From Gammaproteobacteria bacterium (lineage in GTDB: Bacteria > Pseudomonadota > Gammaproteobacteria > JBCCGL01), in assembly GCA_965277715.1 (NCBI GenBank), contig OZ255836.1:832001-896000 (forward strand): DNA of 64,000 nt, in the 5' to 3' direction. The notes under the pieces were generated by a model. The model did not search any database, was not told where the DNA came from, and saw nothing but the letters and a program-made list of their open reading frames with translations. Numbering within the stretch: position 1 is the first letter of the stretch; each line of letters opens with the position of its first letter. The position numbers were made by a program, and so were the translations under genes. Of this stretch, positions 1-64,000 are shown piece by piece.

Positions 1-1
1 C

Positions 2-1057
2 ACCATCTTACCCAAAGGCTTTCGCCAATCGGTGGCGGAGGATTACTGGCATTTAAAAAACCATGTGCAGATTTGGGATGTCGGTTGTCAACGGCAGGTT
101 GAATTGCGCGGGCCGGATGCGGCCCGGTTAACCCAGCTAATGACACCGCGTGATTTGCGCAAGGCAGCGCCGGGGCACTGCCTGTACGCACCGATGGTCG
201 ACGAGCGGGGCCACTTATTAAATGACCCGATCATCCTGAAACTGGCCGATGACCACTTCTGGTTATCGATTGCCGATGCCGATGTACTGCTATGGGCAAA
301 AGGCCTGGCACTGGGTATGCAGCTCGACGTGGCCATCGAGGAGCCGGATGTCTGGCCACTGGCGGTACAGGGGCCAAAATCCGACGATCTCATGGCGCGT
401 GTATTCGGTGAAGCAGTGCGTGAAATACGCTTCTTTCGTTTCGCAACGCTGGCGTTTTCCGGTCACCCATTGATTGTCGCCCGCTCGGGTTACAGCAAAC
501 AGGGCGGCTTTGAAATCTACCTGGATAAACCCGCGCTGGGGTTGGACCTCTGGGATGCGCTCTGGCAGGCCGGGGCTGATTTGCACGTATTGCCCGGTAG
601 CCCCAATTTAATCGAACGCGTGGAGAGCGGGCTGCTTTCCTACGGCAATGAAATGACCCGCGATGACAACCCGCTGGAGTGTGGGCTGGAAGACTATTGC
701 TCACTCGATGGCGGTGTCGACTACATCGGGCGCAACGCCTTGCAGCGCATCGCTGCGCGGGGCGCGCAACGGTCGATTCGCGGCGTAGTATTTGATGGTG
801 AACCGTGCCCGGCGTGCCAGCACCCTTGGCCGTTAACCGTTAATGGCGATAAGGCGGGGTATATCACCACGGCCATCTGGTCGCCACGTTTTAACCATAA
901 TGTGGCGCTGGCGATGCTGGAAAAAGCCTATTGGGATGCGGGTACGCAGGTGATGGTTGAAAGCGGTGATGGTTTGTTAAGGCAGGGGATTGTTACCGCG
1001 CTGCCAATGGCGGATACCGATGTAGATTTATTTAACACTGCTATTCCCCGCCAGTAA
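2..1057 (+). CDS. dmdA: DMSP demethylase DmdA (GcvT-family aminomethyltransferase), 5'-truncated by window edge
   Basis: Frame open from the window edge (TILPKGFRQSVAEDYWHLKNHVQIWDV). Motifs RQVELRGPDA, LLNDP, PLAVQGP, ARSGYSKQGGFEIY and ERVESGLLSYGNEMT match the DmdA subfamily as I recall it. Confidence 0.8.
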   Translation, partial: TILPKGFRQSVAEDYWHLKNHVQIWDVGCQRQVELRGPDAARLTQLMTPRDLRKAAPGHCLYAPMVDERGHLLNDPIILKLADDHFWLSIADADVLLWAKGLALGMQLDVAIEEPDVWPLAVQGPKSDDLMARVFGEAVREIRFFRFATLAFSGHPLIVARSGYSKQGGFEIYLDKPALGLDLWDALWQAGADLHVLPGSPNLIERVESGLLSYGNEMTRDDNPLECGLEDYCSLDGGVDYIGRNALQRIAARGAQRSIRGVVFDGEPCPACQHPWPLTVNGDKAGYITTAIWSPRFNHNVALAMLEKAYWDAGTQVMVESGDGLLRQGIVTALPMADTDVDLFNTAIPRQ

Positions 1058-4000
1058 TGTCTCGATGCTATCCCAGGTTTCCAGTGGGTAGCGATCCATT
1101 TCCCCATGCTCATTTATCGCGTTAAACCCGAGAAATTGCCATGCGTCCTCGCTTAGAGCCAGTAATTTTCCCGCATGTCCTTCACGCGTAAAGTATTGCC
1201 CATCCGGTAAATACTCAATGGTGTAAATACATTCACCGGACTCGGCGTTCCATATTTTGATGGTTTGGTCATCGGAAGCGGAGGCGATGCGTTTGCTGTT
1301 GTGGTCGAAGGCGACGCTGTTAATTGTGTTGTTATGCCCTTTTAAGGTGTGAATACATTGTGCGGATACGGCGTTCCATATTTTGATGGTTTGGTCATCG
1401 GAAGCGGAGGCGATGCGTTTGCTGTTGTGGTCGAAGGCGACGCTGTTAATTGTGTTGTTATGCCCTTTTAAGGTGAGAATACATTGTCCGGATACGGCGT
1501 TCCATATTTTGATGGTTTGGTCATCGGAAGCGGAGGCGATGCGTTTGCTGTTGTGGTCGAAGGCGACGCTTTGAACCCAATTATCATGCCCTTTTAAGGT
1601 GTGAATACATTGTGCGGATACGGCGTTCCATATTTTGATGGTTTGGTCATTGGAAGCGGAGGCGATGCGTTTGCTGTTGTGGTCGAAGGCGACGCTGAGA
1701 GCTAGGCCTTCATGCCCTTTTAAGGTGAGAATACATTGTCCGGATACGGCGTTCCATATTTTGATGGTTTGGTCAAAGGAAGCGGAGACGATGCGTTTGC
1801 TGTTGTGGTCGAAGGCGACGCTGTTAATTGTGTTGTTATGCCCTTTTAAGGTGAGAATACATTGTGCGGATACGGCGTTCCATATTTTGATGGTTTGGTC
1901 ATTGGAAGCGGAGGCGATGCGTTTGCTGTTGTGGTCGAAGGCGACACTTTGAACCCAATCATCATGCCCTTTTAAGGTGTGAATACATTGTCCGGATACG
2001 GCGTTCCATATTTTGATGGTTTTGTCATATGAAGCGGAGGCGATGCGTTTGCTGTTGTGGTCGAAGGCGACGCTGTTAATTGTGTTGTTATGCCCTTTCA
2101 AGGTGAGAATACATTGTCCGGATACGGCGTTCCATATTTTGATGGTTTTGTCATCGGAAGCGGAGGCGATGCGTTTGTTGTTGTGGTCGAAGGCGACGCT
2201 GAGAACAGTATCTGAATGCCCTTTTAAGGTGTGAATACATTGTCCGGACTCGGCGTTCCATATTTTGATGGTTTTGTCATATGAAGCGGAGGCGATGCGT
2301 TTGCTGTTGTGGTCGAAGGCGACGCTTTGAACCCAATGATCATGCCCTTTTAAGGTGAGAATACATTGTGCGGATACGGCGTTCCATATCTTGATGGTTT
2401 TGTCATATGAAGCGGAGGCGATGCGTTTGTTGTTGTGGTCGAAGGCGACGCTGAGAACAGTATCTGAATGCCCTTTTAAGGTGAGAATACATTGTCCGGA
2501 CTCGGCGTTCCATATTTTGATGGTTTTGTCATATGAAGCGGAGGCAATGCGTTTGCTGTTGTGGTCGAAGGCGACGCTGTTAATTGTATTGTTATGCCCT
2601 TTTAAGGTGTGAATACATTGTCCGGATACGGCGTTCCATATTTTGATGGTTTTGTCAAAGGAAGCGGAGGCGATGCGTTTGCTGTTGTGGTTGAAGGCGA
2701 CGCTGAGAACTAGGCCTTCATGCCCTTTTAAGGTGAGAATACATTGTGCGGATACGGCGTTCCATATTTTGATGGTTTGGTCAAAGGAAGCGGAGGCGAT
2801 GCGTTTGCTGTTGTGGTCGAAGGCAACGCTTTTAACCCAATCATCATGCCCTTTTAAGGTATGAATACATTGTCCGGATTGTGCATCCCAGAGTTTGAGG
2901 GTGTTGTCGTGTGAAGCGGAGGCGATCAGCAGGCCATCATGTGAAAAAGCGGCGGCGCTAACTGCATCGCGGTGTCCGACAAACGGGGTGGCAGGGCGAG
3001 CGGGCGGGCGGGCGATTTTTTTCGCCAGCGGATGCTGGCAACCGGCATTAAACGGTGGGTGCCCGCTTATCGCCGACGGCCATACCACGTCATTGAGCTG
3101 GCAGTGCAGCCACTGGCTACGGTGTTGCTGTGGCGTAGCCAGCCGCGCAGCAGAAAAATCGTTGTGGTAGAACACCGCCCCGCTCAAATCGGCCTGGCTG
3201 AAGTCGGCGGATTGCAGCGCGCTGTCGCGCCATAATACCCGTTGCAGATTGGCCTGTTGAAAGTGGACGTGGTTGAGCTGTACCTGGGTAAAGCGGCTGT
3301 CGCTAAGGTCGGCCCTGTCGAACGCCGCACCGCTGAGGTCCACATCGTTCAATACCAGGCCAGCCAATTGTGCACCGTGGAGCTGAAAACCTTGCAGGCC
3401 GGGCTGGGGTTGCTGGCGCGGCGCGGCGTATAAGCTGTAGTGAAATAGCGCTTCGCTGGCCTGACGAAGGTAGTGCTGCTTCCAGCCTGCCAATATGGCC
3501 AATAAATTGTCGGCGCCACTGTGCAGTTGCAGCAGTTCGCCGAGAAATTGCAGGGTTTCATTGGAGGGGGGGGCGAGACACCAACCCTCTTGCCGATTCT
3601 CGTCTATTGCCCGCAACAGATAACAGGCCAGAAAGTACTCCTGGATTGAGGTGTGGGCAAAGCGAAACTGATCGCTATTGGCACGCACCAACAGGGTGGA
3701 GTTGCGCAAATCGTTTTCCAGTAATTCCTGTATGCCGGTTTTGGCCCCAGCCCGGATTTTGGGGTGGGCGTATAGCCACTCCTCCAGCCAGGCTTCCAGG
3801 GTCTCGACCGGGCAGGCGCGCAGCCCTTCGCGCCAGAAGTGCGCCGCCAGGTCTTCCAGCAGGTATTGCTTGTGCCGGGGCAGTAACTGGTGCTTGCCGT
3901 CATCGCGGCGGAACAGGCGCTCGACCATAATGCGGTACAGCCGGGCGGCGTTGATGGTCTCGCCGCGTTGGTAGGCTAACTCCAGGCTGGGAATATCGTT

Positions 4001-5896
4001 GGCGATAAGGTTTAGGGTGAGCGGGCGCGTCGCCAGGCCACTGAGGTCGTGAATCTTCGCCAGCAATGCCTCGATTTCGAGCGCCTTCTCTGCGCCAAAA
4101 CGCTTGCCCAGGTACTCGCGAATCTGCTCGGTTTCCAGCGGCAACAACTGCCAGCCCTGGTAGTCTTCACCGCTGCGCGCCTCGCGCAAATAGCCCTGCA
4201 AAAACGCGTTTTGCTCGCTTTGGTTGCGAAAGAAATCACTGCGACAACTTATCACCAGACGGCAGCGGGTGTTATCGAGTAGTGCATTCACCTCGGCGGG
4301 CAGCGGTGGCTGACCCGGTCTGTCCTTGGCTTGTTGCCGCCATTGGTTGCGCTGGCTGAGCGCCTCGCGGTAGTCCGGCGGGAACACCCGCCAAAGCTCG
4401 CGTAAAAAGTGCGCTTGCGCATCGCGGTCGAGGTGGGTGAGCTTTTCGTCGAGACCGTCGAAGATCACCAACGCCTCGCCGTTGCGGGCCATATCGACCA
4501 AGTGCTGCCCGTCGATATCCCGCTCTTCTGCCAGGCGGAGAATCTCCGCCAGTATCTGCTCCAGCGTCGGCAGGCGGTGGTCGGCGAATACCGGCGTCAG
4601 GCGCAGGTCGATATACACCGGCAGCGGGTAGATATGCGGTTGCTGCTGGTGTTTCTCTTCGAGCTGCCAGGCGAGCATTTTACACGTGAAGGTTTTACCA
4701 CTGCCAAATTCGCCGAGAATACCGAATAGCGGTGCGACAGGTTTGGTGTCTTTTACCCAGGATAGAACAGTATCCAGAATCCGGCTTGGCGCTTCACTGG
4801 CGTTCGACACCGTTTCACCGACATTGCGCATATCGGTTTCCTGGGCGGATATATCGACATAGGCATCGTATGGGTAGCTTGCGTCCTGGTAGGGTAGGTC
4901 GATAAGTTTTGCTGCACGGTAGGCACTTGGGGTGCGCTCACGTGGGGCTTGGTTATTCCGCCGTGTCATCCGCTGGTCAATCGATTCGACCAAGCCACGA
5001 ATAAAGCGCTTTTGCAGCACCATGGTAATGCACTCTTTGAAGAACGTTGGCTTAACGATGTCTGACAGGGTGTAAAGCTGGCGTTGCTCTAAGCCACAGA
5101 TAGTGAAAAGCGCCTCTATCTCGACGCTTTCCAACCCCACGGGTAATACGCCTTTTTCCAATAGCGGTGGCACTTCGTGGTCTTTTATATAACCGCTGTT
5201 TAAAAAACCGGGTGATACCATCAGCAAACCTGCATCGGCTTGGGCAATGGCTTGTTGAATCGTCTGATGCCAGTTCTCGCCGATCAGAATGTCGCTATCC
5301 CGCCAGAATGTGTAAGTCTTATTCGGGCATTTTTGCTTGGCGATACGGGCAAACTCCGCGATAAAGTTTTCCACATCCTGGGCATTTTTTCGGCTGTAAC
5401 AGACAAAAAGTGTGTGCTCGATTTTGGTTGTAGATTCGGGTTTGTTTACGGGTTCAGGAATGGCGGAGAGGTCGACGTAAGTTTGCTGCGGATATTGTTC
5501 GTTACTGGGGTTGAGCCGCCGGGTTAGACCGCTTTGCTGGCTGATTGTGACCGGCGTGCCCTGCCACCACAAACGGCGTTGTGCCAGAGCGGTTTGTTTG
5601 CGGCTATCGCCTTGCAACTCCAGGCGGTTCATGCCAGACAACTCAGCCGCCTGCTTAATGCGCCCGCGAAACTTGCGCAGCTCCGCCTGCGCCTTATCGT
5701 CTTCCAGATGATCAAACAGCGCCGCCAGCACCTGGGCCATATTCAACTTACCATCGTCCAATAACAACGTCTGGATCGACTCCAGGCGCTGCATATCGCT
5801 GGAACCCAGCTCGTTTTTGTCCAGTAATTGGCTGATTGCACCTGTAGCCTGGCGCTTGTTCAATACGGGAATCGGTTTTTTTGCCTTGCGTTTCAT
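1028..5896 (-). CDS. NLR-like STAND protein: N-terminal wHTH-like region, TIR domain, NACHT NTPase, pentapeptide repeats, 14 WD40 repeats
   Basis: TIR_2 motifs LFVCYSRK, FWRDSDILIGENW and LLMVSPGFLNSGYIKDHEVP. Walker A GEFGSGKT, Walker B LVIFDGLDE, FRFAHTSIQEYF. A(D/N)L pentapeptides. 14 GH...W(N/D) repeats of 42 aa. Confidence 0.92.
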   Translation of the reverse strand: MKRKAKKPIPVLNKRQATGAISQLLDKNELGSSDMQRLESIQTLLLDDGKLNMAQVLAALFDHLEDDKAQAELRKFRGRIKQAAELSGMNRLELQGDSRKQTALAQRRLWWQGTPVTISQQSGLTRRLNPSNEQYPQQTYVDLSAIPEPVNKPESTTKIEHTLFVCYSRKNAQDVENFIAEFARIAKQKCPNKTYTFWRDSDILIGENWHQTIQQAIAQADAGLLMVSPGFLNSGYIKDHEVPPLLEKGVLPVGLESVEIEALFTICGLEQRQLYTLSDIVKPTFFKECITMVLQKRFIRGLVESIDQRMTRRNNQAPRERTPSAYRAAKLIDLPYQDASYPYDAYVDISAQETDMRNVGETVSNASEAPSRILDTVLSWVKDTKPVAPLFGILGEFGSGKTFTCKMLAWQLEEKHQQQPHIYPLPVYIDLRLTPVFADHRLPTLEQILAEILRLAEERDIDGQHLVDMARNGEALVIFDGLDEKLTHLDRDAQAHFLRELWRVFPPDYREALSQRNQWRQQAKDRPGQPPLPAEVNALLDNTRCRLVISCRSDFFRNQSEQNAFLQGYLREARSGEDYQGWQLLPLETEQIREYLGKRFGAEKALEIEALLAKIHDLSGLATRPLTLNLIANDIPSLELAYQRGETINAARLYRIMVERLFRRDDGKHQLLPRHKQYLLEDLAAHFWREGLRACPVETLEAWLEEWLYAHPKIRAGAKTGIQELLENDLRNSTLLVRANSDQFRFAHTSIQEYFLACYLLRAIDENRQEGWCLAPPSNETLQFLGELLQLHSGADNLLAILAGWKQHYLRQASEALFHYSLYAAPRQQPQPGLQGFQLHGAQLAGLVLNDVDLSGAAFDRADLSDSRFTQVQLNHVHFQQANLQRVLWRDSALQSADFSQADLSGAVFYHNDFSAARLATPQQHRSQWLHCQLNDVVWPSAISGHPPFNAGCQHPLAKKIARPPARPATPFVGHRDAVSAAAFSHDGLLIASASHDNTLKLWDAQSGQCIHTLKGHDDWVKSVAFDHNSKRIASASFDQTIKIWNAVSAQCILTLKGHEGLVLSVAFNHNSKRIASASFDKTIKIWNAVSGQCIHTLKGHNNTINSVAFDHNSKRIASASYDKTIKIWNAESGQCILTLKGHSDTVLSVAFDHNNKRIASASYDKTIKIWNAVSAQCILTLKGHDHWVQSVAFDHNSKRIASASYDKTIKIWNAESGQCIHTLKGHSDTVLSVAFDHNNKRIASASDDKTIKIWNAVSGQCILTLKGHNNTINSVAFDHNSKRIASASYDKTIKIWNAVSGQCIHTLKGHDDWVQSVAFDHNSKRIASASNDQTIKIWNAVSAQCILTLKGHNNTINSVAFDHNSKRIVSASFDQTIKIWNAVSGQCILTLKGHEGLALSVAFDHNSKRIASASNDQTIKIWNAVSAQCIHTLKGHDNWVQSVAFDHNSKRIASASDDQTIKIWNAVSGQCILTLKGHNNTINSVAFDHNSKRIASASDDQTIKIWNAVSAQCIHTLKGHNNTINSVAFDHNSKRIASASDDQTIKIWNAESGECIYTIEYLPDGQYFTREGHAGKLLALSEDAWQFLGFNAINEHGEMDRYPLETWDSIETLLAGNSSVK
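1222..2985 (-). repeat. Intragenic tandem array of 126-bp WD40 units (13 near-identical plus 1 diverged)
   Basis: The motif ATGCCCTTTTAAGGT recurs at 126-bp spacing from about 1334 to about 2847. Protein consensus LKGHxxxxxSVAFDHNSKRIASASxDxTIKIWNAxSxQCIxT. Confidence 0.97.
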
Positions 5897-6095
5897 CGGT
5901 TTGCTCCAGATGCCTGGCGACAGTGTAGATAACGGTGAGAGCTATATCAAGGACTATTTAGGACGATTTTAGACTATTGTGTTTATTTGCAGCACTGTCC
6001 GCAGTCATTATCCAGACATCATCCATTAAGTGGTAATAGGAGGGTTGCAATTTCTAAGCCTGTGCCCTTATCAAAGGAACTGATAGTATTCATCT

Positions 6096-6968
6096 ATGAA
6101 AGTTTCACTTGATCATTTATCTGAACAGAAACAGCGCGAGCTGAAATGGGCCACGGATATTGTCCGCGAAGAAGCCAACCCCGAAATGCTCATTTTGTTT
6201 GGCAGCTACGCTCGCGGTGACTGGGTGGAGGACTTAAACCCGGAAACGCTGCATTACCGTTATCAAAGCGATTTTGATTTGTTGGTGGTTACAGAAACCC
6301 GCAAAGAAGCCGGTAAAATTGAGCAAAACAACGCGCTTAACCAGCGTTTAATGAAAGCGATACACAGAACCCCAATCAGCCTGATTGCTGAGGACATCCA
6401 ATTTGTTAACCGGCGTTTAAGAAAGAGCCAGTATTTTTACATTGACATCAAACGTGAAGGTATAACCCTTTATGATTCAGGGCGGTTTGAATTAGCCGAA
6501 CCAAAGGAACTTAATGTAGAAGAAAGAAGGCGACTAGCGGAAGAAGATTTTGACTATTGGTTTGGCAAAGCATCAAGGCTTTTAAATTTCTATGATTTTG
6601 GTATTAGTGAAAAAGCTTATAATGAGGCAGCATTTCAGCTTCATCAAGTAACTGAAAGCTTATATGGAACAATATTGTTGGTTTTTACTCGCTATAAACC
6701 CAGCACCCATGATTTAGCAAAATTGAGCCAACGAGTCACCAGCATTAAACCACAGTTTCTTAGCGTATTTCCGCAGGGGACTGAAGAAGAAAAAAACCAC
6801 TTTGAGTTACTGCGTAAAGCTTATGTCGATGCACGTTACAAGCCGAGCTACAAAATCACTCGGCAAGAATTGGAATGGTTGGCAGGACGGGTGCAACAAC
6901 TAAAATCTTTAACGGAAATGCTTTGCAAGGAAAAAATTGAAAGTTTTAGGGAGTGCTCAAACAAATAA
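6096..6968 (+). CDS. Minimal nucleotidyltransferase (MNT) fused to HEPN domain
   Basis: LFGSYARGD...SDFDLLVV nucleotidyltransferase signature. C-terminal AAFQLHQ, KPSTHDL and AYVDARY are typical of HEPN domains fused to MNT. Confidence 0.88.
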   Translation: MKVSLDHLSEQKQRELKWATDIVREEANPEMLILFGSYARGDWVEDLNPETLHYRYQSDFDLLVVTETRKEAGKIEQNNALNQRLMKAIHRTPISLIAEDIQFVNRRLRKSQYFYIDIKREGITLYDSGRFELAEPKELNVEERRRLAEEDFDYWFGKASRLLNFYDFGISEKAYNEAAFQLHQVTESLYGTILLVFTRYKPSTHDLAKLSQRVTSIKPQFLSVFPQGTEEEKNHFELLRKAYVDARYKPSYKITRQELEWLAGRVQQLKSLTEMLCKEKIESFRECSNK

Positions 6969-7128
6969 ACATAGCAAATACCCAAACAATCAGTTTCTGG
7001 AAGATGTCACTGTGGCGCATTAGAATATGACGTTATTGCCACTGCAATAGTTGCAGGCTTAGCGCTAAATATCGAACGGTCAGTCGATGTTTTTAGATTA
7101 AAATTAAAACAGTTTTTTGGAATTAAAA

Positions 7129-9396
7129 ATGTCTGATAACTTATTGAATAACATTACAAAAAATTTGCAAGAAAGCACCGATAATGACACTTTTTGCACG
7201 CGCTTCTCTTTTCCTGCAACCGACTTTCCAGTCGAGATAAAACACCTTGGGGAAATAAACTTCCCCGTTTCGACCCGAATAGCCAAAGAGATAATTGATC
7301 AAGCTCAGCTAGCACCCTTCGGCTGGCGGGATCAAACCATAGTAGACACAAGAGTGCGCAATGCCTGGGAAATAAAAAAATCAAAAATCAAGCTACCTGG
7401 TACAAGCATGGAGCAGATTCCTGAAATGCTAGAACGCATAAAGAAAAACCTAAATATGGCCGCTGACGCCACCTTGGTGCCTGAGCTTCACAACTTGGTT
7501 ATCTACGAAAAAGGCCAGTTTTTTTCCAGCCACCAAGACACAGAGAAATGCAAAGATATGATCGCCACCATGGTGATTTTGCTACCATCAAACTTCAAGG
7601 GAGGCACTTTGACAATCGATCGACAAGGTGATGTGAAAAAATACACCGCACCCAGAACCACTAACCACCTTCAAGTCATCGCCTTTTACACGGATTGTGT
7701 TCACGAAGTAAAAAAAATCACCTCGGGCTACCGCATAGCCCTCACTTTCAACTTGCTGCTAAAGGGCGCTGGCACCCTCCAGCCTTTGCAAAACCCAGCG
7801 CTAACAGAGTCGATAAAAGCATACTTCTCGGAAGACGAGAGGCAAGCGCTAAACTGCGCGCAATCAAATCACCCAACCTGGTTAGTTTATCTACTGGATC
7901 ACCAATACTCCCAATATGGCCTAAGTTGGGGACACCTGAAAAGTGCGGATCGCACACACGCCTCACAACTGCTTGCCGCTGCGGAAGCACTCGACCTCGA
8001 AGCGCATTTATCTTTGGCGGATGTTCACGAGGTCTGGCAAACAGAATCGGACTATTCCAATAGTGGGTACTACGGTTACAGGGGGGGCGACGACGATGGA
8101 GAAGATGAAGATATATCGGGCGATGATGTGGAGTGCATCGAGTTTATCGAGGGTGATTGCGAACTCCGACGTTGGGTGAATTCAAACGGTAAGAAACGGG
8201 CTTGGAAGGGGCATTACGTGCCAGATGAAATGGTAGGCTGGACGAAGGCGATGGATAACTTCGAGCCTTTCGATTCCGCGTATGAAGGCTTTATGGGAAA
8301 TTATGGCGACACGATGGAAAAGTGGTATCACCGCGCCGCTATTACACTTTGGCGAAAAACCGACGCATTCCCCAGCCTATTTGCTATCGACGCGAATGGC
8401 ACTCAGAAAAAAGTGCAAAAAATGCTCGATACCAACTTTGAACAAGGTGTGGCGGCTCTAAAGACGCTTTTACCTCAATGGGAACGCAAGGTAGGCTCCG
8501 ATGGTGTACAAATATCTGAGACGCTAAAACTCTGTCTTTTGGTAAAAGATAAAGCGTTAGCGACCCAATTGCTCGAAGGCTATGGAATGGAGGCCGTATG
8601 CAGGAAGCACGGCGTCGGACTAAGAAACCTGGCCCGAAGTTATGGACAGAAATGGTTGGTGGAGCTCCTCGATATTTGGAGCAAATCAGATCGTGACTAC
8701 TTTGATCCGATTGCTGGTCTCGCCTTTCTGATAAACATTTTTCGCGATGATTCAGAGGTGGCGGCATGGCTTTGTGCTTATCAGTTTAAATGGTTCGAGG
8801 TCTCAGACAGTGTGGCTCAAGAACATGATAGCCAGGTGTCGATAGTGAAAACCCGCAATAAACGCGTCTCCCATGCCGTCGATTTTCTGAAATCCTTAGC
8901 CGCCCTTGGGGAAAACAGTATTATGGCGAAATCGACCCGGCACTTCCTCGGTTATCCCAGACTATATGATGCTGTCACCTTGGCAGACATGGTGCTCGGC
9001 TTACAAGACGAAAATTTATCGCCTAACATCCAGAAATTAACCGCAGAAGCGAGGAAGCGGCTCAAGGCGTCGACAGCTAAAACCAGGAAGGAAGGTGACT
9101 ACTCGATTTTGGAAATCGATACCTGTAAATGTAAAGATTGTGTTGTGCTTCACGGCTTCCTCAAAAGCAAAAAAGAAACGCAATATGTTTGGCCTCTGGC
9201 ACAAGGCAGGCGATACCATATACACCGAGTCATAGATGATATGGGCATCGGTGTTTCCCATCAAACCCAGCGGGAGGGCTGCCCGTATAAGCTCGTTCTG
9301 AAGAAGCTCGATAAGTATTTCAAAAATGAAGCGCGTGTAAAGACCATGCAGTCTGAAAAGCTTGCAAAAATTGAAGCAATTTATAGATTAAGATGA
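7129..9396 (+). CDS. Large 2OG-Fe(II) oxygenase superfamily protein
   Basis: HQD...HEV...R iron/2OG motif (YEKGQFFSSHQDTEK, CVHEVKKITSGYRIALTFNL), an acidic tract and a C-terminal CKCKDC...H cluster. ATG at 7129 chosen over TTG at 7117. Confidence 0.8.
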   Translation: MSDNLLNNITKNLQESTDNDTFCTRFSFPATDFPVEIKHLGEINFPVSTRIAKEIIDQAQLAPFGWRDQTIVDTRVRNAWEIKKSKIKLPGTSMEQIPEMLERIKKNLNMAADATLVPELHNLVIYEKGQFFSSHQDTEKCKDMIATMVILLPSNFKGGTLTIDRQGDVKKYTAPRTTNHLQVIAFYTDCVHEVKKITSGYRIALTFNLLLKGAGTLQPLQNPALTESIKAYFSEDERQALNCAQSNHPTWLVYLLDHQYSQYGLSWGHLKSADRTHASQLLAAAEALDLEAHLSLADVHEVWQTESDYSNSGYYGYRGGDDDGEDEDISGDDVECIEFIEGDCELRRWVNSNGKKRAWKGHYVPDEMVGWTKAMDNFEPFDSAYEGFMGNYGDTMEKWYHRAAITLWRKTDAFPSLFAIDANGTQKKVQKMLDTNFEQGVAALKTLLPQWERKVGSDGVQISETLKLCLLVKDKALATQLLEGYGMEAVCRKHGVGLRNLARSYGQKWLVELLDIWSKSDRDYFDPIAGLAFLINIFRDDSEVAAWLCAYQFKWFEVSDSVAQEHDSQVSIVKTRNKRVSHAVDFLKSLAALGENSIMAKSTRHFLGYPRLYDAVTLADMVLGLQDENLSPNIQKLTAEARKRLKASTAKTRKEGDYSILEIDTCKCKDCVVLHGFLKSKKETQYVWPLAQGRRYHIHRVIDDMGIGVSHQTQREGCPYKLVLKKLDKYFKNEARVKTMQSEKLAKIEAIYRLR

Positions 9397-9504
9397 ACCG
9401 TGTAGGTCTTTTCTAAATGGCGGGCACGCGACACCAAGCCAGCGGGAACACTTGAAAACCGCCAAAACTCCGTTACAACAAAAGCGAGAGCGTGATAAAC
9501 TCCC

Positions 9505-9552
9505 GCGCCTGACATGGCGGGGATTGGAAATTCAAATGCCTCCGCGCCACTA
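9505..9552 (+). pseudogene. Decayed 3' half of tRNA-Val(GAC), possible att-site remnant
   Basis: CGCC-TGACAT-GGCG anticodon-arm-like hairpin with GAC, followed by a degenerate T-arm (GGAAATTCAAATGCCTCC) and a GCGCCACTA acceptor-like end. It sits where tRNA-Val(GAC) often precedes thrS. No D-arm or 5' half is visible. Confidence 0.55.
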
Positions 9553-9571
9553 CTTCCTTGAATTACTTCAT

Positions 9572-9592
9572 GTGGCCTTTGGTAGGGGTCAC
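9572..9592 (+). promoter_or_regulatory. thrS translational operator hairpin mimicking the tRNA-Thr(GGU) anticodon arm
   Basis: Stem GTGGCCT/GGGTCAC with 7-nt loop TT-GGT-AG, just upstream of the SD (AAAGGA) and ATG of thrS. Confidence 0.7.
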
Positions 9593-9608
9593 CACTGAAA
9601 GGATCGTT

Positions 9609-11534
9609 ATGCCTATTATCACTTTGCCCGATGGCAGCCAACGCACATTTAACAACCCTTTATCTATTCACGACATTGCCCATGATATTGGCCCAGGTCT
9701 GGCCAAAGCGGCACTCGCCGGGAGGGTGGATGGTGATCTGGTCGATACATCGCATATTGTCACTGACGATTCGGCAATCAGTATTATCACTGCACGCGAT
9801 GACGATGGCCTCGAAGTAATTCGCCACTCCTGTGCACACCTGATGGCCCAGGCGGTAAAACAACTATACCCCGCTGCGCAAGTCACGATTGGCCCCACGG
9901 TCGAAAATGGCTTTTACTACGATTTTGCCTATGAACGGGCATTTACCCCCGAGGATTTGCGGGCGATAGAGGCGCGCATGGTGGCGCTATCGAAAGCCGA
10001 TGATCCGGTCTCGCGCTCGGTGATGCCCCGCGATGAAGCCGTGCGCTTTTTTAAGGATATGGGGGAGCACTACAAGGCCGATATTATCCAGTCAATCCCT
10101 GAAAACGAAGCACTCTCCTTATACCGTCAAAATGACTTTATCGACCTCTGTCGTGGCCCTCATGTGCCCAGCACTGGGCATATCAAGGCATTTAAACTGA
10201 TGAAAGTGGCTGGTGCCTATTGGCGCGGTGATTCCAGCAATGAAATGTTACAGCGTATATACGGCACCGCCTGGCCCGATAAAAAACAGTTGAAACAGTA
10301 TTTATTCCGGCTCAGCGAAGCGGAAAAGCGCGACCACCGGAAACTGGGCAAACAGCTCGATTTGTTTCATCTACAGGACGAAGCGCCCGGCATGGTGTTT
10401 TGGCACCCCAATGGCTGGCATATTTATCAAACCATTGAACAACATATGCGGCAGAAATTGCGCCAGCAGGGGTATCTGGAAATTAAAACACCCCAGGTGC
10501 TGGAGTTTTCGCTGTGGGAACGCTCCGGCCACGCGGATAAGTTTGGCGATGATATGTTCACCCTGGAGGCCGATGATAAGTCGTTTGCGATTAAACCGAT
10601 GAACTGTCCGTGTCATGTGCAGGTGTTCAATCAGGGGTTAAAAAGCTATCGGGATTTGCCTATGCGATTCGCCGAATTTGGCTCATGTCACCGCAACGAA
10701 CTCTCGGGGGCACTGCACGGATTGATGCGGGTGCGTGGTTTTGTCCAGGATGACGGGCACATCTTTTGTAGTGAAGACCAGATTCAGTCAGAAGTGGTTA
10801 AGTTTATCAATTTCTTGCACGATATTTATCAGGACTTTGGTTTCACGGAAGTTATTTACCGTCTATCCACCCGGCCGGCAAAGCGGGTGGGCAGTGATGA
10901 AGATTGGGACCGCGCTGAAAAGGCGCTGGCGGACGCGTTGGACAGTATGCAACTGTCCTGGGAACTGCTGCCTGGTGAAGGCGCATTTTACGGCCCCAAG
11001 GTTGAGTTTTCGTTGAAAGACTGTATTGGCCGCGTTTGGCAGTGCGGGACTGTGCAGGTCGACTTCTCCATGCCGGGGCGGTTGGATGCCAGTTATATTG
11101 CCGAAGACGGCAGCAAGCGCGTACCGGTTATGTTACACCGGGCTATATTGGGTTCATTTGAGCGCTTTATCGGTATTTTGATTGAACAGTACGAAGGTAA
11201 ATTGCCCGTTTGGTTATCACCTCAGCAGGTTGCGGTACTGACAATCACCGATAAACATAATCAGGGCGCTGAAAATATTGCCGAAAGGCTGGAAAATGCC
11301 GGTATTCGTGCCTCTGCTGACTTGAGAAACGAAAAAATAGGTTTTAAGATACGCGATTATACTTTGAAACGCGTTCCCTATATGCTGATCGTCGGCGATA
11401 AGGAACTCGAAACAGATTCCGTGGCCGTCCGCACTCAGTCGGGCCAGGATTTGGGGGTAATGTCTGTTGAGGCATTTACCGGGAAAATTGTTGGCGAGAT
11501 AGAGTCTCGCGGCATAACTCAATTGGAGGGTTGA
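9609..11534 (+). CDS. thrS: Threonine--tRNA ligase
   Basis: [10 protein letters not shown] start, [14 protein letters not shown] and [11 protein letters not shown] motifs. SD precedes ATG 9609. Confidence 0.99.
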
Positions 11535-11538
11535 CAAC

Positions 11539-12054
11539 ATCGCTGCAAAAACGCACCGTAAAAACGAAGAACTGGATTTATCTGAAGTTCGTTTAATTAA
11601 TGAAAGTGGTGAGCAGGTTGGCGTGGTGCCACTACAGGAGGCACTTGATGCCGCTGTGGCGGTTGGTTTGGATTTGGTTGAAATTGTACCCAATGCCGAG
11701 CCACCCGTATGCCGTATTATGGATCATGGTCGGTTCAAATTTGAGCAGAGCAAAAAGCAGCATAGCTCTAAAAAGAAGCAGAAGCAGGTTCAAATAAAGG
11801 AAATTAAATTTCGACCGGGTACAGAGGACGGCGATTATCAGGTAAAACTGCGCAATCTTATCCGCTTTCTGGAAAATGGCGATAAAACAAAGGTGACCTT
11901 ACGGTTTCGCGGCAGAGAGATGGCGCATCAGGAACTGGGAGCGCGTTTGTTAACTAGAGTAGAAGCCGATCTGGAGGAATACGGTGTTGTCGAACAGTTT
12001 CCAAAGTTCGAAGGCCGCCAGATGGTGATGGTATTGGCGCCGAAGAAAAAATAG
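11539..12054 (+). CDS. infC: Translation initiation factor IF-3 (non-canonical ATC start)
   Basis: GGAGG at 11525-11529, then an in-frame ATC at 11539. Motifs [22 protein letters not shown] and [10 protein letters not shown]. Confidence 0.97.
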
Positions 12055-12209
12055 TTTCTCCGGTGTTATAAGTAAGTTCTCCTCAAAGAGAGAACCGCGT
12101 CAAAGATGCACAATAAGTGCACATAATTAAAGGCGCATACGTCGTCCGCAACCAGTGATTACTCCGACTGGCCGGATATGTTTAATTTGAGAAAACGGGA
12201 GTCACGATA

Positions 12210-12407
12210 GTGCCTAAACTCAAAACCAATCGAGGCGCGGCCAAACGGTTTAAAAAAACCGGTTCTGGCGGCTTCAAACGTAAACAGTCTCACCTGAGAC
12301 ACATCCTCACCAAGAAGAGCAGTAAGCGTAAACGGCATTTACGCGCCGCTTCAATGGTGCACGAATCCGATGTTGCACTGGTTCGCCAGATGCTACCTTT
12401 TGCTTAG
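12210..12407 (+). CDS. rpmI: 50S ribosomal protein L35
   Basis: [18 protein letters not shown]...HILTKKS. Confidence 0.99.
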
Positions 12408-12421
12408 TGAGGAGCTGAAAA

Positions 12422-12793
12422 ATGCCTAGAGTAAAACGCGGTGTTACCGCTCGCGCCCGCCATAAAAAAGTACTGAAGAAAGCCAAAGGTTATTCGGGAG
12501 CCAGAAGTAAGGTTTTTCGCGTTGCCAAGCAGGCTGTTACCAAAGCCGGTCAATACGCTTATCGTGACCGTCGGCAGAAGAAACGGCAGTTTCGTGCACT
12601 GTGGATCGTCCGTATTAATGCCGGTGCCAGGATGTGTGGTTTGTCGTATAGCCGTATGATGAATGGCTTGAGTCGTGCCGGTATTGAAATAGACCGCAAG
12701 GTGCTAGCGTATTTGGCGGTGGATGATATGCCTGCATTTGAGCGGCTAGCAGAGCAGGCTAAAGCGAACCTGGATCAGGCTGACCCGGCTTAA
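12422..12793 (+). CDS. rplT: 50S ribosomal protein L20
   Basis: [16 protein letters not shown]...[22 protein letters not shown]. Confidence 0.99.
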
Positions 12794-12856
12794 CGAACCC
12801 GGCTAAGCCAACGCATGGCAGTAATTAATACGGTTGCTGTCACACTCAAGTAGTGA

Positions 12857-13912
<1,056 letters not shown>

Positions 13913-13936
13913 TATGGCAAACACCAGGGCAAGACG

Positions 13937-16309
13937 ATGAAAATGAGTGAAAACTGGCTCAGAGAATGGGTCGACCCGGCGATTGATAGCGCGGATTTAC
14001 AGCATCAACTGACTTTGCTGGGCCTGGAAGTGGATAATGCGCAACGGATGCCAACGCTGACAAATATTGTTGTCGCCCGCATCGAATCGGCAGAGCAGCA
14101 CCCCAATGCAGACAAGCTGCGCGTCTGTGCGGTAGACGATGGATCGGGGGAGGCACTGTCGATAGTGTGTGGCGCACCTAATGCACGCGCAGGGCTTGTG
14201 GTGCCATTGGCGCGTATTGGCGCTGAGTTACCCGGTGGAATGAAAATCAAATCGGCAAAACTGCGGGGTGTCGCCTCTCGGGGTATGTTGTGTTCTGCCC
14301 GTGAATTAGCGCTTGCCGATGATGCCAGTGGGTTGATGGAATTGTCTGCCGACGCACCAGTTGGTATGCCGATAAGCCAGTACCTGCAACTCGACGATAC
14401 ATTGATCAGCATCGAACTGACCCCTAATCGGGGAGATTGTCTGAGCATTCGCGGTATAGCGCGTGATATTGCGGCGCGCAACCGTATGCCGGTTAAGCCG
14501 CCCGCGATGGAGGCTGTGGCGGCGACAACTGAAGACACCTTTACCGTCGAGCTACAAGCGGGCGCGGGCTGTTGGCGCTATACAGGGCGGGCAATAAAAG
14601 GCATCGACCCCACGGCACAAACTCCATTGTGGATGACAGAAAAACTACGGCGCAGTGGCTTGCGCGCTATCTCGCCGGTAGTCGACATCACCAATTTTGT
14701 GATGCTGGAGTTAGGGCAGCCCATGCACGGTTTTGATCTCGATAAACTCAGCGACAAAATCACCGTGCGCAACGCGACAGACAAAGAGCCGATAAGGCTA
14801 TTGGATGGCCGTGATCTGCAACTTGATGAAGACACACTGGTCATTGCCGACGGCAGTGGCGCCATTGGTATTGCCGGTATCATGGGCGGGGACACAACCA
14901 GTGTCAGCGACAATACCCGCAATGTGTTTTTTGAAGCGGCCATGTTCGACCCTAAAAAGATTGCCGGTCGGCCACGTCGGTACAATGCACACACCGATTC
15001 AGCACACCGTTTTGAACGCACTGTCGACCCCTTATTACAGGTTACTGCACTGCACCGTGCCACCCGTCTACTTATCGATATCTGTGGGGGGGAAGCGGGG
15101 CCGGTGATCGATATAACCGACCCGGCGAACACCTACGCCTCTACTGTGCTCAGCCTCTCCAGGCAGCGCGTACAACAATTGCTCGGTGTTGCATTGCCTG
15201 ACAGTACTATTGCGGAAATCCTATCGTATCTGGGCCTGACGTTGACTGAACAGGCTGAAGGCTGGCAAGTGGAGGTGCCCAGCTATCGACCGGATATCAG
15301 TATTGAGGAAGACCTGATTGAAGAGATTGCCCGCGTTCACGGTTACGACAATATTCCCCGAACCTACCCTGGTTTACTGCCACTCATGCAGCCTCGTGAG
15401 GAGACAACCGTTGATCTTATGTCGTTGAAATCATCGCTGGTCGAGCGCGGTTACCAGGAAGCCGTGACTTACAGCTTTGTCGATGAGGCATTGCAGCGGC
15501 AAATTAACCCCGAGAGCGACATGCTGGCCCTGGCGAACCCCATTTCTATGGATATGGCAATGATGCGCACCTCACTGTGGCCCGGTCTGCTAAGCGCTTT
15601 GCAGCGGAACCTTAATCACCAGCAGTATGATGTAAAGCTATTTGAGACCGGTCTGGTATTTCTGCCTGGTGACGCAGGATTGTTACAGCAAGGAGTTTTT
15701 GCGGGTCTGGCCAGTGGTCAGTGCCAACGCCAACACTGGGACAGCCCCTCACATGAAGTGGATTTTTTCGATGTAAAAGGGGATATAGACGCTTTGTTTT
15801 CGATGGCTGATGCCACCGACATTCGCTATGAAAAAGCCTCGCACCCGGCGCTACACCCTGGGCAGACAGCACGATTACTCAGTGATGGTGAACCGGTTGG
15901 ATGGATAGGCAGATTGCACCCGGTGATACAACAATCGTTGTCACTGCCACAAAGTGCCATACTGTTTGAGGTTGATCAGGCCGCATTAATGGGGCGAAAA
16001 TTAATTAATTTCAAAGAATTCTCCAAATATCCGTCAATTCGCCGAGATATTGCTATAGTAATAGACGAAGATGTTACGCTAAACAGTGTGTTAGCGTGTA
16101 TTTATAATAACTCGCCCAAATATCTTGAGAATGTAGTGATATTTGATGTCTATACGGGCAAAGGTGTGATACCGGGTCGAAAAAGCCTCGCTTTAAGCTT
16201 GATTTTACAGGAGTTATCCCGCACTCTTACAGATGTTGAGGTTGAGAAAACAGTTTCCGGAATTCTCGCTGCACTCGTAAAAGACCTGGGCGCAACCCTG
16301 AGGGAATGA
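13937..16309 (+). CDS. pheT: Phenylalanine--tRNA ligase beta subunit
   Basis: [23 protein letters not shown] and [14 protein letters not shown] motifs. Confidence 0.99.
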
Positions 16310-16310
16310 T

Positions 16311-16610
16311 ATGGCGCTTACAAAAGCGGATATGGCAGTACTGTTGTTTGAAGAGCTTGGTCTTAACAAGCGTGAAGCTAAAGAACTGGTTGAATTGTTC
16401 TTTGAAGAGGTGCGTAGCGCCCTGGAAAAAGGGGAGGATGTAAAGTTGTCTGGTTTTGGCAATTTTATTCTCAGGTCAAAAAAACAACGACCTGGCCGCA
16501 ACCCGAAAACAGGGGAAGAAATACCGATAACGGCCCGTCGGGTTGTCACTTTTAGACCCGGGCAAAAACTAAAGACACGAGTCGAGGCATATGCTGGAAA
16601 TCAGCAATAA
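16311..16610 (+). CDS. ihfA: Integration host factor alpha
   Basis: MALTKAD...VKLSGFGNF...[29 protein letters not shown], immediately after pheT. Confidence 0.99.
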
Positions 16611-16947
16611 CAAAGAACTTACACCTATACCTAACAAGCGGTACTTCACCATTGGTGAAGTCAGTGAATTATGTGAAGTAAAGCCGCACGTATTGCGTTA
16701 TTGGGAGCAGGAGTTCCCCGGTTTAAAGCCAGTCAAACGCCGGGGTAACCGGCGTTACTATCAACGCCATGATGTCATGCTGATCCGTCAGATTCGCAGC
16801 CTGTTGTACGATGAGGGCTACACCATTGGTGGTGCCCGCCAAAAATTGTCTGGCGAAGAAGCGAAAGACGATACCAGTCAATCCCAGCAAATCGTTAAAC
16901 AATTGCGTAGCGAACTTGAAGAAGTGTTGAAAATACTCAAACACTAG
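16591..16947 (+). CDS. MerR-family transcriptional regulator
   Basis: [25 protein letters not shown], in the conserved ihfA-merR-tRNA-Pro position. Confidence 0.95.
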
Positions 16948-16990
16948 TCGACCCTCTCCAGCAATTACTGTATTCTTTTGCTTTCTTAAA

Positions 16991-17068
<78 letters not shown>

Positions 17069-17114
17069 TTTATACAATAGAAAGTACCCAGTGCTAATCA
17101 GACAATACGCTATG

Positions 17115-17136
17115 GTGGCTGGTTTCGATCAGCCAC
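17115..17136 (+). terminator. Hairpin downstream of tRNA-Pro (second copy at ~18122-18143)
   Basis: GTGGCTGGT-TTCG-ATCAGCCAC stem-loop with only a weak T tail. Confidence 0.55.
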
Positions 17137-17143
17137 TGTTCAA

Positions 17144-17222
17144 TGTGAATCAATCCGCAGATCTGTGACTAGCGCAAAGACAATGTTGGCATACGGATTT
17201 CATAGAGCTTATCCAGTGTGCA
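17144..17222. repeat. 79-bp duplicate of an internal fdhD segment (18620-18698)
   Basis: TGTGAATCAATCCG...CTTATCCAGTGTGCA matches 18620-18698 with two mismatches. Confidence 0.95.
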
Positions 17223-17269
17223 TATGAAAACGCCTCAAGCAACCCAGTTAGATTCTAATCTTAGCGCGT

Positions 17270-17656
17270 CTATTGCGCCATATACTGGCTAACCGCTTTA
17301 TGTATCAGCGCACTGCGCGTCATGCTATTGCTTTTAGCGTATTTATCCATACCGGATAAGAAAGAGGCCGCTAGTGAGATATTCACGCGTTGTGCTTTTG
17401 TGTTGATCTTGCTTATATCAATATCAACAAGCAACCAGTGCCCATCTGTATAGTCGTCCAGGTGTTGCAAATCATCGATTGAAGAAGGCTCAGGGATCGT
17501 TAAATCCTCGCCTTCCATGTGAACTTCTATCGCCTCTTGAATATTGGCTGGCAAATCGGCTTGGCTGTCGGCAGCGGAGAAACACCCCGGAAAGTCCGGG
17601 ATTATGACGCCATAGCATGTGCCAGGTTCTTTAGTTACGTATACAGGGTAGATCAT
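17270..17656 (-). CDS. hicB: HicB-family antitoxin with C-terminal ribbon-helix-helix
   Basis: YPV...YGVIIPDFPGCFS...IQEAIEVH N-terminus, QRVNISL...RSALI RHH domain. ATGA overlap with the hicA stop. Confidence 0.92.
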   Translation of the reverse strand: MIYPVYVTKEPGTCYGVIIPDFPGCFSAADSQADLPANIQEAIEVHMEGEDLTIPEPSSIDDLQHLDDYTDGHWLLVDIDISKINTKAQRVNISLAASFLSGMDKYAKSNSMTRSALIHKAVSQYMAQ

Positions 17657-17847
17657 CGTTGGCTCCAGTCCCAGTTTGCTTGTCTGAAAATACTTCTTAG
17701 GGTTGTAGTGGTTATGTCTTTTCTTGGATGAGGAACAGTGACATGGCCTTCCTTATAAGGATGTTTTAATTTATGGTGGTCGCCTTTGCCACCCACTTTA
17801 ACCCAACCCTATTTCTTCAATCTTCTGATTATTTGTTTGCTGTTCAT
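17653..17847 (-). pseudogene. hicA: HicA-family toxin interrupted by TAG at codon 13
   Basis: Manual translation MNSKQIIRRLKK*GWVKVGGKGDHHKLKHPYKEGHVTVPHPRKDITTTTLRSIFRQANW. The stop is at 17809-17811. Confidence 0.9.
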
Positions 17848-18021
17848 GTATTTATGATACACAACCTTGCGCAAAAATAAGCAAAATGTTTTTTCCCGAG
17901 CCTGTCTACAAAAAAACTCGTAACCAATAAAAACAATGAGCTACAAGGGGTTTATGGAGTGTGTTTTGTAGATGGGGTGATATGTTAACTTTTTGATAAA
18001 CATAGTAATATTATTAAAGCA

Positions 18022-18074
18022 CGCACCTGCATGGATGCAGGTGGCCGGAGGTTCAAATCCTCTCGCCCCGACCA
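18022..18074 (+). pseudogene. Truncated tRNA-Pro copy (attR-like)
   Basis: Lacks the 5' acceptor strand and D-arm. Anticodon loop is reduced to 6 nt (ATGGAT). T-arm and CCA end are intact. Confidence 0.9.
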
Positions 18075-18194
18075 ATTTATACAATAGAAAGTACCCAGTG
18101 CTAATCAGACAATACGCTATGGTGGCTGGTTTCGATCAGCCACTGTTCAATCAAATTGAAGGGGAACAGCCATTTGCCGGTTATTTTTGTATCG

Positions 18195-19082
18195 CTATAC
18201 GCCCACCAGTTCGCGCATGCCGGGTGAAGAACGCTGTGGTGTTTTTGGAATTGCATCAAAGGTTATCGTCTCGGCACCGTTGTAAACCAGAAAATGCTTG
18301 CCCTTGGCGCGTGCGATCAGGGTAATGCCCAGTTCTTGGGCAAGCTCAAGGCCCATATGGGTAATCCCAGAGCGGGATAAGAGTACCGGGATGCCCATAA
18401 AAGCCGCTTTCATCACAATCTCTGAGGTCAGGCGGCCTGTGGTATAGAAAATTTTATCTCCACCGGAAATACCCTCCAGCCACATCTGGCCGGAGATGGC
18501 ATCCGCTGCATTGTGTCGCCCGACATCTTCTATATGCATTAACAGTTGGTCGTAATGACATAATCCACAACCGTGCACAGCCCCTGCCTGTCGGTATACC
18601 TCATTGTGCTTGCCGACGGTGTGAATCAATCCGTAGATCTGTGACTGGCGCAAAGACAATGTTGGCATACGGATTTCATAGAGCTTATCCAGTGTGCAAC
18701 TGAACACGGTTCCCTGGCCACAACCACTGGTCACGATGCGCCGTTTCAGTTTCTCCTGCCAGTCGCTGATGCCCTGTCCCTGGTGGGTTTCCACTTCCAC
18801 CAGCTCCCGCTCCCAATTGACGTGGATCGATTTAATGGCGCGAATATCCTCAAATAATTTTTGGTTGCGCAGATAACCCAATGTCAGTGCTTCCGGGCGC
18901 GAACCGAGGGTCATCAATGTCACTACCTCGTGGGCATCCACTTTGATCGTGAGAGGAAATTCTCCAGGAATCGCTTTCTCCACTCGTTGGTTGAATTCGT
19001 CCACAGCTTCGACGGGGTGAGTAGGGCGTAAGCCCTCACTGCTCATTTCCGGTTGATACAACGCGGTATCGGTTTGGTTCAC
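18195..19082 (-). CDS. fdhD: Formate dehydrogenase accessory sulfurtransferase FdhD
   Basis: EFPLTIKVD, TSGCGQG, GAVHGCGL, EDVGRHNAAD and TTGRLTSEIVMKAA motifs. Confidence 0.93.
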   Translation of the reverse strand: MNQTDTALYQPEMSSEGLRPTHPVEAVDEFNQRVEKAIPGEFPLTIKVDAHEVVTLMTLGSRPEALTLGYLRNQKLFEDIRAIKSIHVNWERELVEVETHQGQGISDWQEKLKRRIVTSGCGQGTVFSCTLDKLYEIRMPTLSLRQSQIYGLIHTVGKHNEVYRQAGAVHGCGLCHYDQLLMHIEDVGRHNAADAISGQMWLEGISGGDKIFYTTGRLTSEIVMKAAFMGIPVLLSRSGITHMGLELAQELGITLIARAKGKHFLVYNGAETITFDAIPKTPQRSSPGMRELVGV

Positions 19083-19369
19083 ACTAAGGCCTCTTTTGGG
19101 GTTGTTGTTTGGATTGTTGTAAACGGCTACAGCAAGATCTATTCCCCGGCTGATAATGCTGGGTTTCTACGCAGGCACAGGATGATTAGCATACCGATAT
19201 AGCGACATTTTGTCTCAAAATAGAGAGCGCTGGTTTAAATAGTCGCAGGCATACCGATAGCGCTTTGGCGTTATTTTCCCTTTGCTGTTCTTATACCGGG
19301 GTCTTGAGCGCATGTTACCGCTTTTGCTCTATAGTCTTTATAGGGGAATCTATGTGCGCTACGCAATCG

Positions 19370-19575
19370 TCCACAGAGGCGGGGGTATCGACACCAGCAC
19401 ACACTTTATCTGGTCGGGGTTTGCTTTCTCATTGTACCGGGACAGCGCGGAACAGTATTGGCATAACCTGATTGGGCATAAACCGTCGCTGTATGTGGTG
19501 TGCCGTGAAGACGATTGCCGGGAGTTAAACCCCTACCTGGTGACGATTGATTACGATGAAGCGGGAGCTGCCCCC
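19370..19575 (+). pseudogene. Fragment of a DUF3305-like (FDH-cluster-associated) gene
   Basis: The segment FSLYRDSAEQYWHNLIGHKPSLYVVCRE...PYLVTIDYDEAGA resembles DUF3305. No convincing N- or C-terminus, and the frame runs antisense into folE. Confidence 0.55.
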
Positions 19576-19634
19576 GGCAACTCCTCCTGCGTTGCTCTAC
19601 CTCCTGTATCCCTGAGGGTGAGTCGAAGACCACC

Positions 19635-20171
19635 TTACAACAAATTCAAAAACTCATGCCGCGTATTAATATCACGACGAAAACGACCCAACATCACCGA
19701 AGTAGTCATCTGTGAATTTTGCTTCTCTACACCGCGCATCTTCATACACAGATGCTCTGCCTCAATAATCACCCCAACACCACTGCCCCCCGTCACCAAC
19801 TGAATGGCATCGGCAATCTGCTTGGTCAACCCCTCCTGGATTTGCAATCGTCGCGCATACATATCGACAATCCTGGCCACCTTGGATAATCCGATAACTT
19901 TACCCTGAGGCAAATAACCCACATGGCATTTGCCAATAAAGGGAAGTAAATGGTGTTCACACAATGAGTACAGCTCAATATTTTTAACAATCACCATTTC
20001 ATCGGTATCAGACTCAAACACAGCTGAATTGACCACTTCACTAAGCGATTGCTGATAACCACGGGTAAGAAACGCCATCGCTTTGGCGGCGCGTTTGGGC
20101 GTATCGCGCAGACCATCGCGCTCCAAATCTTCGCCTATCGCCTGCAAGATTTCTGTGTATTGCTTTTCCAT
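19635..20171 (-). CDS. folE: GTP cyclohydrolase I
   Basis: [25 protein letters not shown] and HLCMKMRGV motifs. Confidence 0.98.
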
Positions 20172-20244
20172 CGTTTGGGTCTCGTTTATATGTGGCCTGA
20201 TGTAGGAGGGTGATTATATCCCAAGCTGTTTACCTGAACTCAAG

Positions 20245-22581
20245 CTAAAACATCGAAAGCTGAGCACTGGTGATTTTTGCAAAACTGGTGTCCAGGCAAT
20301 TCAACAAACTGTCGGCAGCCGGGGCAAGTTGCCGTTCAATATAATGATCATAATCGAACGCTGAGGTGATGTTGTCTGCCGGTTCGGGGCCATTGACGGT
20401 GATGAAATAGCGAATCCAGCGGTCTTTATGCCGTGATTTACGGGCGGCCTGAACGTGTGGCGGTACGTTTTTTGTGTAGGTATCGAGCGGTTTGCGCAGG
20501 CGTTTTCTATAGCTTAACTGTTGATCCAGCTCGCCTTTGTTAAGGCGTTCGACGGTTTCCAATATCAAATCGGTATACGCCTGATCATTGAATATGCGCT
20601 GGTAGAGCTCACGTTGAAAATTGCGCGCCAAAGGCGTCCAGTCTGAACGCACGCTCTCCATACCCTTAAATATCAATACCCTCTCGCCGTCTTTTTCTAT
20701 TATGCCTGCGTAACGCTTTTTGCTGCCCTTGGTATCACCACGGGTAGTGGGCATCAAAAACCGACTGAAATGGGTCTCGAATTCCAGCTCCAGGCAGGAT
20801 TCGATGGCATATTCCTCTACCAGATGAGTCTGCCACCATTGGTTGAGTGTGTGCAGCAGTTGCATACCAGTTTGTTGTGCCTGATCGTGGGAATACCTTG
20901 GCCCCAACAGTATGAATACCGAGTCGGTATCGCCATAAATAACCGAAAAGCCTGCGGCCTCGATGTGATCACGCGTGTTTTGAATAATCTCATGGCCACG
21001 ACGGGTGATGCTGGAGGCGAGTTTGTGGTGGTGAAACCGACAGCCGGAGGTACCCAAAACGCCGTAAAACGAATTCATAATGATTTTTATCGCCTGCGAT
21101 AACGGGGCGTCATTCTGTTGTTTGGCACTATCACGCGATGCCCACAAGGTTGTGATGAGCTCGGGAAGAATAGGGTTGTCACGGCTAAAGCTGGCACCGT
21201 GAAAACCGGGCACCTGGTTGTCATCGTCCAAAATCAAACCGAGTGGATCGATCAAAAAGCTGCGGATGATACTTGGGTATAGGCTTTTAAAGTCGAATAC
21301 CAGTACGTTTTCATAGAGTCCGGGTTTTGAATCCATTACAAAGCCACCGGGGCTGGCAATATCGCTCTCCACATCGTCGATATTTTTTGCGACAAAACCG
21401 CGACGGTGCAGCCTCGGCAGGTAAAGATTGTCGAAGGCCGCCACTGAACCGCCTATACGGCCCAGGGCCAGGCCCGTGAGCTGGCTGCGCTGTAGGGTAA
21501 AATTGATCAACCCGGTCTTGTCAAAAATATCCTCCACCAACTGGCAGTCCAGGATGTTATAGGCGAGCAATTGATCTGGGTCCTGGGCGTATAAGTGTTG
21601 TATCTCCGCCACCTTGTCGTGGTTTTCGTCGATTAATTTACCTCGGCCAAGCAGTTCCTGAGCAACAAACTCCAGCGAAAAGCGCTCGAATGTCCAAAAG
21701 GCGGCGCGCAGCATTTCGATACCATCGATCACCAGCCGACCAGGTATTGCGGCAATATACGTTTGGCTGGTGTGCCCTGGCAGTAAAATGGCCGCCCGTG
21801 CGTCACCGCGTGCAAAATCAAATGTTAATCGCAGCGCAGCGCAGCGCTTTTGAATATAGGCAAGATCAAAACCGATGACATTCCAGCCAATAATAATGTC
21901 GGGGTCGTGTTGCTGTAACCAGGCAAAAAATGCCTGCAGCATGGCGGCTTCGCTCTCCTGAATCGAGAGCAGGGTGTTATCGGTGTTTTTGGGTGGTGCG
22001 TGCCAGTCTGGGTGTCGTTGGATAAAGGCATAGGCCTGGCGCTGTTGCGCAACGTCATGCCAGCTACAGGCAATCGAGATAATGTTGCCATTGATGCCGT
22101 CTGTCTCTATATCCAGAGAAATAACGGATAGTGTGCTGGTTAATACACCGGGTTTCATGCGGGGGTTGATAAAGGTTGTGTGGCCGTTTTTTGCCACACC
22201 GGTGCCGGTGAACTCGACCGCGCAGGTAATAAATCGCTCCATCAGGTAGCGGTCGGGTGGCTTAATATCGGCTTCGTAGAGGGTAATGCCCTGTTGTTTG
22301 CATTGCTGGCGAAAGTTGAGCAGTGCGCGCTGTTGTTGGAAATATACCGCACAAACCGGTGCTTTCTCATCGAGTGTCAGAAGTTCGAGGGGGCTTACCT
22401 GAGCGGCGGCACGGGCCAGGTCGGCATCCTGCTGTTTGATAAAACACACAGCCTGTTGCTGATTGATAACTAATTTAGCGGGTCCATTGTGTGTGGCCAG
22501 CCAATACGTCAATTCTATACCGCGTGAGGTGTCATACCCATGACGTGTCAGGATAGTGCCGGAAATACTGTTGTCACCCAT
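20245..22581 (-). CDS. polB: DNA polymerase II (family B)
   Basis: SLDIET, DFKSLYPSII, KIIMNSFYGVLG, YGDTDS and GSKKRYAG motifs. Confidence 0.97.
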   Translation of the reverse strand: MGDNSISGTILTRHGYDTSRGIELTYWLATHNGPAKLVINQQQAVCFIKQQDADLARAAAQVSPLELLTLDEKAPVCAVYFQQQRALLNFRQQCKQQGITLYEADIKPPDRYLMERFITCAVEFTGTGVAKNGHTTFINPRMKPGVLTSTLSVISLDIETDGINGNIISIACSWHDVAQQRQAYAFIQRHPDWHAPPKNTDNTLLSIQESEAAMLQAFFAWLQQHDPDIIIGWNVIGFDLAYIQKRCAALRLTFDFARGDARAAILLPGHTSQTYIAAIPGRLVIDGIEMLRAAFWTFERFSLEFVAQELLGRGKLIDENHDKVAEIQHLYAQDPDQLLAYNILDCQLVEDIFDKTGLINFTLQRSQLTGLALGRIGGSVAAFDNLYLPRLHRRGFVAKNIDDVESDIASPGGFVMDSKPGLYENVLVFDFKSLYPSIIRSFLIDPLGLILDDDNQVPGFHGASFSRDNPILPELITTLWASRDSAKQQNDAPLSQAIKIIMNSFYGVLGTSGCRFHHHKLASSITRRGHEIIQNTRDHIEAAGFSVIYGDTDSVFILLGPRYSHDQAQQTGMQLLHTLNQWWQTHLVEEYAIESCLELEFETHFSRFLMPTTRGDTKGSKKRYAGIIEKDGERVLIFKGMESVRSDWTPLARNFQRELYQRIFNDQAYTDLILETVERLNKGELDQQLSYRKRLRKPLDTYTKNVPPHVQAARKSRHKDRWIRYFITVNGPEPADNITSAFDYDHYIERQLAPAADSLLNCLDTSFAKITSAQLSMF

Positions 22582-23108
22582 AAGCGGGCATTGTATCGCC
22601 AGTTGGCAGTACGGGCTGTGTTATTTGTGCCTATTGCGAGGCTTTAAAGATGAATTAAATGCTTATTCAGAGCTTACCTGAAATGAAGTGTAAACACTGA
22701 TGCTGCGCTTGTTGTCATTGATCTGTTCGACATAACCGTAAACGTAAACAGCCAGTAGCAACACCGTTACCAATAACATTGTTGGCGTATCTGACCATCG
22801 CTGTATATATATCATCTCTCCCGGGGTTTACCTGCGCTGACAGTTGTGTTATCTGCAATTTGGGTTTAAAAAACGGGCAATAGTTATTCCGTATTTGTGA
22901 CGAGTGCCCGAACCTGACAGGTGTTCAAGTACTATCGGTATATTCGGCTTAAAATGATGTGAAAAAATCACCTCGCTGGCTGTTTATTTTATCTGCGCAC
23001 TCCGTGTTTTGCGCTTGTGTGATAAAAAACCAACTGTTTTCAGTATTTGCGCTACTATCCAAACGGATTGTATTGAACGTAAATAAACGAATAATCTGAG
23101 AAAAGACA

Positions 23109-25529
23109 ATGACACTTTTAATCTGGATAGCAATTTTGTTCGGGGCCTTGTACGGCATTGCCAAAACCCGTGCCAGCTTTGTACTGTGCTGCGCCGTCAC
23201 CGCTGTCGCGCTGTTTATTTTGTGTGGCCTTGATTTTCTCGATGGGGCATACGCCTTCGTGGCCTGGAGCGTATTCCTGCTGATTGCCGTACCCCTGAAC
23301 AGCGTACAGATTCGGCAGCGTTTTATCAGTGCGCCCCTGTTGCAATACATCAAATCGGCATTGCCACCGATGTCAGAAACCGAGCGCACGGCCATCGAGG
23401 CGGGCACTGTCTGGTGGGAGGCCGAGTTGTTTCAGGGCAACCCCGATTGGCAAAAACTGCTGCAAATGCCCGCACCGCAGTTTAGCCCGGAGGAACAGGC
23501 GTTTATCGATGGGCCGGTCGAGACACTGTGCGCCATGCTCGATGACTGGCAAATCACCCACGAGTTCAAGGACTTGCCTGAGCCTGTTTGGCAGTTTATG
23601 AAGGATAATGGCTTTTTTGGGTTAATTATCGCCAAAGAATTTGGTGGGCACGGCTTCTCTGCGTTGGCGCACTCGCAAATTGTAATGAAAGTATCCAGCC
23701 GCAGTGTCTCGGCGGGGGTTACCGTAATGGTGCCCAACTCATTGGGGCCTGCCGAGCTGTTATACCACTACGGTACTGAGGAACAAAAGAACCACTACTT
23801 ACCCCGGCTCGCTGCCGGTAAAGAAATTCCCTGTTTTGCACTGACCGGGCCAAATGCAGGATCAGATGCGGGCGCCATCCCCGATTACGGCATTGTCTGC
23901 AAAGGCAGACACAAGGGCAAAACAGTACTGGGGTTAAACGTCAGTTGGGAAAAGCGCTATATCACATTAGGCCCGGTAGCGACATTGCTGGGGCTGGCTT
24001 TCAAAGCCTACGACCCAGACCACTTGCTCGGTGACAGCGAGGAGCTAGGCATTACCTGTGCGCTAATCCCGACAAAAACCAAAGGGGTGAAAATTGGCAA
24101 TCGACATTTTCCGCTTAACCAGGCTTTTATGAATGGCCCGAACAGCGGTGAAAATGTCTTTATCCCGATGGAATGGATCATCGGTGGGCAGGAAATGCTA
24201 GGGCAGGGGTGGCGAATGCTGATGGAATCACTCTCGACCGGGCGTGGTGTATCACTGCCATCCTCCGGCACCAGCTCTGGCAAATTTGCCAGCCGCGTCA
24301 CCGGTGCTTATGCCCGTGTGCGCAAACAGTTTAATCTGCCGATAGGAAAATTTGAGGGGGTCGAGGAAGCCTTGGCGCGCATTGCCGGGTTGACCTATAT
24401 GATGGATGCGGGGCGATTGCTCACCTGCGTCGCCCTCGACCAGGGTGAAAAGCCCTCAGTGGTATCGGCCATACTGAAATACCACAACACCGAACAAATG
24501 CGCCAGGTGATGAATGATGCGATGGATATTCACGGTGGCCGGGGAATTTGCATGGGGCCGAACAACTACCTTGCACGCGCCTATCAGGGAGTACCGGTCG
24601 GCATTACAGTGGAAGGGGCCAACATTCTCACGCGCAGCATGATTATTTTTGGCCAGGGTGCAATGCGCTGCCACCCCTATGTTGTGCGGGAGATTGAAGC
24701 GGCCTCAAATAAAGACAGCCACATTGGTTTGCCCGCATTTGACGAAGCCTTATTTCAACATCTCGGCTATACCGTGCGCAACGGTGCGCGCGCCCTGTTG
24801 TTTGGTTTAACCCGCAGCAACTTAGCCGATGCACCTGTAAACGGCGAGCACGCCAAATACTATAAACGCCTGGCCCGCATGAGCGCCGCTTATGCTTTTG
24901 TCGCTGATCTGGCCATGTTGTTTTTGGGCGGTGGGCTAAAGCGCAAAGAAAAACTCTCTGCCCGTTTTGCCGATGCGCTGACCTATATGTTTATGTGCTC
25001 GGCAGTGTTGAAGCGCTATGAAGACACAGGGCGGCCGACGGCTGACCGACCGCTGATGGAGTGGGGGGTTAAATACGCGCTCTACCAAATACAAAGTGCC
25101 CTCGACGAAATCCTGCGGAACTTCCCCAACCGTCTGGTTGGCCAGTGTTTGCGCGCTATTATTTTCCCTATGGGCCGACGCTTTCGCGCCCCCAACGATG
25201 CATTGGGGCAAAAAGTCGCAACATTATTACTGGCACCTTCTGACGCACGAGACCGATTGACCGATGGCATCTATCACAACAATAACCCCGATGATATTAC
25301 CGGCAAACTTGAACATGCCCTGCAATTGATTATTGAGGCAGATCCCATCGAAAAACGCTTGCGCGATCAAGGTGTAAACAAACCATTTAACTGTGATTAC
25401 CCGCGCTGGATTGCCGCGTTACTGGATGAAAAAAACATCACCCAACAAGAAGCCGATTGCCTGTTAAACAGCTACCAGGCCAGCCGTAATGCCATCATGG
25501 TGGATGACTTTGAGCCGGATAAACTGTGA
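23109..25529 (+). CDS. fadE: Acyl-CoA dehydrogenase FadE (membrane-anchored)
   Basis: N-terminal TM segments, VPNSLGPAELL, CFALTGPNAGSDAG, ITVEGANILTRSMIIFGQGA. Confidence 0.95.
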   Translation: MTLLIWIAILFGALYGIAKTRASFVLCCAVTAVALFILCGLDFLDGAYAFVAWSVFLLIAVPLNSVQIRQRFISAPLLQYIKSALPPMSETERTAIEAGTVWWEAELFQGNPDWQKLLQMPAPQFSPEEQAFIDGPVETLCAMLDDWQITHEFKDLPEPVWQFMKDNGFFGLIIAKEFGGHGFSALAHSQIVMKVSSRSVSAGVTVMVPNSLGPAELLYHYGTEEQKNHYLPRLAAGKEIPCFALTGPNAGSDAGAIPDYGIVCKGRHKGKTVLGLNVSWEKRYITLGPVATLLGLAFKAYDPDHLLGDSEELGITCALIPTKTKGVKIGNRHFPLNQAFMNGPNSGENVFIPMEWIIGGQEMLGQGWRMLMESLSTGRGVSLPSSGTSSGKFASRVTGAYARVRKQFNLPIGKFEGVEEALARIAGLTYMMDAGRLLTCVALDQGEKPSVVSAILKYHNTEQMRQVMNDAMDIHGGRGICMGPNNYLARAYQGVPVGITVEGANILTRSMIIFGQGAMRCHPYVVREIEAASNKDSHIGLPAFDEALFQHLGYTVRNGARALLFGLTRSNLADAPVNGEHAKYYKRLARMSAAYAFVADLAMLFLGGGLKRKEKLSARFADALTYMFMCSAVLKRYEDTGRPTADRPLMEWGVKYALYQIQSALDEILRNFPNRLVGQCLRAIIFPMGRRFRAPNDALGQKVATLLLAPSDARDRLTDGIYHNNNPDDITGKLEHALQLIIEADPIEKRLRDQGVNKPFNCDYPRWIAALLDEKNITQQEADCLLNSYQASRNAIMVDDFEPDKL

Positions 25530-25904
25530 CCTTAAAACACTGCTTGGCACAGAACCTCGTATCAAGGCCTCTCAGAGGCTAAAACACGGATTTCTGGTTG
25601 ACTGATCGAACGGTATTATTGATGAATTCATAGCTGCCTCCAGGGGATGAGGCTTTTAATATCTGAACCCAACTGTCAAACGGATAGTACGTCTATATAT
25701 TGGTGCTTACGTTGAAGTTGACATACATGCTTTATTTTCCTATAAACGTGGGTAAGCTTTTCAAATCTTAGGTTTCCTGGTTTGCCAGGTAATATCAACT
25801 TATCAGGGCGAACTTGTTTGATTTTCCGGGTAGTATCCAATATTAGGGAAGATTGGTTTGGTGCTAATTGTTATGCATAATTTAAACAACAAAGGAGTTA
25901 ATTT

Positions 25905-26696
25905 ATGAAGAAAATAATAAATAAACTATTGCTAACTGCAGTGGTGTTAATGTCAGGATGTACATCTTTACCAAAGGAAACTGTCGAATTATCAGAAGTG
26001 ACAGGGTACCAAATTACAGCGTTACATGAATCACATATAGGGTTTATTGAGCTGTATTATGGGAAGTTACGCGAAGATATCAATGATTTCATTGATGAGA
26101 AATGGACGCCATTATTTCTGTCCAAAGCTATTAATAATTTAGCGTTTCGCGCTGATCTTGATGCTGCTTATTTGACAAGTAACATTAAAGCTAGTGACAT
26201 ATCTATTACATGGAGAGGCAAAGAAATAAAAGACCCGCAAAAAAGCATCGTTTTACAGGGGGTAGAAACAGCAGTAACAGACGAAAAAGCAAAGTTAGGT
26301 GATACGTTGCTGGAATGGTCAGAGGAGGCTCAATACCAAATAAACAAAAAACGGCATGAACTACTTAAACCAGTAAACGAACAGGAAAAAATGGTAATTA
26401 GTGAAATAAACGGGGCTTTTTTCGACTTGCAAAGGTCTCAGGCAGCAATCAAAGGTTACCTTGCATCGGCTGTTGATTTAAGAGAAAAAAGCAATGAGAT
26501 TCTACAAAAGCTTGGGGCTTTGGAAAGGGTTGGAAATGTTATGAATGCCATCACTGATGCAAATGAAAAGGTAAGCACTATTTTGGGTGCCAAAGATGGT
26601 GCCCAAAAAGCGCTGAAAGATTTTTTAATTCAAATAGAGGCATCGAGTGACAATATAATGAACGCGGCCAATAAAAAAATTGAAGGGGAGAAATAA
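25905..26696 (+). CDS. Hypothetical lipoprotein, helical, AT-rich
   Basis: MKK...LLLTAVVLMSGC lipobox and a good RBS (AAGGAG). No family recognised. Confidence 0.75.
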   Translation: MKKIINKLLLTAVVLMSGCTSLPKETVELSEVTGYQITALHESHIGFIELYYGKLREDINDFIDEKWTPLFLSKAINNLAFRADLDAAYLTSNIKASDISITWRGKEIKDPQKSIVLQGVETAVTDEKAKLGDTLLEWSEEAQYQINKKRHELLKPVNEQEKMVISEINGAFFDLQRSQAAIKGYLASAVDLREKSNEILQKLGALERVGNVMNAITDANEKVSTILGAKDGAQKALKDFLIQIEASSDNIMNAANKKIEGEK

Positions 26697-26697
26697 A

Positions 26698-26952
26698 ATG
26701 GGAAAATATGATCTAAGCAATGAAGCAGAAGAGACAGATTTGGAGCTTGGTAGTGCTATTGAAAAACTGGGGGCACTTACTGATTCAAAAATTGCTGAGT
26801 TATTGCCTAACAGGGTCGATCAGGATGAGCTTAGCAGGCTGATTAAAGCTGTAAATGAGGCGACTAGTGAAAACGGTAAAAAAACTATAATGGTAGAGCG
26901 CCTAGGAACAATCTCATCAGTTGTGAAAGATGTGGTGTTGAAATTAGTGTAG
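26698..26952 (+). CDS. Small hypothetical protein coupled to the lipoprotein gene
   Basis: ATG 1 bp after the upstream stop, with a GGGGAG RBS. 84 aa. Confidence 0.7.
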   Translation: MGKYDLSNEAEETDLELGSAIEKLGALTDSKIAELLPNRVDQDELSRLIKAVNEATSENGKKTIMVERLGTISSVVKDVVLKLV

Positions 26953-27374
26953 AGCATAACAAGACCAATTGAGCTGGGCTTACCTTTCAGTAGCTGCGCT
27001 GCGCTTGTAGTTGAAAAAAAGCAGTTGCCTGTGCTTTTCTGATAACGATAGGTCGCCCAAATCTGTAGTGCATGTTCCTAATACACAAATGAATATCAAA
27101 GGTAAGGCTCTTACTCAAGCTGGTTACGGCGTTTTTCAAGCTAGTTATCGCCTAGAGTATAATTTATGCCGCCTTGTTCTTTCCTCGCACAGGGTTAAGG
27201 TGAACGCCTTTCACTTGATCAACCTATTCCTCTGAAAAACGCCTTATAAAAAGTGCATTACTCAGGCTGATGTGTTCGATGCTTAGCGCGCTTTTTACAC
27301 GCAGTTATCCAAAATAACACGTCAGGTATGGCGCTCTATCAGAGGCAACTAAAACCTCTCTTACTCGCATATTT

Positions 27375-29321
27375 GTGATTACTTACCGGACACCAATACT
27401 TATGCATTGTTCTTGGCTAACAACAAAACATTCTCGATACCTTCCAAATAATGTTTTGGATGAGTCTTTACATTATCGGGGTGGAAGCACGACATTGATT
27501 ACGCTCTATAATGAGCCTGGAGAGCAACTGGCACTGAGTTTACTCGCACTTACTAAATCGATTCAATGGTCGCAAGCAAAAAACGCAGCAACCCAGAATA
27601 ACGCTAAACAAATCTTGCCACACACAATATGTATTATCGCAGACGGTTACCACAACCTGAGTGACTCCGCAAAAGCAGTTTTTAAACACTTAGGGAAAGA
27701 CCTGGAACGGGATGAGCTATCCACTAGCGATATGCTAATTCACAATACTTCCATCAATACGGCAGAACTTATTCAATCATTGGAAGGTATCAATTTCCAT
27801 CAAACCAGCTTGCATAAGAATACCGCAGTCAAACTATTACTGTGTATTAAACGCGAAAATTCTGGCAAGTTAGACACTCATTGGTGGTATTACAGATTAC
27901 TGTGCCCAACAATAGAGCCACAATTTTGTTTTCATCTAGATACCGCAACAGAGCCATGCCTCGAATCTATTTACCACATGGAACAGTGTATGCTTGACAA
28001 TAGCGAGGTGGGAGCGGTCGCTAGCAGCGTATGTATAAAACCACTCGAAAATGTTATTGAGATACTGAATATATGGCAATACCGAAGCTTGCTAAACTCC
28101 GTGTATCTTGAGTGGCCGACAGATGAGCTTCTGTCGTATTTAAATGTTATTCCCGGCCAGTATGGTGTAATGCGCTGGGAGGCAATTGCTGATGATAAAG
28201 AGCGGGATGATGTGCAACGAGAAGGTTTACAGCCTCTTGATATATACTTTAAAGGGCTTGGAAAATTGCCGCCATTTGAATCTTCCCTTTACTTGGCTGA
28301 GGATCGTGTACTTTGTAAAGAGGTGATACTTCGGCCAAAGCACTCATGGAAGCTCAAACACGTTGACCACGCCATTGCTTATAGTGACGCTTGCGAGAAC
28401 TTACCTGAGTTGTTGCAACAACGTCGACGCTGGAATGTTGGCACACTAGCCTCTCGTGCAAGCTACCTTTTACGTTTACCCCAATGCCTAACATCAGATG
28501 AGCACTCCCGCCTATCTAAACTTAAGATGCTTTTTTTTGGTGCTATACAAGTTATTCGTCTTCTAATGGATTGGTTTTCACTACTGGTACCGCTAGCCTA
28601 TTACGATATTGCCAGCAGTGCCCTTGCTACAACAAAATCGGGTTCGCTAACATATTATTACAGCTTTGGCATTTCTGTTGTCACGGCGCTCATGCTGATT
28701 TGGCAGTTTTATATATCGCTAAGGGGTAAAACAGACGAGGTTGCAGAATACTCGCTATGGCTATCTATTGCCATTCAAGCGATATTTGCTTTGAGTATGT
28801 ATCCTCATTTGCTTACTAGCGACAAGGGCGGCATCGCCTTATTATTAATGTCATTCTCGCTACTTTGCGTTCCATTTATCTCTGCATACAAAAAGTTCGT
28901 GCCAACGTCTGCGATTTTTCGTGACAGTATTTTTTATTTTGTCTGTTCTCCCATTATCTCTTACCAGCTATGGATATTTGCTATTTGTAATACTCACCAG
29001 ACTAGTTGGGGCACCAAAGGATTACAGGCGCCAAACCGCTATGGGAACAAACACCGCCAAGCCGAATTTACAAGATTTCGCTGGTATATTCTTAGCTTAT
29101 GGATCATCTCAAGCAGTGGTATGACGGTGGCCCTATATAAGTCACTCACTGCAAACGAATATAACGGCGTTATTTTAGCCCTGGGCGTACAAGCGGCGAT
29201 AATACTGCTCGCCACTGTCGCCACGATGATACGAGCGACACTCTCGACAATGAGACAAGGGGTAAAAACAGCTCACAAGTACTTCATCCGAGCCCTGCGG
29301 ACAATTGGAATTACGGGGTAG
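27375..29321 (+). CDS. Chitin-synthase-like GT2 glycosyltransferase (fungal division-1-like motifs), start uncertain
   Basis: ITLYNE, ICIIADG, KRENSGKLDTHWW, LDTAT, VIPG, YLAEDRVLC, QRRRW, several TM helices and SWGTKG. Confidence 0.82.
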   Translation: MITYRTPILMHCSWLTTKHSRYLPNNVLDESLHYRGGSTTLITLYNEPGEQLALSLLALTKSIQWSQAKNAATQNNAKQILPHTICIIADGYHNLSDSAKAVFKHLGKDLERDELSTSDMLIHNTSINTAELIQSLEGINFHQTSLHKNTAVKLLLCIKRENSGKLDTHWWYYRLLCPTIEPQFCFHLDTATEPCLESIYHMEQCMLDNSEVGAVASSVCIKPLENVIEILNIWQYRSLLNSVYLEWPTDELLSYLNVIPGQYGVMRWEAIADDKERDDVQREGLQPLDIYFKGLGKLPPFESSLYLAEDRVLCKEVILRPKHSWKLKHVDHAIAYSDACENLPELLQQRRRWNVGTLASRASYLLRLPQCLTSDEHSRLSKLKMLFFGAIQVIRLLMDWFSLLVPLAYYDIASSALATTKSGSLTYYYSFGISVVTALMLIWQFYISLRGKTDEVAEYSLWLSIAIQAIFALSMYPHLLTSDKGGIALLLMSFSLLCVPFISAYKKFVPTSAIFRDSIFYFVCSPIISYQLWIFAICNTHQTSWGTKGLQAPNRYGNKHRQAEFTRFRWYILSLWIISSSGMTVALYKSLTANEYNGVILALGVQAAIILLATVATMIRATLSTMRQGVKTAHKYFIRALRTIGITG

Positions 29322-29534
29322 AAATTAATCTGTCGAACTCAAAACCTGATCTGACAGTTAATCACCGAAAACCCGGTAACTGTCTGAACTTCTACGCTTC
29401 AGGCCCCTTGATACGGATCTTGATCAATATATTCCCACATTTCATTCTGATGCAGCCACATCGGGTCAGTTACCCTGACAACTTAATCCCGCCTGCAAGT
29501 TTGAGGTGTATTGAGTCTCACCATCAAAATAGAG

Positions 29535-30371
29535 TCAACCGGGCTTTCTATCATCAACAATATCCATACCCGCCATCGCACTGACCCCTAATGAAATAGA
29601 CGCAAACGGGCCGCCGTGGTGGGTGTTTGCCAGGTCGTTCAAGTCCTGGGGCGGGGTTTCAGCGAGGATTTTATCGGCAAACTGTTCGGCATTGTCGTTG
29701 GGGCGAAATCCCAGAAAATGCACTTTGGCATTGTCGACCGGCGCCCTGTCGTTGTTTGATACGCCGTATATCACAGCGAAGCCGGTTGCCGGGGTTGAGA
29801 TGGCTCGCTCGACCAGTTGAATCAAATCCGGGTAGGAGAGCCAGGTGCCCAGGGCGCGGGCGCTGGTTACCTGTGCACACGAGAGGATGCGCAGGCACAC
29901 CGCTTCAACCTGGCGTTTGTCCCAGTAGAGCCTGGCGAGGTCTTCTGCGAAACATTTGGAAAGACCATAGAAGGTATCCGGTTTATGCTGGGCGTCAGTG
30001 CCAATAAAATCCATTTTTGAATGCATACCTACCGCGTGGATGGAGCTGGCGTAAACCACCCGGCGAACGCCTTGCCTGTAAGCCGCTTCCCAGATGTTGT
30101 AGGCACCAATGATGTTAGGGCCAAGGATGTTTTCAAAGGGTGCCTCGTCACCAATTGCACCAAAGTGCACAACCATATCGGCGCCTTCAAGTAAGGCGTG
30201 TATCGCATCGTAATTTTGCAAATCAGCCTGGACATACGACTCACCCGAGTAAAGTGTCTCCAGACCCTCGACCAGATCAGAGGATACCAAGGCATCCGCC
30301 AGCTTGGATAAAGGCTCGCGCAGGTAGGAGCCAAGGCGACCAGCCGCGCCGGTTAGTACGATTTTCTTCAT
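29535..30371 (-). CDS. NAD-dependent epimerase/dehydrogenase (uronate dehydrogenase-like)
   Basis: TGAAGRLG, YASSIHAVG and PDTFYGLSK (YxxxK) motifs. Confidence 0.85.
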   Translation of the reverse strand: MKKIVLTGAAGRLGSYLREPLSKLADALVSSDLVEGLETLYSGESYVQADLQNYDAIHALLEGADMVVHFGAIGDEAPFENILGPNIIGAYNIWEAAYRQGVRRVVYASSIHAVGMHSKMDFIGTDAQHKPDTFYGLSKCFAEDLARLYWDKRQVEAVCLRILSCAQVTSARALGTWLSYPDLIQLVERAISTPATGFAVIYGVSNNDRAPVDNAKVHFLGFRPNDNAEQFADKILAETPPQDLNDLANTHHGGPFASISLGVSAMAGMDIVDDRKPG

Positions 30372-31177
30372 CGGGTATTTTCCGTCTGTTTGGGGCTACT
30401 GTGCCCAGTACATTGTCGATTAATCTGGGTGAGTAGCTGGTCGGCATTTTTGGCGAGTAGTGAAATGTCTGAACCACAGGCGACAAAGGTAAAGCCCGCA
30501 TTTAGCAGCGTTGCTGCAAACGTTGGGTCGGCCATTAAGGTGCCAACCGGTATGCCTTTGGCGATGAGTTTCTTTGCGACAGGTAAAATCAAATCCCAGA
30601 CTTTTTCACTCATCGGGTTACCGAGCTGGCCTATGTCGGCGGCTATATCTGCCGGGCCAAAGAAAACACCGCTAACACCCTCGACACTGGCAATGTCTTC
30701 GGCACGCTCGATAGCCTGAGCCGTTTCGAGTTGTAGCAATACTGTTGTTTCATCTTCAACGCGCTCAAAGTAGTCGACGACCCGACCAAAGGCATTTGCG
30801 CGGGTCGCACCGCTAACACCGCGTATACCTCGTGGTGGGTAGCGTGTGGCGGCAACCGCTTTTTGCGCCTCTTCCACTGATTGAATCATGGGGAACAGTA
30901 AGCCCTGAGCACCAATATCCAGTAGGCGTTTGACTAATACCGGATCATTCCAATAGGGGCGCACAATGGCGGTGCTCGCGCTGGCGGCAAAAACCTGAAG
31001 TTGGCTCAAAATGGAGGGCAGGCTGTTGGGCGAGTGTTCCATATCCAGCAGTACCCAGTCATAACCACTGGAGGAGACCACCTCAGCGGCAACGTTACTG
31101 CTCAAGCTTAGCCACAGGCCAATCTGTTTTTCCCCGGCGTGTATCGCGTGGGTAAAGGGGTTATCGATGAGGTTCAT
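30368..31177 (-). CDS. HpcH/HpaI-family aldolase
   Basis: DWVLLDMEHSPN, KRLLDIGAQG, RYPPRGIRG and FFGPADI motifs. Confidence 0.92.
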   Translation of the reverse strand: MNLIDNPFTHAIHAGEKQIGLWLSLSSNVAAEVVSSSGYDWVLLDMEHSPNSLPSILSQLQVFAASASTAIVRPYWNDPVLVKRLLDIGAQGLLFPMIQSVEEAQKAVAATRYPPRGIRGVSGATRANAFGRVVDYFERVEDETTVLLQLETAQAIERAEDIASVEGVSGVFFGPADIAADIGQLGNPMSEKVWDLILPVAKKLIAKGIPVGTLMADPTFAATLLNAGFTFVACGSDISLLAKNADQLLTQINRQCTGHSSPKQTENTR

Positions 31178-32409
31178 ATGACTGCCTTTTCAATAAAGGG
31201 CCGGTTTTCGGCGATGCGTTGGTAGTTAAACGGGGAGAGGTCCAGCGCACGGTATTCACCGTAGGTAATCAATTCGGCGGTGCCGCGCCCCATGGCCGGT
31301 GATTGCTGAAAGCCATGCCCGGAAAAACCGTTGACGAAGATAAAATTCTCCACTTCGGTGTGCGGGCCGAGAATGGCATTTTGGTCGAGGGTATTGAAAG
31401 CGTAGTGCCCCGCCCAGGAGTTGATCAGTTTGATCGCCTCAAACTGAGGAATTCTATTGGCGATAGCCGGCCAGACTTTGTTTTCCCAGAGACTGTGATC
31501 CTGAATGAAATCATCGTAGTCGACCGCTGGATCGTCATCCGGTGGGCAGCCTGCCAGGTAGTAGCTGCCTTCGGTGCGCATGTGTACGCCACTGGGGTCG
31601 ATGGTCAGTGGCAGGTCGCGGTCGAGCGGGTTTTCGGCGGAGAAGATGAAGGTATAGCGCTTACGCGGTTCCACCGGGATGTCGATGCCCGCCATGCGCG
31701 AGGTGAGTACTGCCCGTGGCCCGGAGGCGTTGACCACTGTGCCACAGGCGATCACTTCACCCGATTTGAGAGTGACGCTTTCCACACGCGTACCCGCTGC
31801 GTTGCGGGTCATCGCGACCACTTCGTTGGTGATGTATTCCGTGCCTTTCTCCCGCGCTGAACGCCGCCACCAGTCAAACAGTGTATTGCCATCGAAATAG
31901 CCTTCATCGATTAAGTTATGGCTGCCCGCAACGATGTCTTCGAGGTTGTAGAAGGGGTAATCACGCGCAATCTCTTCAGCCGAGAGGATTCTGGTGCCCG
32001 CACCGCAGGCCGCCTGGATGCGTTGGTTTTCCCGCAGCGTATCGGCAAACGCTTCATTGTCGGCCAGGTACATATAGCCGTAGCTTTGCAACAGTAAGGT
32101 CGGCACACGTGGGTCATCGCCCATAAAAGCGCGGAAGTTTTTGACAAATTCAGCGGCAAATTGTGAGACGCGCACATTTATTTCATTCGAGAACTGTTGG
32201 CGCATACAGCTATTGGTGTGTGCGGTTGAGGTAAATTCATAGCTGGGATCGCGCTCGACAACCAGGATACTGCCGTCAAAGTCCGGGTTGTTTGACAAAA
32301 ACCAGGCGACCGACGAGCCGTACATGGCACCCCCGACGATAACCACGTCATAGCGGGGGCGCTGAGGTGTCGCCGATATAGGTGTCGTTGAGGGTGTTGT
32401 TTGGTTCAT
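31174..32409 (-). CDS. FAD-dependent amine/amino-acid oxidoreductase (DAO/sarcosine-oxidase-like)
   Basis: DVVIVGGAMYGSS, VVNASG, WAGHY and NGFSGHGFQQSPAMG motifs. Confidence 0.88.
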   Translation of the reverse strand: MNQTTPSTTPISATPQRPRYDVVIVGGAMYGSSVAWFLSNNPDFDGSILVVERDPSYEFTSTAHTNSCMRQQFSNEINVRVSQFAAEFVKNFRAFMGDDPRVPTLLLQSYGYMYLADNEAFADTLRENQRIQAACGAGTRILSAEEIARDYPFYNLEDIVAGSHNLIDEGYFDGNTLFDWWRRSAREKGTEYITNEVVAMTRNAAGTRVESVTLKSGEVIACGTVVNASGPRAVLTSRMAGIDIPVEPRKRYTFIFSAENPLDRDLPLTIDPSGVHMRTEGSYYLAGCPPDDDPAVDYDDFIQDHSLWENKVWPAIANRIPQFEAIKLINSWAGHYAFNTLDQNAILGPHTEVENFIFVNGFSGHGFQQSPAMGRGTAELITYGEYRALDLSPFNYQRIAENRPFIEKAVI

Positions 32410-34130
32410 TAAAGTATTTTCCCCTGTTTTACGGCATCTTGGGTTTGTTTGATATCGAGGTCGCTAAGCCCATAATCGCGTTTGGCCACGGTAGCTGAAA
32501 TATATCCTCTGGCGAGGTCAGTGCGCACCTTCTGCGGGTCTCTCTCTGTTGCCGGGCCATAGCCAGCGCCACCGGGAAAGGCGAGCATAACGTGGCGGCC
32601 ATGCGGCACATACTGTCTGCCTTTGCCTTGCATGGTTGTGCCGTCGTCCTGGCTTATTGTTGTGGGTGCGCCATTCTGGCCTCCCTGGCGCCCCCGTGCC
32701 GGGTGATGTACACGGTCAAACATCGCCGAGAAGTCAAATTCATGGCCGGCGCTTGCGCTGATTTCCATGTACTGCCCCAGCCCACCACGGTATTGGCCCG
32801 CGCCGCCGCTATCGGGGCGCAGCTCTTTACGCCAGATAATCACCGGGCCGGTGTGCTCAGTTGCCTCGACCGGCATTGTCATCACCCCGGATGGAAACGC
32901 CGTGGCGCTCATACCGTCCAGGCCTGGCCGTGCGCCAGAACCCCCTGAGTTAAACGTGAGTACTTCGGCCCGTATTGCATTTTTTGTGGCATCATCTGAA
33001 GGGTCGGCGTCGGTGCGCGGACGCACGGACACCTGGAAGTTGCACAGGGTGCCCGCACCCTCGGCGGGCACGGTGTTGGGGAGGAGTTTGTCGAGCGCGT
33101 CGTACACGGTATCTGGCAACATATGCCCAATCACATGGCGCAAGGCAACCGGGGCGGGGCGCAGCGCGTTGAGGATGGTGTTTTCAGGTGCGGTGACGAC
33201 AAACGGGGCCAGTGAGGCGGCATTATTGGGTATCTCTGGGGCAATGGCGCATTTTAAGGCGTAGCAGGCATACGCCTGGGTGTACACCAACGGTACATTG
33301 ATGCCTTTTTTGTCGACACCGGAAGAGCCTGCAAAATCGCAGAGAATCCGCTCTACCTGAATGGTGAGCTGTACCTTGAGGTCAATCGGGGTGCTGTAAC
33401 CATCGATGGTCATTGCACCATTGGCGGTGCCACGGGGAAGGGCGGCGATACGCTCAAGTGTCGCGGTGTGCGAGTTATCCAGAATAAAGGCGGCAATGCT
33501 GTTCAGGTCTGATAAGCCAAATTCCGTCATCATATTGATCAGACGCCGGTGGCCGGTTTCATTGCAATTGGCCAGGGCGTAGAGGTCGCCGATAACCTGG
33601 TCTGGCTCACGCACATTACCGCGCACGATATTCAACAGCGTGGTGTCGACTTTGCCTCTGTCGGCGAATTTCATAATGGGGATGTATAAACCCTCCTCGT
33701 ACACCGAATTGGCATCGGCACCAAAACCGCGACCGCCAATATCGACGACATGCGCCGTGCAGGCGAAGAACCCGACAAAGTGCCTCTGGTGGAAAGAGGG
33801 CGTTACCACGGTAATATCGTGCAGGTGACCGGTGCCTTCCCAGGGGTCGTTGGTGATGTAGACATCGCCCTCAAAGATATTGTCGCGGCCAATGCGCCGG
33901 ATAAAGTGGCCGACCGCTTCCGCCATCGCATTCACATGGCCGGGTGTGCCGGTTACCGCCTGCGCTAGCATACGCCCCGCTGTGTCGTAGACACCGGCAG
34001 ATAGATCACCGGCTTCGCGTACTGATGTGGAAAACGCTGTGCGCACCAAGGCCTGCGCCTGTTCCTCCACAACCGAAATCATGCGATTCCACATCACCTG
34101 GTGGGTAACCGTTGAGGTTTTTTCTGTCAT
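32409..34130 (-). CDS. Hydantoinase B / 5-oxoprolinase subunit
   Basis: RTAFSTSVREAGDLS, TNDPWEGTGHLHD and DSGGAGQYRGGLG motifs. Confidence 0.92.
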   Translation of the reverse strand: MTEKTSTVTHQVMWNRMISVVEEQAQALVRTAFSTSVREAGDLSAGVYDTAGRMLAQAVTGTPGHVNAMAEAVGHFIRRIGRDNIFEGDVYITNDPWEGTGHLHDITVVTPSFHQRHFVGFFACTAHVVDIGGRGFGADANSVYEEGLYIPIMKFADRGKVDTTLLNIVRGNVREPDQVIGDLYALANCNETGHRRLINMMTEFGLSDLNSIAAFILDNSHTATLERIAALPRGTANGAMTIDGYSTPIDLKVQLTIQVERILCDFAGSSGVDKKGINVPLVYTQAYACYALKCAIAPEIPNNAASLAPFVVTAPENTILNALRPAPVALRHVIGHMLPDTVYDALDKLLPNTVPAEGAGTLCNFQVSVRPRTDADPSDDATKNAIRAEVLTFNSGGSGARPGLDGMSATAFPSGVMTMPVEATEHTGPVIIWRKELRPDSGGAGQYRGGLGQYMEISASAGHEFDFSAMFDRVHHPARGRQGGQNGAPTTISQDDGTTMQGKGRQYVPHGRHVMLAFPGGAGYGPATERDPQKVRTDLARGYISATVAKRDYGLSDLDIKQTQDAVKQGKIL

Positions 34131-34139
34131 GGGAATGTC

Positions 34140-36236
34140 CTAAAGGGGGTGTCGGGTTATATCAATGCAGCCGTCGGGCTGACTGACGGCTGTGCGGCTG
34201 GCGGGGACAATAATGGTAGTTTCATCTTCACTGATCACCGCAGGCCCGGGCACAAAATACCCTGCCTGTAAGGTGTCACGCGATACAACACGCGCTGCAA
34301 CGGCCTCGCCTAACGCCGGATCAAAGACCGTTCTGGTGCCATGTTCAGTGGCGGCTGTGGTTGCCGCAGGCACTTCTGAGGAAGCGGTGTTTTCCGCTGT
34401 GACAGGGTGTGGGGATGTACTCGCATTAACCGACCACACCGTGATTTCCATATCCATGCCCGCTACAGCGCGGCCAAACAGGGCGGCATAGTCCCGCTCA
34501 AACAATCGCTGAAATGTGTTGGCTTCAGGATTGCCTGCCTGATCGGCACTCAGAATAATGGGTATTTCCCAGCCCTGGCCGGTGTAGCGCATATACACTT
34601 TGAACTCGGATTGTATCGCAGCCGTTGCATCACACGAGCGCACAAAGCGCCGCGCCTCTGTATCGAGGTCGGTCAGCAGTGTGCGAATTACATCTGCATC
34701 AAACCCGGATAGGCGCATATAAACGCTACGGTTCGCCTCAAAACTAAACGGTGCGCGCAAAAAGCCAATCGCCGACCCCACACCAGCGCCGGGCGGCACC
34801 AGCAGCCGGTCGATTCCCAGCTTCTCGCACAGGCGGCCCGCGTGTAGTGGTGCGGCCCCACCGAAGGCTATCATTGTGTATTCCGCCAAATCCTCGCCGT
34901 TTTCGACGGCGTGAACGCGGGCGGCATTGGCCATGTTTTCGTCGACGACTTCAACCAGCCCGTAGGCGGCGGTTTGTGTATCCATCGCCAGTGGTGCGCC
35001 CAGGGTGTTGTCCAGGGCGCTGGCTGCGTTGTGTACGTCGAGTGGCAGCGAGCCACCGGCAAAGTTGTCCGGGTCGAGCTTGCCCAGAATCAGGTCTGCA
35101 TCGGTGACAGCCGGTTTTTCACCACCCCGCCCATAGCAGGCCGGGCCGGGTTCAGAGCCTGCCGATTCCGGGCCGACGCGTATCTGCCGCATGGCATCGA
35201 CATGAGCCAATGACCCGCCGCCAGCGCCAATCTCGACCATATCGATAACCGGAATCGAAATCGGCATTCCGGAGCCTTTCTTAAAGCGGTAAGTGCGGGC
35301 CACTTCAAAGACCCGGCTGGTTTTTGGGGTTTGGTTTTTGATCAGGCAAATTTTCGCGGTTGTACCGCCCATATCAAAAGAGATGACTTTATCCAGCTTG
35401 TATTGTGAGGCGATATCAGCGGCGAACACCGCACCGCCCGCCGGGCCGGATTCGACCAGCCGAACGGGGAATTCAGCCGCACTCTCCAGCGAGATAATGC
35501 CGCCGCCAGAGTGCATCAGGAAAATAGTGCAGGTGACGCCCTCACCACGCAATTGACCGGCCAGCCTGTCCAGGTAGCTCTTCATCAAAGGCTTGATATA
35601 GGCGTTGGCCACCACGGTATTAAAGCGCTCGTATTCGCGCATTTGTGGCGATACTTCAGAGGACAGCGAGACCATCACCTGTGGAATTTTCTCGGCCAGC
35701 ACATCGCGTACCATGCGCTCATGGGTGTCGTCCAGGTAGGCGTGCATAAACCCGACCGCCACGCTCGTGTAACCCGCTGCACGTATCTCCTCCACCAACA
35801 CCTCAACGGCATTGCGGTCCAATGGAATCAGCACCTCGCCTGTAGCACTGATACGCTCCTTGAGCGTATAGCGCTGTTGGCGTGGCAGCAACGGTTCAGG
35901 GATAGTCAGGTTGAGGTCGTATTGTTCAAAGCGGGATTCGGTGCGCATCTCAATCACATCGCGAAACCCCTGGGTTGTAATCAGCGCGGTTTTGGCACCG
36001 CGCCGTTCAATCAGTGCATTCGTGGCGAGGGTGGTGCCGTGGATAATCTGTCCAATCGCTGCGGGCTGAATGCCTGCCTTGTCACACACCTGCCGCATAC
36101 CCTGAATAATGGCCTCTTCGGGGGCCAGGTAGGTGGTGAGTACTTTGGCGGAATAGTGTTTGTTGCCAAGTTCCAGCACGACATCGGTGAATGTACCGCC
36201 AATATCAACGCCCATGCGGATAGAAGATGTATTCAT
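34140..36236 (-). CDS. Hydantoinase A / 5-oxoprolinase ATP-binding subunit
   Basis: GVDIGGTFTD, HGTTLATNA, ESGPAGG, DMGGTT, IGAGGGS and FGGAAPLH motifs. Confidence 0.93.
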   Translation of the reverse strand: MNTSSIRMGVDIGGTFTDVVLELGNKHYSAKVLTTYLAPEEAIIQGMRQVCDKAGIQPAAIGQIIHGTTLATNALIERRGAKTALITTQGFRDVIEMRTESRFEQYDLNLTIPEPLLPRQQRYTLKERISATGEVLIPLDRNAVEVLVEEIRAAGYTSVAVGFMHAYLDDTHERMVRDVLAEKIPQVMVSLSSEVSPQMREYERFNTVVANAYIKPLMKSYLDRLAGQLRGEGVTCTIFLMHSGGGIISLESAAEFPVRLVESGPAGGAVFAADIASQYKLDKVISFDMGGTTAKICLIKNQTPKTSRVFEVARTYRFKKGSGMPISIPVIDMVEIGAGGGSLAHVDAMRQIRVGPESAGSEPGPACYGRGGEKPAVTDADLILGKLDPDNFAGGSLPLDVHNAASALDNTLGAPLAMDTQTAAYGLVEVVDENMANAARVHAVENGEDLAEYTMIAFGGAAPLHAGRLCEKLGIDRLLVPPGAGVGSAIGFLRAPFSFEANRSVYMRLSGFDADVIRTLLTDLDTEARRFVRSCDATAAIQSEFKVYMRYTGQGWEIPIILSADQAGNPEANTFQRLFERDYAALFGRAVAGMDMEITVWSVNASTSPHPVTAENTASSEVPAATTAATEHGTRTVFDPALGEAVAARVVSRDTLQAGYFVPGPAVISEDETTIIVPASRTAVSQPDGCIDITRHPL

Positions 36237-36328
36237 GCTTTGCTAAACCCTGGTTATGAAGGCGATGTAATCGTACAGAGTAAAGCGAATTTATCGGTAA
36301 ATGCCAATTGTTTTCTTGAATTTATAGA

Positions 36329-36343
36329 ATAACAATTTGTTAT
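36329..36343. promoter_or_regulatory. Candidate LysR-type T-N11-A operator
   Basis: Dyad ATAAC-AATTT-GTTAT about 90 bp upstream of the hydantoinase operon, next to a LysR gene. Confidence 0.55.
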
Positions 36344-36377
36344 CGGTAGAGTTTTTCGGGCTTTGTTAAGCGTTGGG

Positions 36378-37286
36378 TTAAACCGCAAACTCTGCCGTAA
36401 ATTCTGCGGCCACTTCACCGGCAAGCACGGCTGCGCTGGCGACGAACTGGGGAGATTTCTGTGCATCATATCGCGCCAGAAAATGCAGGTTGTCTGGCAC
36501 CCAGGTGTAGTGGACACGGTGCAGCTTTCCACTGTTAAGCTCGTTACCCACCATCGCCGCAGGCAGTGCGGCGATACCCATGCCATCCACCGTCATATGC
36601 AGGCAGGCGGCGAGGTTGCTCGATGGCACCAAACGCACTGAAAGGTCGCGGCGTGTAGCAAAGTGGGCCGTTATTTGTGCAAAGGGTTGGGTATCGCGTG
36701 CATGGGTGAGAATAGGGTGCTGTGCTAAATCGTCTATCGAGACACTCGCCTTATCGTGTAGTGCCAGGTCAGGTGCTGCCACCCAAGTCAAAGGATAGTG
36801 GCCAAGCCCCTGACTGCCCGATGTTGCACGGCTGAAGGGGCCGCTTTGAAAGGCCAGGTCGATTGAGCGGGTAAACAGCGCTTTTTGAAGGTTTACCGAC
36901 AAATCGACAGTGAGCTCGACGGTAATATTGGGGTAGCGTTTTTTGAGTGTTTTTAAAAACTGCCGCAACCATGTATGCACAACCATTTCCGTCACGCCCA
37001 GTTTTAACACACCATCGTGCAGCGCCACATGACCCGCGACGTCGATCAGGTTTTCTGTTGCCGATAATACTTTTCTGGCATGTGCGAGCAGTTCATATCC
37101 TTTAGATGTTAAGCACACAGACCCGGCATCGCGTGTCATCAGGGTTACATCCAGGGTCGATTCCAGCGAGGCGATACGCGATGAAATGTTCGGCTGGGTT
37201 GTATTTAAGCGCTCCGCTGCCTTGCGAAAGCTGCCGAGATCGGCGACCCAAACAAAGGCTTCGAGCTGTTTGAGGTTAAGGTTCAA
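36378..37286 (-). CDS. LysR-family transcriptional regulator
   Basis: LKQLEAF...GSFRKAAERLNTTQPNISSRIASLE helix-turn-helix. TTG start. Confidence 0.95.
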   Translation of the reverse strand: MNLNLKQLEAFVWVADLGSFRKAAERLNTTQPNISSRIASLESTLDVTLMTRDAGSVCLTSKGYELLAHARKVLSATENLIDVAGHVALHDGVLKLGVTEMVVHTWLRQFLKTLKKRYPNITVELTVDLSVNLQKALFTRSIDLAFQSGPFSRATSGSQGLGHYPLTWVAAPDLALHDKASVSIDDLAQHPILTHARDTQPFAQITAHFATRRDLSVRLVPSSNLAACLHMTVDGMGIAALPAAMVGNELNSGKLHRVHYTWVPDNLHFLARYDAQKSPQFVASAAVLAGEVAAEFTAEFAV

Positions 37287-37510
37287 TAGGTAATTCTCAC
37301 CAGATAAAGATCACTATTTAAGCCAGTAGGGTGCTGACACAAATATGTGAAACATCGTATTTTTTTTATAGGTTTTATTTGTAACTATATGAATATTAAT
37401 ATATTTATATAAAATAAACATTAGCATTCTCGGTGCCAGGCAAACTTTATCATCACACGTCTGCAACATGCACCTTAGTGTATGCGGGACAGCATTGTTT
37501 AACCGGTGGG

Positions 37511-38647
37511 TCACTCAATTGGGCGCTCAATATTTTTTGCCGCACTGGCAAACTTCATCAACGATGTTGTCATACCCTGCCAGTTTGGAATAGCGGCTTC
37601 CTCCGGCCAGGCCTGGCGGTAGTCCCGTGGGCGTTTGCCAAACTGCCCTACAAATGATTTGGCAAAGTGTGAAAAACTAGAGAACCCACAGGCCACCGAA
37701 ATCTCCCGAATGGTTAAACGGGTTTGAGTTAACAGCACACGGGCAAACTGCAAGCGCAGTGCACGGTAATAAGCAATTGCGGTGGCATTCGCATGTTGTT
37801 TAAACAGGCGCTCAAGTTTGCGTTGTGACACATGAATCATCTCCGCTATTTCCGGGATGGTCAGCGGTTCTTCGAGGTTGTTTTCCATGAGCCGCACGGC
37901 TTCACTGAGTATATGGGGCAGTGATTGCTGTTGGTTTGCATTCACCTGGCGCTGTGGTGTGTCAGGTGGTCGAATCGGGTAGTGGGCGAGCTGGTCGGCG
38001 ACCTCCATAGCCAATTGGGGGGTATAGCGTTGTTTGATGTCGTACAGCATCATATCGATACCAGCAGTGGCACCGGCGCTGGTAATGCGGTTGCGGTCAA
38101 TCACAAAAATGCTCTCTTCTACCTGTACATTTGGGTATTGCTCGGTGAAACCCTGAATGCAGGACCACTGCAAGGTAGCGCGATAACCGGATAACAGTTT
38201 GGCCCGCGCAAGAATATACGTACCAATGCACATCGCGCCCAGTGTTACCCCGAGGTGATCCTGTCGGCGCAGCCAGTTAAACAGCACCGGATTATCGTAG
38301 TGTTCTGAGTTCCAGCTACCGCAAACGAATACCACGTCCCGGCGCATATTGTCTCTGTTCAAGGCCTCGGTAGGCAGCGACATGCCGTTGCTGGCAGTGA
38401 CAAGCCCGCCATCGACAGATAATAGTTGCCACTGATATAAGGTGGTGCCACTGACATAATTGGCGATGCGCAATGGCTCTATGCTGTTGGTCAGGGCATT
38501 CATATTAAATTTTGGGATCAACACAAACGCCATTTTGCAGGTAGAGCCTGTCTGTATGTTATTTTCAGCGTTCATCGTAATACGCGATAGAGGTATATTG
38601 TTATAGCTCGCAAAATAACAGTGTATGGTGTGGGTTGTTTTCGACAT
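37511..38647 (-). CDS. GlxA/GbdR-like AraC regulator with DJ-1-like sensor domain (start may be ATG 38575)
   Basis: EPLRIAN, ITSAGATAGIDM, SQRKLERLF and ACGFSSFSHFAKSF motifs. Confidence 0.92.
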   Translation of the reverse strand: MSKTTHTIHCYFASYNNIPLSRITMNAENNIQTGSTCKMAFVLIPKFNMNALTNSIEPLRIANYVSGTTLYQWQLLSVDGGLVTASNGMSLPTEALNRDNMRRDVVFVCGSWNSEHYDNPVLFNWLRRQDHLGVTLGAMCIGTYILARAKLLSGYRATLQWSCIQGFTEQYPNVQVEESIFVIDRNRITSAGATAGIDMMLYDIKQRYTPQLAMEVADQLAHYPIRPPDTPQRQVNANQQQSLPHILSEAVRLMENNLEEPLTIPEIAEMIHVSQRKLERLFKQHANATAIAYYRALRLQFARVLLTQTRLTIREISVACGFSSFSHFAKSFVGQFGKRPRDYRQAWPEEAAIPNWQGMTTSLMKFASAAKNIERPIE

Positions 38648-38745
38648 AATACGTTGGGAAAATACCTTTTGCCAGACACTCTAATGAATAATCTTATATT
38701 GGGTATGCCCATGTATTCTCTTATAAAATTAAGCGCAATAAGCCG

Positions 38746-39612
38746 ATGCATATAGATCCCATGTCGACAGACAAGGGTTTTGATATCGATGCGTATTGGC
38801 AGCATGGTTATCAGTTTCCCTTGCGCGTTATGTCAACGGGCGAAGCGCAGCGCTACCGGGATCAACTGCAAGCTGTCGAGGCAAACCCGCCGGTTGGCAC
38901 CGAAAACCCCCTGCGTATCTATTTGCGTAACAATACCCATGTGGTGATGCCGATGGCGGCTGAACTGGCACGTAACCCCTGTATTCTGGATCAGGTGGAG
39001 AAGGTGTTGGGCGCAAATATTCTGTGTTGGTCCTGTGAATTTTTCATTAAAGAGGCAGCCACCGATAAAATTGTCACCTGGCATCAGGATTTGACTTATT
39101 GGGGGCTTGGCAGCACAGAACAGGAGGTCACCGCCTGGCTGGCCTTGTCACCAGCGACCCTGGAATCCGGCTGTATGCGCTTTGTCAGCGGTTCGCATAA
39201 AAATGCGCTGTTGCCGCATAGGGATACGTTTTGCGAATCCAATCTGCTCTCACGTGGCCAGGAAGTGGCCGTGGAGGTCAATGAAAATGAAGCGGTGGAC
39301 GTGGTGTTGCAACCTGGTGAAATGTCATTGCACCACGGTCGTGTATTTCACGCTTCCGGGCCAAACACATCGGCTGACCGGCGGATCGGTGTCGCTATCC
39401 GCTACGTTACCCCCGAGGTTCGCCAGCAGGTTGCCCACCGCGATTACGCTATGCTGGTGCGCGGTATTGATGAACACATGAACTGGGTGCATATCGCGCC
39501 ACCCCGTGCTGCATTTGATCAACAGTCACTGGCCTTGCACCGTCGTATGGCTGACGATCAACGTGCGTCGCTGGCTGCCGGGGCTGAATCAACGGTTAAA
39601 CACATCGCCTGA
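38746..39612 (+). CDS. Phytanoyl-CoA dioxygenase (PhyH)-family 2OG-Fe(II) enzyme
   Basis: WHQDLTYW, TAWLAL, GCMRFVSGSH and HASGPNTSADRRIG motifs. Confidence 0.9.
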   Translation: MHIDPMSTDKGFDIDAYWQHGYQFPLRVMSTGEAQRYRDQLQAVEANPPVGTENPLRIYLRNNTHVVMPMAAELARNPCILDQVEKVLGANILCWSCEFFIKEAATDKIVTWHQDLTYWGLGSTEQEVTAWLALSPATLESGCMRFVSGSHKNALLPHRDTFCESNLLSRGQEVAVEVNENEAVDVVLQPGEMSLHHGRVFHASGPNTSADRRIGVAIRYVTPEVRQQVAHRDYAMLVRGIDEHMNWVHIAPPRAAFDQQSLALHRRMADDQRASLAAGAESTVKHIA

Positions 39613-39673
39613 TTAACGTAGGATAATCCAGAGCATACGAACACCCCTTAACATTAAACAAGTGAGAAATACT

Positions 39674-40675
39674 ATGAGTGAAACCTTTCGCGGTCTGTTG
39701 TTACGCCAGGATGAAAGTGGTGCAGTGAGTGCGGCTGTGGAGGCAATAGAAACCACACAACTCCCCGCAGACGGCGATGTGACAGTCGCTGTTGAACATT
39801 CGTCGATCAATTATAAAGACGGCCTTACAGTCAATGGTCTGGGCCGTATTGTGCGTCATTATCCCTTTGTTCCCGGCATCGATTTCGCCGGTACGGTAGA
39901 GGCTTCAGATAATCCCGGTTTTGCCGTGGGGGATAAGGTAATTTGCACGGGTTGGCGTGTCGGTGAAGTATGGTGGGGCGGTCTGGCAGAAAAAGCGCGG
40001 GTCAAGGGTGAATGGCTGGTGCATCAACCCAAGGGAGTGACATCAGCGCAGGCGATGGCAGCGGGCACCGCAGGGCTGACAGCCGCACTGTCTATTGCCG
40101 CTCTTGAAGCCAATGGCGTATCGCCTGATAAAGGGCCGATACTGGTCACCGGGGCCAGCGGTGGTGTTGGCTCGTTTAGCGTGTTGTTGTTACGTGCGCG
40201 TGGCTATGAGGTGGTTGCTGTGTCTGGTGACCCCAGCGCAGCGGATTATTTTCAGCGCTTGGGGGTATCTGAAGTGATCCCGCGTTCTGAATATGCGGAA
40301 CCGTTGAAAAAACCGCTGGAGAAAGAGCGCTGGGCGGGCTGTATCGACAATGCGGGGGGAGTTGGGTTTGCCCGTATCGCGGCACAAATGTGTTATGGCG
40401 GGTCGATTGCGGCGGTGGGTTTGGCGGCGGGTTCGCGTGTCGAGCTGGAGTTGATTACCTTGTTTGTGCGTGCGGTTACCATTTGTGGTATCGATTCAGT
40501 ACAGGCTTCTATGGACAGGCGCACTGAAGCCTGGCGTATGATCGAGGCATCGGTCGATGCGGCTCAGTACGATGATATTATGGCGGTATCGCCGTTGTCT
40601 GATGCGCCGTCTATTGCCAAATCAATACTCAAAGGTGGGGTGCGGGGGCGTGCGGTAATCGATGTAAATGCTTGA
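39674..40675 (+). CDS. acuI: Acryloyl-CoA reductase AcuI/YhdH-family MDR oxidoreductase
   Basis: SSINYKDGL, VPGIDFAGTV, GGLAEKARVKGEWLV, GTAGLTAAL, VTGASGGVGS and GIDSV motifs. Confidence 0.8.
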   Translation: MSETFRGLLLRQDESGAVSAAVEAIETTQLPADGDVTVAVEHSSINYKDGLTVNGLGRIVRHYPFVPGIDFAGTVEASDNPGFAVGDKVICTGWRVGEVWWGGLAEKARVKGEWLVHQPKGVTSAQAMAAGTAGLTAALSIAALEANGVSPDKGPILVTGASGGVGSFSVLLLRARGYEVVAVSGDPSAADYFQRLGVSEVIPRSEYAEPLKKPLEKERWAGCIDNAGGVGFARIAAQMCYGGSIAAVGLAAGSRVELELITLFVRAVTICGIDSVQASMDRRTEAWRMIEASVDAAQYDDIMAVSPLSDAPSIAKSILKGGVRGRAVIDVNA

Positions 40676-40700
40676 TGTGATGTCGCGCTGAACGACCGGG

Positions 40701-40735
40701 TATAGTTGGTTGTAATGGTATTGCAACCAACTATA
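40701..40735. terminator. Long hairpin between convergent acuI and ABM genes
   Basis: TATAGTTGGTTGTAAT-GGT-ATTGCAACCAACTATA inverted repeat. Confidence 0.6.
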
Positions 40736-40834
40736 TACAATTTACAGTAGGAGATAGAGCAACGCAGGAGCAGTTATAAGGTAAATCGGTACATTTGCAA
40801 ACCCCGGAAGTTATTTCGTGTACGTTCCTTATAT

Positions 40835-41140
40835 TCAAATACTTGTTTCGGAATACACCGGAGAGTAGTGTTCAACCACTGGAAAAGGGTTATAGAAATG
40901 ATGCAACAAAGCGCGCCATTCCTGATATTCCTCAGAACCACGAAACCCCTCGGTGTGATCTTCCAGTGTTTCCCAGTTCACCAGTAAAATATACCTCGAT
41001 TCAGATTCAATGCACTTCTGTAGCGTGTGCGAAACATAGCCTGACATCGACATAATAATGCGCTGCGCTTTATTAAATGCCTGTTCAAATTCTGATTCTT
41101 TACCGGGCATTACATTCAATACCGCAACCTCTAAAATCAT
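40835..41140 (-). CDS. Antibiotic biosynthesis monooxygenase (ABM)-family protein
   Basis: MILEVAVLNV...FEQAF...GYVSHTLQKCIE...YILLVNWETLEDH...FRGS. RBS AAGGGG precedes ATG 41140. Confidence 0.9.
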   Translation of the reverse strand: MILEVAVLNVMPGKESEFEQAFNKAQRIIMSMSGYVSHTLQKCIESESRYILLVNWETLEDHTEGFRGSEEYQEWRALLHHFYNPFPVVEHYSPVYSETSI

Positions 41141-41163
41141 TTTTAACCCCTTATAACGCTTAA

Positions 41164-41340
41164 ATCTAAATTCCGCAGTTGAATCTACTGCGAGCACCTA
41201 ATGCACAGAATCTAAAGCGCTTTTACCCGCATTTCAGCTTCACCTGTAGAATCACTACAGGATGGCTAAAATGCGGGTAAAAACACTTCATCTTCAGCAC
41301 CTTAGACGCCCTCGCTACGATTCAACTGCGGAATTTAGGA
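41164..41340 (-). mobile_element. MITE-like element, long form (177 bp), flanked by TAA...TAA
   Basis: Terminal inverted repeats CTAAATTCCGCAGTTGAATC/GATTCAACTGCGGAATTTAG. An internal hairpin segment is bounded by AGCACCT direct repeats. Confidence 0.8.
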
Positions 41341-42580
41341 TAATCGATTCCATCGAGCGCAAAAAACGCATCACTTCATCAAGTGAGTTGTAGTGGCACA
41401 TGGATACACGCACACAGGTTTTTCTATTGAGAGGGGTGAGGATATTGCCAGAGAAATAGTCGTTTTTGCGCACATGGGTGCGCACACCGTCGGCGTTGAG
41501 TTTGCTGACGACCTCGGCAGAGGGAACACCCTCCACAGCCAATGACACCAGGCCTTCACGGTGCGGATTGTCGCAACCGCCCAGCACAAAGACTTCTGGC
41601 ATATCACGCAGGCCACTTTGCCCGTCAGCGCCGTTTATCATGGCATCGACAAGCCCCGCTTCGTGCGCGCTCATCGCTGCGCCTGCCGCTAACAGTCGTT
41701 CACGTCGGTCTGTTGAGTCAGTAAACTGTGCTCCCAGCCAATCAAGGTAGTTAACCACTTCAGAAAACGTGGCAAATGCTGAGGTGTCGCGGGTGCCCAG
41801 CTCCCAGAAGTTATCCGCCGTGCCGTCGAGTTTGTCGTGCGCTAACAGGCTCAGTTTTGGCGATAACCAGGCCACGCCATAGTTGTGTTTGGAAAACACT
41901 TTGTACGCCGAAACGGCAAACCCATCGATGTTGTAGGCATCCACATCCACCGCGCCGTGGGCGGCGTGCTGAATGCCATCGACAACGATAAGGCAGTCTG
42001 GTGAAACAGCGCGAATCACGCCGACGACGGCGTTTATATCCACCGCCATCCCGGTAACCGGGCTGGTTTGAATAATGGTGGCGACACGTGTATCGGCGGT
42101 AACGTATTGGCGGTAGTCATCCGCTGTGACTGTGGCTGTTTCGTTGTTGTGTGGAACGGCAATATACCGCTTGCCGGTGATGCCCGCCCAACGCTTGCAG
42201 GCGCTGACAGTCGCCGGGTGCTCCAGGGTGCTGCCGAGTACTGCACCGCCGTCTGCAGCGCCGAGCACAGCGGCACGCACCAGTCGAAACAATAATTCGG
42301 TGCCGCTTTCACCAACAAAAACCAACCCTTGTTGGGTGCCGAGAAATGTCATCATATCCTGGCGCGCCTGGTCGATGATCCTCACCAGTTCGTGTGATGC
42401 CGGGTTATCACGTCCCTGATTGTCGGGTATTGCCGAGAGGTGTGTATTGACCTCGACTACCGATTTGAGGGTGAGGGAACCACCGGCATTTTCAAAAAAA
42501 GCCCGTGGCCCCTGATAAGGGCAGCTATCGACATGGTGAAATTTATTGCGGATTTCGCTGAGCAGTTGGTCTTTAAACAT
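41315..42580 (-). CDS. Class V PLP-dependent enzyme (cysteine-desulfurase-like fold)
   Basis: FFENAGGS, LEHPA, VDGIQHAAH, SAYKVF (PLP lysine) and VRVSMCHYNS motifs. Confidence 0.85.
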   Translation of the reverse strand: MFKDQLLSEIRNKFHHVDSCPYQGPRAFFENAGGSLTLKSVVEVNTHLSAIPDNQGRDNPASHELVRIIDQARQDMMTFLGTQQGLVFVGESGTELLFRLVRAAVLGAADGGAVLGSTLEHPATVSACKRWAGITGKRYIAVPHNNETATVTADDYRQYVTADTRVATIIQTSPVTGMAVDINAVVGVIRAVSPDCLIVVDGIQHAAHGAVDVDAYNIDGFAVSAYKVFSKHNYGVAWLSPKLSLLAHDKLDGTADNFWELGTRDTSAFATFSEVVNYLDWLGAQFTDSTDRRERLLAAGAAMSAHEAGLVDAMINGADGQSGLRDMPEVFVLGGCDNPHREGLVSLAVEGVPSAEVVSKLNADGVRTHVRKNDYFSGNILTPLNRKTCVRVSMCHYNSLDEVMRFLRSMESIILNSAVES

Positions 42581-42656
42581 AATTTATAATCGAGGAGTTT
42601 TGAAAGTCGGGTTTTGCGCGCAGTGTAACCTAACGGGTACTGTCGGCAACGGTTAA

Positions 42657-42730
42657 ACCTAAATTCCGCCGTTGAATCGTAGCGAGGGCGTCTAAGGTGC
42701 TCGCAGTAGATTCAACGGCGGAATTTAGGT
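42657..42730 (+). mobile_element. MITE-like element, short form (74 bp), flanked by TAA...TAA
   Basis: Perfect inverted repeat ACCTAAATTCCGCCGTTGAATC/GATTCAACGGCGGAATTTAGGT. The core is the reverse complement of the outer parts of 41164-41340. Confidence 0.85.
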
Positions 42731-42759
42731 TAAAGGTGGGTCGTGTTTACATACTGTTT

Positions 42760-44307
42760 TTACCATTTGCATAACATCGGATTGTCCACTGTGCGCTGTG
42801 GTGGAAATTGTGTTGCCAAAATGTCCATCAGTGCGTGTTTCACCGCGTGTGATTCGGGGTGGTGGAATAAATTGATGTGTTCATCCGGGTCTGTTTCCAG
42901 GTTAAACATTTCTCCCCAGTGTGGACTGTCCGGGTAAATGCTTAGCCGCCACTTTTTCGTGCGCACGCTTTGGTTATACAGCTCGGGTTTTGCGGTGGGG
43001 TGGTATTCGCCAAAATTGGCATCGCGGTGCCACTCACCCCGATTTATTAGGGCGCTATCGGCTAATAACGGCAACATCGATTGACCATCGAACGACAAAT
43101 AGTTGTCTGCCACCCCCGCCAATTGCATAAAGGTGGGGGTCAGGTCGATATGGTTAGTCAGTGCATTCTGCACTTGATTGGTTTGAATGCCCGGCCCTTT
43201 TATCAATAGGGCAACCTCTACCAACTGACGGTAAGCGGGCGGCCCTTTGTGCAATAAGCCGTGGGTGCCGAGCAGCTCGCCGTGGTCTGAGGTAAACACG
43301 ATAAAGGTGTTATCCGCCCGGCCCTGTTGTTCCAGGGTTTTTAGAATGCGGCCAATGCCGTCGTCGATCATTTCAATCATCGCATAGGTATGTGCAATGG
43401 CGCGTCGCATCGATGTATCGCTGACACCATGCGTGGCGATCATTGATCCCGCTTCCTGGTCGGGCAGCCCTGCCCAGTAGAGCTCACGAAAACCCCGGTC
43501 TGTGGGGAAGAGTTTGGTGTAGTAATCGGGGAGATTATCCAGCTCATCGGGGTCGACACGCGGCAGCGGCATTTTTTCAGGGTCGTAGCGGTCAGCGTAT
43601 TCGCCCGGCGGAGCAAATGGGTGGTGTGGATCGGGGTAAGAGACAAACATAAAGAATGGTTTATCGTCATCTGCCTGCCGGATAAAGTGTGATGCCCGCT
43701 CGCTGATCCAGGTGTTGTAGTGCAATTCTGCTGGTATCGCTGAGCGCCATATTTCATCCAGGTCGGGCGGGGGGGCTTCGGTTGCCTGGCTCGCCTTTAG
43801 TAGCTGTGCTGCACCGGGGGCGGTGTTCTGGAGCCATTGTGCGTAGTGACCGGAAATGGCTGCTGTATCGGATTCACCCAGCAATAGATCGAGAGTTTGA
43901 AAGCCGTAATAGGGACCATTCCATTTAGTCGCATCGCCGGAGCGCCAGAAGGCGCGTGAGTCGGGCATATTGTGTTCAGCGGGGGCCAGCAGAGGTTGTA
44001 AGTGCTGTTTGCCAACGCTGTGGGTGCGGTAACCGGCATCGGCGAGTAAACGGGTGAGTGTTGGGATTTGCGGATCGAGTGCCCGGCCATTAGTGATGAG
44101 TTGGTGGTTGCGTGGGTACAGGCCGGTAAACAGGGTTGCCCGGCTGGGTGAGCATATCTGCATGGGGGTGATATGCCGGGTAAACCGGGTGCCTGTAGCG
44201 GCGATGGAATCGATATTTGGCGTGTTGACGATAGTGTTACCGTAGCAACCCAGGCTGTCGGCGCGCTGTTGGTCGGTGCATATCCAGATAATATTGGGTT
44301 GTTTCAT
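42760..44307 (-). CDS. Formylglycine-dependent sulfatase
   Basis: PNIIWICTDQQR, CSPSRATLFTG (CxPxR), GKQHL and FTSDHGE motifs. Confidence 0.93.
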   Translation of the reverse strand: MKQPNIIWICTDQQRADSLGCYGNTIVNTPNIDSIAATGTRFTRHITPMQICSPSRATLFTGLYPRNHQLITNGRALDPQIPTLTRLLADAGYRTHSVGKQHLQPLLAPAEHNMPDSRAFWRSGDATKWNGPYYGFQTLDLLLGESDTAAISGHYAQWLQNTAPGAAQLLKASQATEAPPPDLDEIWRSAIPAELHYNTWISERASHFIRQADDDKPFFMFVSYPDPHHPFAPPGEYADRYDPEKMPLPRVDPDELDNLPDYYTKLFPTDRGFRELYWAGLPDQEAGSMIATHGVSDTSMRRAIAHTYAMIEMIDDGIGRILKTLEQQGRADNTFIVFTSDHGELLGTHGLLHKGPPAYRQLVEVALLIKGPGIQTNQVQNALTNHIDLTPTFMQLAGVADNYLSFDGQSMLPLLADSALINRGEWHRDANFGEYHPTAKPELYNQSVRTKKWRLSIYPDSPHWGEMFNLETDPDEHINLFHHPESHAVKHALMDILATQFPPQRTVDNPMLCKW

Positions 44308-44573
44308 ACTGATGGGGCATAGGAAAAATGGGGCAACAACAATAATTCAGTTGTGCCATGAGTCAACTGATTAATTCAGTCAGCCCTGACAAACCGCCTT
44401 CGACGAGTTCTCTTCGCCACTGAGACAGTGGATTCGAGTTGTGCCGTCATCGGTGCCCCTCGATCCTGTTTTACAAAATTGACGGCGTACTAGATCCCAT
44501 GCATTAACTTGCACACAAGTAAATACGTGATGTCCAGAAGGTGAGAAATTTTCCAGATTCAATGATCCTTACT

Positions 44574-45476
44574 TTAGGTTGGTTGGGTGTGATCGCCAGG
44601 AACGTCTTCCTTCTTTTTATTGTGCTTGGCAGGGGAGCGCTCGAATATAATAAAGGCGACACCCGCAATGATTATCCCTCCGCCTACTGCAATTTGTAAT
44701 GTTAGTTGTTCACCCAACACTAATGTGCTGCCAGCAATTGAAAACACCGGTAGCAACAATAAAAATGGGCCAATTTTATTCACTGGAAACTTACCTACCA
44801 GGTGGTACCAGATAGCGTAACCCAGCGCTGTCATCACCAAACCGAGGTAGACAACTGTCAACCAAACGATCCAATCGGCATCGTTGATCACCTGGAAGTG
44901 GTTGTCTTCGACGATAAACGACACGATAAATAATTGAGGTGTGGCGAAAACAGCTACCCAGGTAATCAGAGTAAAACCGCCGACCTGGCCGAGCTGCCTG
45001 ATCATCACCTGCCCAACAGCCCATAGGAAGGCACCTATCATGACCATCACCATCGGTATATAGGCATTCTGCAACGTTGGTTCACCCGCAATGAACCCAA
45101 CGCCAATAAACGCGAAGGCAATCCCCAGGTATTTCTTTAGCCCAGGCTTTTCAGCAAGAAAAAATGCACCGAGCAACACCATAAAAGGGACTTCAAGCTG
45201 TACTAATAGTGCCGCTGTGGAAGCATCCAGATACATGAGACCTGTGAACGTGAATGCATACTGCAATACAGCGGATACAAGAGAAATAAGAAATATCTTT
45301 CCCATTATTCGCCATGGGGGTTTTACAAACCAAATCGCTACCAGCGCAGTGACTTCAAAGCGTAATGCCATCAGCAGTATAGGGGGAAATTGCTCCAGGG
45401 CTGCCTTGGCAAACACAAATCCAAACCCCCATATCAAAGGTACGGAAATAGCGAGCAGAATGTCTCGTATGGGCAT
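44574..45476 (-). CDS. EamA/DMT-family transporter
   Basis: Ten hydrophobic segments, IWGFGFV...FPPILLMALRF. Confidence 0.9.
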   Translation of the reverse strand: MPIRDILLAISVPLIWGFGFVFAKAALEQFPPILLMALRFEVTALVAIWFVKPPWRIMGKIFLISLVSAVLQYAFTFTGLMYLDASTAALLVQLEVPFMVLLGAFFLAEKPGLKKYLGIAFAFIGVGFIAGEPTLQNAYIPMVMVMIGAFLWAVGQVMIRQLGQVGGFTLITWVAVFATPQLFIVSFIVEDNHFQVINDADWIVWLTVVYLGLVMTALGYAIWYHLVGKFPVNKIGPFLLLLPVFSIAGSTLVLGEQLTLQIAVGGGIIIAGVAFIIFERSPAKHNKKKEDVPGDHTQPT

Positions 45477-45569
45477 GGCACTTAAGCGGAGATGCTCAAA
45501 AGATCTGGATGATGTAGCGGTAGTGTCGGATTATCTAACAAATTTGCAACCTCGTAATATCGGGCTGTG

Positions 45570-46727
45570 CTATGCACAGGCTTCTATACAGTATTGATGA
45601 ATGAGTGAACGCAGCAACTCGACTGTTGGGTCGATGCGGTCGAGCCGCAGGTATTCATTGGGTTGATGTGCCGTACTAATATCGCCAGGCCCGAGAACGA
45701 TAACCTCCATGCCCATTTTTTGGTAATAGGGTGCCTCAGTACCAAACGATACCGCCTCAGCAGGGTGGCCAGTGAGCTTTTCGGCAGCGCGCACTATCGA
45801 GGCATCGACGGGTGTCTCCATTGGGTAAATCCCGTTGAACGGCAGCGTAAATTCCAATTTCAATCCGGTGTCACTGACAGCGTTAACCAGCCGTTGGTGA
45901 ACCGTGTTTTGTAATTCCTCGATATTCATGCCCGGCAGAGGGCGCAAGTCAAAGGTGAGCTCGCAGTTGCCGCAAATGCGATTGGGGTTATCGCCGCCAT
46001 GTATGTGGCCAAGATTGAGTGTGGGTACGGGCACCTGAAACGCTGAGTTTTTATAGCGGGCCTGTAATTCTGTACGGATTGCCAATAGTTCGCCTATTAT
46101 GCAGTACATCCCTTCCATGGCATTATTTCCCAACGATGGGTCACTGGAGTGACCGCTGCGTCCCGTTAACCGAATACCGTCGGAGATCGCTCCCTTGTGC
46201 ATACGTACGGGGCGCAGGTTGGTGGGTTCACCAATAACGGCAAAATCGGCCAGTGTCCGTTGTGTGTTGAGCAGCGCTTTGGCGCCACTCATCCCGCTTT
46301 CTTCATCGGCGCTGGCGAGTAGTGTCAGGGGTTTTTTAAAGTCGTTTGGGTCAAAATGACTGGCGGCTTCCAGCGCGATAGCCAGAAATGCTTTCATATC
46401 GGTAGTGCCAAGCCCAAACAGACAGCCATCGCGCTCGGTGGTGGTAAACGGATCTGACTGCCATAGTGCCTCGTTAAAGGGAACGGTGTCAGTATGCCCG
46501 GCTAATACCAGCCCGCCGCTTCCCTGGCCCAGTTTTGCCACCATATTAGAGTGTCCGGGTTTGTTTTCTATCGGCATTATTTCCACTGCAAAGCCACTGT
46601 CGCTGCACCAATTGGCCAGCGCATGGGTTACCGCTTCGTTACCCATATCGATGGCAGGTATTACGCTGCTCACCGAAGGGATGGCGATAAGCCTGGCTAT
46701 CATTTGTGTTATATCAGGGATTGGCAT
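45570..46727 (-). CDS. argE: Acetylornithine deacetylase
   Basis: LAGHTDTVP, GLGTTDMK, ADEE, IGEPT, GHSSDP and AHQPNEY motifs. Confidence 0.93.
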   Translation of the reverse strand: MPIPDITQMIARLIAIPSVSSVIPAIDMGNEAVTHALANWCSDSGFAVEIMPIENKPGHSNMVAKLGQGSGGLVLAGHTDTVPFNEALWQSDPFTTTERDGCLFGLGTTDMKAFLAIALEAASHFDPNDFKKPLTLLASADEESGMSGAKALLNTQRTLADFAVIGEPTNLRPVRMHKGAISDGIRLTGRSGHSSDPSLGNNAMEGMYCIIGELLAIRTELQARYKNSAFQVPVPTLNLGHIHGGDNPNRICGNCELTFDLRPLPGMNIEELQNTVHQRLVNAVSDTGLKLEFTLPFNGIYPMETPVDASIVRAAEKLTGHPAEAVSFGTEAPYYQKMGMEVIVLGPGDISTAHQPNEYLRLDRIDPTVELLRSLIHQYCIEACA

Positions 46728-46762
46728 AGGAGGATTTTCCGGTGTGAAACAGTTTCCTGGGG

Positions 46763-48628
46763 TTATGCATTGAGTTGTTCGATACCAACCGGTTCGCTAA
46801 GGTAAAACCCCTGAACACAATCGATACCCATTGCCTTGACCAGTTGAAACGTCGCTTTATCTTCTACTTGCTCGGCAATAGTATGCATATTTAACGAATG
46901 CCCCAAGTCATTGATTGAAGCCATCATTTTGGCCTCAACGGGATTGGATGTAGCGTTTTTTACAAATGCGCCATCAATTTTTAAAATATCGACCGTGAAA
47001 TGGCGTAGATAATTGTAACAGGTGAGGCCAGAACCGAAATCGTCCAGCGCCACCAGGCAACCCAGTGCGCGTAGGCGGTTGATAAAAACCGCCGCCTGCG
47101 CAATATCAACAATACCAATGCTTTCGGTTATTTCAAAACAAAGCTTATGTGCAGGTAACGTAGTGGTTGCAACGCGCTCGATCAGGAACTGCTGAAAAGA
47201 AGGGTTTTCAATTGAATCTGCCGATAAATTAATGGCAATGCAATCGACTTGTTGCTCGATAAAGGTACGCTGCGAATGCATCCAGTCAAGTACTTGTGTT
47301 ACCACCCAGTGATCCACCCTTGTCGATAGACCGTGGCGGGCTGCTATGTTTAGCACACCTTCGATTGAGCCGGTATCGGGTGCGTTATCACCAAGCCGTA
47401 GCAGTATTTCAAAGCTACGGCATTGGTTGCTATTGTTGAAGGGGAAAATTTCCTGTGCCGCTAATTTTAAGTCATTCGATTCAATTGCTGCCCGCAACCA
47501 ATTTATCAACAACATTTCAGCCTGTTCCGCTGCAACAAAATGGCCGATCTCGGTGTAGTCGCACACAGTCGATACAGCGCTTTTCTTGGCGAAATAGCAC
47601 GCCTGATCGGCCCGTGCCATAGCATCACTGGTGCTGAGTTTGGTTTGCTCAAGAGAGTATAAGCCCATACTCAAGTGGGCAAATTCGCTATCCGATACTC
47701 TTCGTGAGCGTGTGCCTTTTATTTGGTTACATATTTGCTCACATATGCCACGTGCCTGTTTAATACTACTGTTTTTAAACAATATACAGAACTCATAATC
47801 CCCCATCCGGGCGCAGACGTGCTCACTGCCAATGCTTGCCTTAATCATATTGGCAACTTTGCATAGGTACTCGTCGCCAGCATTGTGGCCATATGTATCG
47901 TTAAGTTTTTTAAATCCGTTGACGTCTGAGTAGCACAGCACATGCGTATGTACTGCCGGGTCGAGACTGTTTAGGCAATTGCGTAGGTGGTGTTCAAATT
48001 CGCGGCGGTTGAATAATCCAGTCAGAGGATCATGTGAGGCATCGTATTGGAGTTGTTGGGTATGCTGTTCAAACCGCTCATTGTTAACCGCATTTGAAAT
48101 TTTGGTAGCAGCCATTGAAGCGATAGTGGTCATCACTTCAAGGTGTTCTTCAGTATAAAAGCCCGCATCTGGGTGTTCGGAGCCAATAACACCGATTACT
48201 GCATCATCACATATAATTGGTACGGCGATTTCGGATAAACGCGTTTCGTCATCAACGATATAGCGAGAATCTAGGCGCGTATCCATAACGATTTCAGCGG
48301 TTCCATGTTGTGCTACTTGTCCGACAATTCCCTGTCCGGTTTTGATGGTAATAGGATTGAGTATATCCAATTCAGCCGGGTTTTTAGGGCCGTGTGCAGC
48401 GCGTTGGCTAAGGGTCTCGCCATCGCTTTCGAGTAAGTAAATAATACAATCTTTAAAGCCGATATTAGCAATTGCAGTTTTGGCAACCAACCATAAAACC
48501 TCATTGAGTTCAGTGGTACGCAGTAGCTTGAGTGCGTACTCATTAACAACCTCCAAATGCCGGGATTTTTGCTTTAAGCGTGTAAAATTCAGTTTGTCCA
48601 TCCGTATATAGTCGTTAGTAGCCGCCAC
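46763..48628 (-). CDS. GAF-GGDEF-EAL c-di-GMP signalling protein (GGDEF degenerate)
   Basis: GAF motif SEIAVPI. HDPLTGLFNRR, active site RMGDYEF. EAL domain motifs EILLRL, FEITE, DDFGSG, LKID and QGF. Confidence 0.9.
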   Translation of the reverse strand: MAATNDYIRMDKLNFTRLKQKSRHLEVVNEYALKLLRTTELNEVLWLVAKTAIANIGFKDCIIYLLESDGETLSQRAAHGPKNPAELDILNPITIKTGQGIVGQVAQHGTAEIVMDTRLDSRYIVDDETRLSEIAVPIICDDAVIGVIGSEHPDAGFYTEEHLEVMTTIASMAATKISNAVNNERFEQHTQQLQYDASHDPLTGLFNRREFEHHLRNCLNSLDPAVHTHVLCYSDVNGFKKLNDTYGHNAGDEYLCKVANMIKASIGSEHVCARMGDYEFCILFKNSSIKQARGICEQICNQIKGTRSRRVSDSEFAHLSMGLYSLEQTKLSTSDAMARADQACYFAKKSAVSTVCDYTEIGHFVAAEQAEMLLINWLRAAIESNDLKLAAQEIFPFNNSNQCRSFEILLRLGDNAPDTGSIEGVLNIAARHGLSTRVDHWVVTQVLDWMHSQRTFIEQQVDCIAINLSADSIENPSFQQFLIERVATTTLPAHKLCFEITESIGIVDIAQAAVFINRLRALGCLVALDDFGSGLTCYNYLRHFTVDILKIDGAFVKNATSNPVEAKMMASINDLGHSLNMHTIAEQVEDKATFQLVKAMGIDCVQGFYLSEPVGIEQLNA

Positions 48629-48795
48629 TATACGGCGAGAAATTAGGATAAACCTTAGTGTAGTTGATAAATAATTCTATATCATTTTCATTTTTTCTGG
48701 GTTTAAAACTTAAACCCAAGGTCACCTAGTTGCTTATATCAACACCAATCGGGGTACAATAAGCCACTAAGATAAAACCAACTTGGAGGCTTTTT

Positions 48796-50643
48796 ATGCC
48801 CGAATACCGCTCACGTACTACCACACACGGTCGCAATATGGCTGGGGCGCGCTCGCTTTGGCGGGCCACTGGTATGCAAGACGACGACTTTAATAAGCCG
48901 ATTATCGCTATATCAAACTCGTTTACACAGTTTGTCCCAGGCCATGTTCATCTGAAAGATATGGGGCAGCTAGTTGCCCGTGAAATCGAGAAGGCAGGCG
49001 GCGTTGCCAAAGAATTCAACACAATTGCCGTCGATGATGGTATTGCCATGGGGCATGGCGGTATGTTGTACAGCCTGCCCTCGCGGGAAATTATTTCCGA
49101 TGCGGTCGAATACATGGTCAACGCGCATTGTGCTGATGCGTTGGTGTGCATATCGAATTGCGACAAAATTACTCCCGGTATGCTCAATGCTGCGATGCGA
49201 TTGAATATACCCACGGTATTTGTTTCCGGTGGGCCGATGGAATCTGGCAAAGCAATGATGAAAGGCGTTGAAGTCAGGCTCGATTTGGTGGATGCGATGA
49301 TCGGTGCCGCCAACCCAAATGAAACAGATGAAGATGTCAAGACGATGGAGCGCAGTGCCTGCCCAACATGTGGGTCATGCTCTGGTATGTTCACCGCCAA
49401 CTCAATGAATTGCCTAACCGAAGCGTTGGGTTTATCACTGCCCGGCAATGGCTCAATGCTGGCTACGCACGCTGACCGCGAACGACTGTTTCTGGAAGCA
49501 GGACGTATGATTGTGGCGTTGTCTAAACGTTACTACGAGCAGGACGACGACACTGTACTACCGCGTTCGATTGCCAACTTTCAGGCATTTGAGAATGCCA
49601 TGTGTATGGACATTGCAATGGGTGGATCAAGCAACACGATATTACATCTGCTGGCGGCGGCAGAAGAGGGCGAGGTCGGGTTTTCACTGACTGACATCGA
49701 CCGGCTCTCCCGCAAAGTGCCCCACTTGTGCAAGGTGGCACCGTCGATTAAAAAATACCATATGGAGGATGTACACCGTGCCGGGGGCGTATTTGGCATT
49801 CTCGGTGAATTAGGGCGTGCTGGTTTGCTAAATCAGGAGGTAAGTACCATTCATGCCGATACGCTACGCGAAGCGTTGGCACTATGGGATGTGCGCGTTA
49901 CTGAAGATGAAAAACGCCGTACATTTTTTCGTGCCGGGCCAGGCGGTGTGCCCACACAAACTGCATTTTCACAAAGTCGCCGCTGGGATACGCTGGATAT
50001 CGACCGGCAAAATGGCTGTATCCGTGAAAAACAGTACGCCTATAGCCAGGATGGTGGCCTCGCGGTGCTGTACGGCAATATTGCCGAAGAGGGGTGTGTG
50101 GTCAAAACCGCTGGTGTTGATGAGAGCATTCTGACTTTTTCTGGCCCTGCACGCATAATGGAAAGCCAGGATGTGGCGATGCAGGCGATTCTCGATGGTG
50201 AAATTAAATCCGGCGATGTGGTATTGATCCGTTACGAAGGGCCAAAAGGTGGCCCCGGTATGCAGGAGATGCTCTACCCCACAAGCTATCTCAAATCGAT
50301 GGGATTGGGCAAAGTGTGCGCGCTATTGACCGATGGCCGCTTCTCCGGTGCCACTTCAGGTTTGTCCGTGGGGCATGTTTCACCGGAGGCGGCTGAAGGC
50401 GGTGCGATAGGTCTGGTCGAGGAAGGCGATATTATCGAATTTGATATTCCCAATCGCCGTGTCAATGTCAAGCTGAGTGACAGTGAATTGCAGGCGCGGC
50501 GCACGTCGATGGAAGCGCGGGGTAAAGCCGCGTGGAAACCAGCAAACCGTGAGCGCAAGGTAAGCCAGGCATTGTGGGCTTATGCGGCGTTGACGACTTC
50601 AGCTTCGCGTGGTGCGGTGCGCGATGTTAGCCAGCTAGGCTAA
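48796..50643 (+). CDS. ilvD: Dihydroxy-acid dehydratase
   Basis: [39 protein letters not shown] and TDGRFSG motifs. Confidence 0.99.
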
Positions 50644-50664
50644 CATCTTTTTTGAGGGCGATTG

Positions 50665-50704
50665 TTGACAGTAAACTCAGTGGTAATTTAGACTCCGTCT
50701 AAAT
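50665..50704 (+). promoter_or_regulatory. Sigma70 promoter of rubrerythrin overlapped by an Irr/ICE-like palindrome
   Basis: TTGACA (50665-50670), 18 bp, TAGACT. The perfect dyad ATTTAGAC-TCC-GTCTAAAT (50686-50704) covers the -10. Confidence 0.7.
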
Positions 50705-50755
50705 CGAGGCAAGGCGTCGATTCTTTACCTTAACGTATATTGGAGAGCTAAATTT

Positions 50756-51175
50756 ATGTCACTTAAAGGCAGTAAAACAGAGCAAAACTTAAAAGATGCA
50801 TTCGCAGGTGAGTCTCAGGCGAACCGACGTTACCTCTATTTTGCAGCCAAGGCTGATGTGGAAGGTTACAACGATGTCGCCGCCGTATTTCGCTCCACCG
50901 CAGAAGGTGAAACAGGCCATGCACACGGCCATCTTGAATACCTTGAAGAGACCGGTGATCCGGCAACGGGTTTGCCGATTGGCGCCACTTCAGACAATTT
51001 GAAAGCGGCGATTGCCGGCGAGACACATGAGTACACCGATATGTATCCTGGCATGGCCAAGTCTGCACGTGACGAAGGTTTTGATGAAGTGGCCGATTGG
51101 ATGGAAACACTGGCTAAAGCCGAGCGCTCCCATGCAAACCGTTTCCAAAAAGCGCTGGATACACTTGACGATTAA
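50756..51175 (+). CDS. rbr: Rubrerythrin (short, no rubredoxin domain)
   Basis: [33 protein letters not shown] and AERSHA di-iron motifs. Confidence 0.95.
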
Positions 51176-51218
51176 ATGATAAAACCGTATCGCTTATTGC
51201 GGGTTTAATTGTTGTAAT

Positions 51219-51254
51219 AGGCGGGTTCGGATTTTTTCCGAACCCGCCTTTTTT
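51219..51254 (+). terminator. Intrinsic terminator after rbr
   Basis: AGGCGGGTTCGGA-TTTTT-TCCGAACCCGCCT followed by a T run. Confidence 0.85.
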
Positions 51255-51277
51255 ATGTTAACTCTACGAGGTCAAAC

Positions 51278-52603
51278 ATGCGGGAAGGCAGTTTACAAGC
51301 ACCTACGCGGCACCCACTGGATTGGAAAAACCCCGATTTTTATAATACCGACAAACTCAATCAGGAACTTGAACGGGTGTACGATATTTGTCATGGTTGT
51401 CGGCGTTGTGTCAGCCTGTGCAATGCATTCCCCACGCTGTTCGATTTGGTCGATGAGTCAGAAACAATGGAGGTCGACGGTGTCGCTAAAGCGGATTACA
51501 TGAAAGTGGTCGATCACTGCTATTTGTGTGATTTGTGTTATATGACTAAATGCCCCTATGTACCGCCCCACGAATGGAACGTCGATTTTCCACATTTAAT
51601 GTTGCGCGCTAAAGCGGTTAAAACACAACAAACATCTCCCTCATTACGTGATCGCGTGCTGGCGTCCACCGATGCGGTTGGCAAATTGTCCGCGATACCG
51701 GTTGTGGCGCAAACAATTAATGCCGTTAATAAGGTGGGAGCTGTGCGCAGATTAATGCATAAAACGGTGGGTATTCATGCGGATGCTGTATTACCTGAAT
51801 TTACCAGCACACCCTTTCGCAAACGATCAATCGATGTTAATAAAAACCCTAAAAATGCACAGATAGCAGGTAATACTACAGGCCGTGTTGCATTGTTTAC
51901 AACCTGTTATGGTAATCGCTGTTCGCCCCAGGTTAACGAAGACCTGGTGGCCGTATTGCAACACAATGGTATCGAGGTACGCTTAGTTGAAAAAGAGCAG
52001 TGCTGTGGTATGCCAAAACTCGAACTTGGCGATTTACAGGCTGTCAGTGATGCCAAAGATAATAATATTCCTGAATTGCTTACATTAATTGAAGATGGAT
52101 GGGATATTCTTGCACCGATTCCCTCGTGTGTGTTGATGTTTAAACAGGAACTGCCGTTGATGTTTCCGCATGACGATGATGTGAAGCGTGTACAACGGGC
52201 AATTTATGATCCATTTGAGTATCTGATGCTACGCCACAAGCACCAGCAGCTAAGCACTGAATTTAAACAGCCATTAGGCAAGTTGGTTTATCACGCCTCT
52301 TGCCATCTCCGCGTGCAAAATATCGGGTTAAAAACACGGGATACATTACAACTGGTGCCAGATACCACGATTGAAGTGGTAGAGCGTTGTTCCGGGCATG
52401 ACGGTACTTATGCCATTAAAAGCGAATTCCATGATATATCGACAAAAATTTGCCGACCTGTGGTCAACAAAATAAAGAAAGCCGGTGCAGATCACTATAC
52501 AAGCGATTGCCCGATGGCTGGCGCACAAATAAGTAACGGCCTCAATGATGACAGTAATGCGATTCACCCAATGAGTTTACTGCGCCACGCTTACGGTATC
52601 TAA
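51278..52603 (+). CDS. Rubrerythrin-associated Fe-S oxidoreductase (GlpC/Hdr-like, CCG domains)
   Basis: CHGCRRCVSLC, CYLCDLC...CP, CCG and CSGHDG motifs. Confidence 0.9.
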   Translation: MREGSLQAPTRHPLDWKNPDFYNTDKLNQELERVYDICHGCRRCVSLCNAFPTLFDLVDESETMEVDGVAKADYMKVVDHCYLCDLCYMTKCPYVPPHEWNVDFPHLMLRAKAVKTQQTSPSLRDRVLASTDAVGKLSAIPVVAQTINAVNKVGAVRRLMHKTVGIHADAVLPEFTSTPFRKRSIDVNKNPKNAQIAGNTTGRVALFTTCYGNRCSPQVNEDLVAVLQHNGIEVRLVEKEQCCGMPKLELGDLQAVSDAKDNNIPELLTLIEDGWDILAPIPSCVLMFKQELPLMFPHDDDVKRVQRAIYDPFEYLMLRHKHQQLSTEFKQPLGKLVYHASCHLRVQNIGLKTRDTLQLVPDTTIEVVERCSGHDGTYAIKSEFHDISTKICRPVVNKIKKAGADHYTSDCPMAGAQISNGLNDDSNAIHPMSLLRHAYGI

Positions 52604-52625
52604 GCGTTTTTACCCTGGATTAATA

Positions 52626-53210
52626 ATGAAAAAACTGACTAAAGACGATCTTTACACATTGGAAAAATACGCGACTGTTCGCGTTGATTTTCGTCAACAG
52701 GCGATAACCCACAAAGCAAACCGGCGTATCGATCTGGGTGAGCATGTTAGCCTTTATTTTGAAGACCGGTTGACAATGCATTATCAAATACAGGAAATTT
52801 TGCGCGCCGAAAAAATATTTGAACCCGACGGTATTCAAGAGGAAATCGATGCTTACAACGATCTAATTCCCGATGGCAGTAATTTAAAAGCGACCTTGAT
52901 GATTCAATATGAAGATGTGGATGAACGCAAACACGCACTGACTAAACTAATTGGCATCGAAACCCAAATATGGTTAAAGGTTGAGGGACACGGGAAAGTC
53001 TTCCCGGTTGCCGATGAAGACCTCGAACGTGAAACCGAAGAAAAAACCTCAGCGGTACACTTTTTACGCTTTGAGTTTGCCGATCAAATGATCAGGGATC
53101 TGCAGCGTGGGCATGCACTATTGGCAGGGGTCGATCACGCGGAGCTGACGGTTGTGCTTAATCCGGTTGCTGATAATACCCGGCAAGCGCTGCAAGCTGA
53201 TTTTGATTAG
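52626..53210 (+). CDS. DUF3501-family protein
   Basis: YQIQEILRAE, YNDLIP and KTSAVHFLRF motifs, in the usual position after rbr and the Fe-S oxidoreductase. Confidence 0.85.
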   Translation: MKKLTKDDLYTLEKYATVRVDFRQQAITHKANRRIDLGEHVSLYFEDRLTMHYQIQEILRAEKIFEPDGIQEEIDAYNDLIPDGSNLKATLMIQYEDVDERKHALTKLIGIETQIWLKVEGHGKVFPVADEDLERETEEKTSAVHFLRFEFADQMIRDLQRGHALLAGVDHAELTVVLNPVADNTRQALQADFD

Positions 53211-53240
53211 CGTTATTTAGCGGCGCCTTCTAGTACACCG

Positions 53241-53693
53241 TCAACGGAAGGTAGACGGTGTACTGGTGTTATTGCGTACTTTGACGATGATATCGAGGCT
53301 GTCTAATGTGCAGTGTGCGGGTATGTCCGGCAGCTCGGCAATTGAGAATTGTCCGGCGGGAATATCCTCCAAAGCACCTGTATCGATATTATAAAAATGA
53401 TAATGCGCGGAAAGGTTTGAATCGTAGAAAACCCGCTCCGGGTCAATGAGTACCTCACGAACCAGGCCTTTGCGGCTAAACAGCCCCAGGGTATTGTAAA
53501 CCGTGGCCTTTGATACCGATGCATCCCTGGCGTTAACCGCTTCAAGGATCTGCTCTGCAGACAGGTGTTGTTGCCGGGAAAAAAGATAACTGGCTATGGT
53601 GACACGTTGCGCAGTAGGGTTGATTGCCTTTTCGTGTAGTAGTTGGGTGATTTTTGCCGTATTGAGCGGGTACGTGTAAGGCGGGTTGTTCAT
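53241..53693 (-). CDS. Fur-family regulator, Irr-like
   Basis: TAQRVTI, HLSAEQI, SKATVYNTL and YDSNLSAHYHFY motifs. No CxxC zinc motifs. Confidence 0.88.
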   Translation of the reverse strand: MNNPPYTYPLNTAKITQLLHEKAINPTAQRVTIASYLFSRQQHLSAEQILEAVNARDASVSKATVYNTLGLFSRKGLVREVLIDPERVFYDSNLSAHYHFYNIDTGALEDIPAGQFSIAELPDIPAHCTLDSLDIIVKVRNNTSTPSTFR

Positions 53694-53975
53694 AGCGATA
53701 AATTATACGCATTTTCGTTTAGCTGTCACCTGCTTGGATTTTCACAGCCACGGCAAATTTGTTTTAATATCGCTCTTGAAGTTATTTGGCATGTTTTTTT
53801 TCAAAAGAAAACCCTGAAATGCATGAAATAATTGGTTTATGGTTCGGCTACTGCCCCGTTATTTCCCAAGATCCAGAATTTGGAGAAAATTTGTGGTTGG
53901 GTGTCTACAGACAGGTATTGTGAGTATAACGAGCCAGTAAAACGTTATGAATAAAATCAATAGGGTTTAGCCAGA

Positions 53976-55676
53976 ATGTTGCTTGCGGTTGATAATCTGC
54001 ACATAAGTTTCCAGCAAAATGGTGTATCTAATGCTGCCGTCGATGGCATCAGCTTCACCATTGGGCGCGGTGAAACCTTTTGCCTGGTAGGTGAGTCCGG
54101 TAGTGGTAAATCACTCACCGCTTTGGCCATTATGCGACTGCTACCTGCCACTGCGGTCGACACGCATTCCACCGCTATTACCCTCAGCCATAATGACAAT
54201 AGTAATGGCAACGTCACGCAGAATTTATTGCGTATAGATGAACCCGCAATGCAGGCACTGCGGGGCGCCCGGATTGCGATGATCTTTCAGGAGCCGATGA
54301 GCTCGCTCAACCCGGTGTTGACTATCGGCGAGCAGCTTATCGAGGCTATTCAACTGACCTGGCCAGATAAATCAATGGCAGAAGCCTACCAACAGGCACA
54401 GGACGCCCTGCAAAAAGTACAGCTCGATAATCCCGGGCAATACCTTAATGAATACCCACACCGCCTATCCGGTGGGCAGCGTCAGCGGGTTATGATCGCG
54501 ATGGCCATGGCGTGCGAGCCTGCGCTGTTAATTGCCGACGAACCAACAACCGCGCTGGATGTGACGGTGCAGGCTGAAATACTGGCACTAATGCGCGAAC
54601 TACAGCAGCGCACGAAGATGAGCCTGCTGTTTATTACGCACGATTTGGGCGTGGTGGCACAAATTGCCGAGCGGGTTGCGGTGATGCAGCGCGGCAAAAT
54701 TGTAGAGCAGGGTAGCTGCGCACAGATTCTCGATAACCCCCAGCACCCTTATACACAAAACCTTATCGCCAGCCTGCCGGAAAATCTGGCGTATACCGGC
54801 AAACCTGCCCAGAAACAAAACACGGTGACAGCGGCTGAAGCACTGCTGCGGGTCGATGATTTGCACGTGCACTACCCGGTGCGGCACGGTCTGTTACGCC
54901 GTGTTAGCCACTATGTCCGCGCTGTTGATGGTGTCGATCTTTGCGTTGCACCGGGGCAAATTGTCGCCTTGGTGGGGGAGTCCGGGTGTGGCAAAACTAC
55001 ACTGGGTCGGGCGATACTGCGGTTGATTGCCCCCCATTCCGGTGGCGTCTATTTTCGCGGCGAATCAATAGCTGGAAAATTAATCGCCAAAAAATTGATA
55101 ACATGGGCAAATCCGGCATCTATAAAACGCCTGCGGTCAAAACTACAATATATCTTTCAAGACCCCATCACGTCGTTGAACCCCCGTTTAACTGTGGCAA
55201 CCACACTGATCGAACCGATGGCGGTACACGGTATTGGCGATTCACACGCGCACCGCGTGCAATTGGCCGGGCAGGCGCTACTCGACGTACAGTTGACGCC
55301 AGAACACCTGTGGCGTTTTCCCCATCAGTTCTCCGGTGGCCAGCGGCAGCGCATCGGCATAGCGCGTGCTCTATGCCTTAATCCGGCGTTTATTGTGTGT
55401 GATGAAATTACCAGCGCACTGGATGTATCGGTACAGGCGGGGATTCTTCAGTTGCTGTTATCCTTGCGTGACACGCGCAATATCGCCCTGTTATTTATTA
55501 CCCACGATATTAGTGTGGTCGAATATATAAGCGATGTAACCGCCGTGATGTACCAGGGAAAGATCATTGAAATGGGCGATACGGCGCAAGTGTGTCGTCA
55601 GCCTCAACACCCCTATACACAGCGTTTGATTGCAGCAGTGCCCAGGTTGAAGAATCAGGTTGAAGAATCAGGCTGA
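53976..55676 (+). CDS. Dual-domain oligopeptide/dipeptide-type ABC ATPase
   Basis: Two Walker A motifs (GESGSGKS, GESGCGKT), two SGGQRQR signatures and two PQHPYT motifs. Confidence 0.93.
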   Translation: MLLAVDNLHISFQQNGVSNAAVDGISFTIGRGETFCLVGESGSGKSLTALAIMRLLPATAVDTHSTAITLSHNDNSNGNVTQNLLRIDEPAMQALRGARIAMIFQEPMSSLNPVLTIGEQLIEAIQLTWPDKSMAEAYQQAQDALQKVQLDNPGQYLNEYPHRLSGGQRQRVMIAMAMACEPALLIADEPTTALDVTVQAEILALMRELQQRTKMSLLFITHDLGVVAQIAERVAVMQRGKIVEQGSCAQILDNPQHPYTQNLIASLPENLAYTGKPAQKQNTVTAAEALLRVDDLHVHYPVRHGLLRRVSHYVRAVDGVDLCVAPGQIVALVGESGCGKTTLGRAILRLIAPHSGGVYFRGESIAGKLIAKKLITWANPASIKRLRSKLQYIFQDPITSLNPRLTVATTLIEPMAVHGIGDSHAHRVQLAGQALLDVQLTPEHLWRFPHQFSGGQRQRIGIARALCLNPAFIVCDEITSALDVSVQAGILQLLLSLRDTRNIALLFITHDISVVEYISDVTAVMYQGKIIEMGDTAQVCRQPQHPYTQRLIAAVPRLKNQVEESG

Positions 55677-55694
55677 AAAAACAGATTGAAAGAC
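55643..55694 (+). repeat. 13-bp tandem repeat spanning the ABC gene stop
   Basis: CAGGTTGAAGAAT twice exactly, then CAGGCTGAAAAAA and CAGATTGAAAGAC. Confidence 0.7.
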
Positions 55695-55952
55695 CCGGCG
55701 GGAAAATTCAGATAAAGATTCCCAAATAATGAAGCGGAGGTTAAACCACCGCTTTTCCCTTTATTTTCCCTCTGTTGTATTGATTGATATACCCGTCAGT
55801 AAATGCATCGCCAGCCAGTGGTGGGTAGAGTAAAACCCCCTATGCTCTTTTGCACCCTATGCAGTCATCCTGACCGATCAACAGAATAATCGGTATGCCA
55901 TCGAGGTGGCATACCCAAAGCGCCAGGTAGGCCCTTTGTAGTCGAGGTTTTC

Positions 55953-59800
<3,848 letters not shown>

Positions 59801-59821
59801 TTTACTCTGCTATTCAGTGTC

Positions 59822-60589
59822 TTACAGGGTGCTGCCTGCACTGCGGGTCATCACCTCGTAGCCGGTTTTGGTGACCAGTACAGTATGTTCCCATTGCGCC
59901 GATAGGCTGTGGTCTTTGGTGACCACAGTCCAGTCATCAGGTAGCAATTTAACCGCCCGTTTACCCTGGTTAATCATCGGCTCGATAGTGAAAATCATGC
60001 CTTCGGCGAGTGTGATGCCGGTGCCGGGTTTACCGAAGTGCAACACTTGAGGCTCCTCGTGAAACACGCGGCCAATGCCGTGCCCGCAGTATTCGCGCAC
60101 CACGGAGAAGTGGTGTTTTTCAACATAGCTCTGAATAATGTGGCCAATGTCGCCGAGCTGTATGCCGGGTTTGACGGCTTCAATACCCCGGTGCATTGCG
60201 TCTCTGGCGACATCGCAAAGGCGTTTAGCCTGTATCGATGGCTTGCCAACGTAAAACATGCGGCTGGTATCACCGTGGTATTCATTTTTGATAACGGTGA
60301 TATCGATGTTGACGATATCGCCCTTTTTGAGTTTCTTTGGCCCCGGAATGCCGTGGCATACCTGGTGATTGACCGAGGTGCAAATAGATTTTGGGAAGCC
60401 CCGGTAGTTGAGTGGGGCAGGGGTTGCCTGTTGTTCATTGACGATGTAGTCGTGGCACAGGGTGTTCAGTGCCTCGGTGGTGATGCCGGGTTTGACGTGT
60501 TCGCCGATCATGTCGAGTACTTCGGATGCGAGTTTACCGGCGATGCGCATTTTGCCGATTTCTTCTTCCGTTTTGATCGTTACACTCAT
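59822..60589 (-). CDS. map: Methionine aminopeptidase type I
   Basis: CTSVNHQVCHGIP, GDTSRM, GHGIG, FTIEPMIN and SAQWEHT motifs. Confidence 0.99.
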   Translation of the reverse strand: MSVTIKTEEEIGKMRIAGKLASEVLDMIGEHVKPGITTEALNTLCHDYIVNEQQATPAPLNYRGFPKSICTSVNHQVCHGIPGPKKLKKGDIVNIDITVIKNEYHGDTSRMFYVGKPSIQAKRLCDVARDAMHRGIEAVKPGIQLGDIGHIIQSYVEKHHFSVVREYCGHGIGRVFHEEPQVLHFGKPGTGITLAEGMIFTIEPMINQGKRAVKLLPDDWTVVTKDHSLSAQWEHTVLVTKTGYEVMTRSAGSTL

Positions 60590-60758
60590 AGGTTTGTCAG
60601 CCCCAAAAATAGAGCGGGCATTCTATACGATGGTGTCTGTTGGTGCGATAGCTTCGCGTGGGTACTTGTCCAGGTATCTTTCCTGATTAATGACTGACAT
60701 GGTAGATTGTTTGTATTTTCTGTGTTGGGGAGGGAGTTATGAATAGGCTGTGTAGATT

Positions 60759-61526
60759 TTGTCGATAGCATTAATTGGTATCTGTTTGGTCGTCGGTTTA
60801 TTGATCGGTGCTGTTGGTATTGGCGGGGTGCTGTTGGTACCGTCCCTGTCGTTGATCGCCGGTGTGTCGGTACATGAAGCCATTCCCGCCTGTATGCTCA
60901 GTTACCTAGCCACGGGTGCCGTGGGCGCGGCAGTATTCGCCCGGCGTGGCTCGATTCAATGGAAAATGGTGCTGTGGGTCTGTATTGGTGCGGTACCTGC
61001 GGCTTATTTGGGCGCCTCGTCGTTGCTGGCCATCCCGGCGACGGTCATCAAACTGTTAATTGCCGGCATGATGATTCTGGCGGGCGTTGATGCGTTGAGA
61101 ACATCGAGTCGCAAAACACAGATTGAGGAGAGGCAGGGGAGGGGGGATCTCAGGCGTACCAGCCTGATCGCGATTGGTTTTATCACCGGGTTTGGTTCTG
61201 CCATCACCGGCACTGGCGGGCCATTGATTCTGGTGCCGCTGACCCTCTACCTAGGCCTACCGGTACTGACTGCCGTGGGTTTAAGCCAGGCGATACAAAT
61301 TCCCATCGCCACCTTTGCCAGCATCGGCAACTGGATGCAGGGGAATCTCAATATAGAACTGGGAATCGCAATTGCACTATCAATGGTCATTGGCTCTTTT
61401 GCCGGTGCTACAGTAGTACACCACGTACCAAGTGATGTAATAAAAAAAACAGTCGCGGTTTTATTAATTGTAGTAGGTGTCATTATCGCCGCTAAGGTGA
61501 TAATACTCCCCCCAACTTTGAATTGA
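60759..61526 (+). CDS. TauE/SafE-family sulfite exporter-like membrane protein (start uncertain)
   Basis: GAVGIGGVLLVP and TGTGGPLILVP repeated motifs with about 8 TM segments. Confidence 0.85.
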   Translation: MSIALIGICLVVGLLIGAVGIGGVLLVPSLSLIAGVSVHEAIPACMLSYLATGAVGAAVFARRGSIQWKMVLWVCIGAVPAAYLGASSLLAIPATVIKLLIAGMMILAGVDALRTSSRKTQIEERQGRGDLRRTSLIAIGFITGFGSAITGTGGPLILVPLTLYLGLPVLTAVGLSQAIQIPIATFASIGNWMQGNLNIELGIAIALSMVIGSFAGATVVHHVPSDVIKKTVAVLLIVVGVIIAAKVIILPPTLN

Positions 61527-61779
61527 TTACTATATAAAATCACCTAACAGGCAACACAATATCCAGGCAGCTTATTGGCTGGTGTTGTCCCCTGCGCCAT
61601 AAGTGAATTTGGCCTTATAACACCCTACGCTACCTGCATGGAAATAAAGTAAACGTTAAGAACATGCATGAAACAAACGCCGGGATTCATAAATGTATTA
61701 ATTTTCCTTATAGCTGAGTCGACGTGAGTGTGCTATTAAAATAACATAATAAAAATGGAAGTTGTTTCGTGCACGTTCC

Positions 61780-63435
61780 TCACATGTTTGGGTAATTCGG
61801 CCCACCCCCGCCCTCTGGTACCACCCAGGTAATATTCTGACTGGGGTCTTTAATATCACACGTTTTACAGTGCACACAGTTTTGTGCGTTGATCTGAAAT
61901 TTTGCCTTGCCGTGTTCATCGTCGACTATCTCATAAACACCTGCCGGGCAATAGCGTTGCGCTGGCTCCGCCCAGGTGGGCAAATTGACCGACAGAGGCA
62001 AAGCCACATCAGCGAGTTGTAAATGCACCGGTTGATCGTCTTCATGGTTAGTGCTGGAGAGAAACACCGATGAGGATTTATCAAAACTCAATACACCGTC
62101 TGGTTTTGGGTAATGTATTTCCTGGCAGGCACTGGCGGGTTTTAATGCAGTGTGATCCAGTGACAGGTCTTTCAGTGTAAAGGGTAATCTGCCTTTAAAG
62201 ATATTTTGATCAAGGAAGTTAAAAGCCCCCCCCAGCCAGGTGCCAAATTTGTGCATCGCCGGGCCGAAGTTGCGGGTGCGGTGTAGCTCTGTGTGCAGCC
62301 ATGATTGGTTAAAACGCTCGCCATATTGAGTTAAATCCTTACCGCCTTCATCCCCCGCAGCCAGCGCATCGAAAATGGTTTCGGCTGCCAACATACCGGA
62401 CTTCATCGCGGTGTGAGTGCCTTTTATTTTAGCAAAATTCAGTGTGCCAGCATCACAACCAATTAGCAGCGCACCGGGCATCGACATTTTTGGCAGGGCG
62501 TTTAGTCCCCCTTTGGCTATCGCTCTGGCGCCGTAGGCGATGCGTTTACCCCCCGCCAGGTGGTTGGCCAATACCGGGTGGTGTTTCAGGCGCTGAAACT
62601 CGTGAAAGGGACTGAGGTAGGGGTTGCGGTAGTTGAGGTCGCTAATCAGGCCGACAGACACCAGATTATCGTCGAGGTGGTAGAGAAAAAATCCCCCCGA
62701 GGCATTGCTTGCCGAGAGCGGCCAACCGGCACCGTGTACCACCAATCCGGGCTGGTGATTTTCTGCGTCGATCTGCCACAGTTCTTTAATGCCGATACCG
62801 TAGTGTTGCGGTGTGGCATCTGCATCGAGGTTAAATTGTTTGATGAGTTGCTTGCCGAGGTGGCCACGGCACCCCTCCGAGAAAATGGTGTATTTTGCGT
62901 GTAGCTCCATCCCTGGTTCATAGCTGTCTTTATGTTCGCCATTGGCCTTGACGCCCATATCGCCGGTGGCGACACCTTTGATGCTGCCATCGTCGTGGTA
63001 GAGAATCTCGGCGGCGGCAAAGCCGGGGAAAATTTCCACCCCCAGCGCTTCGGCCCGCTCACCCAACCACCGGGTGACATTGCCAAGGCTGACGATGTAG
63101 TTACCGTGGTTGTGCATGGTGCTGGGAATCATAAAGTTCGGTGTTTTGAACGATTGGCTTTCGCCGGTCAGGAAGTACACCTCGTCACGTTTTACCGGCG
63201 TGTTGAGCGGCGCACCGTTTTCCTGCCAGTCGGGGAACAGCTCGTTCAACGAGGTGGGCTCGATTACTGCGCCGGAGAGAATATGCGCGCCGACCTCTGA
63301 GCCTTTTTCGAGCACAACAACAGTGATCTCCTGTTGTTTTTCCTGTGCCAGTTGCATCAGTCGGCAGGCGGTGGATAGCCCGGCAGGGCCTGCGCCCACA
63401 ATAACCACGTCAAATTCCATCGATTCGCGTTCCAT
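61780..63435 (-). CDS. Electron transfer flavoprotein-ubiquinone oxidoreductase
   Basis: MERESMEFDVVIVGAGPAGLS, GAHILSGA, KIKGTHTAMKSG and CPAGVYE...NCVHCKTCDIKDP motifs. Confidence 0.97.
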   Translation of the reverse strand: MERESMEFDVVIVGAGPAGLSTACRLMQLAQEKQQEITVVVLEKGSEVGAHILSGAVIEPTSLNELFPDWQENGAPLNTPVKRDEVYFLTGESQSFKTPNFMIPSTMHNHGNYIVSLGNVTRWLGERAEALGVEIFPGFAAAEILYHDDGSIKGVATGDMGVKANGEHKDSYEPGMELHAKYTIFSEGCRGHLGKQLIKQFNLDADATPQHYGIGIKELWQIDAENHQPGLVVHGAGWPLSASNASGGFFLYHLDDNLVSVGLISDLNYRNPYLSPFHEFQRLKHHPVLANHLAGGKRIAYGARAIAKGGLNALPKMSMPGALLIGCDAGTLNFAKIKGTHTAMKSGMLAAETIFDALAAGDEGGKDLTQYGERFNQSWLHTELHRTRNFGPAMHKFGTWLGGAFNFLDQNIFKGRLPFTLKDLSLDHTALKPASACQEIHYPKPDGVLSFDKSSSVFLSSTNHEDDQPVHLQLADVALPLSVNLPTWAEPAQRYCPAGVYEIVDDEHGKAKFQINAQNCVHCKTCDIKDPSQNITWVVPEGGGGPNYPNM

Positions 63436-63688
63436 AATACCCCTCTATATATAAGTTAATTTTTAACGGTAAATCGTGTAATTATAAAGCCACTGCGAAT
63501 GCGGTGTACTAAAAATGAGTGTCAAAAATAGGTGTAATTTGCGGCAGGCTTTTTAATAAACCCAATATTGTCTTTTTTTTTGTATATTGCCACATGCCAA
63601 CTCACCCACCACACCCCTAAAGTACCTTTATTACTGCTTGGGATCAAAACCCTCGTTTGGGTTAAAATCAATAATTTTGGAGAATCGA

Positions 63689-64000
63689 TTGGATATTAAT
63701 GGTCAATCGGCACTGGTCACTGGCGGTGCATCGGGTATAGGGATGGATGTTGGCAGGGCGTTGCTGGCCGCAGGTGTGAAGGTGACTTTGCTGGATATAA
63801 ATACGGGCGCGCTGCAAACAGTGGCTGATCAACTGGGGTGTGCATCTGCTGTGTGTGATGTCGCTGATGCAACCTCGGCCCGGCAGGCGATTGCGCAGGC
63901 CAGCGGGGTAAACGGTGTGGCGCGCATTTTAGTGAATTGCGCAGGTATTGCTCCCGCGCAACGCATTGTGGGTCGCGAGGGGCCTTCGTCACTGGAGAAC
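63689..64000 (+). CDS. Short-chain dehydrogenase (3-hydroxyacyl-CoA dehydrogenase type II-like), 3'-truncated by window edge
   Basis: Not in the ORF track. TTG start after GGAG. Manual translation MDINGQSALVTGGASGIG...CDVAD...LVNCAGIA. Confidence 0.85.
   Translation, partial: MDINGQSALVTGGASGIGMDVGRALLAAGVKVTLLDINTGALQTVADQLGCASAVCDVADATSARQAIAQASGVNGVARILVNCAGIAPAQRIVGREGPSSLEN

Follow-up and report, generated by a model that had tools for sequence, protein, structure and literature searches.

Several described systems are close to the locus analysed here. Among them are the WRAPs (WD40-family recently amplified propellers), whose prototype, Npun_R6612 of Nostoc punctiforme (PDB 2YMU), has two 7-bladed propellers with 10 point mutations over its 14 blades and has been proposed to have a part in the innate immunity of prokaryotes (PMC9218822). 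Hu et al. (2017, PMC5587647) described 305 Highly-Repetitive (HR) WD40 proteins, half of them bacterial. The fungal HNWD proteins combine a NACHT domain with conserved WD40 repeats that show positive selection at the surface and repeat reshuffling (Dyrka et al., preprint). WD40 propeller sensors have been noted among prokaryotic defence-associated STANDs, most characterised sensors being TPR-like (PMC13581612), and catalogues already exist of bacterial NLR-like proteins whose WD40 or TPR repeats are near-identical. A recognition surface that recombines has been described for the fungal HET-E-type receptors, whereas for bacterial NLRs it has been proposed and not demonstrated; in the literature that we searched no demonstration of the reshuffling of sensor blades by bacteria was found.

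The gene and its likeness to described systems

The locus is a single gene in the window, by which we mean the whole stretch of 64,000 nucleotides that was analysed. Its features are as follows.

1028..5896, minus strand: whole gene, 1622 aa, coding for an NLR-like STAND protein (single ORF with Pfam domains)
5531..5848, minus strand: NNH6 (NACHT N-terminal helical domain 6), aa 17-122 (PF22737, E 2.5e-17, score 63.5 bits, model cutoff 27)
5126..5407, minus strand: TIR domain, aa 164-257, presumed effector (PF13676 TIR_2, 33.6 bits against a cutoff of 28)
5174..5176, minus strand: codon of Glu241, the TIR domain's candidate catalytic glutamate, unchanged in all 9 of the family members aligned
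4094..4720, minus strand: NACHT NTPase domain, aa 393-601 (PF05729, score 29 bits, model cutoff 26.7)
4691-4714, minus strand: Walker A motif, GEFGSGKT, within NACHT
4445-4468, minus strand: Walker B motif, VIFDGLDE, within NACHT
3146..3394, minus strand: pentapeptide-repeat segment, about aa 835-917 (PF00805 and PF13599), between the NTPase module and the propellers
2852..2977, minus strand: WD40 unit 1, diverged, 63-70% nt identity to the other units
1340..2851, minus strand: WD40 units 2-13, a core with strong internal conservation, 87-97% pairwise nt identity
1214..1339, minus strand: WD40 unit 14, of the shared unit type with a diverged 3' end, 80-92% nt identity
1031..1213, minus strand: C-terminal tail, aa 1562-1622, with conservation among the nearest relatives

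From the N to the C terminus, Pfam thus orders the ORF as NNH6, TIR, NACHT, pentapeptide segment, 14 WD40 units, and tail. The array forms the sensor at the C terminus of this protein, a bacterial STAND that is NLR-like. Membership in the NACHT clade of STANDs is seen in an NTPase with both Walker motifs present and in the N-terminal TIR_2 domain (aa 164-257) and the C-terminal sensor (aa 974-1561) joined in a single chain. Residues G395, G398, G400, K401, T402, and F479-E484 (FDGLDE) of NACHT are invariant in 9 of 9 relatives. The TIR region gave partial TIR/ThsB-like matches in PADLOC and only a weak match by sequence to solved structures in the PDB (7UXR, E 0.098), and from known TIR motifs we presume that Glu241 is the catalytic residue. 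NCBIfam pentapeptide models all scored below their own cutoffs on the pentapeptide segment. The tails of P0002 and P0004-P0007 share 82-92% identity with one another, and that of P0001 is 31-36% identical to those. PADLOC matched the 1622-aa protein to no known defence system and returned partial domain matches only.

Tandem Repeats Finder called a single array, which spans 1226-2926 with a period of 126, 13.5 copies, 88% matches, and a score of 2505, and which in frame on the minus strand resolves into 14 units of 42 aa (126 bp), aa 974-1561 or 2977..1214 of the window. The original prediction had placed the array at 1222-2985; the array itself was confirmed, but its true limits are 1214-2977 and the earlier coordinates were about 8 bases off. 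Alignment at the DNA level agrees with the earlier statement that 13 of the 14 units are near-identical, unit 1 being the outlier and unit 14 diverging at its 3' end. The median pairwise unit identity is 0.81 at the protein level. The added claim that the identity extends even to synonymous sites was slightly overstated, for synonymous divergence is low but above zero (pS 0.066 in the scaffold, that is, outside the variable codons).

The best solved-structure match of the array is PDB 2YMU (E 1.1e-200), with the WRAP-T designs next. Judged from this similarity and from the published statement on the Nostoc protein, the array would fold as two 7-bladed propellers. The protein shares with the WRAPs 14 near-identical C-terminal blades on a STAND NTPase, very high mutual blade identity in both protein and DNA, and sequence kinship with 2YMU. 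It differs from the prototype in having 30 segregating sites and four cassette classes in a mosaic as against the 10 point mutations reported, in a unit of 42 aa that is one residue per blade longer in the alignment, in its NACHT domain and pentapeptide spacer, and in a TIR domain that is fused in the chain whereas in Nostoc it is described on a neighbouring STAND protein (PMC9218822). It resembles the HR WD40 proteins in the close identity of its repeats to one another, in the low dS between them, and in its diversity at predicted hotspots, a pattern which PMC5587647, in the portion of its text available, reads as young duplication with hotspot adaptation, without a recombination test. The protein belongs to a known kind, that of bacterial STAND proteins bearing highly repetitive WD40 propellers of the WRAP type in which the hotspot sites vary, and is no new kind of system. 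Conserved WD40 arrays with variable hotspots on bacterial STAND/NLR proteins are in print and are common in the present family, being carried by 39 of 80 related loci, and the novelty that the original prediction implied was too high.

That prediction had compared the array with HET-E. The likeness to fungal HNWD proteins (HET-E, HET-D, and HET-R of Podospora) holds for conserved WD40 repeats, hypervariable predicted surface positions, and mosaic units. However, the fungal effector is a HET domain, and Pfam scans of the 1622-aa protein found no HET domain (PF06985) and a TIR domain instead; the host here is a bacterium; and the chain has a pentapeptide segment. Moreover, fungal repeats are exchanged among paralogous loci that share the unit, whereas here the locus is single, with no second one found in the window, among proteins, or in two contig collections. 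The resemblance is thus one of functional analogy and not of membership. Bacterial antiphage STANDs (bNACHT, Avs) follow the same tripartite logic of effector, STAND NTPase, and repeat sensor, but no validated family model of theirs matches the whole protein. The DGR-diversified STAND/antigen-sensor systems of multicellular bacteria (PMC10907252) are alike in the targeted diversification of a putative conflict-system sensor; here the variation is spread over 13 repeats and not confined to one template/variable pair. A DGR mechanism was rejected, as the changes are not adenine-specific, falling also at C and G, and no reverse transcriptase was present in the 30 ORFs scanned in the window.

Variable codons and probable exchange between units

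The divergence, recombination, and cassette/scaffold analyses were done on units 2-13. Variability in these units lies in a cassette at codons 3-7 and at codons 23, 25, 33, 35, and 39. The cassette is NNTIN in units 4, 8, 10, 13, and 14, SDTVL in units 5 and 7, EGL[V/A]L in units 3 and 11, and D[D/H/N]WV[K/Q] in units 2, 6, 9, and 12. Codon 23 is F/Y/D/N and codon 25 is Q/K, and three binary sites are codon 33 (V/E), codon 35 (A/G), and codon 39 (L/H). All of the allele classes predicted earlier for the five-residue stretch, codons 23 and 25, and the three binary sites were recovered in the unit alignment. Seventeen of the 30 segregating sites fall inside the 21 nt of codons 3-7, 23, and 25 out of the 126 nt of the unit (hypergeometric p = 1e-9), and pairwise differences per nt are 0.423 in these codons against 0.034 elsewhere. 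The scaffold has a pN of 0.008 and a pN/pS of 0.13. In the variable codons pN is 0.36, about 5x the scaffold pS, and the ratio is 4.3 in the family analysis, so that the anticipated non-synonymous excess amounts to about 4-5 fold. The pN/pS inside the variable codons alone is only 1.11 because multi-nucleotide codon differences also score as synonymous steps.

In the published primary-sequence rule, the top face of a WD40 propeller is read from the pattern (V/L/I)-R1-R2-(V/L/I) and from the residue preceding the tetrad Asp (PMC3419727). When this rule was applied, codons 5, 7, and 23 corresponded to the R1-2, R1, and D-1 top-face hotspots, which agrees with the expectation that variable residues occupy propeller-surface positions, and codons 3-7, 23, and 25 are predicted to be top-face contact positions. 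Codons 33, 35, and 39 vary and yet are no predicted top-face positions.

The alleles had been said to be shuffled combinatorially between units, with NNTIN paired with YDK, FDQ, and DDQ. These pairings were found at codons 23-25 as Y-D-K in units 4 and 8, F-D-Q in unit 10, and D-D-Q in units 13 and 14, and the units are mosaics in which recombination has significant support (PHI-like permutation test, p 0.0002; this test is our own implementation, and in 6 of 10 related arrays it did not reach significance). The distance between units in their cassettes shows no correlation with that in their scaffolds (rho -0.18, p 0.15). Thus units 11 and 13 are 1 scaffold nt apart, yet 10 of their 15 cassette nt differ, and units that share identical cassettes have scaffolds 4-5 nt apart. 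Since cassettes and scaffolds have separate histories, the units are mosaics that homologous exchange between blades has probably produced, through unequal crossing-over or gene conversion, and the exchange itself is backed by the statistics.

Related arrays have the same character. The family analysis comprised 10 of the 39 array-bearing loci, those with a period of 126 and, by estimate, about 13.8 or more units; 12 in-frame units were resolved in L010 and 13 in L019, units less than 80% identical to the consensus of their own array having been dropped. Codon 23 was hypervariable in 10 of the 10 arrays, codon 7 in 9, and codon 5 in 8, and pN of the variable codons exceeded scaffold pS in all ten. 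These ten arrays with a hotspot-focused pattern span several phyla. The array consensus units of different lineages are only 40-82% identical to each other in nucleotide sequence, and therefore each array arose or was homogenised independently. The units of P0001 have no positional orthology to the units of relatives, and for unit 1 against the unit 1 of relatives such orthology is likewise unsupported (0.46 vs 0.44).

The low scaffold pS, the divergence of the consensus units between lineages, and the want of positional orthology for the P0001 units would all be in keeping with a recent one-off amplification, in which one blade was the source of the inner blades, which then underwent point mutation and selection at the contacts with no ongoing exchange, and this is the published reading of such arrays in the available text of PMC5587647 and PMC9218822. 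We consider it unlikely here. Identical 15-nt cassettes recur, with different scaffolds, in units that are not adjacent, scaffolds that are nearly the same have unrelated cassettes, and 120 of the 231 informative-site pairs are incompatible with a tree. Uniform mutation cannot yield the contrast between cassettes that are 9-10 of 15 nt apart and scaffolds that are 1-2 of 111 nt apart, and selected point mutation would not repeatedly recreate identical codons.

Relatives, genomic context, and other samples

Among 8000 scored proteins there were no close orthologues. Seventy had E <= 0.001, and the best non-self protein was 46% identical over the N-terminal 970 aa. Relatives are found in many free-living phyla. 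Within a sister clade identity is 93-96% in the NACHT part, whereas in 9 of 10 pairs it reaches only 45-54% in the WD part. The best matches of the WD region include fungal proteins annotated as HET-E/HET-D (44-53% identity). The original prediction had called for a search for other loci that share the unit, and none was found: there is no second copy of the WD40 unit within the window, no protein of 892-2839 aa exceeds 58% identity in the WD part, no 50%-cluster representative exceeds 54%, and the 45-nt invariant stretch of the unit had 0 exact matches in metagenome contigs and 0 in genome contigs.

The neighbours of the gene include the housekeeping genes thrS, pheS, and pheT. Two neighbouring genes have weak defence-related matches only. 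Conserved partner genes were sought among the NTase-HEPN, 2OG-oxygenase-like, and gcvT-like neighbours and were rejected, as none had a tblastn match at E <= 1e-5 in 80 related loci. Since the matches are weak and these neighbours are not conserved beside relatives, a defence island has no support. The GC content is 47% in the array, 60% in the NACHT part, and 50% in the window. An Rfam scan found one tRNA only, and a scan for promoters and terminators was at or below shuffle expectation.

Parts of the stretch were found in 8 runs of the Logan contigs, and 4 of the 8 are labelled sponge metagenome. WD40 proteins and other repeat proteins of eukaryote-like type abound in sponge symbionts. These facts, together with the housekeeping neighbours, the absence of a conserved defence neighbourhood, and the failure of any known defence family to match the whole protein, speak for a non-immune function, either as a eukaryote-like repeat protein or as a signalling STAND ATPase in sponge symbiosis or cell-internal regulation. 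We regard such a function as doubtful, because the architecture of TIR, NACHT, and repeat sensor is that of NLR-type death or defence switches, because the presence of relatives in many free-living phyla means that the family is not specific to symbiosis, and because the sensor arrays diverge far faster than the NTPase, as conflict would predict.

The array is not identical in other samples, unit 2 differing from that of the window in two runs. In run X7 the strain is a different one, with flank pieces that differ at 21 of 673 nt (about 3%) and 34 of 734 nt (the latter including unit 2); its unit 2 has a different cassette, with 10 of 15 nt changed, and the changes listed for its unit 1 lie in codons 4, 5, and 39. 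In run X2 the flanks are those of the window, and unit 2 has two synonymous alleles (codons 18 and 22) that co-occur in the window only in unit 4; this variant could be a graph path artefact. The sample contigs are k-mer contigs that all break at the array edges (1265 and 2795), none bridging the array, and they are therefore silent on unit order or number. In run X1 all 30 bins have coverage and 49 of 50 mapped contigs show a likeness of 99% or more, and therefore each local junction of about 60-140 nt is present in the reads. That the unit order and the mosaic come from a mis-assembled repeat is highly improbable, for although short-read graph contigs cannot cross the array and PMC12222747, in the part available, is concerned with the need for long reads in fungal arrays of like kind, the source contig of 4,294,796 bp suggests a long-read assembly, the ORF is unbroken and its in-frame units number exactly 14, matching relatives, and run X1 supports every local junction.

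Proposed working and significance

Near-identical blades, variable predicted contacts, mosaicism, and cassette differences between samples together suggest that the array behaves as a recombining, diversifying recognition surface. It is probably the end that senses the ligand in an NLR-like STAND receptor encoded by a single gene of an uncultured, sponge-associated gammaproteobacterium. To go by its domains, an immune role of the 1622-aa protein is most likely. The 14 blades would fold into two propellers, as in the closest solved relative, and the top faces of the propellers would bind a foreign protein. Binding of the ligand would release the NACHT NTPase and lead to oligomerisation, which would bring the N-terminal TIR domains together, and the clustered TIR domains may then act as the effector, by consuming NAD or by signalling, and so halt the infected cell.

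We propose more tentatively that the array is an actively recombining receptor library, its blade cassettes changing places so frequently in natural sponge-associated populations that the sensor surfaces on an otherwise identical gene may differ from sample to sample. The locus is a clean and testable case, with four cassette classes on a homogenised scaffold, exchange statistics, and hints of differences between samples. If the array is such a library, then the shuffling of cassettes within the gene, on ecological time scales, would be the means by which a bacterial NLR diversifies its specificity. This would be a prokaryotic counterpart of the reshuffling in fungal HET-E-type receptors, and the variant in run X2 would be a first glimpse of it.

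The NLR-like gene and its neighbors

The whole WD40 array is contained in a single minus-strand open reading frame that codes for an NLR-like protein of 1622 amino acids. The domains of this protein and the two adjoining plus-strand genes are as follows.

1028-5896, minus strand: NLR-like gene
aa 17-122 of the minus-strand ORF: NNH6 helical domain (Pfam)
aa 164-257 of the minus-strand ORF: TIR_2 domain (Pfam)
aa 393-601 of the minus-strand ORF: NACHT domain (Pfam)
about aa 835-917 of the minus-strand ORF: pentapeptide repeats (Pfam)
aa 974-1561 of the minus-strand ORF, window 1214-2977: 14 WD40 repeats of 42 aa each (Pfam and in-frame unit count)
6096-6968, plus strand: nucleotidyltransferase and HEPN fusion in one ORF, divergent from the adjoining NLR-like gene
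7117-9396, plus strand: 759-aa protein in which a small 2OG-Fe(II) oxygenase domain (aa 127-212) is the only one recognized

Walker A, Walker B and E241 of the TIR domain do not vary among the nine family members aligned, and E241 is a candidate for the catalytic residue, judged from TIR motifs. PADLOC returned only partial domain matches for the NLR-like protein, which therefore lies outside every validated defense family model. The protein probably has an immune role, and its 14 units probably fold as two propellers. GC content is uneven inside the gene, being 47% in the TIR part, 60-62% in the NACHT, helical and pentapeptide parts and 47% in WD units 2-13, against a window mean of 50%.

The gene is flanked by a gcvT-like gene, the NTase-HEPN fusion and the 2OG-oxygenase-like gene, followed by thrS, pheS and pheT. 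The 3' ends of the NLR-like gene and the convergent plus-strand gcvT-like gene, which ends at 1057, overlap by 30 bases (1028-1057). The NTase-HEPN fusion matched the candidate system PDC-S09 weakly and the 2OG-oxygenase-like protein, about 550 residues of which have no recognized domain, matched a CRISPR-associated 2OG model weakly. GC is low around the latter gene (38-44% over 6001-7500, 43% over 6001-8000). Neither neighbor was found beside any of the best 80 related loci. The ThrRS shares 70-73% identity with its closest named matches (Microbulbifer, Porticoccaceae, Thiothrix), which makes the host an uncultured gammaproteobacterium. Elsewhere in the window a 648-aa plus-strand ORF (27375-29321) matched eukaryote-type chitin synthase (PF01644 Chitin_synth_1, E 7.5e-20), which is unusual for a gammaproteobacterium.

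Variation and probable exchange among the blades

Tandem Repeats Finder reported one array at 1226-2926 with a period of 126, 13.5 copies, 88% matches and a score of 2505, and no further copy of the unit was found in the 64-kb window. Pairwise DNA identity is 87-97% among units 2-13 and lower at the array ends, namely, 80-92% for unit 14 and 63-70% for unit 1. Of the 30 segregating sites in units 2-13, 17 fall in codons 3-7, 23 and 25, which together make up 21 nt (p 1e-9), and pairwise differences are 12 times denser there than elsewhere in the unit. A published rule places the top-face hotspots of WD40 repeats (R1-2, R1 and D-1) by the motif (V/L/I)-R1-R2-(V/L/I) and the residue preceding the tetrad Asp (Wu et al. 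2012, PMC3419727). For the present unit, which has V/I at residue 6, S at residue 8, V at residue 9 and D at residue 24, this rule predicts codons 5, 7 and 23, which codons 3, 4 and 25 adjoin. Codons 33, 35 and 39 are also variable and lie outside the predicted top-face positions. The scaffold, meaning all codons but the ten variable ones, has a pN/pS of 0.13 and a pS of 0.066; the pN of 0.36 at the variable codons is about fivefold that pS. Taken by themselves, the variable codons have a pN/pS of only 1.11, since codon differences of several nucleotides are counted partly as synonymous steps.

Every allele class named in the original prediction was found in the units, and the NNTIN class of the cassette (codons 3-7), said to pair with several downstream combinations, was seen with three different ones. 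The four-gamete criterion was failed by 120 of the 231 pairs of informative sites, a PHI-like permutation test in our own implementation gave p 0.0002 (p 0.001 with 13 units kept), and cassette distance was uncorrelated with scaffold distance (rho -0.18). These results support the recombination among blades that had been proposed. The scaffolds of units 11 and 13 differ at a single position, yet their cassettes differ at 10 of 15, and units that share an identical cassette differ at 4-5 scaffold positions. Codon 25 forms a positional block (K in units 3-8, Q in units 2 and 9-14), unlike the cassette classes, which are interspersed along the array. A tree-like duplication history does not yield this mosaic of cassette and scaffold; exchange between blades does. 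Separately, codon 35 switches between A and G at every unit from 9 (A) to 14 (G) (window 1214-1969), and scaffolds are closest at two-unit spacing, with the pairs 4/6, 6/8, 9/11 and 11/13 differing by 1-2 nt, which hints at an older two-unit higher-order repeat beneath the cassette mosaic.

Other samples and related loci

The array was compared with sequencing runs through k-mer contigs, which break at the array edges 1265 and 2795, and so the order and number of units rest on the window assembly; the order is probably as assembled. In run X1, 49 of 50 contigs were at least 99% alike and all bins were covered, which supports the local sequence. Run X2 has flanks identical to the window, and its unit 2 carries, at codons 18 and 22, synonymous alleles that occur together in the window only in unit 4. 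An exchange between these two units would produce this state, and a graph artefact could also account for the variant. Flank pieces of a relative in run X7 differ at 21/673 nt (about 3%) and 34/734 nt, the second piece taking in unit 2, whose cassette differs from the window at 10/15 nt and is like the NNTIN class at 3/5 residues; among the differences listed, those in its unit 1 fall in codons 4, 5 and 39. Of the eight runs that contain part of the stretch, four carry the label sponge metagenome.

A scan of species-representative genomes gave 595 matched stretches, of which 143 were confirmed and the best 80 kept. These are spread over many phyla, about a dozen have around 14 units, and 39 contain a tract, 500 nt or longer, with adjacent units at least 80% identical, a count that the ranking may inflate because the query itself contains an array. 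Ten long arrays were compared, and hypervariability is seen at codon 23 in all of them, at codon 7 in nine and at codon 5 in eight; pN at variable codons exceeds scaffold pS in all ten (ratios 1.2-12.4), and the PHI-like test was below 0.05 in four and not in the other six. Consensus units of different arrays are just 40-82% identical in nucleotides, which argues that each array was homogenized separately.

The units of the present protein have no positional orthology with those of its closest relatives. In a sister clade (proteins P0002 and P0004-P0007) the NACHT part is 93-96% and the tail 82-92% identical, and identity in the WD part is no more than 45-54% for 9/10 pairs. The N-terminal TIR parts of these proteins form two classes (94-98% within, 79-81% between). 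These identities suggest that sensor and effector ends have been swapped as modules. In the metagenome relative P0008, units 6-7-8 are identical to units 11-12-13, and this repeated three-unit block shows that multi-unit segmental duplication also occurs in the family.

No protein of 892-2839 aa was found with a WD part more than 58% identical, no 50%-cluster representative of any length exceeded 54%, and a 45-nt invariant stretch of the unit had no exact match in two contig collections. Exchange among paralogous loci, as in the fungal HNWD receptors, is therefore not supported for the present array by these searches, whose coverage of this genome was the 64-kb window.

Relation to known systems

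Among solved structures 2YMU is the closest relative (E 1.1e-200); WRAP-T designs come next, and Apaf-1 stands lower down. In the account of Npun_R6612 by Pereira and Lupas (2022, PMC9218822), a WRAP propeller of 14 near-identical blades in two 7-bladed propellers is carried by a STAND ATPase, which is coupled to a STAND protein that bears TIR, and a part in the innate immunity of prokaryotes is proposed; in the present protein, 14 WD40 units and NACHT are in one ORF. Hu et al. (2017, PMC5587647) describe a set of 305 WD40 proteins that are highly repetitive and diverse at hotspot sites, of which half come from bacteria, and a 2026 survey (PMC13581612) places WD40 propeller sensors among defense-associated STANDs. 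According to the preprint of Dyrka et al., WD and TPR repeats of high internal conservation are common to bacterial and fungal NLRs, and bacterial NLRs might diversify as fungal ones do. Our literature search, which covered sources outside subscription journals, found none showing blade shuffling in a bacterial NLR.

The array is real and well described, and it belongs to a class that is already known. Diversification by exchange between blades passed every test run. The main value of this array is that it is a good candidate for using long reads to ask whether sensor blades are reshuffled in bacteria.
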